Virus record (IMG/VR): IMGVR_UViG_3300020112_000191
Location: 1 to 64,000 of that record
Source: a virus
Taxonomy: Duplodnaviria > Caudoviricetes
Reading direction: 5' to 3' (one strand)
Length of the DNA stretch: 64,000 bases
Position 1 is the first letter of the stretch, and every line of letters starts with the position of its first letter. This document shows positions 1 to 64,000 of this stretch, piece by piece. The notes under the pieces are model-generated. The model searched no databases. It was not told where the DNA came from and was given only the letters and a program-made list of their open reading frames with translations. A program made the position numbers and the translations under genes.

Positions 1-8002: not shown

Positions 8003-8028
8003 ATAAACAATTAAAAACAGTACTAATT

Positions 8029-8220
8029 ATGGAAAAGTATGTTATTAAAAAGGTAAATTCGGACGGAATGTCTGAAAAGTACCTAAGTCTAATCACTACA
8101 GCGTCAATTACTTGGACAGCTGATAAGAAACGCATTCGATTCTTTAGCCAAGAGACTGCTATGGTTATGGCAGAATGGCTCAAGAAAGAAGGAATTAATT
8201 GTATAGTACATTCAATCTAA
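8029..8220 (+). CDS. hypothetical protein (MEKYVIKK...)
   Basis: ATG 33 nt after the HH1 cleavage site with an A-rich leader. Confidence 0.65.
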   Translation: MEKYVIKKVNSDGMSEKYLSLITTASITWTADKKRIRFFSQETAMVMAEWLKKEGINCIVHSI

Positions 8221-8231
8221 AGAGAAAGCCT

Positions 8232-8663
8232 ATGTGTCTTAGATCAGCTGGAAAAATTCACACTGCAAAGCGTGATATTATAGTGTATAAGACGCTTGCA
8301 ATTGGAAAGAATTACAACATCTTCACTCAATACAGGCTAATTGAGCTTACAAATTACAGCGATGAGCTAATTGGCAAGAAGATGGAGAGTTAGCTAATTG
8401 ATTACAAGGATAATTGGTATAGTCCATCTGCAAAGAGAAGCTATACCACCACCAAAGTTGACTATGGAATTCATTCTTTCGTTAATCTTAATGAATGCCA
8501 ACTTGAGGCGGATCGCTTAAAGAATAGGCATTATTTTAAATTCTATGGTATGCTAGTAGTTGAATGTATTATACCCAAAGGAGCCAGATACATTAAAGGC
8601 AAATGGGGCCCTAATAGCGTCGATAGCATTGCCTCGGAAAAACTAATTATCAAAACACAGTAA
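8232..8663 (+). CDS. hypothetical phage protein, paralog of 14064-14453, with one in-frame TAG (8391-8393)
   Basis: MCL..IIVYK before the TAG and GIHSF..ECIIPKG..ASEKL after it both align with the paralog. Confidence 0.75.
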
Positions 8664-8676
8664 TATAATAAAAACA

Positions 8677-9003
8677 ATGGAAAACAAAACTAATTTCCTT
8701 GGCGAGACTACAGAGGTACGCCGAGCAAAAGCAGCCAGCAGAAAAGTTGCAGTAACTAAGTGGCTTGAAAATCAGGATAAGTGCGAGATGAAACAGATAC
8801 GCACCCCTAAAGGCATTAAGCGAGTAGAGATGAATTACTCTCTCTCGGATGATTGCTGGATTCTTAGCTTGACTATTGATAACTCTTATGCATTCAAGAA
8901 ATGTGTTACCTGGCGCAAGAAGAATTATCAGGAATGCAAGGCTTCGTTTGATTCGCTGTTCGAGAGCTACGTTAAATCAGACAATTTTAACGAAAATATC
9001 TGA
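8677..9003 (+). CDS. hypothetical protein
   Basis: 108-aa ORF with an A-rich leader. Confidence 0.65.
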   Translation: MENKTNFLGETTEVRRAKAASRKVAVTKWLENQDKCEMKQIRTPKGIKRVEMNYSLSDDCWILSLTIDNSYAFKKCVTWRKKNYQECKASFDSLFESYVKSDNFNENI

Positions 9004-9965
9004 TGAGACGATTCTTGATGCCACAAAACAAGAATATAAGCACAGGGGCTTTCATTACCTCTGTTGCTTTTATTAGTGTCGCAATAGCAGTATCACCAGC
9101 CTCATTTGGCTGGTTCGTTGCATTGTCTGGACTTGGTACAATCTCTTATTTTATATATCAAATCTTTGAATAAGATTGGAGATTTTAACGCCGTATTAGG
9201 GCTATTTATGCTCTACGGATTGCTTTGGTTTTTAATCGAGCATAACAAAAACAAATAATGGAATATTTAGCAATACTAATTGGCATTTGCGCTGTAGATT
9301 TCCTTTTATGGCGCATTGCCGACAAAATCTTAAAGAAATGAAAAATTTCACAGAACTAATTTGGTGCTTTATTTGTGGCCTTGTGATTCTTATGTTCTTG
9401 CTAGTTGTGTCAAGAATACTCCCAGAATGGAGCTTTTGTATTGCTTTTGTGGCTGTATCTGGAATGTTATTATTTGTGGCAGAATATTGCTACTGGAAAG
9501 ATAATAAAAACAAATAAGCTATGAAAGACTACATCGAAGAATTCTGGACTGAAGAGGATGTTCAGAATCGCTTATGGCATTTTGAAAGTAAGGCTATATA
9601 TAGATCTATGACTGAAGAGGAACTCAGAGAATGGGATCTTCTACAAGAGAGATTATGTATGTGGCAAAACGAAGAATTACACAACTATGGCACAAAACAA
9701 GCAGAACAAGCAGCTCTTTGCTGCTGAAGAAGATGATTGGGATCCAATAGCTGATCTCAGATCATTAAGATTTCGTCTTGTACTTAACATAATACTACTT
9801 AGTATCGAATTTAGTGCTATGCTTTATGTATTATTTTGGAGTATAGAGAGCATTGCATTGTTATTCGTTGCTCTTTGCGCAGTATTACCTATATTCCTCT
9901 GCATGAGGAAGATTAGGGATATTAAGGACGAGATTAGAACTATTAAATCAATTATAAGAGATTAA
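9003..9965 (+). other. cluster of tiny coupled ORFs, mostly membrane proteins (9003-9173, 9166-9258, 9258-9341, 9338-9517, 9521-9727, 9687-9965)
   Basis: overlapping stop/start codons; hydrophobic segments in five of six. Confidence 0.6.
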
Positions 9966-9966
9966 T

Positions 9967-10143
9967 ATGAGACCAGAACAAGTAAGAGAAATCAATCCTC
10001 TCGATGTAGAGGCTGAGATCAGGGAATATCTCAAAAAATGGAATCTTAAGATGTGTGAAGAGGATATTGAGTCTCTCACTTGTAGAATAGTCGATCTTCG
10101 AGAAAATGACTATGGCTGGGATCTTAGAGATTACATAGAATGA
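9967..10143 (+). CDS. 58-aa hypothetical protein (MRPEQVREINP...)
   Basis: fills the gap; ATGA overlap with the next gene. Confidence 0.6.
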   Translation: MRPEQVREINPLDVEAEIREYLKKWNLKMCEEDIESLTCRIVDLRENDYGWDLRDYIE

Positions 10144-10733
10144 GATGGATTTTAACAATTTGGCTAGCATTGCTCTCAACGGCGATGCTGGCTCAATCTC
10201 CGTATTCGCCTAAGTATATAAGTGTCGGACTCGACAACTTTACATACGAAGGTGATTACATCGGAGATTTTAATCATGGAATTCGTATCCAGTATTCAGA
10301 CACTATCGAGACTAGCTTTGATTACAGAGCTGGAATTGCAGCTGGTAATATTACTGGAAGGAAACCTTGGGGAGATTTCAAGACGGAATACACCGAAATT
10401 AGCTTCGGTTTAGACTGGACTAAGAATCTCACAAAGAGTAAGCCATTTATAGGCATTGGTTCTTCAGTTCTGTTTACACAGACTAAGAATCAATCATACG
10501 AGCAGACACTACATTGCTGTTCTCCAGCTATATATGGCTCTACTGGATTAAGAGCAACATGTTTGTCTAACTATGTTGATTTGTATTTTGAATTGCGTTC
10601 CACAATTCCATTCGGCCCAGATCGAGATAAGGTACTCGATGGACACGATGACAGAACGAATTCAGAATGCAATCATCATAATACAGATGTGCTATTTAAC
10701 GTTATTATCGGTATAGCTATAAATCTATACTGA
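10140..10733 (+). CDS. outer-membrane beta-barrel-like protein
   Basis: signal peptide AMLA-Q, alternating amphipathic strands, C-terminal IGIAINLY aromatic end. Confidence 0.7.
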   Translation: MRWILTIWLALLSTAMLAQSPYSPKYISVGLDNFTYEGDYIGDFNHGIRIQYSDTIETSFDYRAGIAAGNITGRKPWGDFKTEYTEISFGLDWTKNLTKSKPFIGIGSSVLFTQTKNQSYEQTLHCCSPAIYGSTGLRATCLSNYVDLYFELRSTIPFGPDRDKVLDGHDDRTNSECNHHNTDVLFNVIIGIAINLY

Positions 10734-10834
10734 TATGGAGACTATTTAAATACTTATTGCTCTAAATATATTGCTAGAACTAGTTATGTTCTGCATACTG
10801 GGCAAAATGTTTAACGACAAATTAAAAAAATAAA

Positions 10835-11647
10835 ATGGCACTCGTATTACCAAAGAAGCCAACTCCAGCAGTAAGTCATAATGCAGCTTCAATGATTATC
10901 TATGGCCTTCCAAAGGCTGGTAAGTCAAGCTTCTGTAGCAAGCTCCCTAATCATTTGATTCTTGATTTGGAGAATGGTTATAAGAACATAGAAGCTACAA
11001 AGCTTGTTATGGTTAATAATAGCACATTCATGGATGAGATTAAGGAGTTGATTCTTGCTCTTCGTGAAGAGAAGAAAGAGACTGGTGCAAATCCATATCG
11101 ATTTATTGTAATCGATAATGCCTCTCGACTTGGCGATCGTATGGAAAAGTACATATTGGACAAGTATCAGGCTAGCGATAAAGGCAAAGACTGGGGCTGG
11201 CTCAAGAAAGATGGCTTGGTTGTAAAAGATCAAGCTGGCAACAAAGTAAGAGACCCTAAGATCAACTCTAGCGATATTCCATTCGGCGGCGGTGTAGTTA
11301 TATTGCGTGAGGCAATTTGTACCCTTCTTCAGCAGCTTGGAGAATATTGCGAGACAGTAATCTTGGTTTGCCATGCTACAGAGAAATCAATCAATGTAGA
11401 TGGCATAGACACTAAGCACCAGGTAATCGATCTTAGCGGAAAGTCAGCAGATAAGATCGCTGGCATGGTTGATGCTATAGGATGGCTCTATAGGGCTGTA
11501 GATGGCAAGACTATGCTTTCATTTAAGTCTGGTGATAATATCTGTAGAGGCGCAAGACCAGATCATCTGCGTAATCGTGAGTTCCCTGTGATAACTTGCG
11601 ATGACGAAAATCAATTACACATTGACATTTCTAAAATCTTCATCTAA
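10835..11647 (+). CDS. AAA_24 / Sak4-like recombination ATPase
   Basis: YGLPKAGKS Walker A, ILDLENG, IVIDN, LVCH, DAIGWL. Confidence 0.85.
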   Translation: MALVLPKKPTPAVSHNAASMIIYGLPKAGKSSFCSKLPNHLILDLENGYKNIEATKLVMVNNSTFMDEIKELILALREEKKETGANPYRFIVIDNASRLGDRMEKYILDKYQASDKGKDWGWLKKDGLVVKDQAGNKVRDPKINSSDIPFGGGVVILREAICTLLQQLGEYCETVILVCHATEKSINVDGIDTKHQVIDLSGKSADKIAGMVDAIGWLYRAVDGKTMLSFKSGDNICRGARPDHLRNREFPVITCDDENQLHIDISKIFI

Positions 11648-11756
11648 TGTTGATACTCAAAGGAATTGGGGCAGCACTTATTTGTCTAACAATAATGAGT
11701 TGTCTTACCGCATTAGTGGTACTTGCATCTTCATTAGCTAGATATTATAAGAAGCT

Positions 11757-11999
11757 ATGATGAGCCCAAAATGTTGGCATCTGAATGCCATAATCAAGAA
11801 AGTAAAGTCAATGGGCGGCAAAATTAAATTGATAAGCGAAACACCAATTGACTATGGAGAACAAAAGATTCTTACTCCAACAAAATTATACACCTATGAG
11901 TCTAACGGCAAAATTACAAGTCGTACTCTTATAGAGATGGAAGACTGGGAAGTAAGAAGCTTATCTGCTGAGCTTAACTACAATTCAATTAACTACTAG
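11757..11999 (+). CDS. hypothetical protein
   Basis: 80-aa ORF coupled to a 37-aa hydrophobic ORF at 11647-11760. Confidence 0.55.
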   Translation: MMSPKCWHLNAIIKKVKSMGGKIKLISETPIDYGEQKILTPTKLYTYESNGKITSRTLIEMEDWEVRSLSAELNYNSINY

Positions 12000-12032
12000 C
12001 GGCTATAAGGCCGTATTTAAATCAATTCTAAT

Positions 12033-12341
12033 ATGGCTAAGAAAGCGTATGTAAAGCCTAATATCGAAGGTGTTGCTGGAGATAATGACATCAATCTTGT
12101 ATCAATGTCTATGGGCCCAAATCCTGGTGGAGAGCCATCTGGCCCAGGAGATAGGGGTATGTGGTGCGAAGCTTGTCATTGTTGTATCTTTTTTCATAAG
12201 ACAAGACATGGACAAATAGTAATATGCAGCCCAGGCGAAGAGGCATTGTGTCGAAGATCTCATGCTTACGATAATCCATTCGATCGATCGAAAGGTACTG
12301 AGTTTGATAGCAATCCATTCGGTAATAATCCATTTGGTTAG
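12033..12341 (+). CDS. Cys-rich small protein with a YxxP leader-like N-terminus
   Basis: MAKKAYVKPNIE, G/P linker, CEACHCC, three NPF repeats. Confidence 0.65.
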   Translation: MAKKAYVKPNIEGVAGDNDINLVSMSMGPNPGGEPSGPGDRGMWCEACHCCIFFHKTRHGQIVICSPGEEALCRRSHAYDNPFDRSKGTEFDSNPFGNNPFG

Positions 12342-12345
12342 GCTT

Positions 12346-12388
12346 AATAAGCATTGTGCTATCCTTAATGGGTGGCACTTTGCTTATT
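12346..12388 (+). terminator. long hairpin (terminator or processing site)
   Basis: AATAAGCA..GTGCTATCC/GGGTGGCAC..TGCTTATT. Confidence 0.5.
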
Positions 12389-12482
12389 TAACAAATTAAA
12401 CAAAACTAGTTCACAATATAAGTGCAATATATAAAGCTTAGTTGTGAATATAATTAACAATAACAATTTAATATTTACAATC

Positions 12483-13076
12483 ATGGCAACAGAAAAAGCA
12501 TTATGCTGTAAACTAGACAAAGGTACTACTATTTATTTGTTTCATGCGGATAAACAGCAAGTATGTAAGGCCAAAGTAATTGGTTATTCAGTAGAAAAAT
12601 ACAATAGATTTGACGATGTATATCTAAGAGTTCTTGCTAAGCAACAGGTAGATAAGAAAATCTGGGCAACTGTTAATATTTATTTCCGACCTGAAGATGC
12701 AATTCTTGGCGAAAATAAGATAAAGGCATCACATAAGGTAATGGACAGAGACGGTTGGCTGAGCTTCATTAAATCGTTGGCTCCTAAGAAAGAGAAATTC
12801 TTGCAACATGCTTATTTCGAGGATGGCTATCTGAAGATTAAATATTGGTACATAAGAGACAATAGAATAGAACACGACTACAGGTATGTATCATTTAAAA
12901 CCTTCTGTAACGAAACAGACAGCGAGAATCATTTTACGTATCAGATAAATCTAGATACAGACCTAAATGTTAAAGAATTTGGCGTTGCTCTACCATTAAA
13001 TCTTGCCGGTAAGGAAATATTTCCAACAGAAGCTGATGCAAAGAAGACCCTATTAAAGAGAATTAAGGTATGTTAA
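12483..13076 (+). CDS. hypothetical protein
   Basis: long ORF; probable start MATEK. Confidence 0.65.
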   Translation: MATEKALCCKLDKGTTIYLFHADKQQVCKAKVIGYSVEKYNRFDDVYLRVLAKQQVDKKIWATVNIYFRPEDAILGENKIKASHKVMDRDGWLSFIKSLAPKKEKFLQHAYFEDGYLKIKYWYIRDNRIEHDYRYVSFKTFCNETDSENHFTYQINLDTDLNVKEFGVALPLNLAGKEIFPTEADAKKTLLKRIKVC

Positions 13077-13258
13077 TAAACGGAGTTGAGTACATCCTCA
13101 ATCCAGATAAGGAAGCAAGGAAAGTAGTCGTCGAAGCCATTAAGGCTAACGATGGCTATTGCCCATGCGTCATTGAGAAGAATGAGGATACAAAATGTAA
13201 TTGTAAGAAATTTCGTGAAGAAGGAGACTGCCATTGTGGACTCTGGATTCGTAAATAA
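13070..13258 (+). CDS. ferredoxin-thioredoxin reductase catalytic-domain-like protein
   Basis: GYCPC...CNC...CHCGL three CxC motifs. Confidence 0.8.
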   Translation: MLINGVEYILNPDKEARKVVVEAIKANDGYCPCVIEKNEDTKCNCKKFREEGDCHCGLWIRK

Positions 13259-13274
13259 TAAATAAACTTAACAA

Positions 13275-13691
13275 ATGAATAAGTACACACAGGACATAGT
13301 TCTTGGTTATGGTAAGATGCTCTTCGTGGCAGCAAATCAGATTGACGCTCTCAATACAAAGATTGACAAGATTGCCGCTAAGAAGGCCGACATAGATGAC
13401 AAAATCCTCGCTATGAAGGATGAAGTTGTTCGCCTCTACAAGGAACTTGCTGACCTTAAGATCGAGAAAGATAACATCGTTGAAGACGCTAATGAACTCA
13501 CAGAGAACATCATCGAGAAGTCTGGCATGAATCCAGAGGATCTTCTTGAAGTAGTCAATGTAGAGTTCGAGCGCAAGGGCAACAAGGTAGTAAAGCAGGT
13601 TGTGCAATACAAGGCTGGCTTGGATCTCAATGTAATCGCACCAGCTGAAGTCAATCTATACGCAAACACAAAAGAAGAGAAGGAGGCTTAA
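13275..13691 (+). CDS. coiled-coil hypothetical protein
   Basis: 138-aa ORF with a heptad pattern. Confidence 0.7.
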   Translation: MNKYTQDIVLGYGKMLFVAANQIDALNTKIDKIAAKKADIDDKILAMKDEVVRLYKELADLKIEKDNIVEDANELTENIIEKSGMNPEDLLEVVNVEFERKGNKVVKQVVQYKAGLDLNVIAPAEVNLYANTKEEKEA

Positions 13692-13696
13692 TAACT

Positions 13697-13972
13697 ATGG
13701 AGAATACAATCGAAATTACAGAATTTGGCGCAAAAGTAACGCTCTCTGACGGAAATGAACTTGAGTATCGTATTCCAACTAAGGAAGAAAAGAAGGCAGC
13801 TAAAGATGATCAGGAGTACATTCTTAAGAGCAGTGATTTCGTATTTAGAAAATTCGAAGATGGCTCTTCAACATTGTATTGTCCAGATGGATACGGCCTT
13901 TGTGCAGCTGGAGCTATTGATAAGCTCAAAATTGCATCTTACGAAGCAAATTTGGTGATAACTAAGTACTAA
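13697..13972 (+). CDS. hypothetical protein
   Basis: 91-aa ORF. Confidence 0.65.
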   Translation: MENTIEITEFGAKVTLSDGNELEYRIPTKEEKKAAKDDQEYILKSSDFVFRKFEDGSSTLYCPDGYGLCAAGAIDKLKIASYEANLVITKY

Positions 13973-13973
13973 A

Positions 13974-14040
13974 GACCTACTGACGAGTCGTTGAAAATTA
14001 CGACGAAACATGGCGCACTGCGGTGCGTTATGTCTAGGTT
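13974..14040 (+). ncRNA. hammerhead ribozyme, type I (HH2); cleavage after C14034
   Basis: stem I GACCUA/UAGGUU, CUGACGA, stem II GUCGU/ACGAC, GAAA, 10-bp stem III, GUC triplet. Confidence 0.93.
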
Positions 14041-14063
14041 AAACTTTTAAAAACAAAACTAAT

Positions 14064-14453
14064 ATGTGTTTAATAACAAGAGCAAAACACGCTCACAAGA
14101 CAGAAGTACCAATATTGGTATATAAAGTTTTTAACGAATATTGCGAAAACTACTATACGCCATACCAAAGTGTTCTTGCAAAATGCGGAGAAAATTTGTG
14201 TGCCGAGAATCTTAGTAAAGATGCTTTTAAGTTTGGCAAAAACTACATTGTAGGAGATGAAGGCGTACATTCATTTGAACACATTGGTGACGCTATAGCT
14301 CTAGCATTGAAGCTTCATGGTGTAGTTATTCAGTGCATAATTCCAGCTGGAGATTACTATTGGAAATCAGTAGATGGTAGAGAGTATGCTTCCAAGACTC
14401 TCATGGTTGGTAAAGCAGTACATTCATACGAAGAAACAATAATTCATAAATAA
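14064..14453 (+). CDS. hypothetical phage protein (paralog of 8232-8663)
   Basis: MCL..ILVYKV..GVHSF..CIIPAG..YASKTL. Confidence 0.75.
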   Translation: MCLITRAKHAHKTEVPILVYKVFNEYCENYYTPYQSVLAKCGENLCAENLSKDAFKFGKNYIVGDEGVHSFEHIGDAIALALKLHGVVIQCIIPAGDYYWKSVDGREYASKTLMVGKAVHSYEETIIHK

Positions 14454-14454
14454 T

Positions 14455-14588
14455 ATGGCAAATAAAAATTTATCAGCAGCAAGATGGCTGGATATCATAT
14501 CATCCCTCGGATAAATGGTGAAAAGACTACTATTGATAACTTACAGATGCTTTGCGCACATTGCAATGCAGTAAAATCTAATAACTAA
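14455..14588 (+). pseudogene. HNH endonuclease C-terminal remnant joined to a short unrelated N-terminus
   Basis: 14484-14588 reads MAGYHIIPRINGEKTTIDNLQMLCAHCNAVKSNN; 14455 reads MANKNLSAA in another frame. Confidence 0.7.
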
Positions 14589-14622
14589 TAAAACAACCGC
14601 CGAAAGGCATAAAACAAATAAG

Positions 14623-15579
14623 ATGAATATTTCAGGAAATTTTCAGGCAGCAAACAATAACAACGAAGGCGTATCATTCAAGAAGTATATCGGCATTGCT
14701 CCAATGTCAGTAATCGCAGTAAATCCAACTGCAGATGAGATTGAGAAGCTCACTGGTCACAAGCCAGAGAAGGAGCCAGTATATGTAGGTAAGCTTCCTT
14801 CTGGAGAGCAGACAGCTAGAGTTAAGTTCTTCTTGAATGTAGAGGCTGGTGCAGAGACTAAGGTGATGACTTGCACATTCGACTTGATCAAGCGTGTAAA
14901 CGCAAACATGGACAAGACTAAGGTTCAGGTAATCGACAAGTATGGCCGTACAGCATGGGTAACAGTTCAGCAGGCTGCTAACGATGAGATTCCAGTCTAC
15001 AAAAATGGCCCAGCTGCATTGGCACATGGATACAGCAAGACTATCGTCGGCCAGGATAAGCTGATCTCATTCATGAAGAGCTGGTTGAATGTTTACAATC
15101 CTCGCAAGTGGGATGCAACAACTCGTACATGGTCTGAGTCTACTGATGATAAGTATCTCTCAAAGTGCCTCTGTGAGCTTACTCCAGATGATCTCAAGAA
15201 GATCTTCGCTGGCAATGTAGAAGATCTCAAGGGTTTCGTAGAGGGCTTTGGTTCAGTTCGCTTCATCGGTACTGTAGGTTTGCAGCCAAACAAGGAAGGC
15301 GATAAGCTCTACAATCTCGTATGGCCAGAGGTTGGTTCAACTTGCTCAATTCGTGATACTAAGCGTTTCGAGCCAGTTCGCACTATCAACAGCTATATGA
15401 ACGGCAGCAACGCTAAGTGGATTCTTGATGTATGTGATATTAAGGAGTATGCTCCAGCACCATCGCAGCCAACAACGATTCCAGCTGGTACACCAAACTC
15501 AGAAGTATTCGCTGGCGCACCTGATGTAGCTCCTACAGATCTGAATCTCATTCAGCCTTCAGACGATCTTCCATTCTAA
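14623..15579 (+). CDS. single-stranded DNA-binding protein, crAss type
   Basis: acidic-aromatic tail DDLPF; located near the Sak4-like ATPase and primase. Confidence 0.7.
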   Translation: MNISGNFQAANNNNEGVSFKKYIGIAPMSVIAVNPTADEIEKLTGHKPEKEPVYVGKLPSGEQTARVKFFLNVEAGAETKVMTCTFDLIKRVNANMDKTKVQVIDKYGRTAWVTVQQAANDEIPVYKNGPAALAHGYSKTIVGQDKLISFMKSWLNVYNPRKWDATTRTWSESTDDKYLSKCLCELTPDDLKKIFAGNVEDLKGFVEGFGSVRFIGTVGLQPNKEGDKLYNLVWPEVGSTCSIRDTKRFEPVRTINSYMNGSNAKWILDVCDIKEYAPAPSQPTTIPAGTPNSEVFAGAPDVAPTDLNLIQPSDDLPF

Positions 15580-15875
15580 TGGATGCATACGAGACTTTGT
15601 TAAATAAAATCAATGATCGCCAATCGTGTTATTACATTAGTGATAATACGGTTGGCATTATTGTAAACAAGTGTCATTGTGACTTAATAGAATGCAAAGA
15701 TGTTAATGAAGAATACGTTGACACTTGGGATACTATAGAGATTCCGAATATAGGTATGTTCGATGTTAATATCTGGAGAAGTGAACAATTGCAAGTTACG
15801 CTGTATCCAATAATAAACGAACGTACTGAGTTCAGTATATTTCATTCACTAAAATCCCAGAAACAGAAGAAGTAG
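15579..15875 (+). CDS. hypothetical protein
   Basis: TAATG coupling to SSB. Confidence 0.6.
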   Translation: MDAYETLLNKINDRQSCYYISDNTVGIIVNKCHCDLIECKDVNEEYVDTWDTIEIPNIGMFDVNIWRSEQLQVTLYPIINERTEFSIFHSLKSQKQKK

Positions 15876-15893
15876 GGGGCTAACTTACTAGTT

Positions 15894-16940
15894 ATGAACA
15901 TTTCAGCAAATAAACCCAAAGAACATACAACCACTTACAAGGAAATATTGGAAAGAGTTCATAACGATGAGAATGTATTGCTTTCCATATACTTAGAGGT
16001 GGTCAAGATTCCATGTCTGATAAATTCTCCATTACGAGACGATAAGAAGCCATCATTTCGCTTCTTAAAAGACAGATATGGAAATATACACTGGATTGAT
16101 TTTACCACTGGAGAAAGCGGCAATTTGATCGATTTCTTGATGGCTTATCTTAAGCTTAATTATGAAGCGTTAATCGACAGATTAGACACAGATACTGGTG
16201 GCCCAAGCTTGCCGAGAGGCACTAAAGCCAGGGCAGAAAGACTAGCTAAGAATAGCAAGAAATTAAATAGATGGACATTAGCAGCTACACATAGAGAATG
16301 GCAACAATATGATGTCGAGTATTGGGCATCTTACGGAATTACATTAGAATGGTTAAAGAAAGCTAATGTATTCCCAGTTCAGTTCATCTGGTATATTGGA
16401 GAAGATGGAGACAAGTTCTATTTTCCAGCAGAGAAATATGCTTATGTCTATTACGAAATGAAAGATGGAATCACAAGATGTAAAGTATATCAACCTTACA
16501 GCACGAAACGAAAATGGCAATCCAATCTAACTGAAGATATATGGTCATTATGGACATTATTGCCTAAGACTGGCGATAATGTATTCATCACATCATCATT
16601 AAAAGATGGCCTTAATTTATATATAAACACTGGTATTCCATCTGTATCTATGCAGGGCGAAGGTTACGAGCCAAAACCTCAGATTATAGAGGAATTGAAA
16701 CGTAGATTTACTAATGTCTGGATCTTCTTTGACAATGATTATAAGAATCCGAATAATCCAGGCAGAACTGACGCTAAGAAGCTGTGCAAGAAATATGGCT
16801 TATTTTACGTTGAAATTCCAGCTAGGTATGAAGCAAAAGATCCTAGTGATCTGTATAAGAAATATGGCCATCAAATGTATATGGGAGCAATTAAAGAAGC
16901 AGTAAAAACAGCTCAATACGCAAAATTTATCAATGAATAA
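15894..16940 (+). CDS. DnaG-like DNA primase
   Basis: SPLRDDKKPSF N-terminal motif; Toprim TSSLKD, FFDND, KDPSD. Confidence 0.85.
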   Translation: MNISANKPKEHTTTYKEILERVHNDENVLLSIYLEVVKIPCLINSPLRDDKKPSFRFLKDRYGNIHWIDFTTGESGNLIDFLMAYLKLNYEALIDRLDTDTGGPSLPRGTKARAERLAKNSKKLNRWTLAATHREWQQYDVEYWASYGITLEWLKKANVFPVQFIWYIGEDGDKFYFPAEKYAYVYYEMKDGITRCKVYQPYSTKRKWQSNLTEDIWSLWTLLPKTGDNVFITSSLKDGLNLYINTGIPSVSMQGEGYEPKPQIIEELKRRFTNVWIFFDNDYKNPNNPGRTDAKKLCKKYGLFYVEIPARYEAKDPSDLYKKYGHQMYMGAIKEAVKTAQYAKFINE

Positions 16941-17253
16941 AATTAGACCGACATTCTATGTCGTAAATAGATACGGAGAACTATATCGTATTGCAGAGGG
17001 TGACGGATCAAATCTAGATCAATGTGATATTGACTCTGGATTTGTAGATTACATAATCCTTGAGAAGAAGTTATTGAATGACAATGAAGAGCGAATCAAT
17101 AACCATCCGTATGATGATGGTGCAATGATTTTGCTTACTCATCCATACGATAATTTCAAAACTTGTGAACAATGTTTAAAGGCCATTGTAAAGAACGGAT
17201 GGCTTGCAGAATCAACTTATTTTATACTAGAAGATGACTCAATACTTGACTGA
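16933..17253 (+). CDS. hypothetical protein
   Basis: 106-aa overlapping ORF. Confidence 0.6.
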   Translation: MNKIRPTFYVVNRYGELYRIAEGDGSNLDQCDIDSGFVDYIILEKKLLNDNEERINNHPYDDGAMILLTHPYDNFKTCEQCLKAIVKNGWLAESTYFILEDDSILD

Positions 17254-17638
17254 AGACGGCAGCAAAATAGCACTTGGCGATAAAATTACAGTAACAATAA
17301 CCGAAACGTATGAGGATAAAGAATTTACTCATATAATTTCTATTATACTTGATGCAAAACTCGCTAAGAAGCTTACAGAAGAAGGTGCATTGAAGCCAGA
17401 CGTGCCTGTAGAAATGGCTAAATTCGAGAGAATTCTACAGGAATATTCGCATTATTCTGGTGTCGAAGTATCTAAACTAAGAGATTCATTATATATAGCA
17501 GCAAACGTTAGCGCAGAAGCATTCTATGCATTGCTGATATACATGAATGATCTTGTTGAAGGAGCTACCGACATCGAATACGATGAAGCTACTATCGTAA
17601 CTGATGTAATGTACAATTATATTACGAAGGGGAAATAA
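17234..17638 (+). CDS. hypothetical protein
   Basis: 134-aa coupled ORF. Confidence 0.65.
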   Translation: MTQYLTEDGSKIALGDKITVTITETYEDKEFTHIISIILDAKLAKKLTEEGALKPDVPVEMAKFERILQEYSHYSGVEVSKLRDSLYIAANVSAEAFYALLIYMNDLVEGATDIEYDEATIVTDVMYNYITKGK

Positions 17639-18069
17639 TGGAGAATAAGAAAATTAAGAACGTCAAAACCAGAGAGTTTGATGGCATAAAGTTTAGATCA
17701 GATTTAGAGCTAAGAGCTTACAAAGTATTAAAAGCCAGTGGTCTTAATTTTTCTTATGAACCAGAATCTGAAGTGTTATTAAAAGGCTTTAAATGTGACG
17801 TACCTCGCTTTATCAAAGGTAAATGGTGCAAAGAAGGCGAGAAACTACGTGACTGGACTTATACACCAGATTTCGTAATCGAGACAGATTCTAAGAAGAT
17901 CTATGTCGAGATGAAGGGATTTGGGAACGATACTCTACCTCTGAAAAGAAAGATGTTTTTATACAAACTATGTCTTCAAAGATTAGAGGCACTATTTCAA
18001 GGTAAAACAGAAGAGTACTGGGAAATATACAAAATCTCAGAACTAGAAAAATTAGTTAAAGAACTATGA
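17638..18069 (+). CDS. PD-(D/E)XK endonuclease, T7 endonuclease I / DUF1064-like resolvase
   Basis: FDGIKFRSDLE, YEPE, YTPDF, VEMKG. Confidence 0.85.
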   Translation: MENKKIKNVKTREFDGIKFRSDLELRAYKVLKASGLNFSYEPESEVLLKGFKCDVPRFIKGKWCKEGEKLRDWTYTPDFVIETDSKKIYVEMKGFGNDTLPLKRKMFLYKLCLQRLEALFQGKTEEYWEIYKISELEKLVKEL

Positions 18070-18605
18070 ATAACATTATAGAGAAGAACAATCTCATCAA
18101 GCGCATTAACGAAAATGAAGATCTCAAGAATTTCGTGAAGAGCAATTGTGATGGAGTTTGGACTAAGCTTGGCTACGATAAGCTTATTGATTTGACAGTT
18201 AAGTTTGGCAAGAAGCTGACTAATTTCAGAATCAAGAATAAGCAGCTTACTACAATGCTTCGTAACTCAGTCAATGCGCTTTCTGAAGCTAAAGATCAGT
18301 CAAATGAACTCATGTGCGAATATGCTAAGTCTCGCCAGGCTGTGCGTTATTATCACAAGTGTTTCAATGACGAAGATGGCGTTAGCTTGATGTATATCGC
18401 TAAGGAGCTTTGCGTTAATCCAATCGAGCTTCGTAAGTTCTTGGAGGCCCAGGGCTTCGTTGTAGAGGCTCCTTGGTCTGGTAAGCGTAAGCGTTATGCT
18501 TGTGTAGATCCAGAGAACGGCAAGTGGTATCATGGAGGTAAGCACTATAAGTTCACTTATAAGGGCTACGAGCGCATCAAGGTTTTATTCACTATTAATA
18601 ACTAA
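18066..18605 (+). CDS. antirepressor-like protein with a C-terminal KilAC/ANT-type domain
   Basis: SLMYIAKELCVNPIELRKFLEAQG...KFTYKGYERI. Confidence 0.6.
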   Translation: MNNIIEKNNLIKRINENEDLKNFVKSNCDGVWTKLGYDKLIDLTVKFGKKLTNFRIKNKQLTTMLRNSVNALSEAKDQSNELMCEYAKSRQAVRYYHKCFNDEDGVSLMYIAKELCVNPIELRKFLEAQGFVVEAPWSGKRKRYACVDPENGKWYHGGKHYKFTYKGYERIKVLFTINN

Positions 18606-18609
18606 AAAC

Positions 18610-19623
18610 ATGGAATTGATAAATAATAATCAGTATATAGAATTGCATACACTTGTCCAAAATCTTGGATGGAGAAGAGATAGTGTACTTAGACTCGTCA
18701 AAAGGTTACTTACACAGAAAGGTGGAGTAACTGATTATCAGGTAGTTACATATAAAAGAAAACAATCTACTGGATCAATCAATGGCGTTGAGCGTTTTAA
18801 AGATATAACAGATTATAAACTCACAATGAAGGGAGTTGAGCTAATTTGCTTATCGTTAAAAGGAGAGCAGGGTGATGCATTTCGTAAAGCTGCAATAGAA
18901 TTGTTCCATCAAACTGCGGCTGCTAAGCTTCAGGATGAGGTAGCTCTCTCTATGAATGAGCGTGCAATCGTTACTCTCCAAAATCAGTTTACTACATTAC
19001 AGAGTCGAATAGTAGCTCTTGAGAATCTTGATATAGACAAGCGTCTTGATGCAGCTTCAACAGCTATATCTACAATTGAGGCTCGTGTCAATAAAGCTTC
19101 AGAATGGGCTGTAGAGCAAATGAAGAAGGACGCAGCAATTGAGCGTCAGCTTGTTCTAATTAAGAAGATTGCTGAAGCTGGTCCTACGAATTATGAGCCG
19201 CGTAAGAATACTCTTGCTCAGATTTGCAAGGTAATCAAGATGAAGCTTGCTGACGCTAAGAAGAAGCTTTCTGTAGCCCATGTAGATTCTAAGTATTTCG
19301 TCACCAAGACAGATAAGTACGGCGAATACGATGAGTTCACTCTCGAAGGCGTAAAGTGGCTTAAGGCATATTTAAAGAATTCTGGTTGGAATTCTCTTGT
19401 CAAGAAGGAAACACCAAAGTGGATGGATATTGCTGAGTTGGCTGCAGAACTAAATATTCCACAGACTGCTGTAATCGAGTATCTCTACAAGAAGGGCGTA
19501 ATTAGCTCTACAAAGACTCTGAAGATCACTCCATTCGGTATGCGCAATTACTATGCTAAGTATTTCGGTGAGACACTTATCATTTCTCCTGAGTTCATTG
19601 CAATAATTAAGAAGGCGTTCTAA
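18610..19623 (+). CDS. antirepressor-like protein (AntA/Rha-like N-terminus, coiled coil, KilAC-like C-terminus)
   Basis: DYKLTMKGVELICL..GDAFRK; FTLEGVKWL; IAELAAEL..ITPFG; probable start MELINN. Confidence 0.55.
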   Translation: MELINNNQYIELHTLVQNLGWRRDSVLRLVKRLLTQKGGVTDYQVVTYKRKQSTGSINGVERFKDITDYKLTMKGVELICLSLKGEQGDAFRKAAIELFHQTAAAKLQDEVALSMNERAIVTLQNQFTTLQSRIVALENLDIDKRLDAASTAISTIEARVNKASEWAVEQMKKDAAIERQLVLIKKIAEAGPTNYEPRKNTLAQICKVIKMKLADAKKKLSVAHVDSKYFVTKTDKYGEYDEFTLEGVKWLKAYLKNSGWNSLVKKETPKWMDIAELAAELNIPQTAVIEYLYKKGVISSTKTLKITPFGMRNYYAKYFGETLIISPEFIAIIKKAF

Positions 19624-20027
19624 TGAAGAAGATATTCATTCTAATTCTGATAGCATTCTCATTACAAGCTGAGGCTCAAGAGAGAGATACGATACCATTG
19701 ACAGTCCACAAGAATCACATCTATTTTTACGCAGTTGATACTAATAACGATTGCCTTAGAATTTTGGTTGATACTGGGGCTAAAATGTGTGTCGTATTCG
19801 ACAAAAAAGTGTTAATAAACAAAATAGGCTACAGGATGCATCTCGCTGGACTTAATGGTTCGTCCAAAGTTACTACAATAGGTACTCTAAAGACGAACTT
19901 ATTTGAGACTTATGCTTATCGTGTTAAAGAAAACAAACCGTACGATGCTATCATTGGATTAGATTGGATGATTGAGCATGAGGTTATAATTGATTTACCA
20001 AACAAGCGGCTAATATATAAGCCGTAG
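19623..20027 (+). CDS. secreted retropepsin-like aspartyl protease
   Basis: signal peptide, LVDTGA, DAIIGLDW. Confidence 0.85.
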   Translation: MKKIFILILIAFSLQAEAQERDTIPLTVHKNHIYFYAVDTNNDCLRILVDTGAKMCVVFDKKVLINKIGYRMHLAGLNGSSKVTTIGTLKTNLFETYAYRVKENKPYDAIIGLDWMIEHEVIIDLPNKRLIYKP

Positions 20028-20105
20028 TCATTCGGAAGACTTAAAAACACTTACTGAAGAGGCCGAACGAGACAGTGCCTGGGAGCAATCCTGGGCACTG
20101 TCTAA
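20026..20105 (+). ncRNA. variant type I hammerhead ribozyme with kissing loop (HH3); cleavage after C20102
   Basis: UUA/UAA stem I, CUGAAGA, G-(GCCGAA)-C, GAGA, ~12-bp stem III with GCAA loop, GUC; upstream hairpin loop UUCGG is complementary to CCGAA. Confidence 0.7.
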
Positions 20106-20143
20106 ATAGGGAATATTCCCGCAAAACTTAAAAAACTTAACAA

Positions 20144-20479
20144 ATGATAACTACTGCATATCAGTTTATAAACAACAACAAGCCAGTCGTTAATCAAATT
20201 GTAATATTTGAAACTGGACGAGGTGTAAATCGCGTTACATTTCAGAGTTACGAGACACCAGTTTGCTGCATTGATTCTCAGCATAAGACTATTACCTTCA
20301 AGGAATGGTTTCCAGAAAATAAGAATAAATTTTGGTCTAAGACAACAAGAAAGTATTTGTACAAATTTCTTTATCAGCAAGGATTCGGTTTTTGGAATAT
20401 AAAGACTCTCAGAACAGCCATTGCTGACAAGAGTTTTGAACGTTATCATGTAACTTGGAAAGTAAAATATGTATTCTAA
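20144..20479 (+). CDS. hypothetical phage protein
   Basis: FQSYET..WSKTTRKYLYKFL; A-rich leader. Confidence 0.7.
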   Translation: MITTAYQFINNNKPVVNQIVIFETGRGVNRVTFQSYETPVCCIDSQHKTITFKEWFPENKNKFWSKTTRKYLYKFLYQQGFGFWNIKTLRTAIADKSFERYHVTWKVKYVF

Positions 20480-20729
20480 AGACAAATGGGCAATTGGCGT
20501 TCCGTTCACTAGGTTTATTTGGCATGGTGAATGGAACGCCCCAGAAGTCGCTATGTGCGGCACAAGAGTTAATTATTGCGATTTTGAAGACATTGTTTGG
20601 CATGAAGTAGAGTCGATATTTGATACCAAAATTGATGATTGGGAAGATTTCGATATTCATTTCAATAAACTCAAACATTGCGATAAAGTCGGTATTTATA
20701 ATAAAGTTAAGAGTTTGTTATGCGAGTGA
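20469..20729 (+). CDS. hypothetical protein
   Basis: overlapping 86-aa ORF. Confidence 0.6.
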   Translation: MYSKDKWAIGVPFTRFIWHGEWNAPEVAMCGTRVNYCDFEDIVWHEVESIFDTKIDDWEDFDIHFNKLKHCDKVGIYNKVKSLLCE

Positions 20730-20732
20730 GTA

Positions 20733-20924
20733 ATGGCTTGGAATCAGAAAGATTGGGATGAATACAGCGAAGATATAGACGAAAGAATGCGCAAAAGATG
20801 GTCTGGGAATGTAGATCTAGGTGCAACGTCTGAAGAGCCTGTAGAACAGCCTAAAATCGAGGAAAAGCCACAATGTATAACAGAAGAGAGGGCTGTATGG
20901 ACTCAGCTCTCTCTATTTGACTAA
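20733..20924 (+). CDS. small acidic protein ending in a beta-clamp-binding-like motif
   Basis: C-terminal QLSLFD matches the QL[S/D]LF consensus. Confidence 0.65.
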   Translation: MAWNQKDWDEYSEDIDERMRKRWSGNVDLGATSEEPVEQPKIEEKPQCITEERAVWTQLSLFD

Positions 20925-20927
20925 ATT

Positions 20928-21506
20928 ATGGCTATAATTAACGAAAAGACTTGTAAGGTTGATAAATCATCAATCAAGGGAAACTGGGATGCTAACGCTT
21001 GGTTTGCGGCCCTTATGATCTATAATGATATTGATATAAACGAAGGAATTGACTATCTTCTAAAGCGAGAGCTTGTTGACGATGATGGCAAATTAAAGAA
21101 GAGTGCCGAATTAACATTAGTAAACATTGCTAAGAAGAATACTCTTGACGTTGTTAAGTCTAGCTCATTTATGGAAGTTGCAGAGGAATTCAAGAAGATT
21201 TGGCCTAAAGGCAAGAAGCCTCAAACCAATAATCCTTGGTGTTGCTCTGTAATTTTATTAGCTAAGCGACTCGAACAATGGAACAAGAAGTACAATACCG
21301 CTGGATATACCAATAATCAGATTATTGAAGCAGCAAGGATGTATGTAGAAACAAATAAGTCATCAGAATTCATGCGTACAGCAGAATATTTTATATTCAA
21401 GAATGATTCTAGTCGAGAGACTAGCGATTTGCTTAATATACTTGATGATCCAAGCTGCTTGAACGAAATGTCCGCAAGGAATGATATGTTTAAATTAGCA
21501 TTTTAA
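20928..21506 (+). CDS. putative replication initiator / replisome organiser
   Basis: EEFKKIWPK..IIEAARMYV..FMRTAEYFI resembles the C-terminal domain of phage initiators. Confidence 0.5.
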   Translation: MAIINEKTCKVDKSSIKGNWDANAWFAALMIYNDIDINEGIDYLLKRELVDDDGKLKKSAELTLVNIAKKNTLDVVKSSSFMEVAEEFKKIWPKGKKPQTNNPWCCSVILLAKRLEQWNKKYNTAGYTNNQIIEAARMYVETNKSSEFMRTAEYFIFKNDSSRETSDLLNILDDPSCLNEMSARNDMFKLAF

Positions 21507-21508
21507 CA

Positions 21509-22153
21509 ATGAAAGAATATAAATTTAGAATAGACGAGAGTCACGTAGCATTCATTACTGTTAAATGTGACGATAATGTTACTTATTCAGAGGCCAAAGA
21601 AAAGGTTAAAGATCGTTATCTTAACGATGAATTTAGTCTAACACGGACTTGCTACGATATAGACAAAGCAGACTATAATGATGACGAGGCTGACGAAGTA
21701 ATAACAATTACCGATGAAGAACTATGATGAAGAGATTGATTTTATAATCAATCATTATTCAGAAGCAGACGCATTAAAGAAACTTGAAGAGCTTGATCGT
21801 GACTTTAAGAAGCACTTTCGAGCCATTCAAGAGGCGTATCAGCGAGCTAAGTATTATGGCTCTCAAATAAATAGTGCATTACGAATCTTAAGAAGCAAAT
21901 TTGAATGAATGCAGAAGATATAAAGACAATTGTAGAGAATCTATTACCAGGCGAGAGATTGAGAATTATTACAGATCTCGTATATAATGGTACATCTGCA
22001 ACATTCACTATTGATCGAGAAGATTTGACTATTACGAATTCTTGCGTAGTAAGAATAGATGGAAGAGATAAATGTGCTCCGTTTGCAGACTATGGCGGCA
22101 TTATTTATCTTGATGTTAAGTCCATAAAAATGATAATAAATGTTATTAGATAA
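21509..22153 (+). other. three small hypothetical ORFs (21509-21727, 21714-21908, 21905-22153)
   Basis: overlapping start/stop codons. Confidence 0.6.
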
Positions 22154-23135
22154 TATAATCTGGAAGGCAGATGAAGAAACATACAGGAATACTGGAATAC
22201 ATTATAGCGATATTAGCGACTTTATTTCCACAGGCTTCCGTCAATCATGGGAAAAAGTCAGAATCCAGACAAAAGCGTTGACAATTGGATCAGCTGTCGA
22301 TTGTATTCTTACAGATGGCGGCTGGGAAGAGTTTGAAAAGCGTTATTACCTTAATTCAGAATCTATAGATGAGAAAGTTGTCGGTTTGTATCAATACGCT
22401 GGTGGTCTTAAGTATAATGACATTAGCGACGATGTTAAAATTGAGTACCTTGATAATATTTCTTATTGTCAGAAGATGAAGCCAGAGACTCGCCTTGAGA
22501 GATTAAATGCTCTCCAGGGCCAGTATGACACATATTTCAACAATAAGGATAAACAAGCTGTAACTCTTGAAGAGTACGATGTGATTCGTAGCTGTGTAGA
22601 TGCAGTTAAGAAGGATCCTAAGCTCTGGTTTATGGAGAAGTCTGGCAATCGTACAGAAGGCGATATAGAGATCTATTTTCAGCCTAAATTTAAGACTACG
22701 ATAAATAATGTCGAATACGCAATTATGTTCGATGTATTACTCGTAAATACGTACACGAAGACTATCTATCCAATGGATCTCAAGACAGCTTCTGTAGAGG
22801 AATGGAATTTCGTTGACAACTTTAAGAAGTATCATTACGATGTTCAGGCTCATCTCTACACAGCTGTGCTTACCAAGATTCTCGAAGACAACGGAATGAA
22901 TGATTTTACTATGGAGAATTTCACATTCATAGTAGTCGGTAAACAGACATTCACGCCTCTTACATGGGAGTATGAAGACTCTCGTCGTTATGAAGAGACA
23001 ATAAAGTATCCTACTTATGTATCTAAGCCAGTTCTGGAATTGGGCCATCAGCTTGCTATTTATAAAGCAACAACGCCAAAAGTTCCAGTAGATATAGATA
23101 TAGAAAACAACAATTCAATTTGCAACAGACTATGA
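22140..23135 (+). CDS. PD-(D/E)XK exonuclease (RecE/ExoVIII-like)
   Basis: IGSAVD, FDVLLV..MDLKT, YHYDVQAHLY. Confidence 0.85.
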   Translation: MLLDNIIWKADEETYRNTGIHYSDISDFISTGFRQSWEKVRIQTKALTIGSAVDCILTDGGWEEFEKRYYLNSESIDEKVVGLYQYAGGLKYNDISDDVKIEYLDNISYCQKMKPETRLERLNALQGQYDTYFNNKDKQAVTLEEYDVIRSCVDAVKKDPKLWFMEKSGNRTEGDIEIYFQPKFKTTINNVEYAIMFDVLLVNTYTKTIYPMDLKTASVEEWNFVDNFKKYHYDVQAHLYTAVLTKILEDNGMNDFTMENFTFIVVGKQTFTPLTWEYEDSRRYEETIKYPTYVSKPVLELGHQLAIYKATTPKVPVDIDIENNNSICNRL

Positions 23136-25228
23136 TCAAATATTTTAAGAATCGTCAAGGAAAGAGAGAAGCATTTAATATCAGCAAGCCACATATTAAG
23201 TATCTCAAGGCTCTCAAAGAAGTTGGTGCGCTTACTCGAAACAAGATTGCTCTTAAGCAGTTCGAGAATAAGTTTATAGAAGAGGCTGGATCTTGCGACG
23301 TTATCTCAGCAGCAGCGGTGAACGCTATAGTTATGGATATGCTCAAGGAAGCTTGCGTAGATGCAGCCATAGCTTATGATCGTTATTGCCAGCAGAAGAA
23401 GCATTATCGTGATCTCGTCAAAGAGAAGAAGGCACGTATTGCAGCTTACATTAACTCAAACAATAACGCTAACGCAACAGTCGATGACAATAGTAATGTT
23501 CAGACAAAGACTGTAGGTACGCTTAATGCAGAGATCAACAAGAAGGATAATATCGCACTCAATAGAGGAATGATGATGGATAAGCTTGCTGAACTATTCC
23601 CTGATTTCGATCATAAGCAGTATTTGCGTGACCTTAAGAATCACATAATTTACAAGCACGATGAGTCAACAAGTAACTCAGGAGCGACAATGCCATATTG
23701 CGTCTCAATCTCAATGTATCCATTCATCAACAATGGACTCAAAGGATTCGGGTACAAGGCTGGCGCACCTAAACATTTACTTAGCTATTGTAGCACTTTT
23801 TGCAATCTTATATTTGCCACTGCTGCTCAGTTCGCAGGAGCTGTAGCTACGTCAGAATTCTTTGTATTCTTCGATTATTTCGTAAGAAAAGAGTTCGGCG
23901 ATGAATGGTACAAAGATGAGAAGATTAAGAAGCAGATTTGTCAGTATTTCCAGATGGTAGTTCATACTATAAATCAGCCAGCTGGCGGTCGAGGTCAGCA
24001 AGCTTGCTTCTGGAATGTGTCAATCTTTGATAGATTCTATTTCGAGTCAATGTTCTCAGGTATGATGTATCCAGATTTTACATCACCAGTATGGGATAGC
24101 ATTAGCGAGCTTCAGAAGCTATTTCTTGTTTGGTTTAGAAACGAGAAGCTGATTGTACCTATGAGTTTTCCAGTAGTAAGCTACTCAATGCTTACCGATG
24201 GCAAGGGTACTTATCTGGACGAAGATACATTCGACTTTATGTGCGATAGCTTCTCTAAGGGTGACGATAGCTTCGTTTACAACTCTGATTCAGCTGACTC
24301 TCTTGCATCATGTTGTCGTTTGAAGAATGAGATTGATACTAAGGAGTTCAATTTCACCAATGGCAATATCGGTATTCAGACTGGCTCTAAGTCGGTAATT
24401 ACCTTGAATCTGAATCGCATTATTCAGAATGAGGTTAATGGTAACGAACGCCTTGAGGATGTTGTAGATCGTGTTCATAAGTATCAGATAGCTTACAATG
24501 AGCTTATGTGGGATTCTTATAACGCTGGTTTGCTTCCTGTATATGAGTCTGGCTATATTGATCTTGATAAGCAGTTCTTGACAATAGGTATCAATGGCTT
24601 GCATGAGGCAGCTGAGTTCCTTGGACTTGAAGTTAGCGACAATGAAAAATACCAGAAGTTCTGTGATGGAATCGGTAAGCGTATATCTTTATCAAATGAA
24701 GCAGCAAATGGCATTTATTTCGGTCATAATGTAAAGTTCAACTGTGAATATGTTCCAGCCGAATCTCTTGCCGTAAAGAATTATAATTGGGATAAAGCTG
24801 ATGGTTATAAGGTTCCAGAGGATCGCAATCTGTACGCGTCTTATGTATTTATTCCATCTAAGACTACTGATCTTATGACAAGAATTCGTATGCATGGTAC
24901 TAAGTACCTCTCTTCAATGTCTGGTGGTTCAGCTTGTCATTTGAACATTGATAAGCCTCTCGACAAAGAGCAGTATAAGCAGCTGTTCTCTTATATGTCT
25001 AAGGTTGGCTGTTCGTATGCTACATTCAATCTGATATCTTCAGAATGTAATGATTGCGGCTATATCGCTAATGAGCCTCTCGAAGTATGTCCTAAGTGCG
25101 GCGGTAAGCACATTACTCCGTACACTAAGATTATTGGCTATAGAACTCCAGTAACAAGCTGGACTGAAGCTAGAAAGATTGAAGGATTTGGTTTAGGTAA
25201 TATAAAAGGTAGATATTATGGAAAGTAA
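23120..25228 (+). CDS. nrdD: anaerobic (class III) ribonucleotide reductase
   Basis: IYKHD, PYC, SCCRL, TIGING, PAESL, CNDC/CPKC, KIIGY glycyl-radical loop. Confidence 0.95.
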   Translation: MQQTMIKYFKNRQGKREAFNISKPHIKYLKALKEVGALTRNKIALKQFENKFIEEAGSCDVISAAAVNAIVMDMLKEACVDAAIAYDRYCQQKKHYRDLVKEKKARIAAYINSNNNANATVDDNSNVQTKTVGTLNAEINKKDNIALNRGMMMDKLAELFPDFDHKQYLRDLKNHIIYKHDESTSNSGATMPYCVSISMYPFINNGLKGFGYKAGAPKHLLSYCSTFCNLIFATAAQFAGAVATSEFFVFFDYFVRKEFGDEWYKDEKIKKQICQYFQMVVHTINQPAGGRGQQACFWNVSIFDRFYFESMFSGMMYPDFTSPVWDSISELQKLFLVWFRNEKLIVPMSFPVVSYSMLTDGKGTYLDEDTFDFMCDSFSKGDDSFVYNSDSADSLASCCRLKNEIDTKEFNFTNGNIGIQTGSKSVITLNLNRIIQNEVNGNERLEDVVDRVHKYQIAYNELMWDSYNAGLLPVYESGYIDLDKQFLTIGINGLHEAAEFLGLEVSDNEKYQKFCDGIGKRISLSNEAANGIYFGHNVKFNCEYVPAESLAVKNYNWDKADGYKVPEDRNLYASYVFIPSKTTDLMTRIRMHGTKYLSSMSGGSACHLNIDKPLDKEQYKQLFSYMSKVGCSYATFNLISSECNDCGYIANEPLEVCPKCGGKHITPYTKIIGYRTPVTSWTEARKIEGFGLGNIKGRYYGK

Positions 25229-25493
25229 AACAAGGTGGACTGTACTCTTGTTTTTCGCATTCATAGTTCTCAACATCGCATTTGTATTTGCAACAGCAAA
25301 GCATTATAGCGATGAGAATAAGAATATTGAAGCTCAGCTCTCTATTAAGAGGGCTGAACTCAAGGCTCACGAACTTAAATACGAAGAAGATACAGCTTAT
25401 TACAAACAAGCTATTCGTGATATGCAGTATATGCAAGATTCGCTTATTAGCGTAATTCTCGAATACGAACTAAAAGACATCCAGGAGTCTTAA
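25218..25493 (+). CDS. membrane-anchored coiled-coil protein
   Basis: N-terminal TM helix followed by a heptad region. Confidence 0.65.
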   Translation: MESKTRWTVLLFFAFIVLNIAFVFATAKHYSDENKNIEAQLSIKRAELKAHELKYEEDTAYYKQAIRDMQYMQDSLISVILEYELKDIQES

Positions 25494-25547
25494 ACATCCA
25501 CACCGACGAGACTGGACGAAACACCGCTGTGATAGCGGTGTCTGTGG
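25474..25547 (+). ncRNA. variant type I hammerhead ribozyme with kissing loop (HH4); cleavage after C25542
   Basis: CCACA/UGUGG stem I, CCGACGA, G-(ACUGGA)-C, GAAA, stem III CACCGCU/AGCGGUG, GUC; upstream hairpin loop UCCAG is complementary to CUGGA. Confidence 0.85.
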
Positions 25548-25565
25548 TCAATAAAATTAACTAAA

Positions 25566-28511
25566 ATGGAAGAAACAGGACTTAAGCTTGTTGATGTTGA
25601 ACAATACAACAAGAAGATAGCTAATATGCAGAAGCGATTGGACAACTCCAGGGAATTCTTCAATGAGGTTGCTGATCTATTCCGATGCAAGTATAATGAT
25701 ATTTCTGAATTTGTAGCGAAAGCTCATGCAGAAGGTAAGACTGTAGACCTTCGTATGTATCTTATGGTTGAAGCACATTTGATCCAGAGAATCAATGAAA
25801 CGCTGAAGATCCTTGAGAGGTACGGAGAGAAAGTAGAGTACATAAAGTATGATTATAATAAACTCTGGTTCTAATGGGAAATAAGTATAAATACGCAGAT
25901 CTGAAGATCATGTGGCACTATGGCTGTGAAGAAGATCACATTTTTGTTGGTATTGGTATAACTGAAGATGAACCAAATGACTACATGATTAGTTACTATT
26001 TTGAGGATTACGAAGAATTGCTTGATTCTCTTAATTGGTGCGATACAAATCACGATTTCTACACAATTGCCATTGATGGCGTATATGAAGAAGTATGACA
26101 AATAAGGAATTCACAAATCTCTGCAAAGAATTGGATCTTACATTGATGAAGAAGACTGTGATGATTACGATGCCTACTCAGACATCGCTTTGTGCATTCT
26201 TTTATGTAAATGGACGGCTTCATTCTATAGAAAAGAAATCTAATTGCAGAACAGCTCATTTGCACGAAAATTACAATAGATACTGCCGGTTTAGAACTAT
26301 CTACAGCGATAAATCTATTGCAAATTTCACGAATAGAGTAAAGGACGTAATGAATTTAGGCAATGTTGAACTTAATCTAGCTTACTAATGGGAAAGATCG
26401 GTTTTAAGCAAGACACAACCAAAGATGTTGAGAAGGTTTATAAGACTCTTAAGGCCTACAATAAGGCTCTCGATAACCTCAAGACTAAGGATCCAGATAA
26501 GTACGAAGAAGTATTAGCGACAATCGAAAAAGAAGAGAATCCAGAAGAGGAAGAGGGCTCACTTGTTCAGCCAGTAACAACTCTGGAGATTGCTGGTGCT
26601 ATATATTTCTTCAAGAGACTTATGAAGGGCAAAGATCAGGTATCAGAGATATTTGGTACACAGTTTATTAACACAGATTATACACCAATCCAGGAGGCTG
26701 CTGTAAATAACGTAGATGGACACAGCGAATCCGTAGAAGTAGAAGAAGATGGCGAAGAAGATTAAAACAAATAAGTACAGAATCATTCTAAATATGACAT
26801 CAGAGTATTATGGTGGCAAGCCAATTCTGAATAAGTCGTTTGAGTTTGAATCAGAAGAGAATTTAACAAATCTTAGAGCTTTGTGGACTTTCTATTTTGC
26901 TGGTTCACAGACAAATTGGCGTATCGAAAAAATAGAAGACAATGAATGATGATGTAATTTCAGAGGCACTGCAGCAATTTTACGATGACATTGAAGCCGT
27001 AAAGGTTGATTGTGTCGGTATGAACAAAAGCGATCTTGAGACAGTAAAAGAAGATCTCTCTCATTTTATTAATCTTCTTGATTGCTGGATTGTAGAAGCT
27101 AAAGAGTAAAAAAACAATGGGTGGGCTTAGGCTCACCCTTAACTATTTATTATTATGAATAAACTCATTTGGGATATAGCTATCCTTGATCACAATATAA
27201 ACCAGGTTGTATTGGCAGATGTTGTATTGCCAGCAGATTTCTTCAATCATGGAACTACAGAGGACGTATTAGTCTATCTTGGATTCGATGTAGAAAATTG
27301 CGACTATATGATGTCTCTCAAGGAAACTCACAAAATAAGTGTTGTTAAAAATCATTATAACCTGACAAAGAAATGAAAATATTAATAAAAAATAATGCAT
27401 TCAGCGACGAAAGCTGGAAGAAGAATGGTAAGAATTTCACATTCCTTAACGGCAAATGGGTAGAGCCTCTATTCCGAAAAGTAAAAGATAATGCTGGTAA
27501 CGAATGCTACACAAATATGTTTGATAATCAATTCGTAGTTGATACTCATATTGGTGCAGTTACCGTAATGCAGAACCAAATACTTGCTGTAAAGGACGAT
27601 ATTCGTCAGGATTATTCAGTATCAAAATGGAATGGCAGAGCTTACCTTACAGCTAATTTGATGGACGTAAAGAAGCGCATTGCAGATATGCCTTGCAAAA
27701 AGTGTCACGAATTGAGAAGCGAGACTGACTACTTAGAACTTAAGCACGAAGGTAAGATTTTGAATTTCAAGTTCAAGATTCCAGTAGGATTTCATCATTA
27801 TTGCGCAGCTATTGACTTATTTAAGCACAAGTGCTATAAAGACGAAATGCTTGATTATGGATTTCAGCCAGTGTTGAGTCCTGATATCGAGAAATATGCA
27901 AGCATAATCGACAAATATAAGTTCTATAGCCCAAGATTTGACGATATGTTGGATTACTATAAAGATATATTTCATTTTGTTGTTGGAACATTTCGTTGCA
28001 CTTATGATACAGCTAAAAATACAATATTAATAGAAAACAGACGTAAGAAATTCGCTCATGAAAATGTATCTAAAGCTGTAAAGGAAAACTTATTTAGTTT
28101 CATGCCGCTAGCAAACGCTCCAAAATGTTGGTGTGACTACGAATACAAAATCAGAAGTAAAGTATCAAGCATTCTTATCAGGAAGGAAATATCAATCAAT
28201 GCATTAGCCGAATTTCAGTTGAATGTTTTAGAAGCATTTGTTTATAATATTAACGATTACAAAGAAATTAAATGAAAGTATATACATTGAGAACACTAAG
28301 ATCGTGGACTCAGAAAAATATTTACGTAAAGAGGATTGCCGACAAGGATAATCCTTATGCGATCTTTAAGGAAACTGGTAATGGCGATACATCGTTCATT
28401 ATGAAGGGTAAAAATCTCAAGACGTTGACTGGCATTGTAGATACTATGCGCCGTCAACACATTGAGGAATACGTTCGTGCCAGAAAAGTCATTCATAGAA
28501 GAGCTTACTAA
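25566..28511 (+). other. run of hypothetical ORFs between nrdD and nrdG (25566-25874, 25874-26098, 26095-26388, 26388-26765, 26749-26949, 26942-27109, 27155-27376, 27373-28275, 28272-28511)
   Basis: translationally coupled ORFs without recognisable motifs. Confidence 0.65.
27119..27140 (+). terminator. intergenic hairpin, weak terminator or processing site
   Basis: GGGTGGGC-TTAG-GCTCACCC; same C-TTAG-G loop as the 5478 hairpin. Confidence 0.45.
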
Positions 28512-28975
28512 TGAAATTCCTAAACACAGAAGTATTGCTGAGAGAAATCCCAAACGAGGTCTCTCTTGGCTTTTGGATAAGTGGTTGTCCAAATCATTGT
28601 CATGGTTGCCATTCGCCAGAATTGTGGGAAGACAAAGGCGCAGATTTTGATATCGATCACATTGAGTTCGAGTTACAGAATCACCTGATTGCTCTCCAGG
28701 AACCAATAACTTGCGTTGCATTCATGGGTGGCGATCAAGATCCTCAGAAGGTAATTGAAGCAGCTTATAGAGTAAAGTTCTTGTATCCTAATATCAAAGT
28801 AGCCTGGTATAGCGGCTCAGATTTAGATATAGATCGCCATCTCTATGAGATCTTTGATTATCTTAAGACTGGCCCATATAAAGCAGAATTAGGGCCTTTA
28901 ACAAGTAAAACTACTAATCAGCATTTTTATGTTAACAAAGATGACGGGTTTGAAGAAAGGTTCTTCCATGAATGA
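28511..28975 (+). CDS. nrdG: class III RNR activase (radical SAM)
   Basis: EIPNEVSL..SGCPNHCHGCHS (CxxxCxxC), FMGGD, KTGPY, TTNQ. Confidence 0.92.
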   Translation: MKFLNTEVLLREIPNEVSLGFWISGCPNHCHGCHSPELWEDKGADFDIDHIEFELQNHLIALQEPITCVAFMGGDQDPQKVIEAAYRVKFLYPNIKVAWYSGSDLDIDRHLYEIFDYLKTGPYKAELGPLTSKTTNQHFYVNKDDGFEERFFHE

Positions 28976-29349
28976 TCAGCAGTGGTATTATCTCACTAGC
29001 CTCTTAAGGGTATTTTTCGGTAACGATATCGAAATGCTACAGATGACTCTCTTGGCAGAAGCAAATAGAGACGAGAAAACCATTAAAGAGCTGGCTCATT
29101 CAGTAATTATGTATATTAAGGATTGTATAAATGAATCATACGATGAAGAAGACAATTAAGATGCTCTGGAGGCTCTGGAAAGCTACTCCTTGGAGCGTAA
29201 GCTACAGATCTGTAGTGAAGATATATGGGCAATACAAGTTTGACGATTTCAGTATCCTGTGCAGACGCAGCTGTTCTGGTGGACTTTTCTACACATTGTA
29301 TTTTGTAGTTGGTGATAATAATTATGAATTTTTCTTATGGCAAAGATAA
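28968..29349 (+). other. two small hypothetical ORFs (28968-29159, 29131-29349)
   Basis: overlapping ORFs in the operon. Confidence 0.5.
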
Positions 29350-29804
29350 ATATAGCACTAAAAGAAGGAACTCCGCTTCCATTTCAGAAGCACAAGACAG
29401 ATTTTTGTGTTGATTTTGTAGCAGTATCAGAAGAAGAAGTATCACCTAATGTATGGAAGTATGGCCTTGGTATCAAGATGGATCTCTCATCATGCAAGAG
29501 AATGCACGATTCTAATGATCTTGATGAAATGGTAATATCTTACAGACTGGCTCCTCGTAGTTCAATCTGGAAGACTGGTATGGTACTCTCTAATTCGGAA
29601 GGTATTGTAGATGAAGATTTTCGTGGAGAAATATCAGCTGTATTTTATCATGTAATGCCAGATATGCCTCGCTATAAGGTCGGAGACCGTGTTTGCCAGG
29701 GCTATATTGGCTTTACAATGCCAGTAGAATTTAAGGTGGTAGATGAAACTAAATTATCAAAAACAGCACGTGGTGAAGGCGGTTACGGATCAACAGGCAA
29801 GTAA
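29337..29804 (+). CDS. dut: trimeric dUTPase
   Basis: APRSS, GIVDEDFRGEI, RVCQ, RGEGGYGSTG. Confidence 0.95.
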   Translation: MAKINIALKEGTPLPFQKHKTDFCVDFVAVSEEEVSPNVWKYGLGIKMDLSSCKRMHDSNDLDEMVISYRLAPRSSIWKTGMVLSNSEGIVDEDFRGEISAVFYHVMPDMPRYKVGDRVCQGYIGFTMPVEFKVVDETKLSKTARGEGGYGSTGK

Positions 29805-29880
29805 CCCCTGGATTTGCGATAACGAAACATGGGATGCTCTCGAAGATGGAGCATTCCCTTGTTAAAAATAATTTAAAATT

Positions 29881-30333
29881 ATGTACAATTACGTAGTAAA
29901 AACAATAGGTGTAGAAGATAACATCTCTGCAATGTTCTTCAATACAAAGAAGGAAGCAAGAACTGCATACGACTCAATGTTTGCTGCTCTCATTCCGTCA
30001 ATGACAGATTTCGTTAAGTCTATAGATTACTCAGATAATGCTGATACTGGAGTTTGCGATCTTGAGATAGATTATAAAGATTGCTCTAAATCATCTGTAA
30101 GACTTATTAAGACATCCGATTATATATATGAAGCAGTCTCAGATAAGATTGATGAATTCTACGAGAATAATGTATCCAGATGCGTTATAGAAGGTAACGA
30201 ACAAAAGTATATAGACGAGATTCTCTGTAAAATGAGAGACGAAATCATAGCAAAAGATATTGTTATGGACAAGAGTTTTATAAACGAAGTTGAATACACA
30301 TTTCGTGACGAATTTGATTTCTACGAAGACTAA
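29881..30333 (+). CDS. hypothetical protein
   Basis: 150-aa ORF. Confidence 0.65.
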   Translation: MYNYVVKTIGVEDNISAMFFNTKKEARTAYDSMFAALIPSMTDFVKSIDYSDNADTGVCDLEIDYKDCSKSSVRLIKTSDYIYEAVSDKIDEFYENNVSRCVIEGNEQKYIDEILCKMRDEIIAKDIVMDKSFINEVEYTFRDEFDFYED

Positions 30334-31418
30334 TGGGAGCAATAAGAAACCGAGTATTTAAGACTATTCGAGAGAATAAGAAGAATATCGAGAATGGCGT
30401 AATGAACTGCATTCCTTGGCCAATTCCAAGCATGAGATCAACGATTCCTGGTATTCGCCAGGGAAAGTATTACATGATCACAGCTCAGCAGAAGGTTGGT
30501 AAGACGCAGCTCAGTTGTTTTGTGCTATTTGAGGCTATTTTGTACGCATATAAGCATAAGAGTGATATTCATCTAAAGATATTCTGTTTTCCTCTTGAAG
30601 AGACTCCAGAATTGATTATGGAGAGATTTATCTCGTATGTGCTACATAAGGCCGATTCAAATGTAAGACTTACAGCTACCGATATGGAGTCTATTTCTAA
30701 GGGATTAAGTGATGATTATCTCAATTTGATTACGAAGGATCCAGAGCTTATTAAGCTTCTTGATTTCTTCGAGAGCGTCATTACATTCTCCGAAGAGAGA
30801 ACTCCTACTGGTATCTGGAAAGTGTGTAGTCGCTATGCAGATGAAACTGGCGATATTGAATATGAAGAATATCCAAAGCCAGATGGAACTGTAGGCAAAA
30901 GGAGAGTTGGTTATACTCAAGGAGATAAAAAGGAGTACAGAATTATCTGGGTAGATCACTTAGGTTTACTTGGTACAGATAATTCAGCTCCTACGATTCG
31001 AGAGGCTATTCAACAGATGAGTTCGTTGTATTTCGTAAAATTAAGGAATATTTACAATTTTACGATTTTAGCAGTACAACAGCAAATGGCCTACGATACT
31101 ATAGACGCTTTCAAGCTAGATAAGATTGAGCCTAGTGCAACAAACTTGTCAGATAACAAGGCTACAGCGAAGGATGTCAATACAATGATTGGCCTCTGGA
31201 GTCCTTATATGCTTGGAAAAGATACAATAGCAGATTGTCCAATAAGCTTTAGAAGATTGACTCATTTTGGTCGTATCTTAAAGGTATGCGTTAATCGAGA
31301 TGGTATTTGTGGAGATAGTTATCCTCTATTCATGGATGGTGCTGTATCTTCATTTGAGCCAATGACCGCAGAAACTATAAATGAGCAATATACTAGAGCA
31401 GCAATATTAAGCAAATAA
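30333..31418 (+). CDS. DnaB-like (SF4) replicative helicase
   Basis: AQQKVGKT Walker A, FPLEE, IWVDHLGLL, VQQ, NRDG. Confidence 0.85.
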   Translation: MGAIRNRVFKTIRENKKNIENGVMNCIPWPIPSMRSTIPGIRQGKYYMITAQQKVGKTQLSCFVLFEAILYAYKHKSDIHLKIFCFPLEETPELIMERFISYVLHKADSNVRLTATDMESISKGLSDDYLNLITKDPELIKLLDFFESVITFSEERTPTGIWKVCSRYADETGDIEYEEYPKPDGTVGKRRVGYTQGDKKEYRIIWVDHLGLLGTDNSAPTIREAIQQMSSLYFVKLRNIYNFTILAVQQQMAYDTIDAFKLDKIEPSATNLSDNKATAKDVNTMIGLWSPYMLGKDTIADCPISFRRLTHFGRILKVCVNRDGICGDSYPLFMDGAVSSFEPMTAETINEQYTRAAILSK

Positions 31419-31624
31419 CATTAGAAGAATTTAAATCTAAGTTTTATCATACGTTAGAAAATTTAGCGGTTACAGATAGCATATATTGTAATAAGTCAAT
31501 AGAACTTCTTGCAAATGGAGATGCTAATGTCAAAATTTCGTATGATAAAGCAGAAAACGATTTTATAATAGATAGCTATGCTATTAGCACAGATCCAGAT
31601 TTTCGTTGGGAATGGGTAAATAGC

Positions 31625-32014
31625 GTGTATTTAAATAATAATGACACAAATCCTACAATTAACGACATTAAGTGTATAGCAAATAATACAGTAACTAAAT
31701 ATAACAAAACAATGGAAAATTATAACAAAACAAAAGAAAATATAGAAAATAATAATAAAACAGTAGATAACGTCAACCACCCTAAGCATTATACAAGAGA
31801 GAACGCTATTCAGTGCATTGACGAAATGGTAATGGTATTCGGTATTGAAGAAACAATGCATTTCTGCAAGCTCAATGCCTGGAAGTATCGCTATCGTGCA
31901 GCGGACAAGAACGGTGCAGAAGATATCGCTAAGTCTGACTGGTACATGAATAAGTATAAGGAACTCTCAGATAAGTTGGTTGAGAAGCAGTATGTAACAA
32001 CTATCACTAAGTAA
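31625..32014 (+). CDS. DUF3310 / T7 gp1.7-like nucleotide kinase domain protein (start uncertain)
   Basis: DNVNHPKHY..QCID..FCKLNAWKYRYRA..KNGAEDIAKSDWY. Confidence 0.85.
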   Translation: MYLNNNDTNPTINDIKCIANNTVTKYNKTMENYNKTKENIENNNKTVDNVNHPKHYTRENAIQCIDEMVMVFGIEETMHFCKLNAWKYRYRAADKNGAEDIAKSDWYMNKYKELSDKLVEKQYVTTITK

Positions 32015-32018
32015 TCGA

Positions 32019-32207
32019 ATGACTAATATCAAGACAAATGACTTTGTTAAGATGTTAAAGAAAAATGGCTACTATTCAGTAAGAATGAATGGTAGCCATG
32101 AAATATTCGAGAACAAAGAGGGAGATAGTTTGTGTGTGCCAACTGGTAAGAGAGAGATGTGTGGTCCAATGGCAAAACGATTAATTAAAGAACACAATTT
32201 AAAATAA
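32019..32207 (+). CDS. hicA: HicA-family mRNA interferase
   Basis: VKMLKKNGY..VRMNGSHEIF..VP. Confidence 0.8.
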   Translation: MTNIKTNDFVKMLKKNGYYSVRMNGSHEIFENKEGDSLCVPTGKREMCGPMAKRLIKEHNLK

Positions 32208-32214
32208 ATTAACA

Positions 32215-32583
32215 ATGAGTTATTATAGCGAAGTCAAGCTTAAGGCTGGCGTAAAAATACAGAACAAGGTTGCTGAGATTGAAGCAAAGCACGGACACAA
32301 GTTGTTCGCAAAAGTTAAGGATTCAGAAAGTGATCCAGAATTTAAGATTTACAGCGGTATTGGAAAGTGGTATAAAACAGATCCAATGGTTGCTGAGTTT
32401 ATGCGCTATCTAGAGGATATAGAAGAAGAAGATTGCCTCAATGACGAACCTATGGATATAGAGCGCAATTTCTGTTTCCTTCGCGTTGGAGATGGCATTG
32501 ATTATCAATACGATGATATTGAATATCTTGCTTGTTCTCCATACATGAATACAACATTGAGAGTCGGAATTATAGAAGACTAA
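32215..32583 (+). CDS. hypothetical protein
   Basis: 122-aa ORF. Confidence 0.65.
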   Translation: MSYYSEVKLKAGVKIQNKVAEIEAKHGHKLFAKVKDSESDPEFKIYSGIGKWYKTDPMVAEFMRYLEDIEEEDCLNDEPMDIERNFCFLRVGDGIDYQYDDIEYLACSPYMNTTLRVGIIED

Positions 32584-32739
32584 TATGAAGTTCAAGGTAA
32601 CGTACACAGATAAATTGACTAGCAAGGCTCACGAATTCACTCTTGATGCAGCGAGCCTTGACTATGCCAAATGGCACGTAGAAGGCTATTTTGAGACCTT
32701 TCTAATCGATGCTGACAATGTAACTATAACGGAAGTAAA

Positions 32740-32970
32740 ATGAGCAAAATAATCAAATTTGGAACGCCATGCTGTCCTATGTGTAAGATGATTGGCGAAT
32801 ACATGAAGAAGAATAACATCGAGTTTGAAGATGTAGATATGTCAGATCCAGCAAATAAGCACTATGAAGAGGAATATCAGATTCGTAATATTCCTGTAGT
32901 AGTAATTGATGGAGAGATTTATCGCACAGCTCTAGACGCAAAGAAGGCAATCGATAATCTTTTAAAGTAA
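32740..32970 (+). CDS. glutaredoxin / NrdH-like redoxin
   Basis: CPMC active site; IRNIPVVVIDG. Confidence 0.85.
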   Translation: MSKIIKFGTPCCPMCKMIGEYMKKNNIEFEDVDMSDPANKHYEEEYQIRNIPVVVIDGEIYRTALDAKKAIDNLLK

Positions 32971-32976
32971 TTTAAT

Positions 32977-33195
32977 ATGGAATCAGAGAGATTTAAAGCA
33001 TTCCAGGAAATGGCTACCAAGCTTTGTGAAGAGCAACCAAAGATCAATTTAGCAATGTTTTACATAGATACAATGGAGAGGCTTAATCTTGCTATTTCCG
33101 TAATGCCTATGAAGGTAAGAGCTAATTATTGCAAGTTGATTGCACGTTATGAAAAAGAGATGACAGCTCTTGCAGAAGAGGAAGCAAAAGAGTAA
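32977..33195 (+). CDS. hypothetical protein
   Basis: 72-aa ORF. Confidence 0.6.
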   Translation: MESERFKAFQEMATKLCEEQPKINLAMFYIDTMERLNLAISVMPMKVRANYCKLIARYEKEMTALAEEEAKE

Positions 33196-33200
33196 CTTTG
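33193..33200 (+). promoter_or_regulatory. sigma-A -7 element
   Basis: TAACTTTG ending 15 nt before ATG 33216. Confidence 0.55.
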
Positions 33201-33215
33201 CCGAAAAAATAAATT

Positions 33216-33998
33216 ATGAGTTATACAGATGATGAGTTACTGAAGAAAGTAGCTGCTGCGAAGTATATTGCTGGTAAGGCGGTTGGAGCTGAGAGTAAAC
33301 CTATTAAAGAGAGATACGAGAGAATACAGGGAGGTTTGGCTAATCCAGATCTAGCTCCAGGCGAAATGATCACTGATGGAACTTACGGCACTAATATGAG
33401 CAAGCAAGCTATGTCGGCTATTATTTCTGGTGTAGACGAAGGGAAAAACGGCGATGTAATTACTGAGGGAAGTTTGAATGATGAACAATTAGATTTGTTA
33501 AGAAGAGCTATCGCTATGGATATGTCGCAGAAAGGCGGCAGATCTGGAGTAGTTGATGGAGATAATATAATCCCAGCAATGCTTGGTTATAGTCGAATCG
33601 ATGATGCTGGCAGAGCAAATACCGTTAAGGGAGTATTTGGCGCAGCAAATAATAATATCGAGTCGTTTATACCAAACACATTGGGAAGCTTTGGTTACGA
33701 GATTGATGAAGACGGAAACGCATGGGTGAATGACGTATTTGATTTCTCCAAAACTAAAGATGGCTCAAATCACACAATGGCAAGAAAGATGCTGGGTAAT
33801 TCTCTACAAGAAAAGAATAGCGGAGAGAATTATAATGCTCCACGAAGCGTATTTAATCTGGGTAATATCTATGATTTATTGGGCGAAATGTCTGACAAAA
33901 CAGACTGGACTGGCACAATAAAACAAGGTGATTATTCAAGATTAAAGAAGGGTGAAGCACCAGCTTATCTACAAGAAGAAGATACTGATTGGTTCTAG
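33216..33998 (+). CDS. hypothetical protein, possibly virion-associated
   Basis: 260 aa, Gly/Asp-rich, with its own promoter element and terminator. Confidence 0.7.
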   Translation: MSYTDDELLKKVAAAKYIAGKAVGAESKPIKERYERIQGGLANPDLAPGEMITDGTYGTNMSKQAMSAIISGVDEGKNGDVITEGSLNDEQLDLLRRAIAMDMSQKGGRSGVVDGDNIIPAMLGYSRIDDAGRANTVKGVFGAANNNIESFIPNTLGSFGYEIDEDGNAWVNDVFDFSKTKDGSNHTMARKMLGNSLQEKNSGENYNAPRSVFNLGNIYDLLGEMSDKTDWTGTIKQGDYSRLKKGEAPAYLQEEDTDWF

Positions 33999-34005
33999 TA
34001 ACTCT

Positions 34006-34038
34006 AAAGGGTGGGTAGTTTTACTACTCATCCTTTTT
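34006..34038 (+). terminator. intrinsic terminator
   Basis: AAAGGGTGGGTAGT-TTT-ACTACTCATCCTTTTT. Confidence 0.75.
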
Positions 34039-34180
34039 CTGTATTTAAAAACATTAAAACTATGGTAGATATTATAAAAGAAGTAGAGCGAGATAGGCAA
34101 ATGCTCTACACAAAGAATGAAGTTATTGATTTATTAAACAAACTTAAAGAGCAATTAACAAACAATTAAAAATTAAAATT

Positions 34181-34468
34181 ATGGTAGAAGTAAAAATATA
34201 TGTAAACGAGAAGGTTATTCGTAGAGGTGATGTAGAAAGTGATTATCATTTTCATCATTCAGAGAAATTTTCATCAGCCAAAGCAGCTCAGAAATTCGTA
34301 AAATCAAAGATGAATGACGCTAAATATCGTGGAAAGGAGACTAGCGTATTCATGGGTAAAAAGAAGGACGAAATTTCTAGACTTATAGTATTTACTGGAG
34401 AGCGTTGGATCAACGAAAATTCTGGCGAAGAGTGTTTTGGGTGTACATCTTATTGTATTGAGAAATAA
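34181..34468 (+). CDS. hypothetical protein
   Basis: 95-aa ORF coupled to thyX. Confidence 0.65.
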   Translation: MVEVKIYVNEKVIRRGDVESDYHFHHSEKFSSAKAAQKFVKSKMNDAKYRGKETSVFMGKKKDEISRLIVFTGERWINENSGEECFGCTSYCIEK

Positions 34469-35343
34469 TGAAGCTATTAGATCAAACAATTGAATTTTTA
34501 ACTCCAGAGAATTACACACTTGAGAATTCTCTTAAGATAGCAGAGCTTGCTGGTCGTACAGCTTATAAAAGTGAAGATAAGATTACCGAAGATAGTTACG
34601 AGCGTTTCTGTAACGCAATGAAGAAGAGTCAGCATTTCGCTGTTCTTGAGCATGCAACAATCTATCTGATGGTATTCTATAATTCGCAAGATCAGCAAGA
34701 AGTATTCAAGTATAACAATCTAAAGAAATTCTATACAGAGAATCCTTACAGCTATTGCTACGAAGCTGCCTATGGTAATATTCTGTATATAACTACTAAT
34801 TATCGTGTAATACTTGAGCATAGTCGAGAGGACGATCTTAGATATATAAGTATGCCGCAGGCTCGTCACGTAAAGAGATATACATATAAGTGCATAACTA
34901 ATCGCCAGGTGGCTAATGAGATCGTTCGTCATCGTGCTGGTGCTAGTTATCTCCAGGAATCAACCAGATATTGCGACTATAATAAGGAGAAATTTAACAA
35001 TGAGTTGAATTTTATTAAGCCTTGGTGGTTTGACATTGAAGATGATACGCACACAGATTCTGACAAAGAAACTATTAAGAAGTATCTTGGTCTTGTCGAG
35101 ATGACTTACCAAGGAATGAAAAATCTGTCGGCTCAGGAGAAAGCGCAGATATTGCCATTATCTACTAAGACTGAGATCGTAATGACTCTTGACGAATATG
35201 CATGGGAGCATTTCTTTGATCTTAGATTATTCGGCAAGACTGGCGCACCGCATCCACAGATGAAGCAGCTGGCCGAGATGATTTTTGACGATATGAGAAA
35301 GAGACAATTGATAATGCAAGCGAATACTGACGATAACGATTAG
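34468..35343 (+). CDS. thyX: flavin-dependent thymidylate synthase
   Basis: AGRTAY, HFAVLEH, EIVRHR..SYLQESTRY, AHPQM. Confidence 0.95.
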   Translation: MKLLDQTIEFLTPENYTLENSLKIAELAGRTAYKSEDKITEDSYERFCNAMKKSQHFAVLEHATIYLMVFYNSQDQQEVFKYNNLKKFYTENPYSYCYEAAYGNILYITTNYRVILEHSREDDLRYISMPQARHVKRYTYKCITNRQVANEIVRHRAGASYLQESTRYCDYNKEKFNNELNFIKPWWFDIEDDTHTDSDKETIKKYLGLVEMTYQGMKNLSAQEKAQILPLSTKTEIVMTLDEYAWEHFFDLRLFGKTGAPHPQMKQLAEMIFDDMRKRQLIMQANTDDND

Positions 35344-35347
35344 AGAG

Positions 35348-35770
35348 ATGAAACGTAGTTTTAAGAAGGGATTAGAGAAGCATAATTATTTGGTAATATA
35401 TTTGTCTGTAGGCAATAACGAATATCCGTTTATTCTGGACACAGGCGCACCTTACAACATTTTCAATCCAGAAGTTGTATCTAAGCTGGATAATGAGACT
35501 ATTAATGAGGTGGAGCTATTAGATTCAGATGTAAGCAATATGTTTGGCCCTGGAGCAACTGGGAAGAAAACACCATTTGATAATAAGTATATAAAGTTAA
35601 ACCTTTGGGGAATTGGGTTAATTAGATTTGAGTATTGTGACATGAAGGTAGCGTTTGAGCAATTTAGAAAAATCTTCGGAGAATCACCTATGGGTATTCT
35701 TGGCGGCGAATTCTTCAAGCAACATAACGCATGTATTAGTTACAAAACAAAAACTATAATAATCGATTAA
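35348..35770 (+). CDS. retropepsin-like aspartyl protease
   Basis: FILDTGA, GILGGEFF. Confidence 0.85.
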   Translation: MKRSFKKGLEKHNYLVIYLSVGNNEYPFILDTGAPYNIFNPEVVSKLDNETINEVELLDSDVSNMFGPGATGKKTPFDNKYIKLNLWGIGLIRFEYCDMKVAFEQFRKIFGESPMGILGGEFFKQHNACISYKTKTIIID

Positions 35771-35776
35771 GTCCTG

Positions 35777-35838
35777 AGGGTATTGGCACAAAAAAGTGCT
35801 GATACCCTTTTTTTTTAAACAGAAAAGCATTAACTTTG
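35777..35838 (+). promoter_or_regulatory. terminator (35777-35816) followed by a TAACTTTG promoter element (35831-35838) for the RNAP gene
   Basis: AGGGTATTGGCAC/GTGCTGATACCCT plus T run, then TAnnTTTG. Confidence 0.75.
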
Positions 35839-35863
35839 CCCCAAACATTTAATACGTATTGAA

Positions 35864-38800
35864 ATGTCAAATTTTTGTGTAGTACTTTTTCCTGGTGACA
35901 AACACTTGGCGGCTCTCGACGCTATATTGTCTAAGCAAGGAGCTATAAAGAAGGTATCTCAGACAAGTGCAGATCTTATAACAGCATCGCATTGTATTGG
36001 AGCAGCCTTTGATGAGCTTGGCATAGACTTTGAAGAAAGTCAAGAGGTTCCTCAAGGAGTGTACGAGAAGGCTGCTTCATTGTATAGAGCTAATAACAAA
36101 GATTGTCAGATGACTCTTAGCAATGGAAATACCTATATCGTAGATCCAGTAACAAGTGAAAAATGGGCTGTAGTGGACGGCAAGTTCGTAAGTATAGATT
36201 ACGCAAACGATCCAGTATTAGCTCCATTAAAAGAACTAGAGATGAATCCAGAGATGAATAAAACTGAGATTCGTCTTGCTATTCAGGAATGTCAAGATGC
36301 CTGCAATAATCTTCTCTACAAAGAGCCATTAATGGATGGCAATAGAGAACATGCAATGCGTATGGCATTCTCTTCACAGCAGCTTAATGAGCATTGTGAC
36401 ACAATTGCTCACTTATTCTCTGAGTATCTTACAAGAGATATCAACAGAAAGATTAAGGAATTCGAAGCTCTCGTAAATGGTATAGAGAAAGATTCTATTG
36501 CATGGGATCAAGAGTCTGTTTACGAAGCTGCTGCTATTACTAAGAATGAATCTATGTCTGACGCTTACAATAAAGAAGCGGTTCTTACTGCTCTTAGAAA
36601 GCGTTTGAATTCATTCTATGAAAATCGTTTTGAAGCAGCCAGAATCATTACTGGTGGATCAGCTTCTGTATTCAACGATGTGTTTAATGATTTAGAGGAT
36701 GTAACTGATGCTATTAAAGCATTTGAAGCTGGCGATTACGCTAATTTCGCTCCAGTAGTACGTCTTGGTCTTGCAAAGATGAATATGCTTGCTGGTCTTG
36801 ATCTTACTAAGCTTGGTGCAAAGAATTATGAATATCTCGCTCAGAATATAATTCCTCAGCTTAAGAAGATGTTATCTACTATCGAGAAGATCATTTCGTT
36901 TAAGAAAGAGATAATACAGCGTTCCTGTAGTAATCTTGAGACGATTGAGACAGATATGAAGGTAAATTTCAAGGAAGCTACCTCTAATCAAAAAGAAACT
37001 GATTTCCTCGAAAATGAGGATAACGAAGATAAAGAACACTGGATGACAAGTTATACCTCTGTATCCATAGAGAACTCGATGTCAGCCCAGATGAAACTCT
37101 TCTTCGCTAACATCGAACAAACCGACAATGCTGGCAAACCAAAGATTAATTCACTTGGTCGCTCTACATTTGTCGGATTCGGTAAAACCTATGTAAAGAT
37201 TGCTCAGCTTCTCTCTGATGCTGTATCTGAATCAGACGTAATGGATCGTCTAAAGAAGGCAGCAGTCACAAATCCTTGGATCAATAAGGTAATTAAGAGA
37301 CTTGAAGAGTCTAAAGCTACTATGTTCCAGGATGACTACGAGAAGTATGATTCATTCTACGCTGAGTTTTTCCATTGCTTCAGAAAGGATGAAGAGCTTC
37401 TTGCTGCTGTAGAGGCTGAATCTGCTTACGGCGTTGATACTTATACATCGCACAATATAAATCGTATTGGTGGTGTTCAAGTGATGGCTGAAGGCTGGAT
37501 GCAAAATCTTGCTGGCTTCTGCATGGGTGTTGGCGAAGATCACTTTAAGATCTTCAATGAAGATGGCACTCTCAACGAAGAGGAATATACAGCTCTTATG
37601 GCTATGGTTAAGTCTAAGGCTAATATCGTTGAGAAGGCAAAAAATGACAATGAAGAAGCTGTAAACTTTGTGTATGAAGCCCTTTGTGCTATCGGTATGC
37701 CAATCGAATCTAAGGAATCTCTTCAGAAGGTTCTTAAGCAGATGCCTGATAATGTTATCTCTTCAATTCAGAATAAGATATTTGACGGCAATAAGGGTGC
37801 TCTAGCTCAGTTGAAGATTTCTTTCGGTGGTGCTAATAGCAATCGTAGCTTAATAGCTTGGGCTGAGAATGGATACCAGAATTTCCACATGAAGAAGATG
37901 GCTTACTATTTTAGAGACGCTGCAGAGGCTGTTTCTGAATCATCTGTAACTCATAACGGCAAGACTAGATATTCGCTTGTATCACCTAATTTCATAGGTC
38001 GTTTAGCGAAGATCCTTTCTTCTGAAGATACAGAGAGAGCTAAGAAATTCCTCAAGGAGCAGTATGAATTCCTCTATAATTCTAGGCTTGATTCATTCAA
38101 TAATAACTATCTGGATTTCATTTACCAGAATCTTAAGAAGGGTCGCACGTTCGATATGGAGATGTCGAATATGATTTCCTTTGGAGAGAAAGATTATACA
38201 GATTTTAACTATGCTGAGACTCAGCTTGTTGGTATAGTTAATTTCTTTGAAAATCAGGGTGAAGATTCAGATGCAAAACAAAACGTTGCACCATTTGTAT
38301 CACCACTTCAGGCAGATAAGCCATCAATGAACTTGATGCGTTGTCCTGTATATTCGGTTGATGATATAAAGCTATTTGGCGGCCAGCGTAAAACTATTAC
38401 TGGAGAACTTGATATACAGCGTGGATCTGTTACTCAGTCATTGGTTAATGAGATCAATCGTATAAACAAAGTAGGCAAACGTCTTTCTATAATGGTTGAA
38501 GCCAAGCAGAAGGGCGTTAAATCTCCTATAGCTCCGATAACGAATTATGATGCAGTATTCGAGATAAAGGATGGCAAAGTAAAGATTAAGAAGCCTAATG
38601 GCCTTACATTTACAACTCATCCATTCTTCAATACAGCTAAATTCGTATATGATGCAGCAACTGATACCTTGAAGCTTGGAGTAGATGGACAATCTCTTCT
38701 TGACATTCTTAATTCTCTTGACGAAATGGATACTCATAGAGAATCAATCATTCGCCAGGCAGCTAAGATTAGTTATGAAGAGAATTTAAATGATTATTTT

Positions 38801-41800
38801 GAGAAGCTTAAGCGTGAAGGTTTGTTCGTTCAGAAGAAGAATTCTGAAGGCAAAGTTAAAGGACTTAAGTACTTTATGAATATTAAGGGATTCGAGAATT
38901 GCAAGACAGCTGAAGACTGCAAAGAGCTTCTTAGAAAGTATTATTACAATTACGCCGCCAACCAGGCTAACATGATTGAAATGCTCGCTGTCGACTCAGC
39001 CTTCTTTAAGCATGATAACTGGGTAGATTTTCAGAAGCGTTCTGGTCAGTGGCATGCTCCAGCAATGCGTGTATGCTCTGAATTTATGAGTCATATTGAC
39101 GTTACTGGTCACGTAACAGAGAATACAGAAGCTAATGGTTTTGAAGCTAGATACCCAAAAGATCACATTGGACGTACATCGTTTAGAGAGTGTTATCTCT
39201 CAGATTTCAAGATGACATCTAATGCTATTGCAGAGATTGAGATTGGTCTTCTTAATATCGGTGAGCAGTATCTTACTGAAGAAAGAGCTAATGAGTATCG
39301 TACTATGATGTATGAACTTGCTTATGCTAGCACTAACGAGCGTAAGGCTATTGTTAACAAAATGAAATCAACATTCCCTGAGATTGCCGAATTCATTGAT
39401 AGTATTACTGATGTAGTTTCTAACTATAGAGGTATCAATGTAGCCGATGCTGAGTGTTATATGAGTCTTGATGCTTACCTTGATGTAATGAAAGCTTATG
39501 GTGATAAGAACTACAAGAACATCATGAGAGCAATAGATCATGTGAAGTCTGGTAAGATTACCATAGAAGATTATAACGCAATAGCTCAGACTTGGAAGCC
39601 ATTTGCTTATGGTATCACTTATGTAGAAGATGGTCTTGGCGGTTGGATGGCTGTACCTCATCAAGGTAAGAATTCGCAGTTCCCTCTGTTAATGACTCTG
39701 TTTGCTGCAATAAATAATACAACTGCAACATCTAAGAAATTGAATGCTCTCAATCATGTAATGAAGAGTCGCAATATTCACATGTTCCAGTTTGAGTCTG
39801 CTATTAAGGCTGGTTGTTCAGCAACAATAGACACTAATGAAAAGAGCCTGGATCCAAATCTTTCAGCAGAGCAGATGGCTGACGATATCATGGGTACTAT
39901 TGATGAAAATCCACAGGCTGTTCACTTGGTTGCTGTTGATGACTGGGGCTTCCAGAATCACGAATCAGAACACTTGGTAGATCATGAAGCTCTTCGTGGA
40001 ATTCAGTTCCAGAAATTGATTGCTTCTTGTATCTCTCCAGATGTTAATGATCTAAAGTTGTTTGATGGCAACGTTATCAACGTTCAGGATTGGTATCATA
40101 AATATACAGATATAGTAACCGCAGATAATGAGGACGCTCTTAAGGATCTTCTTCATACATTCGGTACTAAGAAGGCAGCTTCAGATTTCTTGCAGAGAGT
40201 AATTGGCTCTTCAGACAGATATTCAGAACAGCTTAAGAAAGCAGTGCAGCTAGATTCTAATGGTAATTTCCAGTATTCACTGATGACTCCAGCTATTCGT
40301 TCACAGATAGCAGAGATCGCTCTTGCAGCAGCTGATAAGGCTCTTAACAAGCAGAAATTCAAGGGCGGTACTTGCACACAGGTTTCTGGCTATGGTGTAG
40401 AAGATAAGCTTTCTCTTGTATTTGAAGATGAGAATGGCAATGAAGTTCGCCTCGACAAGAATCTTTCTTTGGAAGAGAGGGAGGCTAGCTTGGTGGGCCG
40501 TAAGCTTCATCTTAAGTATATGGAATGTTTCTTGCCAGCTTACTCTAAGAAATTGTTTGAGCCTCTTATGGATGCTAATGGCGTTCTTGATATAGAGAAG
40601 CTTCCAGACGAGCTTAGACGTTGTATCGGCTATCGTGTGCCTACAGAGAATAAGTATTCAATGTGCCCTCTCTACATTAAGGGATTTAGTACACAGCAGA
40701 ATGGTTCTCATATTATGGTTCCAGCTGAGATTACAGTACTTTCTGGTTCAGACTTTGATATTGACCACATGTATATTATGTTGCCTGAATTCAAGGTTGA
40801 AGACAATACTGAGAATGAGAATTACGATGCGTTTGTTGCAGCTACAAAAGAGCAGCCTGAACTTGCTGATTATTTTGGTATTCGTGAAGATGATACTGAT
40901 CTTGTAAAACGTTCAAGAGTAGCTAATGTATTCAAGAAGATTATCATGCCAAAGGCCAATAAAGGTCTTCTGAAGCCAGATACAGCTGACTACAATGTTT
41001 ATCAAGCTTACTTGAGAATAGATCAATCTGTAGCTCATAATAAGGCTGTCAAGTACGTCAATTACGATTTCAATAAGCCAGCTACTGAGCAGACTCCAGA
41101 AGCTCGTACTAATGGTTATTTACAGCTTGCTTGGTCGGTACTTACTAATTCTGATACTCTTCGTCAGTTCTTGAAGCCTGGTGGTTTCGTTAAGCTTGCA
41201 GAAGCTGGTAACTATTGCGAGTTAGCTAAGATGGATCTTGAATCTATTAAGCGTGGTTGCGAAATTACTGGAATTCCATTTATTGCAGATGGCCAATCTA
41301 AGTACGATTGGATGGAAGCTCTTGATCCAGATGATGTAACTAAGATTTATAAGGCTGGTCTTCCATCTGTAGATCCATTGTCTCCAGCAACATTCTCAGA
41401 TTTCCATAGGCAGAATTTCGTTGGCAAGCAGATGTTGGCAATTTTCGCTGTGAATTTGTCTTCACATGCGTTGGCTCAGCATAAACCAACTAAGCTTGAT
41501 GCGCCAGTAGAATTCAATGGCAAGGTCGTTGATACTCTCGATGCAGTAAGAACTCCAGAGAATGATTTTACAATATATTCTCTCTCCGAAGGTGTGGCTG
41601 GTTCAGCGGATAACGTAAAGGATCCAAACCTTGCTAAGATGAACATTTCTAAGTTCAACATCAATGTAGAAACAATGATGCTTAGACTTGGATTCTCTCA
41701 GAAGGAAGTTGGTATATTACTTTCTCAGCCGATAGTTAGGTATCTCGAACAGATTTATACAGAAAGAGGCGAACGTGGAGATTTTGCTGATATAGCAGCT

Positions 41801-43570
41801 ACTCTCTGGGAAAGTTTTCAGAAGTCTGGTCTCGTTAATGATGATCTCGTAATGCCTAAGCTTAGTGTAGCAGCACTTGTTAATTCTAAGGGAATGACAA
41901 AGCAAATTACAGAATCAGATATTGAGAGTCATAATATAGATCTAATGCAGCTTGCAACTCTTAAGTTCGTAATGGGAATCGCTCAAAATCTGAAGACATT
42001 CAATAACTACAATAATGAGTTCAAGCCAGAAAAGAGAATCAAGAGTTCTATAGAGGAATCAGTTCCAAATGATGAGCTATACACATTCAATGTAGATGAT
42101 CATATTACCGATTCATTTGCAGTGAATTACTATAGCGAAATGGACGAATCTGAGAGTCCAGCTATGCAACCAGGTATTCTCGGCACAGTTCTCTCTAAGC
42201 ACCAGGCAACAAATACTATAATAAGAGATATAGTTAAGAAGCTATTCCCAATACATGCTTCAAACGCATGGAAGATGATGAAGGCTAGCTTGAATTCTAT
42301 TACAGCAATGAGCAAGTCTGATCTCGATTCTTATGTAGATAAGCTTATGAATTTCGGTGCACAGACAGCTCAGTGCTTCAACGAAGTAGCTCCAGCAGAC
42401 GCATTCAATGCAGAAGGTAAGATTTCTACTAAGATTGGTACAGCTACTTACGAAATAAAGAATCCTCTCGATGGTACAGAGTCTCCAGCTGAACGCTATG
42501 AGAAAGTTCGTAACTGGTATATTAAAGAAATGCCTAAGTTGTTAAATAAACTTAAGAATAATAAGCTGTTCAAGGATAGCAAATTATTCAAGGGACTTAA
42601 GGTAACAATGGACGCTAAGTCCAATGCAATGCCAGTTGTAATCTTCAAGCCAGCTACTAAGCTTGATAAGTATCAAATTGAGGATCTTCAGAATGAATGG
42701 CTGAAACTTTCAGAATCAGCTGATCCATTCTTGAGAAGATTTGCTACAATGCTTGCAGTATATTCTTCATATAGAAATTCATTCTCTGGACGTAATGGCG
42801 GTCTTGGTCGTATAATGCCTGTTGAAATATTGGATAAGCTTCCTGGTTACAATGCAGCTCTTAAGGACATGAAAATCTTCGATGAAGTAACTCTTGGTTT
42901 AAAATGTTTGAATCAATTATTGCTCTCAGACAAGAATTTCCTCGATAAGTGCGCTAAGCTAATCTTCCATAAGAAGTATAAGACTAAGTTCTTCGAGCAG
43001 ACTGAGAAAGGCAAAGACGATATGAAATCTCCAAAGGTTGTCGTTGAGATCGATCCTGGTGAGAATAAGCGTCTTGTATCTCCATTCTTGCGTATTGAGA
43101 AAAAGATAGATAATCCTCTTACTGGAAAGGAAACTACTGTTACTTATTACTATAAGAGAGTACTCAAACCTGGTAATGAAGAAGCTTATCAGTATGTATT
43201 GATGATTCCTTCAGCTAATGAGATGCTTGAATATTTCAATCCATTTAGGCAGTCTATATTTGACAATTCTAAATCTAAGCAATTCTCTAAGGAAACTTGG
43301 AAGAAGATTGTTGAGTATTACAAGAATGATCCTAGCGTTGGAGATATGGTTCAAGATATCGTTGAAGAGAAGAAGAAGGAGTCTAAGAGCTACGACTTTA
43401 TAGATGACGAAGATGAAGGTGAAAATATCCTCGATTCGATTGAAGTAAAGAAAGATGCTGAAGAGGCTCAGAAGAAAGACGATATATGCCCTAGCGGTAG
43501 TAAGAAAGCTCCACAAGGAAAAAGTGTAAAACAACGTCCTTCTTTAGGAGATATTTGGAATATGCTATAG
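35864..43570 (+). CDS. virion-associated single-chain DNA-dependent RNA polymerase (phi14:2 gp66-like)
   Basis: 2568 aa; GYRVPT and catalytic GSDFDID motifs characteristic of crAss-like RNAPs. Confidence 0.92.
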   Translation: MSNFCVVLFPGDKHLAALDAILSKQGAIKKVSQTSADLITASHCIGAAFDELGIDFEESQEVPQGVYEKAASLYRANNKDCQMTLSNGNTYIVDPVTSEKWAVVDGKFVSIDYANDPVLAPLKELEMNPEMNKTEIRLAIQECQDACNNLLYKEPLMDGNREHAMRMAFSSQQLNEHCDTIAHLFSEYLTRDINRKIKEFEALVNGIEKDSIAWDQESVYEAAAITKNESMSDAYNKEAVLTALRKRLNSFYENRFEAARIITGGSASVFNDVFNDLEDVTDAIKAFEAGDYANFAPVVRLGLAKMNMLAGLDLTKLGAKNYEYLAQNIIPQLKKMLSTIEKIISFKKEIIQRSCSNLETIETDMKVNFKEATSNQKETDFLENEDNEDKEHWMTSYTSVSIENSMSAQMKLFFANIEQTDNAGKPKINSLGRSTFVGFGKTYVKIAQLLSDAVSESDVMDRLKKAAVTNPWINKVIKRLEESKATMFQDDYEKYDSFYAEFFHCFRKDEELLAAVEAESAYGVDTYTSHNINRIGGVQVMAEGWMQNLAGFCMGVGEDHFKIFNEDGTLNEEEYTALMAMVKSKANIVEKAKNDNEEAVNFVYEALCAIGMPIESKESLQKVLKQMPDNVISSIQNKIFDGNKGALAQLKISFGGANSNRSLIAWAENGYQNFHMKKMAYYFRDAAEAVSESSVTHNGKTRYSLVSPNFIGRLAKILSSEDTERAKKFLKEQYEFLYNSRLDSFNNNYLDFIYQNLKKGRTFDMEMSNMISFGEKDYTDFNYAETQLVGIVNFFENQGEDSDAKQNVAPFVSPLQADKPSMNLMRCPVYSVDDIKLFGGQRKTITGELDIQRGSVTQSLVNEINRINKVGKRLSIMVEAKQKGVKSPIAPITNYDAVFEIKDGKVKIKKPNGLTFTTHPFFNTAKFVYDAATDTLKLGVDGQSLLDILNSLDEMDTHRESIIRQAAKISYEENLNDYFEKLKREGLFVQKKNSEGKVKGLKYFMNIKGFENCKTAEDCKELLRKYYYNYAANQANMIEMLAVDSAFFKHDNWVDFQKRSGQWHAPAMRVCSEFMSHIDVTGHVTENTEANGFEARYPKDHIGRTSFRECYLSDFKMTSNAIAEIEIGLLNIGEQYLTEERANEYRTMMYELAYASTNERKAIVNKMKSTFPEIAEFIDSITDVVSNYRGINVADAECYMSLDAYLDVMKAYGDKNYKNIMRAIDHVKSGKITIEDYNAIAQTWKPFAYGITYVEDGLGGWMAVPHQGKNSQFPLLMTLFAAINNTTATSKKLNALNHVMKSRNIHMFQFESAIKAGCSATIDTNEKSLDPNLSAEQMADDIMGTIDENPQAVHLVAVDDWGFQNHESEHLVDHEALRGIQFQKLIASCISPDVNDLKLFDGNVINVQDWYHKYTDIVTADNEDALKDLLHTFGTKKAASDFLQRVIGSSDRYSEQLKKAVQLDSNGNFQYSLMTPAIRSQIAEIALAAADKALNKQKFKGGTCTQVSGYGVEDKLSLVFEDENGNEVRLDKNLSLEEREASLVGRKLHLKYMECFLPAYSKKLFEPLMDANGVLDIEKLPDELRRCIGYRVPTENKYSMCPLYIKGFSTQQNGSHIMVPAEITVLSGSDFDIDHMYIMLPEFKVEDNTENENYDAFVAATKEQPELADYFGIREDDTDLVKRSRVANVFKKIIMPKANKGLLKPDTADYNVYQAYLRIDQSVAHNKAVKYVNYDFNKPATEQTPEARTNGYLQLAWSVLTNSDTLRQFLKPGGFVKLAEAGNYCELAKMDLESIKRGCEITGIPFIADGQSKYDWMEALDPDDVTKIYKAGLPSVDPLSPATFSDFHRQNFVGKQMLAIFAVNLSSHALAQHKPTKLDAPVEFNGKVVDTLDAVRTPENDFTIYSLSEGVAGSADNVKDPNLAKMNISKFNINVETMMLRLGFSQKEVGILLSQPIVRYLEQIYTERGERGDFADIAATLWESFQKSGLVNDDLVMPKLSVAALVNSKGMTKQITESDIESHNIDLMQLATLKFVMGIAQNLKTFNNYNNEFKPEKRIKSSIEESVPNDELYTFNVDDHITDSFAVNYYSEMDESESPAMQPGILGTVLSKHQATNTIIRDIVKKLFPIHASNAWKMMKASLNSITAMSKSDLDSYVDKLMNFGAQTAQCFNEVAPADAFNAEGKISTKIGTATYEIKNPLDGTESPAERYEKVRNWYIKEMPKLLNKLKNNKLFKDSKLFKGLKVTMDAKSNAMPVVIFKPATKLDKYQIEDLQNEWLKLSESADPFLRRFATMLAVYSSYRNSFSGRNGGLGRIMPVEILDKLPGYNAALKDMKIFDEVTLGLKCLNQLLLSDKNFLDKCAKLIFHKKYKTKFFEQTEKGKDDMKSPKVVVEIDPGENKRLVSPFLRIEKKIDNPLTGKETTVTYYYKRVLKPGNEEAYQYVLMIPSANEMLEYFNPFRQSIFDNSKSKQFSKETWKKIVEYYKNDPSVGDMVQDIVEEKKKESKSYDFIDDEDEGENILDSIEVKKDAEEAQKKDDICPSGSKKAPQGKSVKQRPSLGDIWNML

Positions 43571-43589
43571 AAACTCCGAAAAATTTTAT

Positions 43590-43597
43590 TACCTTTG
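43590..43597 (+). promoter_or_regulatory. sigma-A -7 element
   Basis: TACCTTTG in the 46-nt gap before 43617. Confidence 0.6.
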
Positions 43598-43616
43598 CGG
43601 TGTAAAATAAAACACA

Positions 43617-46600
43617 ATGATTGGGATTTGTAGAATAGCTCCAGGGGTGCGCCGTCCAGATGGTACTGAGATTGACGCACCTCTTTATACAAAACTCATG
43701 AGTTTGGTTCATGATAGACAGACAGCTCTGGATCTTTACTACTCAGTAAAGACTCCAGCAGCTATGTCTGTTATGAAACCAGCTTTAGATGAGTTCGGTG
43801 ATCCGACGTTTGAATCGCTTATTACAAATAAGCAGTTCGCAAACAAACTCGGCAAAGATGTTTACGCAAAGGTTATAGAGGCCCAAACAGGCGTTAATAT
43901 CAATGCTACCTACGACAATGCACAAGTGGCAGCTAAAGAGGCTGAAAAGATAAATAACAGCGCATTTGGCGAAAATAATGTCGCTGTGCATGTAGAGAAA
44001 TCTGTTGGTATCCAAGCAATCAAGGTTCTTCCTAAGTCACCTAAGACAGAAGCACTCCACGAAGCAATAAAAACATCTGATGATATTCGAGAGAAGATCT
44101 ATACGACACTTGCTGGCTGGGGGATATCTGTAGGCGAGCTTAATGCTCTTGATAAGAAGCTTGGAGTCAATGGTATAACTGACACAGCTAGACCAGCACG
44201 TACAGCTGAAGGATTAGTAGAGCTTATTCGTGTAGCTAAAGGCGAGAAGGAAACAGCAGCTCTTACAGAGGAATTTGCTCACGTAGCTTATAAGGCTCTC
44301 AAATCTACTGGCTCTCCATTATGCGCTAGACTTGAGAATATGCTATCTGATGAGGCTGTATTAAGAGAAGTTCTTGGAGAAGATTATGAAGCTTACGAAG
44401 AAAAATATCATGGCGAAAAATCTATAATAATTGAAGAGGCCATTGGTAAACTTATCTCTGAAGCAATTTCGACTGGCAATATGCGTCCTGGACCACAGAA
44501 GACGATTCTAGGCCGTATAATTGACGCTATTAAGGATTTCTTTAGTAAGTTCAATCCATCACCACTTGAAGAGCAAATAGCACGCTCTAAGGCCGTTGCA
44601 GCTAGTATTGCTTATGATGCTTTGAATAATAATATCAAAACTAAGGCTGAGAAGATAATCGCTACTGGTGCAGATACAATGTACCAGATCGATAATGAGA
44701 ATTACGAAACATCCGATGAGGTTGTAGAAGATCCTCTTTATAATATGTTAAAAGATGTGATCGAGGTTCGTATTACTCAGACAGCTCTGGAGCAGAAACA
44801 GCTCGATGTTGTATCAGCAGAGAAAGATGAACATATAGCAGTAGAGGCTCTTCAGGATGATTTGATTGATGCTCATTATGAGATTGGTATTTCAAAGGCA
44901 GCTCTTCAGTCAACTCAAAGAATGGAGAGAGCAATCAATTTCTATAATAAACTTAAGGAATCTGAAAAGTCAACTCCAGCTGGTCGATTCAAGTCGCTTA
45001 GACGCTTAAAGATTTATGCAGATGCAGCAGCTCGTATTTACGATATCATGGATAAGCGTAAGATAAATGAGATCGCTGATGAGAAGATTAGAGAAGCTAT
45101 TCTTGCTAGATTAAATACTCTAGAAGAGCAGATAAAGACAGCTAGAGAAATGTTCCAGAAGAATGCTAAAGAAGAGATCTCTGAGATGTTTGCTCAGGCT
45201 ATTCCTAATGGCAAGGAATCTACATTCAACGACGATAAGCGTGTTGATATAGACGCTCTTCTTGATGTTGTAGATAAAGATACTGGCTGGTGTGATCATT
45301 TCTTGTTATCAATGGCAGAGTCTCGTAACGATCTTCTTAAAGCATTCGACAGAATCTCGAAAGAGGCGAAGGAGAAGGCTCGCTTGAAGACTGAAGAAGA
45401 TATAGATGAGATTAAGCGTCTTGGCAAGCTTCTTGAAAGAGAAGGTTACAAGAATACGGATTGGGCTTACGAACGTAATGCTGAGGGAATCCCTACTGGC
45501 TATTTGCTTACCAGAATAGATCGTCACAAGTTCCTTGTAGAGCGTAAAGAAGCAATGCAGAGATTCAAGGCTGAATTGAATCCAGATGGTACTGCTGCTG
45601 GTGCAGCCAAAGAAAAGAGAGCTATGAAAGACTGGCTCAATGAGCATGCTACTATGTTCAATGGAGAATGGTGTCCTAAGAGCGAATATTACTCTAATCC
45701 AGAGTTTGCTAATCTCAGCAAGGTTCAGCAGCAGTTCATCGAAAGAATGCTTGAAATAAAGGAAGAATTGGATGCTCAGTATCCTACCGGTTCTACAATA
45801 GGTAATCGTGCGCCAATCGTTCAGAAAAGCTTCACAGAGCGTCTTATTGCTAATGGCCCATCAAAGGCTTGGGAGACACTTAGTACATCAATAAAGGACT
45901 CTCTTATAGATAATGAATTCGATACTGAATATGGTGATGTTGACGTTAATGTGTTGATGGATTTCCAGAAGAAGACAGTCAAGAAGCGTCCAATATTCTA
46001 TAATTCAATTCCTAAAGATAAGACGAAGCTTAGAGATCTCTCTACAGATTTAGTTTCTTCAATGATTTGTTATGCAGCCAAGGCTAATGAATACGGCGAA
46101 ATGTCGAAGATAATCGATGGCCTTGAGGTTGCTAAAGATTACATCACAGAGTTTACTGGTGTTAATCAGAAGAAGGGATCTCATACATTGCGTAATGTAG
46201 CTAAGGTTGGTAATGCTTCGTTTGAATCAGATGCGCGTCTGTATGGCAAATCTGGAATGACAGATAAACTGAACGACTGGTTCGATATGCAAGTTTACGG
46301 CCAGTACACAAGATCTGAGGGCCAGCTGTTTGGATCTAAGATTTCATTAGCTAAGGCAGCTGATGCTTCTAACTGGTGGACATCACTTAGAACGTTTGCA
46401 GCCAATGGTCTTGCGGCTGTATCGAACGTACTCGCTGGTAAGATCCAGACTTATATAGAGGCAGCTGGTGGCAAGTATTTTGGCTTCTCAAACTATATGA
46501 AGGCTGGCAAGATTCTTGCCGAGAATATTCCTGGCGTTCTTGCTGATTGTGGTTCTAGAACTAAGACAAACAAGCTCTGGCTTATGATGGATAAATTCAA

Positions 46601-47645
46601 TGTTCTCCAGGATTTTGAGAGCGAGGTAAACGAGGTAGATTGGCACAAGAAATCAAGGTTCTCTAGATTATTCTCTGGCTCACTTATGTATGCTGGTAAT
46701 ACAATGGGAGAATTTATGCTTCAGAGTCGTTCTGCTCTTGCGATGCTTGATAAAGATTCGTTGATGTTGAATGGAGAGTCAATAAGCATATACGATGCTT
46801 ATGAGGTAAAGTATTTTACCGAAAAGGAAGATGTTCTCTCAGATGAAGATCAAGGTTTAGGCGGCAAGCTTGTTCTTAAGCCAGGCGTTACTAAAAAAGA
46901 TGGTTCTGCATTTACTCAAGATGATATAATTGCTCAAACTCTTAAGATGAAGAGCGTTAATCAGAAGATGCATGGTATCTACAATAAGGTTGATAGAAAT
47001 ATAGCTCAGAGCTATGCTGCTGGTCGTATGGCTATCATGTTTAGAAAGTGGATCGTTCCATCGGTAATGAGGCGTTTTGGTTCTTCTTCAATTAACTCAG
47101 ATACTGGCGAATGGGAGCAAGGTTACTACAACACTTGCTGGACAATAATAAATCGTCTTCGTAGAGAAATACAGGCTGGAGAATTCAAATGGGCCGCATT
47201 CAAGGATCAACTTACAGAGGACGAAATTGCTAACGTTAAGAAGGCAATGTTTGAACTCTGCACAATGTTAAGCTTGTTCTTGATCAAGTGCTATGGCTTC
47301 GATGATGACGATAAGGACAAAAAGAAGACTTATCTCGAATCAATGGTTAAATATCAGTGTTGCCGTCTCTACACAGAAATTGGTGCATTGACTCCAACTC
47401 CTGCGATTCTTACAGAAGCGATGACAATTGTTAAATCTCCAACAGCAGATATAGATACATGGGAATCGTTTACAAATATTCTCGATATCTTTGCATTCTG
47501 GAATTGGGGAGATACATACGAAACTGGTAAACACAAGGGCGAATCAAAGCTTAAGTGGGATCTCTTGAAGATGTTCCCATACATTAAGCCAATTGAGTCG
47601 ACTTTGGATCCAGAGTCTAAGTCAAGATTCTTTGACAATAAGTAA
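43617..47645 (+). CDS. large RNAP-associated virion cargo protein with a degenerate zincin-like motif
   Basis: 1342 aa; LTEEFAHV..EEAIGK; adjacent to the RNAP gene. Confidence 0.7.
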   Translation: MIGICRIAPGVRRPDGTEIDAPLYTKLMSLVHDRQTALDLYYSVKTPAAMSVMKPALDEFGDPTFESLITNKQFANKLGKDVYAKVIEAQTGVNINATYDNAQVAAKEAEKINNSAFGENNVAVHVEKSVGIQAIKVLPKSPKTEALHEAIKTSDDIREKIYTTLAGWGISVGELNALDKKLGVNGITDTARPARTAEGLVELIRVAKGEKETAALTEEFAHVAYKALKSTGSPLCARLENMLSDEAVLREVLGEDYEAYEEKYHGEKSIIIEEAIGKLISEAISTGNMRPGPQKTILGRIIDAIKDFFSKFNPSPLEEQIARSKAVAASIAYDALNNNIKTKAEKIIATGADTMYQIDNENYETSDEVVEDPLYNMLKDVIEVRITQTALEQKQLDVVSAEKDEHIAVEALQDDLIDAHYEIGISKAALQSTQRMERAINFYNKLKESEKSTPAGRFKSLRRLKIYADAAARIYDIMDKRKINEIADEKIREAILARLNTLEEQIKTAREMFQKNAKEEISEMFAQAIPNGKESTFNDDKRVDIDALLDVVDKDTGWCDHFLLSMAESRNDLLKAFDRISKEAKEKARLKTEEDIDEIKRLGKLLEREGYKNTDWAYERNAEGIPTGYLLTRIDRHKFLVERKEAMQRFKAELNPDGTAAGAAKEKRAMKDWLNEHATMFNGEWCPKSEYYSNPEFANLSKVQQQFIERMLEIKEELDAQYPTGSTIGNRAPIVQKSFTERLIANGPSKAWETLSTSIKDSLIDNEFDTEYGDVDVNVLMDFQKKTVKKRPIFYNSIPKDKTKLRDLSTDLVSSMICYAAKANEYGEMSKIIDGLEVAKDYITEFTGVNQKKGSHTLRNVAKVGNASFESDARLYGKSGMTDKLNDWFDMQVYGQYTRSEGQLFGSKISLAKAADASNWWTSLRTFAANGLAAVSNVLAGKIQTYIEAAGGKYFGFSNYMKAGKILAENIPGVLADCGSRTKTNKLWLMMDKFNVLQDFESEVNEVDWHKKSRFSRLFSGSLMYAGNTMGEFMLQSRSALAMLDKDSLMLNGESISIYDAYEVKYFTEKEDVLSDEDQGLGGKLVLKPGVTKKDGSAFTQDDIIAQTLKMKSVNQKMHGIYNKVDRNIAQSYAAGRMAIMFRKWIVPSVMRRFGSSSINSDTGEWEQGYYNTCWTIINRLRREIQAGEFKWAAFKDQLTEDEIANVKKAMFELCTMLSLFLIKCYGFDDDDKDKKKTYLESMVKYQCCRLYTEIGALTPTPAILTEAMTIVKSPTADIDTWESFTNILDIFAFWNWGDTYETGKHKGESKLKWDLLKMFPYIKPIESTLDPESKSRFFDNK

Positions 47646-47648
47646 TAC

Positions 47649-47696
47649 AAAAAAAATTAGGGGAGTGTACCAAATCGGTACATTCCCCTTTTTTTT
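47649..47696. terminator. bidirectional intrinsic terminator
   Basis: A8..AGGGGAGTGTACC/GGTACATTCCCCT..T8 between convergent giant genes. Confidence 0.85.
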
Positions 47697-47709
47697 ATTC
47701 ACCTTAGCA

Positions 47710-50700
47710 CTACATACATTTGAGGATCATTTCTTTCATCCAATCAGACATATTGTCGTACTCGTCTTTAGATATCTTTCTTTGGCCCAAATAAGCCTTT
47801 TCTTCTGGCGATAGTGTATTATATCCAGCTGTCATCTTAACGTCCAAATTTGAGGCTATTTCGAGGCTTTCTGACGTATTAGTTTTTCTAGCATACTTAC
47901 CAGAACGTATAGCATCGAAATAATTAGCCATTACTGTATCGCAAGCCTCTGTATGAGTTATCTTAGCAAGAAGCTGTTTGAAGAATTTAGCAATGCGCTG
48001 TGAGAATGAAAGTTTACCATTAGAAGCTACGTAACGTCTAAAGTCTTCTGCCATACATTCCTCAAGCTCAAGATTGCTCATTTCGCCATATTTAGCCTTA
48101 GCTTCCTGGAGAAGAGTATTACGCTCTTCAGCTGAGAGATAGTTTCTAAATACTACATGGAACGCTTCGTGGTAAGCAGTTCCTGGAGCAGCTATATCTG
48201 AGAGAGTTATATGTGCACCCTTAGTTTGACCCCAAGCCTTTGTAGAGCCTTCAGTAATCAATCCATGAACAATGTCAATCTTTCCTTCTCTTGAGAGCTG
48301 TGGAAGCATCTGGTCGAGAATTGCAAGCTCAGCTTCTTGATTCCATACTTCAGTTGTTTTGTTTGTTGCTACTCTAAATGGAGCTTCATCATCGAGAGAC
48401 GGAAGATCGCTGAGATCAATTATCTTAGAGAGATCTGGAACTGAATCTTCTTCAGCCTCTTGCTTAGTCTCTACATATAACTTAGACTCAGCGCCTGGAA
48501 CGTGTACATCCGAAGATTCAACCACAGGAGAAGAAGAAGGTACACTAGCTGGTTCATTGTCCATGAGTGCATTAAACCCATCTTCAACATCTTTGTCTTC
48601 TTCCGTCTGAGCTACTTGAGCTGACTCTGGCAACGGTGTATTATCGAAATCTTCTTCATCATCGAATCCGCTATAAAGATTTACAGCCTTCATTCGATCT
48701 TCCTTAAGATCTGCAACTGTTACCTTTCTACTCTTACCGAGTGTTCCGAAATCAACCTCTACATCAAATGGCTCTGCATACTCACGCTTATCGCCCTTCT
48801 TGTATGCTTTTCTAAAATCAGCTCCGTTACGCAACTCTGGCTTAGCTACAGATCCAAGTTTGAATCCTTCTGCCTCAGCCTTGCTACGAGCTTCTTTAGA
48901 ACGAGCTGAATTCATATCTATAGCATCGCTGCTACCGAACAAATAAGAGAGAATATTGTTAGCTGCTTCAGTTTCAGCTTCAGTAAATACTCGACCAGTA
49001 TGAGGATTAATCAAGATCTCTGTATTATCGTCAACGAACTCAGGCATATCGAGAAGATCTTTGCCAGACTTTTCAAGTGCTGCATTCATTCTCTTGCGGC
49101 CAGATTCGTACATACTGCGATATTCCTTTGGCATTCTTACAGCCTGGAAGAGAGCGTATTTTTTACCCTTCTTGCTTTCTACAATACGAATAGCACCATG
49201 ATTGATAATCTTACCTTCTGAGTTAGTTTCATAGCTTACAAGACCAACTTTCTTAAGTTTCTCTTCTGCCTCATCGCTAAGATCCATTGTCATCATTACG
49301 ATCTTCTGATCTTTGCTAGCTGCTGCTATGTTGTAAGATCTACCATCTGCATCATGAGTCTGGAATACTTTCTGAATGTTTTTAAGAATACTCATTCCGA
49401 TTGTGCCGTTGAAATACTTGAAGAGATTACCAAGTGAGTCACTCTTATTGATTGGTACAAGTCCTTCAGTAGCTGTACGAACCATAGGAACTTTCTTCAT
49501 TCGACCATTTTTGTCTGTCTGCTCTACGAAATATACTTCAGTAGAACCACCGAACATCGAGTCTATGAATACTGGATCACCATAAGCTTCTCTAAGCTGA
49601 GCCTGTGTAGCATTACGAAGATCGTCTATTGCTTGCTGTCTAGCTTTTTCTTTCTCTTCAGCAAGTGCGACTCTAGCTACTGGCTTAGTTGCTTCGTATT
49701 GTTCATCTGTAGCAACTGTAACGCCGCCCTTAGAATTAACTTCTGGAGACTTTATTGTAGCCCAGTTATTAACTATTGGAGAAGGCCCAAATGGATCTAC
49801 ATTAGTAGTTACCATCTTAAGGTTTGTTTCAGAGAGTTCTGCATGACCTTCAGCATCAACATCAACATTATTGTTTACTGATACGCCAAGCTTACCGAGC
49901 ATCTGAATTATTGCCTTAGCTGGATCATCGTAATCTATGCCATCTTCAGTTTCTTCTGGAGTCTCATCGAGAGGGAAGAACTGAGCTTCGTAAGCTGCTT
50001 CCTGTTTAGGATATTTAACTCCGTTACCCTTAGTCTGGTAAATTTCCTTGCCAGCTGCATCGAGTTTCTTACGATACATCTTGATAAACATCTTGCCATC
50101 TGGGGATACGAAGAAATGAATTGCTACATTAGAGAGAGCTATCTGATCGCTAATTGTGTCGATTGCATCACGAAGCTTCTGAGACATTGTTTCGTAACGC
50201 TTAGCTCTAACTTCTGGATCAGCTGTGTTATCCATCTTAAGACTAAGATTCTCTCTAACTATTGCGTCAACCGAGTTGCGAATTTCATTAGCAAGAACTT
50301 CGATCATTTCTGGATTCTCAGAAATTCTCTTATTACGAGTAGCTATTGCTGTGTAAGTACCTTGTACGTTTGGAATCAAGACATACATCTGGCCTGGTAC
50401 AAGTGCTTCAAGATTCTTTATCTCTGATTCCTTTACTCCATTCGAGAGGATTGAGCCTTCAGATTTTCTACGAATGATGAACTTTATATCGCTAGGATTA
50501 ACATTGTGTGCCTGAGCAAAATCGCTAAGATTGGTTTCTACTGGAAGAACATTTGTTTCGCCGCAAAATACTTCCATTATCTCAGATGTAAATGTTGAGA
50601 AATGAACATCTGTCTCACCTCCATCAACTTTTACAGAACCGAAATCGAGATCGTCAACTGCAAATTCCTTAGCTATTGCTTCGTAATTCTTGCTATTCTT

Positions 50701-53700
50701 ATTGAAATTACCTATTGGGTAGAATGTACCATCTTCAGATCTTACGAACATTATGATAGATGGATTACCATCAAACTCAGGGAAATCCTTGCAAATACCA
50801 AAATAAACCTTTGATGGAATCTTATCTTCAGAAACTTGCCTAAGAACTTCATTCTTCTTCGAGAAGCCTATTGAATCAAGGAAATCCATAAATTCCTTAT
50901 ATGGAATTGTGCCATCCTTGCGCTCGTATTCACCTCTTGGAGTACAAGTTACGTTACCTTCTTTATCGGTAAATCTTACAAACTCATCAAGACCAGTAGT
51001 TATATAATGCTTTTCTGTAGCTGTGTTCTTTTCGTCATCAGCTCTACTGCCTCTAGAACCAGGAGTCTCTTCGCCAGTCAATGTCTGTGCTTCGTGACCT
51101 TCTTTAGTTTCATCTGTAGTGACCATGCCGAAGCCAGTGTTACCCTTATCGTCGATAATAGCAGCTGCGCCATTAGACATCTCTGGAAGCTTTTCACCAG
51201 CTGTAGGAAGAGTAGCTACTTCTTTTCTTGCCTTAATTACATCACCAAATCCAAGACCCTTAGATGATTTAGTAGTTTCACCTTCAACCTTAGTTTCTTT
51301 TGCTGCTGGTTTTGGAGCTGCATCACCAAGACGTTTTTCAAGATCCTTAGAGAGCTTCATTATTTGAGTCTGTGGATCTATTGTCTTAGTTACTGTAGAG
51401 CCATATGGACGAGGATCTTTCCATTGTACTGTAAACGAATCACCATTTATTTCAATGATTTCACAAATGCGACCCTTGCCATTAGTCGAGAGGCCGAATG
51501 CTTTACCAGATACAGCGATCTTATCGCCAACTTTGAAGATACTCATATCTATGCCAGAGAGATCAAGTGCTTCTGGATCAGCTGTAGATTTTGTGGAGCC
51601 CTTAACTGATTCAGTTTTAGATGTGCCATCTTTAGCTTCAGATTTACCAAGATCAACCAACTGATTAACAAAATCTGCTGGAATATCTTTTATACCGCTA
51701 GTGTCAATGTCATCCATACCGTTAACCTTTACAGAGGCTACTGCAATCATTTCCAACATTGCTTTAGCTGCTTCTTTATCTTCTTTGCTAAGCTTGCTAT
51801 TATCTATATTCTCGAACGCTGACTTATCTGCTATCGCATTGATAAGCTCCTGAGTATCGTTATATTTCTTAGCTGTAGCTACTACAACATCGCTTACGCC
51901 CTTTTTGTCTTTAAGCTCTTTGCTAGCTTCCTTATCTTTAACAAGCTTCTCTGCTATTGTTCTAACTGAGCCATTGAACTTATTGCGTTTCTTCCATTTA
52001 TCGAGCCATTCTTTCTGAGTATCATCGAGAATAGATCCATCCATGAATCCCTTGTTTGTAACAAGATCATTTCTGTTGGCATCTACATTCTTACAGAACT
52101 CATTAAAATCTTTAGAGCCCTTAGCTAACTCAGCTGCTTTCTGTTGCTTCTCGGTTGTCTTCTTCTGAGCCTCTGTAGCGGCCTTCTTTTCAGCTTTCTT
52201 TGTTGCATCTGCAGCAGCCTTAGCTGCACGTCCGTTGGCCCAAACTCCGTTAGCTATAATAGCCTCTTGCTCTTTCTTAATGTTCTCAGCTTGCTGAAGA
52301 AGAATTGGAGCATCAGCGATCTTCTGAGCAACTTCTTTCTGCTCTGCTATAGGAAGATCTTTTACGGCCTCCTGGAGTTCCTGGTTGAGAATTGCATTTA
52401 CAGCGTCAGTAGCTTCAGTAATCTTCTTGCCATACTTTACTTGAGCTTCGATATTAGCTTCGATATTCTTACGCATCTGCTCAGCATCGTCGGAGAGAAT
52501 AGAGAAGCCATTTCTTGAATTTGCTGCCTTAAGCTCTTCGCGTTTAGCCAAAGCTTCGTTCATGTCATCAAGATCAGCAAGAACTTCGTCAGATTTTTTA
52601 TTGACAACTGCATCTTCCCATTTCTTTGTAGCTTCTTCAGCTGCTTTTGTAGCTGCCTTGAGTTCATGAGTCTCGTTCAGGAATGTAGGATTCTTTGCTG
52701 CTGCATCTCTAATTACGCTCTTTGTTGCATCATTGAAGATCTCAGCTGCACGATCTTTGCGATTCTTTGCTGCTGCTTCAAGGTAAGAGAGACCTTCTAT
52801 ACAATCTGCATTAAGCTCTGGATGTTCATTCTCGAATTTGTCGAAGAACTTACCATACTCATCAATTGCTGCAAGCTGCTTATTTACTTTGTCTGCAACT
52901 TTTGTTCTTACTTGATCAGCATTCATTGTAGTGCCATCTTCGTTCTTCCAATTCTCTGGATTTTCCTTGATAACACCAGCAACTTCTTCATCAGTAAGAT
53001 TTGCTGATTCCTGGATACGCTTCTTATAAACGTCCATCAGCATTGCCTGGCGAAACATCTGTACGTCTGAGATCATCTGCTGAAAATCAGCATTCTCCCA
53101 TTCAACACGATTGCCATTTTGAGCTGCTTCAGTCTTTTTCTTTTCGAGAGCATTGTGAGCAACAATACCCTTATATAGTGCGCCGAACTTGCTGTCGGCC
53201 TTGAGTCTTTCGTTAATACGATTTACAAGATCTTGCTGTTCTCTCCATTCTTTAGAGCCTTCAGAAATCTCTCCATAGATACCGCCAGACCAGCCTTTGA
53301 GAGATGGAGTACCAACTGCACCAGTAACGAAGCCCATCAACATATCGAGACCGAGTTCTTTTTTGTCGATCTTACGAACGCCTTCGATAAGTGAATCGAG
53401 ATAGCTCTTTACTACATTACGTGATTCGTCATCATACTCAGCATCTTGCATCTTACGCCAGATTGGTGCGCCTTCTTTAATGATGTCCTGTGAGCCTTCT
53501 TCAAATGCTTCAGAGCAGTTATTTAAGAGGACTTTAGCACCAAGACCAGTATTAAATGCAACTTTGCTAGTTCCATGAGCTAAGCCATCTTTGCCAATCT
53601 GAAGAGCTATCTTACGTGAAGAGTCGTAACCCTTAGAAAAGAGATTGCCGAACTGAATTGAATTTGTTAATGAAAGCAAACCTATATTCGAGAGGAATAC

Positions 53701-54609
53701 CATGTTGCCTTCACGCTTGAGATCATCTTCAGTCTTAGCGAGATCCTTCTGGAATTTAGCTGTAAGAGCTGGCTTATCTTCTTCAGCTGATTCAGCCATT
53801 GCTTTGTTATAAGCGTCTGTAAGAGCCTTAGATCTTGAATTAAATTCCTCTGTCTTATGACCCACAGCTTCTGTTGCTGCTTCACCGATTGCACCAGTAA
53901 GACCACCGAGTACACGTTCGAGAATTGGGCTCTTCGTCATTGCTGCTTTAAGGCCAGAAAACATTTTACCAGCTACGCCACCATAAGCCATTGCTGAGAG
54001 AGCCATACCTTCTGTAAAACCCATGTTTTGCCAGAGATCAGCCCAGAAATCAATGCTGCCCATCTTCTCAAAGTTACCAGCATCCTGATACTCTTGAGTC
54101 TTGTAAACCTGGAATTTCTTAGCTGCTTCATCACGAATGTCATTATCGAGATTAGATACAGTATTGTTCCAAAGCTTATTCATTTCGCCAGTTGCCATTG
54201 CTTCAACGATACCATCAGCAAGACCGAGAGTACCATCTACGAATGATGTACCAGCAATTACAAGGTTGTTTATTGTGGCGTTACCCATTTTGTGATACCA
54301 CTGCTGCATCTGAGCTACTTGCTCATCGATATCAGCTGTAGTCTTATTACCTACGTAACCGAGTGCGCTCTGGTAGTCTTCATCGCCACCCTTTGATTGA
54401 GAGTCTTGAATCTGAGTACCAACGTTAGATTGCAAAGAACTCAGAGTAGCACGCTTGTTGATCTCATAAGGATTGAGAGCATCAATCGACGCTTGTTCTC
54501 TCTGCGCTCTTTGTTTGGCAGTTTCCTTAACACTAGCTACGCCAGTGGAATTATCCACTGACGCATTAGTGTAATCTGCCGAATTAAGAATACTTAAAAT
54601 GTCAGACAT
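47710..54609 (-). CDS. giant virion cargo protein with a C-terminal zincin-like domain
   Basis: 2299 aa; YHEAFH (HExxH) and EECMAEDF; EAFEEGSQ motif. Confidence 0.75.
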   Translation of the reverse strand: MSDILSILNSADYTNASVDNSTGVASVKETAKQRAQREQASIDALNPYEINKRATLSSLQSNVGTQIQDSQSKGGDEDYQSALGYVGNKTTADIDEQVAQMQQWYHKMGNATINNLVIAGTSFVDGTLGLADGIVEAMATGEMNKLWNNTVSNLDNDIRDEAAKKFQVYKTQEYQDAGNFEKMGSIDFWADLWQNMGFTEGMALSAMAYGGVAGKMFSGLKAAMTKSPILERVLGGLTGAIGEAATEAVGHKTEEFNSRSKALTDAYNKAMAESAEEDKPALTAKFQKDLAKTEDDLKREGNMVFLSNIGLLSLTNSIQFGNLFSKGYDSSRKIALQIGKDGLAHGTSKVAFNTGLGAKVLLNNCSEAFEEGSQDIIKEGAPIWRKMQDAEYDDESRNVVKSYLDSLIEGVRKIDKKELGLDMLMGFVTGAVGTPSLKGWSGGIYGEISEGSKEWREQQDLVNRINERLKADSKFGALYKGIVAHNALEKKKTEAAQNGNRVEWENADFQQMISDVQMFRQAMLMDVYKKRIQESANLTDEEVAGVIKENPENWKNEDGTTMNADQVRTKVADKVNKQLAAIDEYGKFFDKFENEHPELNADCIEGLSYLEAAAKNRKDRAAEIFNDATKSVIRDAAAKNPTFLNETHELKAATKAAEEATKKWEDAVVNKKSDEVLADLDDMNEALAKREELKAANSRNGFSILSDDAEQMRKNIEANIEAQVKYGKKITEATDAVNAILNQELQEAVKDLPIAEQKEVAQKIADAPILLQQAENIKKEQEAIIANGVWANGRAAKAAADATKKAEKKAATEAQKKTTEKQQKAAELAKGSKDFNEFCKNVDANRNDLVTNKGFMDGSILDDTQKEWLDKWKKRNKFNGSVRTIAEKLVKDKEASKELKDKKGVSDVVVATAKKYNDTQELINAIADKSAFENIDNSKLSKEDKEAAKAMLEMIAVASVKVNGMDDIDTSGIKDIPADFVNQLVDLGKSEAKDGTSKTESVKGSTKSTADPEALDLSGIDMSIFKVGDKIAVSGKAFGLSTNGKGRICEIIEINGDSFTVQWKDPRPYGSTVTKTIDPQTQIMKLSKDLEKRLGDAAPKPAAKETKVEGETTKSSKGLGFGDVIKARKEVATLPTAGEKLPEMSNGAAAIIDDKGNTGFGMVTTDETKEGHEAQTLTGEETPGSRGSRADDEKNTATEKHYITTGLDEFVRFTDKEGNVTCTPRGEYERKDGTIPYKEFMDFLDSIGFSKKNEVLRQVSEDKIPSKVYFGICKDFPEFDGNPSIIMFVRSEDGTFYPIGNFNKNSKNYEAIAKEFAVDDLDFGSVKVDGGETDVHFSTFTSEIMEVFCGETNVLPVETNLSDFAQAHNVNPSDIKFIIRRKSEGSILSNGVKESEIKNLEALVPGQMYVLIPNVQGTYTAIATRNKRISENPEMIEVLANEIRNSVDAIVRENLSLKMDNTADPEVRAKRYETMSQKLRDAIDTISDQIALSNVAIHFFVSPDGKMFIKMYRKKLDAAGKEIYQTKGNGVKYPKQEAAYEAQFFPLDETPEETEDGIDYDDPAKAIIQMLGKLGVSVNNNVDVDAEGHAELSETNLKMVTTNVDPFGPSPIVNNWATIKSPEVNSKGGVTVATDEQYEATKPVARVALAEEKEKARQQAIDDLRNATQAQLREAYGDPVFIDSMFGGSTEVYFVEQTDKNGRMKKVPMVRTATEGLVPINKSDSLGNLFKYFNGTIGMSILKNIQKVFQTHDADGRSYNIAAASKDQKIVMMTMDLSDEAEEKLKKVGLVSYETNSEGKIINHGAIRIVESKKGKKYALFQAVRMPKEYRSMYESGRKRMNAALEKSGKDLLDMPEFVDDNTEILINPHTGRVFTEAETEAANNILSYLFGSSDAIDMNSARSKEARSKAEAEGFKLGSVAKPELRNGADFRKAYKKGDKREYAEPFDVEVDFGTLGKSRKVTVADLKEDRMKAVNLYSGFDDEEDFDNTPLPESAQVAQTEEDKDVEDGFNALMDNEPASVPSSSPVVESSDVHVPGAESKLYVETKQEAEEDSVPDLSKIIDLSDLPSLDDEAPFRVATNKTTEVWNQEAELAILDQMLPQLSREGKIDIVHGLITEGSTKAWGQTKGAHITLSDIAAPGTAYHEAFHVVFRNYLSAEERNTLLQEAKAKYGEMSNLELEECMAEDFRRYVASNGKLSFSQRIAKFFKQLLAKITHTEACDTVMANYFDAIRSGKYARKTNTSESLEIASNLDVKMTAGYNTLSPEEKAYLGQRKISKDEYDNMSDWMKEMILKCM

Positions 54610-54610
54610 A

Positions 54611-57073
54611 TTATAAAAGTTTCTCTTTTCTTGAGTTAATAGCCATACCTACAGCAGACTGAGCTGTGAATGAACCGCCATTCTTCTCGTCCTCTGCGGT
54701 TGCAAAGGTACGTAAAATTCCCGATTTATTCCAACAAAATCTCATAATTTGTGGTACTCCGTTAACATTTTTTGCACAAATTGTTCCAATGTAAATTGGA
54801 TTATTGCTTTCATCAGTCTCAACTTGAAGATGAAGCATCTTCTTCATTGCTTCTGCATTTGGATTTGTGCCGTTCAATGTGGTGCTTATATTAGCTAGAG
54901 CCATGCCTGGCTTTGGGCCGCCCATCGCTGTTATCTGATCAGCAGTAAGTTCGTATGTTCCGTTTGTAGCTACATTAGGAATCAGAACATCTGTGAATGT
55001 ATTGAGAATAGTATTGAATCCTTCGTTAGATTCAAGCTCATCTGGATTGCGCATTATATCGGAATATAGCTCTGGAGAGAAATTCTTTACGTGATCAATA
55101 CATGCATGATTCTCATTTGTTTTCTGAATGTCTGCTTCTACACCCTTGAGAAAATATTCTTTTCCATTAACGATGTAGCCTTCGTCACCATATTCGTTAA
55201 CTACCTTCTGGAGCATAGCGCACTTATCTACTTCTTCAAGGAACGCTGGAACATCATCTTTAGCTATTCTAGTAAGCTTACCGCCTTCATTAATATAGAT
55301 ACCATTCTGAGCAGTATTATCGTCATCAAAATCGTCATTAGATCCAAGAGCAGCCATATTAGCCTTAGCGATGAAATTCATCTTCTCAGCCTTAAGATCC
55401 TCAGACTTAAGAGAACTTGTTGCATCGAATACTAAATGCTGCTTTGAAGATTGAGCCTTTTCGAGAGCTTCACCGAATTCAATATTCTGCTTGTCGCTCA
55501 TGCCGTAGCCAGAGAACTTAACTTTGCGATCTTCAAGATCTTTAACAGCCTTAGCGTACTGACTCTCAAGGCCATCAAGTTTGAATGCTTTGTTAATATT
55601 CTCCATTGCTTTATTACGAGCGTATTCTGGATCCCATTCGCCCTTCTTTATAGTAGTAAAGCTTGTGCTTCCAGTCATGCCGCCAGTAGTAGATGTAGAC
55701 TGATATTCTTTAGGAAGGAATGAATCGCCAGCCTTAAGAACTTCATCATAATCGCCATTAGCGATCTTTAACATTGCATCCTCAATATTATCGCTGCTAG
55801 CAATTATATTATTGAGAGCATCAACCTCGTCATCGTTCCACTTCATCTCTTGAATGCCATTAGAACCATTGACTGCGTTACCGACACCAGGAAGAAGAGC
55901 TAAGCCAATAGATTTAGCTTTGCGTACCCATGAATTATTGCTTCCTCTAGGATCGAATGTTTCGCCCTCTGTTTTGAGTCGATTCCACTCTTCATTAAGC
56001 TGGTTGATTGCTTCTGAACGTTTACCCTTAAGAAGTTCAATATCTGCTGTAGAAGCTTCGTTATCATCACCAACAATTGTAGACTTTACTTCTATAGGAT
56101 TAGTGGTTATACCAGTACCAGCGAATCTAATTGAAGAATAGCTTGGATTACCAGGCAATGCACCGCCAGCTGTAGCACCACGAACGCCAGTCATATTGTG
56201 AATATCTTCGTTATATAAAGCTGCACCAGCAAGGCCCTGGAATATGCCGTTAGCAATGTATTTATCAATATCAGATTTAGCTTCTCCAGACAAATGTTTG
56301 TAATTCGTTTTGCCTTTCATTGCCTGAATGTTGCCGCTAAAATCTCTTGCTATTCGAGCTAATTCTTGATCTCTAAAATCTGCGCTCTTTGACCACTTTT
56401 CAATCTGCTCATCTGTAGCATTGATAAGCTGATCGACTGTAACGTCTGTATTTACGCCGCCAACTTTAATGTGTCTCTTGAGCATAAAATCGTTATAATC
56501 ACCACCATCGATTGCTTCATCGTAACGAGCATCATCGAGGCTTATACGGCCTGTGAGAGCCTTAGCTGTATTAAACGCATCTGTCTGCATTGTAGTACCA
56601 GATACTGAATACATAGTAGGCTTAGCCGAATTCATGAATGCGTTGATTCCCATAGTGACATCGTTACCATTTTCGTCCTTCATTGCGTAACGCATAGAAG
56701 CATCCTGTGTGCGCTGCTTATCTATCTCAGCTCTCTGAGCTTCGTATTTGGTAACTGCATTAGAGAGAATTGCGCTAGTATTATAGTAATCCTTTTTAAG
56801 CTGACGGATAGCATCTCTATCTCTAAGGAAGCCTGGAGTACCGATCTTCTCAGCTTGTTCGTTAATCTTTTGATTCATTGAGTTAAAAGCCTCTGTAAAT
56901 GCTCCACCCTCTTGTGAGTATGGAGCAAATACAGCCATGCTTTTATTAACCTCATCAATCTCTGCTTCTCTTTCTCTATAAGCCTTATCGTACATTAACG
57001 CTGGCTTTAAATAATCATCAAGGCTACGTGCCTGAAACGACAAATTAGAGATTATTGGATTAATGTTTGCCAT
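54611..57073 (-). CDS. virion cargo / structural protein
   Basis: 820 aa; FQARSLDDYLKP N-terminus; within the cargo operon. Confidence 0.65.
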   Translation of the reverse strand: MANINPIISNLSFQARSLDDYLKPALMYDKAYREREAEIDEVNKSMAVFAPYSQEGGAFTEAFNSMNQKINEQAEKIGTPGFLRDRDAIRQLKKDYYNTSAILSNAVTKYEAQRAEIDKQRTQDASMRYAMKDENGNDVTMGINAFMNSAKPTMYSVSGTTMQTDAFNTAKALTGRISLDDARYDEAIDGGDYNDFMLKRHIKVGGVNTDVTVDQLINATDEQIEKWSKSADFRDQELARIARDFSGNIQAMKGKTNYKHLSGEAKSDIDKYIANGIFQGLAGAALYNEDIHNMTGVRGATAGGALPGNPSYSSIRFAGTGITTNPIEVKSTIVGDDNEASTADIELLKGKRSEAINQLNEEWNRLKTEGETFDPRGSNNSWVRKAKSIGLALLPGVGNAVNGSNGIQEMKWNDDEVDALNNIIASSDNIEDAMLKIANGDYDEVLKAGDSFLPKEYQSTSTTGGMTGSTSFTTIKKGEWDPEYARNKAMENINKAFKLDGLESQYAKAVKDLEDRKVKFSGYGMSDKQNIEFGEALEKAQSSKQHLVFDATSSLKSEDLKAEKMNFIAKANMAALGSNDDFDDDNTAQNGIYINEGGKLTRIAKDDVPAFLEEVDKCAMLQKVVNEYGDEGYIVNGKEYFLKGVEADIQKTNENHACIDHVKNFSPELYSDIMRNPDELESNEGFNTILNTFTDVLIPNVATNGTYELTADQITAMGGPKPGMALANISTTLNGTNPNAEAMKKMLHLQVETDESNNPIYIGTICAKNVNGVPQIMRFCWNKSGILRTFATAEDEKNGGSFTAQSAVGMAINSRKEKLL

Positions 57074-57080
57074 ATTGTTT

Positions 57081-59414
57081 TTATATTAAACTGCTGCCAT
57101 CAAGTTTTAAAGCACCATCAGCAGCAAGCTTCTTAACTATATTCTTGTTATATGTATCATTACCGAGTTCCTGGAGAGCCTTGAACAAGTTGTCCTTAAG
57201 AGCCATCTTAGTAGCACGATCAGCTTGTTTAGCTGCGAGTAAATTCTCATTCTGTCGAGCCGCGATCTCCATAGCTGTAGCGTTACGCTGACGTTCAGCT
57301 TCCATTACTCTACGAGCGTAGTCTGCGTCAGTAGCATTGTTAGCTGCTATAGCCTGGTTACGGCCAGCAATATTAGCTTGTCTAGCTTGCTCTTCAGCTG
57401 CACCAGCATTGATTGTAGCCTGGTTATTGAGAGCCATCAGAGCTACTGCTAATGCTGATCCGTTATTGCTTGAATGCTGAATCTTATTAGCCATTGAAGC
57501 AGCCTCATTCATAATGCGATCTGACTGCATTCTTACGTTAGTTGGCTTGTAATCAACATGTGCGCCACGTTCTCCAGCTGAGAAATTCATCTGATTATAT
57601 GCGCTCTGCAATCTCTTATTTGCCGCCTCTGCATCTGGAGTAGCCATGTAATCTCTTCCATGAATAAGATTGTTAGCTGCACCAACGATACCAGCATAAC
57701 GAAGATCTTCAGCATTCATGTTGCTAAGCTTATCTTTTAGTGAAGAAGCGAAATTGCCAGCTTTAGAACTAAATGCCGTAGCAACCTCTTTAGCTTTAGA
57801 ACCAGCAACAGAAGAATAAGGAGGCTCACTAGTTGTTTGTTTCTCTTCTGGAGTTTCGTATTCTACACCAGAGATAACTTTGCCACCAAGAATCGGTTCG
57901 CTAAGTTCAGCCTCTACACTAGGTTCGATAGAATTAAGATATTCATCTTGAAGCTTAACATTCTTTAGAGTCTTATCTAATTCAGCTGGAGTAAGCTTAG
58001 ATTCAAGTTTGCCTGGATTATTGAGAGGCCTATTACCTTCTGGTTTTGTTGGCTCTTCAGATTCCATTATAGGTTTCTTTTTTCCTTCTACTGGTTCTGT
58101 AGGTGTTGTTTCTTCAGTTTTATTTTCACCAGGTTTATTTTCAAAAATTCCCCATTCTCTAAGAGCATTGATACGATTTATATCTTCTTTAGATGGGCCA
58201 TTCTTTTCTGGTAATACTGGACGATTTTTAGGTTCTTTGATTACAGGCTTTTCTGGAACTTTCTCTTCTTGTGGTTTTAGCTTACTTGGAGCATTTGGAT
58301 CAAATTGACTAAGATCGAATCCTTCAGATGTATCAACTGGCTCTTTTCCTTCAAGAATACGCTTAATGTCTATCGGATTAGTCTTTATTGCTTTGAATCC
58401 TTTTGACTCTTTCTTTTCGCCAGGATTCATAGACTCTTCGTATTCCTTAGTAAATATTGTCTCTCTAGGATTTTGCTTTTCACCCTTAGTAACAACTAAT
58501 TCTCCAGTGTTACCTTTTCCAAGAACGTATTCGTCATTATCTTCAACGCCTCTAGATTTAAGCTCTTCTTCTATGGCCTTGATCATCTGCTTGGTTGTAC
58601 TCAATGTAGAATCTGCTACATCGTACATAGCTTTAGCATTTTCTTTGTAGCCTTTACCCATAGACTGAATAACACCTCTACGATCTGTTTCTGAAGAAGC
58701 ACTACCTTCGTAAGTATTAGCAGCTGCTCTAAGAAGATGAAGTTTATGCTTTAACTCTGCTGTTTCTTTACCGCCATAAGTGGATACTGCATCATCATAC
58801 ATTTGCTTGAGAGATTTGTATTTATCTTCTCTCCAGTTGTCCGCATCGCCAGTTTTGCCGTAAGTTTTCTTTGTACCACCACCAGCAAAAATACCGCCTT
58901 GAGCTGCCATCTGTTGCTGCATCTCTGAAGCTGCTAACATCTGCTGCTGTGCTGCATCATTATCAGCATCTTGACGTGCCTGAGCTTCAATCTGCTCTGG
59001 TGACATCTGGGCCTGTGCTTCAACTTTCTTTTCGTTAGCTTTCTGCTTAACGTATTCCTGATTGCCGAAGAACTGATCCTTAAGAATCTTAAGCTCATTC
59101 TTGAATGTGGAAGATCCAGAGTGTTCTTTGATTTTGTCGTATTCCTCTTTGAAGGCATCTGCATAAGTCTGACCTATGTGCTTCTTTAAGAGTGGAGTAT
59201 CAGCATATTCAGCTGTAATCTTGTTTCTGTTAGAGAGGATATTCTCATTGTCGAGAATTACTTCTCCTTGCTCAACAAGGTTTGGTGTACCATCTGGAGC
59301 TACGCCAACTGGAACGCCACCATTTTTGTTAGCCTCATGTGTACCGCCGACATTGATGTTTGTTACACCATTACGGAGATCATTGAAGGCTCCTTTAATG
59401 CTTTTAAGATCCAT
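57081..59414 (-). CDS. crAss-type cargo / ejection protein
   Basis: GGTHEANKNGGVPVG..NLVEQGEV motif, low-complexity P/E/K middle, A/N/Q-rich tail. Confidence 0.7.
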   Translation of the reverse strand: MDLKSIKGAFNDLRNGVTNINVGGTHEANKNGGVPVGVAPDGTPNLVEQGEVILDNENILSNRNKITAEYADTPLLKKHIGQTYADAFKEEYDKIKEHSGSSTFKNELKILKDQFFGNQEYVKQKANEKKVEAQAQMSPEQIEAQARQDADNDAAQQQMLAASEMQQQMAAQGGIFAGGGTKKTYGKTGDADNWREDKYKSLKQMYDDAVSTYGGKETAELKHKLHLLRAAANTYEGSASSETDRRGVIQSMGKGYKENAKAMYDVADSTLSTTKQMIKAIEEELKSRGVEDNDEYVLGKGNTGELVVTKGEKQNPRETIFTKEYEESMNPGEKKESKGFKAIKTNPIDIKRILEGKEPVDTSEGFDLSQFDPNAPSKLKPQEEKVPEKPVIKEPKNRPVLPEKNGPSKEDINRINALREWGIFENKPGENKTEETTPTEPVEGKKKPIMESEEPTKPEGNRPLNNPGKLESKLTPAELDKTLKNVKLQDEYLNSIEPSVEAELSEPILGGKVISGVEYETPEEKQTTSEPPYSSVAGSKAKEVATAFSSKAGNFASSLKDKLSNMNAEDLRYAGIVGAANNLIHGRDYMATPDAEAANKRLQSAYNQMNFSAGERGAHVDYKPTNVRMQSDRIMNEAASMANKIQHSSNNGSALAVALMALNNQATINAGAAEEQARQANIAGRNQAIAANNATDADYARRVMEAERQRNATAMEIAARQNENLLAAKQADRATKMALKDNLFKALQELGNDTYNKNIVKKLAADGALKLDGSSLI

Positions 59415-59416
59415 TA

Positions 59417-60106
59417 TTAAATCCTTTCGTAATAGTCTTCCATATCGTTAATAGAAGACATTGTATTATAATTCTCAGAAGCGAACTTAGCATTCTGCAC
59501 TAACTGAGCATTTGACTTTCTAATTTCTTCGTTATATCGATTTCTAGCTCTCTTACGACCGAATAGCGATCCAAGATTAGCTACACCGCCAACGATACCA
59601 CCAATGAGAGTACCCATGCCTGGGCCACCAATCATTGTGCCGTATTTAGCTCCCTGAGCGAATGCTGAGAGATTATCAGCTACGCCAGCACCGAAGCCTT
59701 CTTTCTTCATCTCTGTGCCGTAATTTAGAGAGCTAAGTCTTCGTGCTAAGTCATCTGAAGATGTTGCAACGCCAATTGATTGATCAGCAAGATTGCTTGC
59801 ATTCTCTACTGCTTCAGCACGATCTCTTCCCATAGAGAAGAGTCTTGATAAAGGATCATCATCAATCCTTCCGTAGATCTTCTCTGAGTCTCCAGCTAAG
59901 CCACCATGACTCTTTTGAGCCAGGCTTGTTAAGCCTTTGACTGCTACGTCAGCACCGATAGAAATTCCAGTAGAAGCCATACTGCCAAGTGCATTTGCTT
60001 TGACATTGCCTTTAGCTCCTACGGATTCGGCAGTGCCACCGCCGTCAAATCTGCGGCCTCCATTCATTATTTGACTGAATGTAAGACCATTGTAAATTGA
60101 ATCCAT
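59417..60106 (-). CDS. Gly-rich ejection / pilot-like protein
   Basis: GTMIGGPGMGTLIGGIVGGVANLGSLFG glycine zipper followed by a basic helix. Confidence 0.65.
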   Translation of the reverse strand: MDSIYNGLTFSQIMNGGRRFDGGGTAESVGAKGNVKANALGSMASTGISIGADVAVKGLTSLAQKSHGGLAGDSEKIYGRIDDDPLSRLFSMGRDRAEAVENASNLADQSIGVATSSDDLARRLSSLNYGTEMKKEGFGAGVADNLSAFAQGAKYGTMIGGPGMGTLIGGIVGGVANLGSLFGRKRARNRYNEEIRKSNAQLVQNAKFASENYNTMSSINDMEDYYERI

Positions 60107-60131
60107 ATATGAATATTACTAATTAGTGCCG

Positions 60132-60179
60132 CAAAGATAAAAAGAAAAAAGGAGTATAGCAATAGCTATACCCCCTTTT
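60132..60179 (-). promoter_or_regulatory. terminator hairpin fused to a TATCTTTG promoter element (60132-60139)
   Basis: minus strand GGGGTATAGCTATTGCTATACTCCTTTTTTCTTTTATCTTTGC. Confidence 0.7.
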
Positions 60180-60181
60180 AT

Positions 60182-63100
60182 TTATTCTCTATAGGAAATT
60201 TGTATATCATCTACACTAGTTTTCCTACATCTGTTAATAATATCAAGCTTCTGAGAAAGCTCAATTGTTAAGTATGGTGAACGCATTGGATCACTTGGTT
60301 TAACAATGCTACGCTTAATAGAGCCATTCTGCTTAGATTTTGGAATCAAATAATGCCATTGGTTAAACATGTGGCTTGCTATTCCAGATGGCCCATTGTA
60401 AGGCTTAGAATTCTCGATATCTATTTCGTTAGAATCCTGGTAATCATTGTAGCAACGCATCACATCAAACGGCGGTAAAACCTGGCGTTCGACAATTGAA
60501 TCTCTAAGTTCATCTCTTCTTGAGAACATATCTATGGTATCCCAGCAGCGATCGTACATTCCAGTTGGAGAAACAAGAAGCTTAATACTCATTGCTTCGT
60601 ACTCAGGTATTCCGTACAGTATCTTAGGATTGTTGTAATCATAGAAATTACCAAATGAGAAAAGTAGATGTCTATTGCCATTGTTAATGTATCCAGTAGT
60701 AAGCGGCTTGCTATAGAAGCTCTCGAATGAATTATAGCGTTCATTGAATGCCAGATAATTATTTGGAGAGCATATCAATGTTCGACTATTATATGTATCA
60801 TGGAGAAGCAATAGATTGTTGAAATCTTGATTCTTGAAATAAGAATAGAAACCGCATTGCTCAGATACTAATGGAGTCTTGCTATTGACAGCGTACATTG
60901 CCTTGTTGTAGTCATCAAGGATATATATTGCATCATCTGTAGAAAGCACCCTAGAATTAGATAGAGATCCCTTATTGTTGTACAAATAAACCTTGCCATC
61001 AACCTTACCGCTATTAGCTACCTCAATTGGAATACCAGATTCTGTAGAGAGCTGTGTTCTTGAATTAAACAAGATGTTAGCTATACCACGATCTTGGACG
61101 CAATAGATCTCATTCTTAAATGTTGTTAACGCTGTTACTTTACCCTTGTCAGCATCCATATCTAAGTATGAAAGTCCAGTTAACGTTCCCCAAGTATCAA
61201 CCTTATCTCCATTAACTTTAGTGGTCGTATAAGTTACTCTATTTGCGTAGTCTTCCTCTATATCAGTATATTCATCCTTCTGATAATAAGTGAAGAAATT
61301 AGGCAGCTGCGAGTAGCTATAATTAATCTTGTTGAATGTATCTGGCCTAGCATAGATGGATGGTTTGCAACTTAGAATATCGTATCTGCCCATCATATTT
61401 GTACGAGATTCAAGAGGAACAACAACAATTTCATTGTATTGTTCTCTAGCATCAGACTCACAATATGTACCAAGTAATTCAACTCTATTAAAGAACCAGT
61501 CACCTTGCTTCCATGTTAACAAAGCTTTTAATTTACCATCGCTATCTGTTGAAAATCCAACAGAACTACCAGCTACAATCCAAGGAGTTGTAGAATCAAC
61601 GTTTATAGTCGTATCTGTAATACTATTATCAACAATATCTACTATTATAAATCCAGCTTCCAATGGTGCAAGGCCAGTCATCAACTTTTTAACTCTTAAT
61701 AAAGTATCAAGATCTGTGTTTTTAAGAGCACCAGGAAGAACGAAATTCTTTGTAACTCCGTTATAGCCATAAAGAGTAGTAGGATACGATACTGTATATG
61801 CATCAGCGTCGTATAAAGGAGCATAAGGCCTTAATACCTGATCGTATTCAACACTAGATGATATAGTTTTTGGTAACGACAATACCAAATGTGGTGCTTG
61901 TTTATATTTCAAATTAACTATATAACTCTTAGGTATTATCTTAAGATCATCAATTTGATCATTTTTCCAAGTAGGAACCCCAAGTTTGTATCTAGCTTCT
62001 GTACTTGTAGGAGTTATTATTCTATAGTATTCAGCATCGCATTCAAAAAGTCTATATTTTATATCGCTCTGAGTCATTCCATCTATATGGAAAAATTCTC
62101 CCATTCCAGACCATTCTACTGCATCGCCGAAATACATTGGTAATCCAGGAGAATGCCATTTTTTGTCTGTTTCTGCAAGAGCATTTGATATTACATCATT
62201 CGCTGGAGATATCATTTGTGTATATATCCAAAGATAAGAATGATCAGCCTTTACGTTAACAAATTCAAAAGCAAGACTTACTTTACTTTTTATATTGTTA
62301 GGTAGCGTAAGCCATGTACTACTTCCGTTTGGTGCTATAGCTATATCTACATTACCATCATATATCTTTGTGTCTGAACCTACAGTTATTGGAATAGAAT
62401 CATTCAGTCCAGTAAATAACGAAACATTAACATCACTTACAGGAGAAACAGACGCTGTTACTAATGATGTCATATTAGCGATAACAAGATTGGATGTATA
62501 TTTCTTTTCGATTTTTCCATTCTCGAAATCGTAATTACCTTCAGCCTCTTTACCTTGATTGAATTGAATATATTCTCTTTGGAATGGATATATACCCCAA
62601 TTTGTAGCATAATCAGTATCAGCTTTCTTCCATCCAGAAATCCAATTCGGAGTAGTAAGCAGTCTCTTAGCACCTATAATTGCTATTGCTGCTGCTGAAC
62701 CTTCTGTAAATACCGTTTTTTGCTGTCCAATATTAGTTACACTTGCAGTCCAAGGAGACGATGCTACTATCTTTTGTATAGCTCTAATTGCCTTCTGCTG
62801 CGCATAACAAACAAATGATATTCCGTAAGTTCCATCACTAACTGGAGAATCAGTTACATTAACGTCTGGACTTAAGAATTGCATTATAGATGCATCTACA
62901 AAGAACTTAGTATTATCAGTCTTTCTTATGGCATCTGGATCTATTTCCTTAGTTGATGCGCCAGTAGTGCTAGCTGCTATTATTGAATTTCTAAGCTGTC
63001 TATTATAGTAACTCATGCATCCAGCAAATTCAGCATTCGTGTTACAAGCTGGAGGCAACTGAGCCATGTGGCTAGATACTACTCTAGATAATCCGCTAGA

Positions 63101-64000
63101 TACATTATTCTCAACTGCGTTATAGCCAGGATGATCTATGAATAACATTTCTGGTTGCGTAGCTATAGATGCTACTCCATTTGATATGTTACGCATACAC
63201 ATACTGCTCATTACGTGCGATCCGCCTTCAAGTCTAGCTTTTTCGTTAAAAACAGTAGGATATACAATACCTTGACATTTATATTTAGATTCGCTTGCTT
63301 TAGGGAAGATTATAACTGGCCTGATTCTATAGTCTGTTGATGTAAATCCAGATTCCGTAGATGTAACAACAAGTCTTTTTTCAACTTTAGATATAGTAGA
63401 GTTGTTAGCTGTTGGTTTTACACTAGATGTTGGTGCTGTATTTTCTATTTCTACTGGATCACTCCAATGGCCATATTTGTCCATTATCTGGTATCCATAT
63501 CTATACTTTTCATTAGCTTTAAAAGTTGATACATCCCAGCTACTATATTTAAGTAAACTTCCTACTTTATAGCCATCAGTTGTTGTTGTAAATGATGATG
63601 AGAATGAAGATGTCGCTGTCGTTATATTCGCAGACTTCGCGAATTCTGGTACAGACTGACTTGTAAAATTATAATTACCAAGAAACAATGTTCCATCCTT
63701 CTGACAAGCTGTATGAGCAATCAATATCTTATTGTTCTTTGTTGTCAATATACTACTATCAATTTGCTCTTCAGTATTTAAGAATGTTACTATTGCTATC
63801 TTTATTTTGTCTTCTATAGAACCACTACCGCCTCTTGCGTAAGCTGGATTATCTTCATCTATAAGTGATGATTCTTGAATCGTTGACGAAGCCGATGCCG
63901 TTTCTTCTATTATATCGAATTTACATATCTTTCTGCGAACTATTGGAGCGCAATCTTTAGTTGGTCTGTAAATACTATATATAACACATTTATCTATAGA
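60182..64000 (-). CDS. tail stabilisation / muzzle protein; 5' end outside the window
   Basis: frame open from 64000; KVNGDKVDTW..DMDADKGKVT..EIYCVQDRGI beta-propeller-like region; position upstream of cargo genes. Confidence 0.7.
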   Translation of the reverse strand, partial: SIDKCVIYSIYRPTKDCAPIVRRKICKFDIIEETASASSTIQESSLIDEDNPAYARGGSGSIEDKIKIAIVTFLNTEEQIDSSILTTKNNKILIAHTACQKDGTLFLGNYNFTSQSVPEFAKSANITTATSSFSSSFTTTTDGYKVGSLLKYSSWDVSTFKANEKYRYGYQIMDKYGHWSDPVEIENTAPTSSVKPTANNSTISKVEKRLVVTSTESGFTSTDYRIRPVIIFPKASESKYKCQGIVYPTVFNEKARLEGGSHVMSSMCMRNISNGVASIATQPEMLFIDHPGYNAVENNVSSGLSRVVSSHMAQLPPACNTNAEFAGCMSYYNRQLRNSIIAASTTGASTKEIDPDAIRKTDNTKFFVDASIMQFLSPDVNVTDSPVSDGTYGISFVCYAQQKAIRAIQKIVASSPWTASVTNIGQQKTVFTEGSAAAIAIIGAKRLLTTPNWISGWKKADTDYATNWGIYPFQREYIQFNQGKEAEGNYDFENGKIEKKYTSNLVIANMTSLVTASVSPVSDVNVSLFTGLNDSIPITVGSDTKIYDGNVDIAIAPNGSSTWLTLPNNIKSKVSLAFEFVNVKADHSYLWIYTQMISPANDVISNALAETDKKWHSPGLPMYFGDAVEWSGMGEFFHIDGMTQSDIKYRLFECDAEYYRIITPTSTEARYKLGVPTWKNDQIDDLKIIPKSYIVNLKYKQAPHLVLSLPKTISSSVEYDQVLRPYAPLYDADAYTVSYPTTLYGYNGVTKNFVLPGALKNTDLDTLLRVKKLMTGLAPLEAGFIIVDIVDNSITDTTINVDSTTPWIVAGSSVGFSTDSDGKLKALLTWKQGDWFFNRVELLGTYCESDAREQYNEIVVVPLESRTNMMGRYDILSCKPSIYARPDTFNKINYSYSQLPNFFTYYQKDEYTDIEEDYANRVTYTTTKVNGDKVDTWGTLTGLSYLDMDADKGKVTALTTFKNEIYCVQDRGIANILFNSRTQLSTESGIPIEVANSGKVDGKVYLYNNKGSLSNSRVLSTDDAIYILDDYNKAMYAVNSKTPLVSEQCGFYSYFKNQDFNNLLLLHDTYNSRTLICSPNNYLAFNERYNSFESFYSKPLTTGYINNGNRHLLFSFGNFYDYNNPKILYGIPEYEAMSIKLLVSPTGMYDRCWDTIDMFSRRDELRDSIVERQVLPPFDVMRCYNDYQDSNEIDIENSKPYNGPSGIASHMFNQWHYLIPKSKQNGSIKRSIVKPSDPMRSPYLTIELSQKLDIINRCRKTSVDDIQISYRE

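What the first reader, a model, noticed from the sequence alone, without database searches (positions are those of the whole stretch)
20026..20105. HH3: kissing-loop hammerhead with GAGA replacing the conserved GAAA and a 3-bp stem I
Seen: CUGAAGA-G-GCCGAA-C-GAGA, a long stem III with a GCAA tetraloop, GUC, and only UUA/UAA as stem I. The upstream hairpin is AGUC-AUUCGGAA-GACU. Known: A14 is normally near-invariant in the core. Inference: either a natural slow or tuned variant that depends on the kissing loop, or a recently inactivated copy.
Basis: partly seen in the sequence, partly recalled or inferred. Interest (0 to 1): 0.7.

Follow-up and report, generated by a model that had tools for sequence, protein, structure and literature searches.

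The report
Freshly mutated, probably dead phage hammerhead
This is a real kissing-loop hammerhead ribozyme between two phage genes, but its two oddities are recent point mutations absent from a 99.5%-identical sister phage, and they most likely switch the ribozyme off rather than define a new variant.

Summary
Window 20025-20107 (+) is a RAGATH-1-type hammerhead: type I, 1-bp stem II, and a 5' hairpin whose loop UUCGG is complementary to the stem II loop CCGAA. It reads GAGA where GAAA is expected (G14 = 20071), and stem I has three A-U pairs, a C.A mismatch, then one more A-U pair.

An orthologue settles the interpretation. A sister phage contig (JGI 3300001598 EMG_10000176) is 99.5% identical over 30 kb. 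It carries the same 83-nt element with canonical GAAA and a full 5-bp stem I (G instead of A at 20106). Both oddities are therefore SNPs private to this genome among the two genomes known.

- A14 is A in all 111 distinct HH1/HH2-type and all 16 other kissing-loop phage hammerheads I collected.
- A14G is the standard "dead control" mutation in hammerhead engineering.
- In nearest-neighbour folding, G14 pairs with the cleavage-site C17 (P = 0.999, against 0.05-0.15 in the sister copy and the other three hammerheads). This lengthens stem III by two pairs (-4.9 kcal/mol).

Best reading: a recently inactivated or severely crippled copy, not a tuned variant class. A residual slow activity, or an assembly or minor-allele artefact, cannot be excluded without assays or reads. 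The kind is known; interest is modest. The near-isogenic intact/mutant pair could be used to test what phage hammerheads do.

The parts
20025..20027 (+). UAG stop codon of the upstream ORF (19623-20027, retropepsin-like). The ribozyme match starts on it.
20026..20041 (+). 5' accessory hairpin P0: AGUC / loop AUUCGGAA / GACU. Loop bases UUCGG (20031-35) form the kissing partner.
20049..20053 (+). Stem I 5' strand ACUUA. C2.4 = 20050 faces A20106 (mismatch).
20054..20060 (+). Core C3 U4 G5 A6 A7 G8 A9 (CUGAAGA), canonical.
20061..20068 (+). One-base-pair stem II (G20061-C20068) closing loop GCCGAA. CCGAA (20063-67) is complementary to UUCGG of P0.
20069..20072 (+). G12 A13 G14 A15.1 = GAGA. G20071 is the A14G substitution (A in the sister genome).
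20072..20101 (+). Stem III: 13 bp including A15.1-U16.1 and two G.U pairs, with a GCAA loop (20085-88). With G14 the predicted helix extends to A13-U1.1 and G14-C17 (20070-20103).
20102..20102 (+). C17 of the GUC triplet. The cleavage site expected from the hammerhead consensus lies between 20102 and 20103, 41 nt upstream of the ATG at 20144.
20103..20107 (+). Stem I 3' strand UAAAU. A20106 is the second private substitution (G in the sister, giving a C-G pair).

Best explanation
Window 20025-20107 descends from a normal RAGATH-1-type (kissing-loop, type I) hammerhead. That ribozyme sits in the gap between a retropepsin-like gene and a DUF8033 gene of a ~94-kb phage. In its canonical form it would cut the polycistronic RNA after C20102. 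In this genome the element has two recent transitions. A14G (20071) hits a core adenine that is invariant in the phage hammerheads sampled here, and it lets G14 pair with the scissile-site C17 and A13 pair with U1.1, burying the cleavage site in a lengthened stem III. G-to-A at 20106 removes the only G-C pair of stem I. Together they most likely abolish or drastically slow self-cleavage, so RNA is no longer, or only rarely, cut at this junction. Shown: orthology, the two private SNPs, invariance of A14 in natural relatives, and the predicted alternative pairing. Inferred: loss of activity, and the direction of change (canonical = ancestral).
For: 1. The sister contig EMG_10000176 is 99.5% identical. 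Its orthologue (L068:9882-9964) differs at only these two positions, reads GAAA, and has a 5-bp stem I. It scores 54.1 bits for RF03152 against 45.4 here.
2. Position 14 is A in 111 of 111 distinct HH1/HH2-type phage hammerheads found with a pattern that left that base free. The 16 other kissing-loop hammerheads all read GAAAC.
3. A pattern for the mainstream RAGATH-1 core with GAGAC found 0 viral contigs against 13 with GAAAC. GAGAC pattern hits in prokaryote genomes are not hammerheads.
4. A14G is the standard inactivating control: 'completely abolished HHR self-cleavage' in sTRSV (PMC4889925) and reported to inactivate N107 (PMC3505972).
5. Folding gives P(C17 paired) = 0.999 with G14 as partner. 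The value is 0.06 for the in-silico A14 version and 0.07-0.15 for HH1, HH2 and HH4, and 0.048 for the sister. The hairpin is 4.9 kcal/mol more stable with G14. The gap between the active 2D fold and the MFE is 16.0 kcal/mol here against 4.9 in the sister, and each SNP adds 5-6 kcal/mol.
6. HH4 is identical in both genomes. The one HH2 difference keeps its pair (U-A against U.G).
Against: No cleavage assay exists for this sequence or for any A14G kissing-loop hammerhead. Some core changes that cripple engineered hammerheads do occur in natural ribozymes that still cleave: A6C in phage Bcep176 and U15.1-A16.1 (PMC3088659), and A9U (PMC10085705). The nearest-neighbour model ignores the kissing loop and tertiary contacts. 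Only two genomes of this phage are known, so polarity rests on the family consensus, and allele frequencies are unknown. The rest of the element (P0, kissing loop, stem III) is intact, as expected for either a very recent loss or continued use.
Confidence: 0.7

Rival explanations
1. Attenuated but used ribozyme or conformational switch. G14 and the weak stem I lower the cleaved fraction so that only part of the transcript is cut, tuning the ratio of joined to separated mRNA. Alternatively the G14-C17 helix masks the site until something opens it.
For: Everything except two positions is intact, including the 5-bp kissing loop. Natural low-activity core variants occur in phage intergenic regions (PMC3088659). 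Mutations that are severe in engineered constructs can be tolerated in natural ones (PMC10085705). Both SNPs lie in a locally fast-changing stretch with excess nonsynonymous change in both flanking genes, so selection on this locus is conceivable.
Against: G14 is absent from the only orthologue and from 127 other natural phage hammerheads, so nothing shows it is maintained. A14G abolishes cleavage even in the tertiary-stabilised sTRSV ribozyme. Both SNPs push the predicted energetics in the same inactivating direction.
Confidence: 0.15
2. The G at 20071, and possibly the A at 20106, is an assembly or base-call artefact, or a minor allele fixed in the consensus of a mixed population. On this reading the real phage has a canonical hammerhead.
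For: The window is a metagenome-assembled viral contig supported by a single assembly. The two assemblies of the sister (JGI and Logan) agree on the canonical bases. The locus lies in a SNP-dense patch where strain mixtures could produce chimeric consensus.
Against: The 144 differences over 30 kb are mostly transitions and are spread like ordinary strain divergence. Two independent errors in 83 nt of an assembled consensus are unlikely. No homopolymer or repeat context surrounds either site.
Confidence: 0.12
3. Not a ribozyme at all: a chance hairpin next to a CUGA-like motif.
For: The score is below the Rfam gathering threshold (45.4 against 56.3 bits).
Against: E = 2.4e-4 in the window and 8.3e-8 per genome. 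The architecture and spacing match HH4, which scores 72.6 bits and is on the same strand of the same genome. The kissing loop is compensated. A canonical orthologue exists.
Confidence: 0.02

Closest known systems
RAGATH-1 hammerhead ribozyme (Rfam RF03152)
   Same: Type I topology. A 5' accessory hairpin whose loop pairs with the loop of a 1-bp stem II. A-rich 7-nt linker, ~5-bp stem I, hairpin stem III, GUC cleavage triplet. Phage intergenic location.
   Different: The kissing-loop sequence UUCGG/CCGAA was not seen in any other member sampled. Stem III is longer. G replaces the invariant A14. Stem I has a mismatch. The score is below the gathering cut-off (45.4 bits).
Laboratory A14G 'inactive control' hammerheads (sTRSV, N107)
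   Same: The identical single-base change at the identical core position.
   Different: Those are engineered type III or Schistosoma-derived constructs. This one is a natural allele in a kissing-loop type I ribozyme and has not been assayed.
Natural core-variant hammerheads in phage intergenic regions (Bcep176 A6C, PaP3; Perreault et al. 2011, PMC3088659)
   Same: A single deviation from the 13-nt core consensus in an otherwise typical phage context. Some of these variants retain low activity.
   Different: A14 is not among the positions reported as variable there. Here the variant is private to one of two near-identical genomes.

Membership tests
RAGATH-1 hammerhead (RF03152) | Covariance-model score at or above Rfam's gathering threshold (56.3 bits) | tested here: not met
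   45.4 bits for the window copy. 54.1 bits for the canonical sister copy. HH4 of the same genome scores 72.6 bits.
RAGATH-1 hammerhead (RF03152) | 5' hairpin loop complementary to the loop closed by a 1-bp stem II (kissing loop or pseudoknot) | tested here: met
   UUCGG (20031-35) pairs with CCGAA (20063-67), 5 Watson-Crick pairs. At least 8 different complementary pairs occupy the same places in 17 family members.
Hammerhead ribozyme (core consensus as in Perreault 2011: C3 U4 G5 A6 N7 G8 A9 G12 A13 A14 A15.1 U16.1 H17) | All conserved core nucleotides present | tested here: not met
   11 of the 12 specified core positions are met (N7 is free); position 14 is G (20071). [quoted passage not shown]
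Hammerhead ribozyme | Three helices around the core, with intact pairs adjacent to the core (1.1-2.1, 10.1-11.1, 15.1-16.1) | tested here: met
   A20053-U20103, G20061-C20068 and A20072-U20101 are all standard pairs. Stem I is weak further out (C.A mismatch at 20050/20106).
Hammerhead ribozyme | Site-specific self-cleavage 3' of H17 | not testable with these tools
   Needs an in vitro transcription and cleavage assay.
Hammerhead ribozyme | Descent from a canonical hammerhead (orthology) | tested here: met
   L068:9882-9964 is identical apart from two bases, with a canonical core, in the same gene context.

The most novel reading that the evidence does not exclude
The G14 allele is a functional, selected state. 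It would be either a strongly attenuated hammerhead rescued by the kissing loop, or an on/off polymorphism in which phage strains differ in whether one operon junction is cut. The G14-C17 helix would act as a built-in mask of the cleavage site.
Probability: 0.12. Interest if true: 0.6.

Novelty: new member of a known kind. Interest (0 to 1): 0.3.

Why it matters
It does not reveal a new ribozyme variant. Its value is as a natural experiment. Two phage genomes 99.5% identical differ at exactly the core base that laboratories mutate to kill hammerheads, plus a stem I pair. The other three hammerheads of the same transcript carry no core change: HH4 is identical, HH2 has a pair-preserving change, and HH1 gains a stem III mismatch. 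Comparing RNA processing and expression of the flanking genes in the two phages, or in constructs carrying the two alleles, could address what intergenic hammerheads do for phages. It could also show whether a kissing-loop scaffold can buffer A14G.

Tried and rejected
- **Orthologue searches that failed.** Both flanking proteins gave nothing useful in viral contigs: none, or two 34-36% relatives without hammerheads. A pattern for the HH3 stem II loop plus core, with position 14 free, gave only chance hits in GC-rich coding DNA in viral contigs and in metagenome contigs. Near-identical records seem to be withheld from those scans. The sister genome came only through the protein word search and the contig look-up.
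- **Logan contig as a third genome.** Rejected: SRR1221442_441 is 100% identical to the JGI contig over 14 kb, so it probably derives from the same data.
- **Alternative register giving a canonical GAAA.** Rejected by inspection: none leaves a stem II.
- **Extended stem III as an intrinsic terminator.** Rejected: no U tract and no + strand terminator call.
- **Diversity-generating retroelement for the SNP-dense patch upstream.** Rejected: no template copy in the genome.
- **GAGAC-containing pattern hits** in Acetobacteraceae, Acidobacteriota and other genomes as natural A14G hammerheads. Rejected: no hammerhead match.
- **Formal pair counting of the kissing loop on the MAFFT alignment.** Not done, because the gap placement shifts HH3, HH4 and L036 by one column. 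The script result is used instead.

Full report
**What is there.** The window is the first 64 kb of a 94,233-bp viral contig rated 97% complete. Genes around the finding are densely packed on the + strand. They look like early or DNA-metabolism functions: a Rha/anti-repressor-like protein, a Holliday-junction-resolvase-like protein, exonuclease VIII and NrdD.

The 116-nt gap between ORF 19623-20027 and ORF 20144-20479 contains the element. Read directly, its parts are:
- hairpin AGUC / AUUCGGAA / GACU (20026-41);
- a 7-nt A-rich linker;
- stem I 5' strand ACUUA (20049-53);
- core CUGAAGA (20054-60);
- a single G-C pair closing GCCGAA (20061-68);
- GAGA (20069-72);
- a 13-bp stem III with a GCAA loop (20072-20101);
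- C17 at 20102;
- stem I 3' strand UAAAU (20103-07).

Rfam's RAGATH-1 hammerhead model aligns it end to end at 45.4 bits (E 2.4e-4; gathering score 56.3). The genome has four hammerhead-like matches, all on the + strand: 7915-8001, 13960-14039, 20025-20107 and 25474-25547. The last one (HH4) has the same architecture and scores 72.6 bits. The only refinement is that stem I is three A-U pairs, a C.A mismatch, and a further A-U pair.

**Is it a genuine hammerhead homologue?** Yes.
- The loop of the 5' hairpin (UUCGG) is perfectly complementary to the stem II loop (CCGAA).
- In HH4 the same two places read UCCAG/CUGGA. In 14 other kissing-loop hammerheads fetched from viral contigs and one MAG they read CCUAG/CUAGG, CUAAG/CUUAG, CCAAG/CUUGG, CUAGA/UCUAG, CUAGG/CCUAG, UCCCAG/CUGGGA or CCAG/CUGG.
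- This is the covariation expected of the family's defining tertiary contact.
- All core positions other than 14 are canonical.

**The orthologue.** Direct searches for orthologues in viral and metagenome contigs found only chance matches. A word-based protein search with the downstream 111-aa protein found one 96%-identical protein on a 97,566-bp contig. Its DNA (JGI 3300001598, EMG_10000176; loci L068, L070, L072) is collinear with the window and 99.5% identical over window 1-30480, with 144 differences.

The orthologous element (L068:9882-9964) differs from the window's at exactly two bases. It has A where the window has G20071, so it reads GAAA. It has G where the window has A20106, so stem I is a full 5 bp with a C-G pair. 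It scores 54.1 bits. A Logan assembly of SRR1221442 has the same canonical sequence, but it is 100% identical to the JGI contig over 14 kb, so it is not an independent genome. Cluster look-ups show only these two genomes for four neighbouring proteins. Both features that made the finding interesting are therefore substitutions private to the window's genome. Because the sister state matches the family consensus, the window state is most simply the derived one (inference).

**How unusual is G14?**
All 111 distinct sequences in them have A at position 14.
- All 16 other kissing-loop members read GAAAC.
- The mainstream RAGATH-1 core written with GAGAC occurs in 0 viral contigs against 13 with GAAAC.
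- GAGAC pattern hits in prokaryote genomes are coding-sequence coincidences without any hammerhead match.
- In the literature, A14G is the routine negative control. It 'completely abolished' cleavage of a tertiary-stabilised sTRSV ribozyme (PMC4889925) and is the inactive N107 control (PMC3505972).
- Perreault et al. list A14 in the strict core. They report natural phage variants at other positions, with low activity (A6C, k_obs < 0.1 per min) or none (PMC3088659).

**Predicted consequence.** With G at 14, the MFE structure extends stem III through the cleavage site by G14-C17 and A13-U1.1.

| Sequence | P(C17 paired) | Gap, active 2D fold to MFE (kcal/mol) |
|---|---|---|
| Window allele (G14, A at 20106) | 0.999 | 16.0 |
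| Sister allele (A14, G at 20106) | 0.048 | 4.9 |
| G14 with G at 20106 (in silico) | 0.999 | 9.8 |
| A14 with A at 20106 (in silico) | 0.058 | 11.1 |
| HH1, HH2, HH4 | 0.07-0.15 | not computed |

The hairpin gains 4.9 kcal/mol with G14. The two mutations therefore act in the same direction. These numbers ignore the kissing loop and tertiary structure. They indicate direction, not rate.

**Local evolutionary context.** Differences between the two genomes are not even.
- Window 19803-20165 holds 20 of them (5.4%), against 0.41% elsewhere.
- Sixteen lie in the last third of the upstream gene and change 11 codons nonsynonymously against 2 synonymously. All four differences in the downstream gene are nonsynonymous.
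- At the background rate, two hits in 83 nt are mildly unexpected (Poisson P about 0.05). At the local rate they are not.
- I therefore cannot claim selection for inactivation. Relaxed constraint, hitch-hiking in a variable or recombinant patch, and adaptive change all remain open.

The other hammerheads behave as if constrained. HH4 is identical in both genomes. HH2's one difference keeps its pair (U-A against U.G). HH1's one difference gives the window a C.U mismatch inside stem III where the sister has C-G.

**Mechanism proposed.**
- Ancestrally, and in the sister phage, the element would cut the polycistronic RNA after C20102. That leaves an upstream RNA ending in the stable stem III hairpin and a downstream RNA with a 41-nt leader before the ATG at 20144. 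This is inferred from family knowledge. Multi-hammerhead prophage transcripts have been shown to be cut at each ribozyme in vitro (PMC3088659).
- In this genome the junction is most likely no longer cut, or only rarely. The ~6.1-kb and ~5.4-kb units between predicted cuts at 14034, 20102 and 25542 would then stay joined (inference).
- Confidence that the two oddities are real private substitutions of a canonical ancestor is about 0.85-0.9. Confidence that they abolish or reduce activity by at least 100-fold is about 0.7.

**Comparison and novelty.** The kind is known: the RAGATH-1 hammerhead, RF03152. This copy is a member by descent but fails two membership criteria, the gathering score and the invariant core. 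It is best filed as a mutated, probably inactive copy with an otherwise new kissing-loop sequence. It is not a new variant class.

Noticed in passing
window 19803-19962 (within ORF 19623-20027): SNP-dense patch relative to the 99.5%-identical sister phage: 16 differences in 160 nt, 11 nonsynonymous against 2 synonymous codons. The 134-aa product has a signal-peptide-like N-terminus and a DTGA motif, with a weak Asp_protease match (PF09668, 20.1 bits, below cut-off). There is no second copy of the patch in the genome, so it is not a DGR target. The cause is unexplained: diversifying selection, a recombination tract, or strain-mixture consensus.
   Followed up: partly
window 25474-25547 (HH4); L018:4605-4625; L024:9850-9870: HH4 has C instead of U at core position 4 (CCGACGAG). 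The same U4C occurs in two unrelated kissing-loop hammerheads from other viral contigs. Unlike A14G, U4C therefore looks like a recurrent, tolerated variant in this class. HH4 is identical in the sister phage.
   Followed up: partly
window 7989 (HH1) and 14030 (HH2): Each of the other two hammerheads has one difference from the sister genome. In HH1 the window has a C.U mismatch inside stem III where the sister has C-G. In HH2 the window has U-A where the sister has U.G.
   Followed up: yes
window 20031-20035 versus 20054-20058: Because N7 is A, the core CUGAA is nearly the same as the stem II loop CCGAA. The P0 loop UUCGG can therefore also pair with the core (one G.U), and the MFE fold chooses this pairing. 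This possible misfolding trap is present in both alleles.
   Followed up: no
L084, L111, L125 (IMG/VR 3300045988 contigs): Several viral contigs carry two or three HH1/HH2-type hammerheads about 390-400 nt apart on one strand, a much tighter spacing than the ~6 kb seen in this window.
   Followed up: no
window 27046-27153 (-) and L068 16903-17009 (-): Weak MicX-model match (31.9 bits, E 0.003, far below the gathering score), driven by a GC-rich hairpin plus a U tract. It is probably just a terminator-like hairpin conserved in both phages.
   Followed up: no
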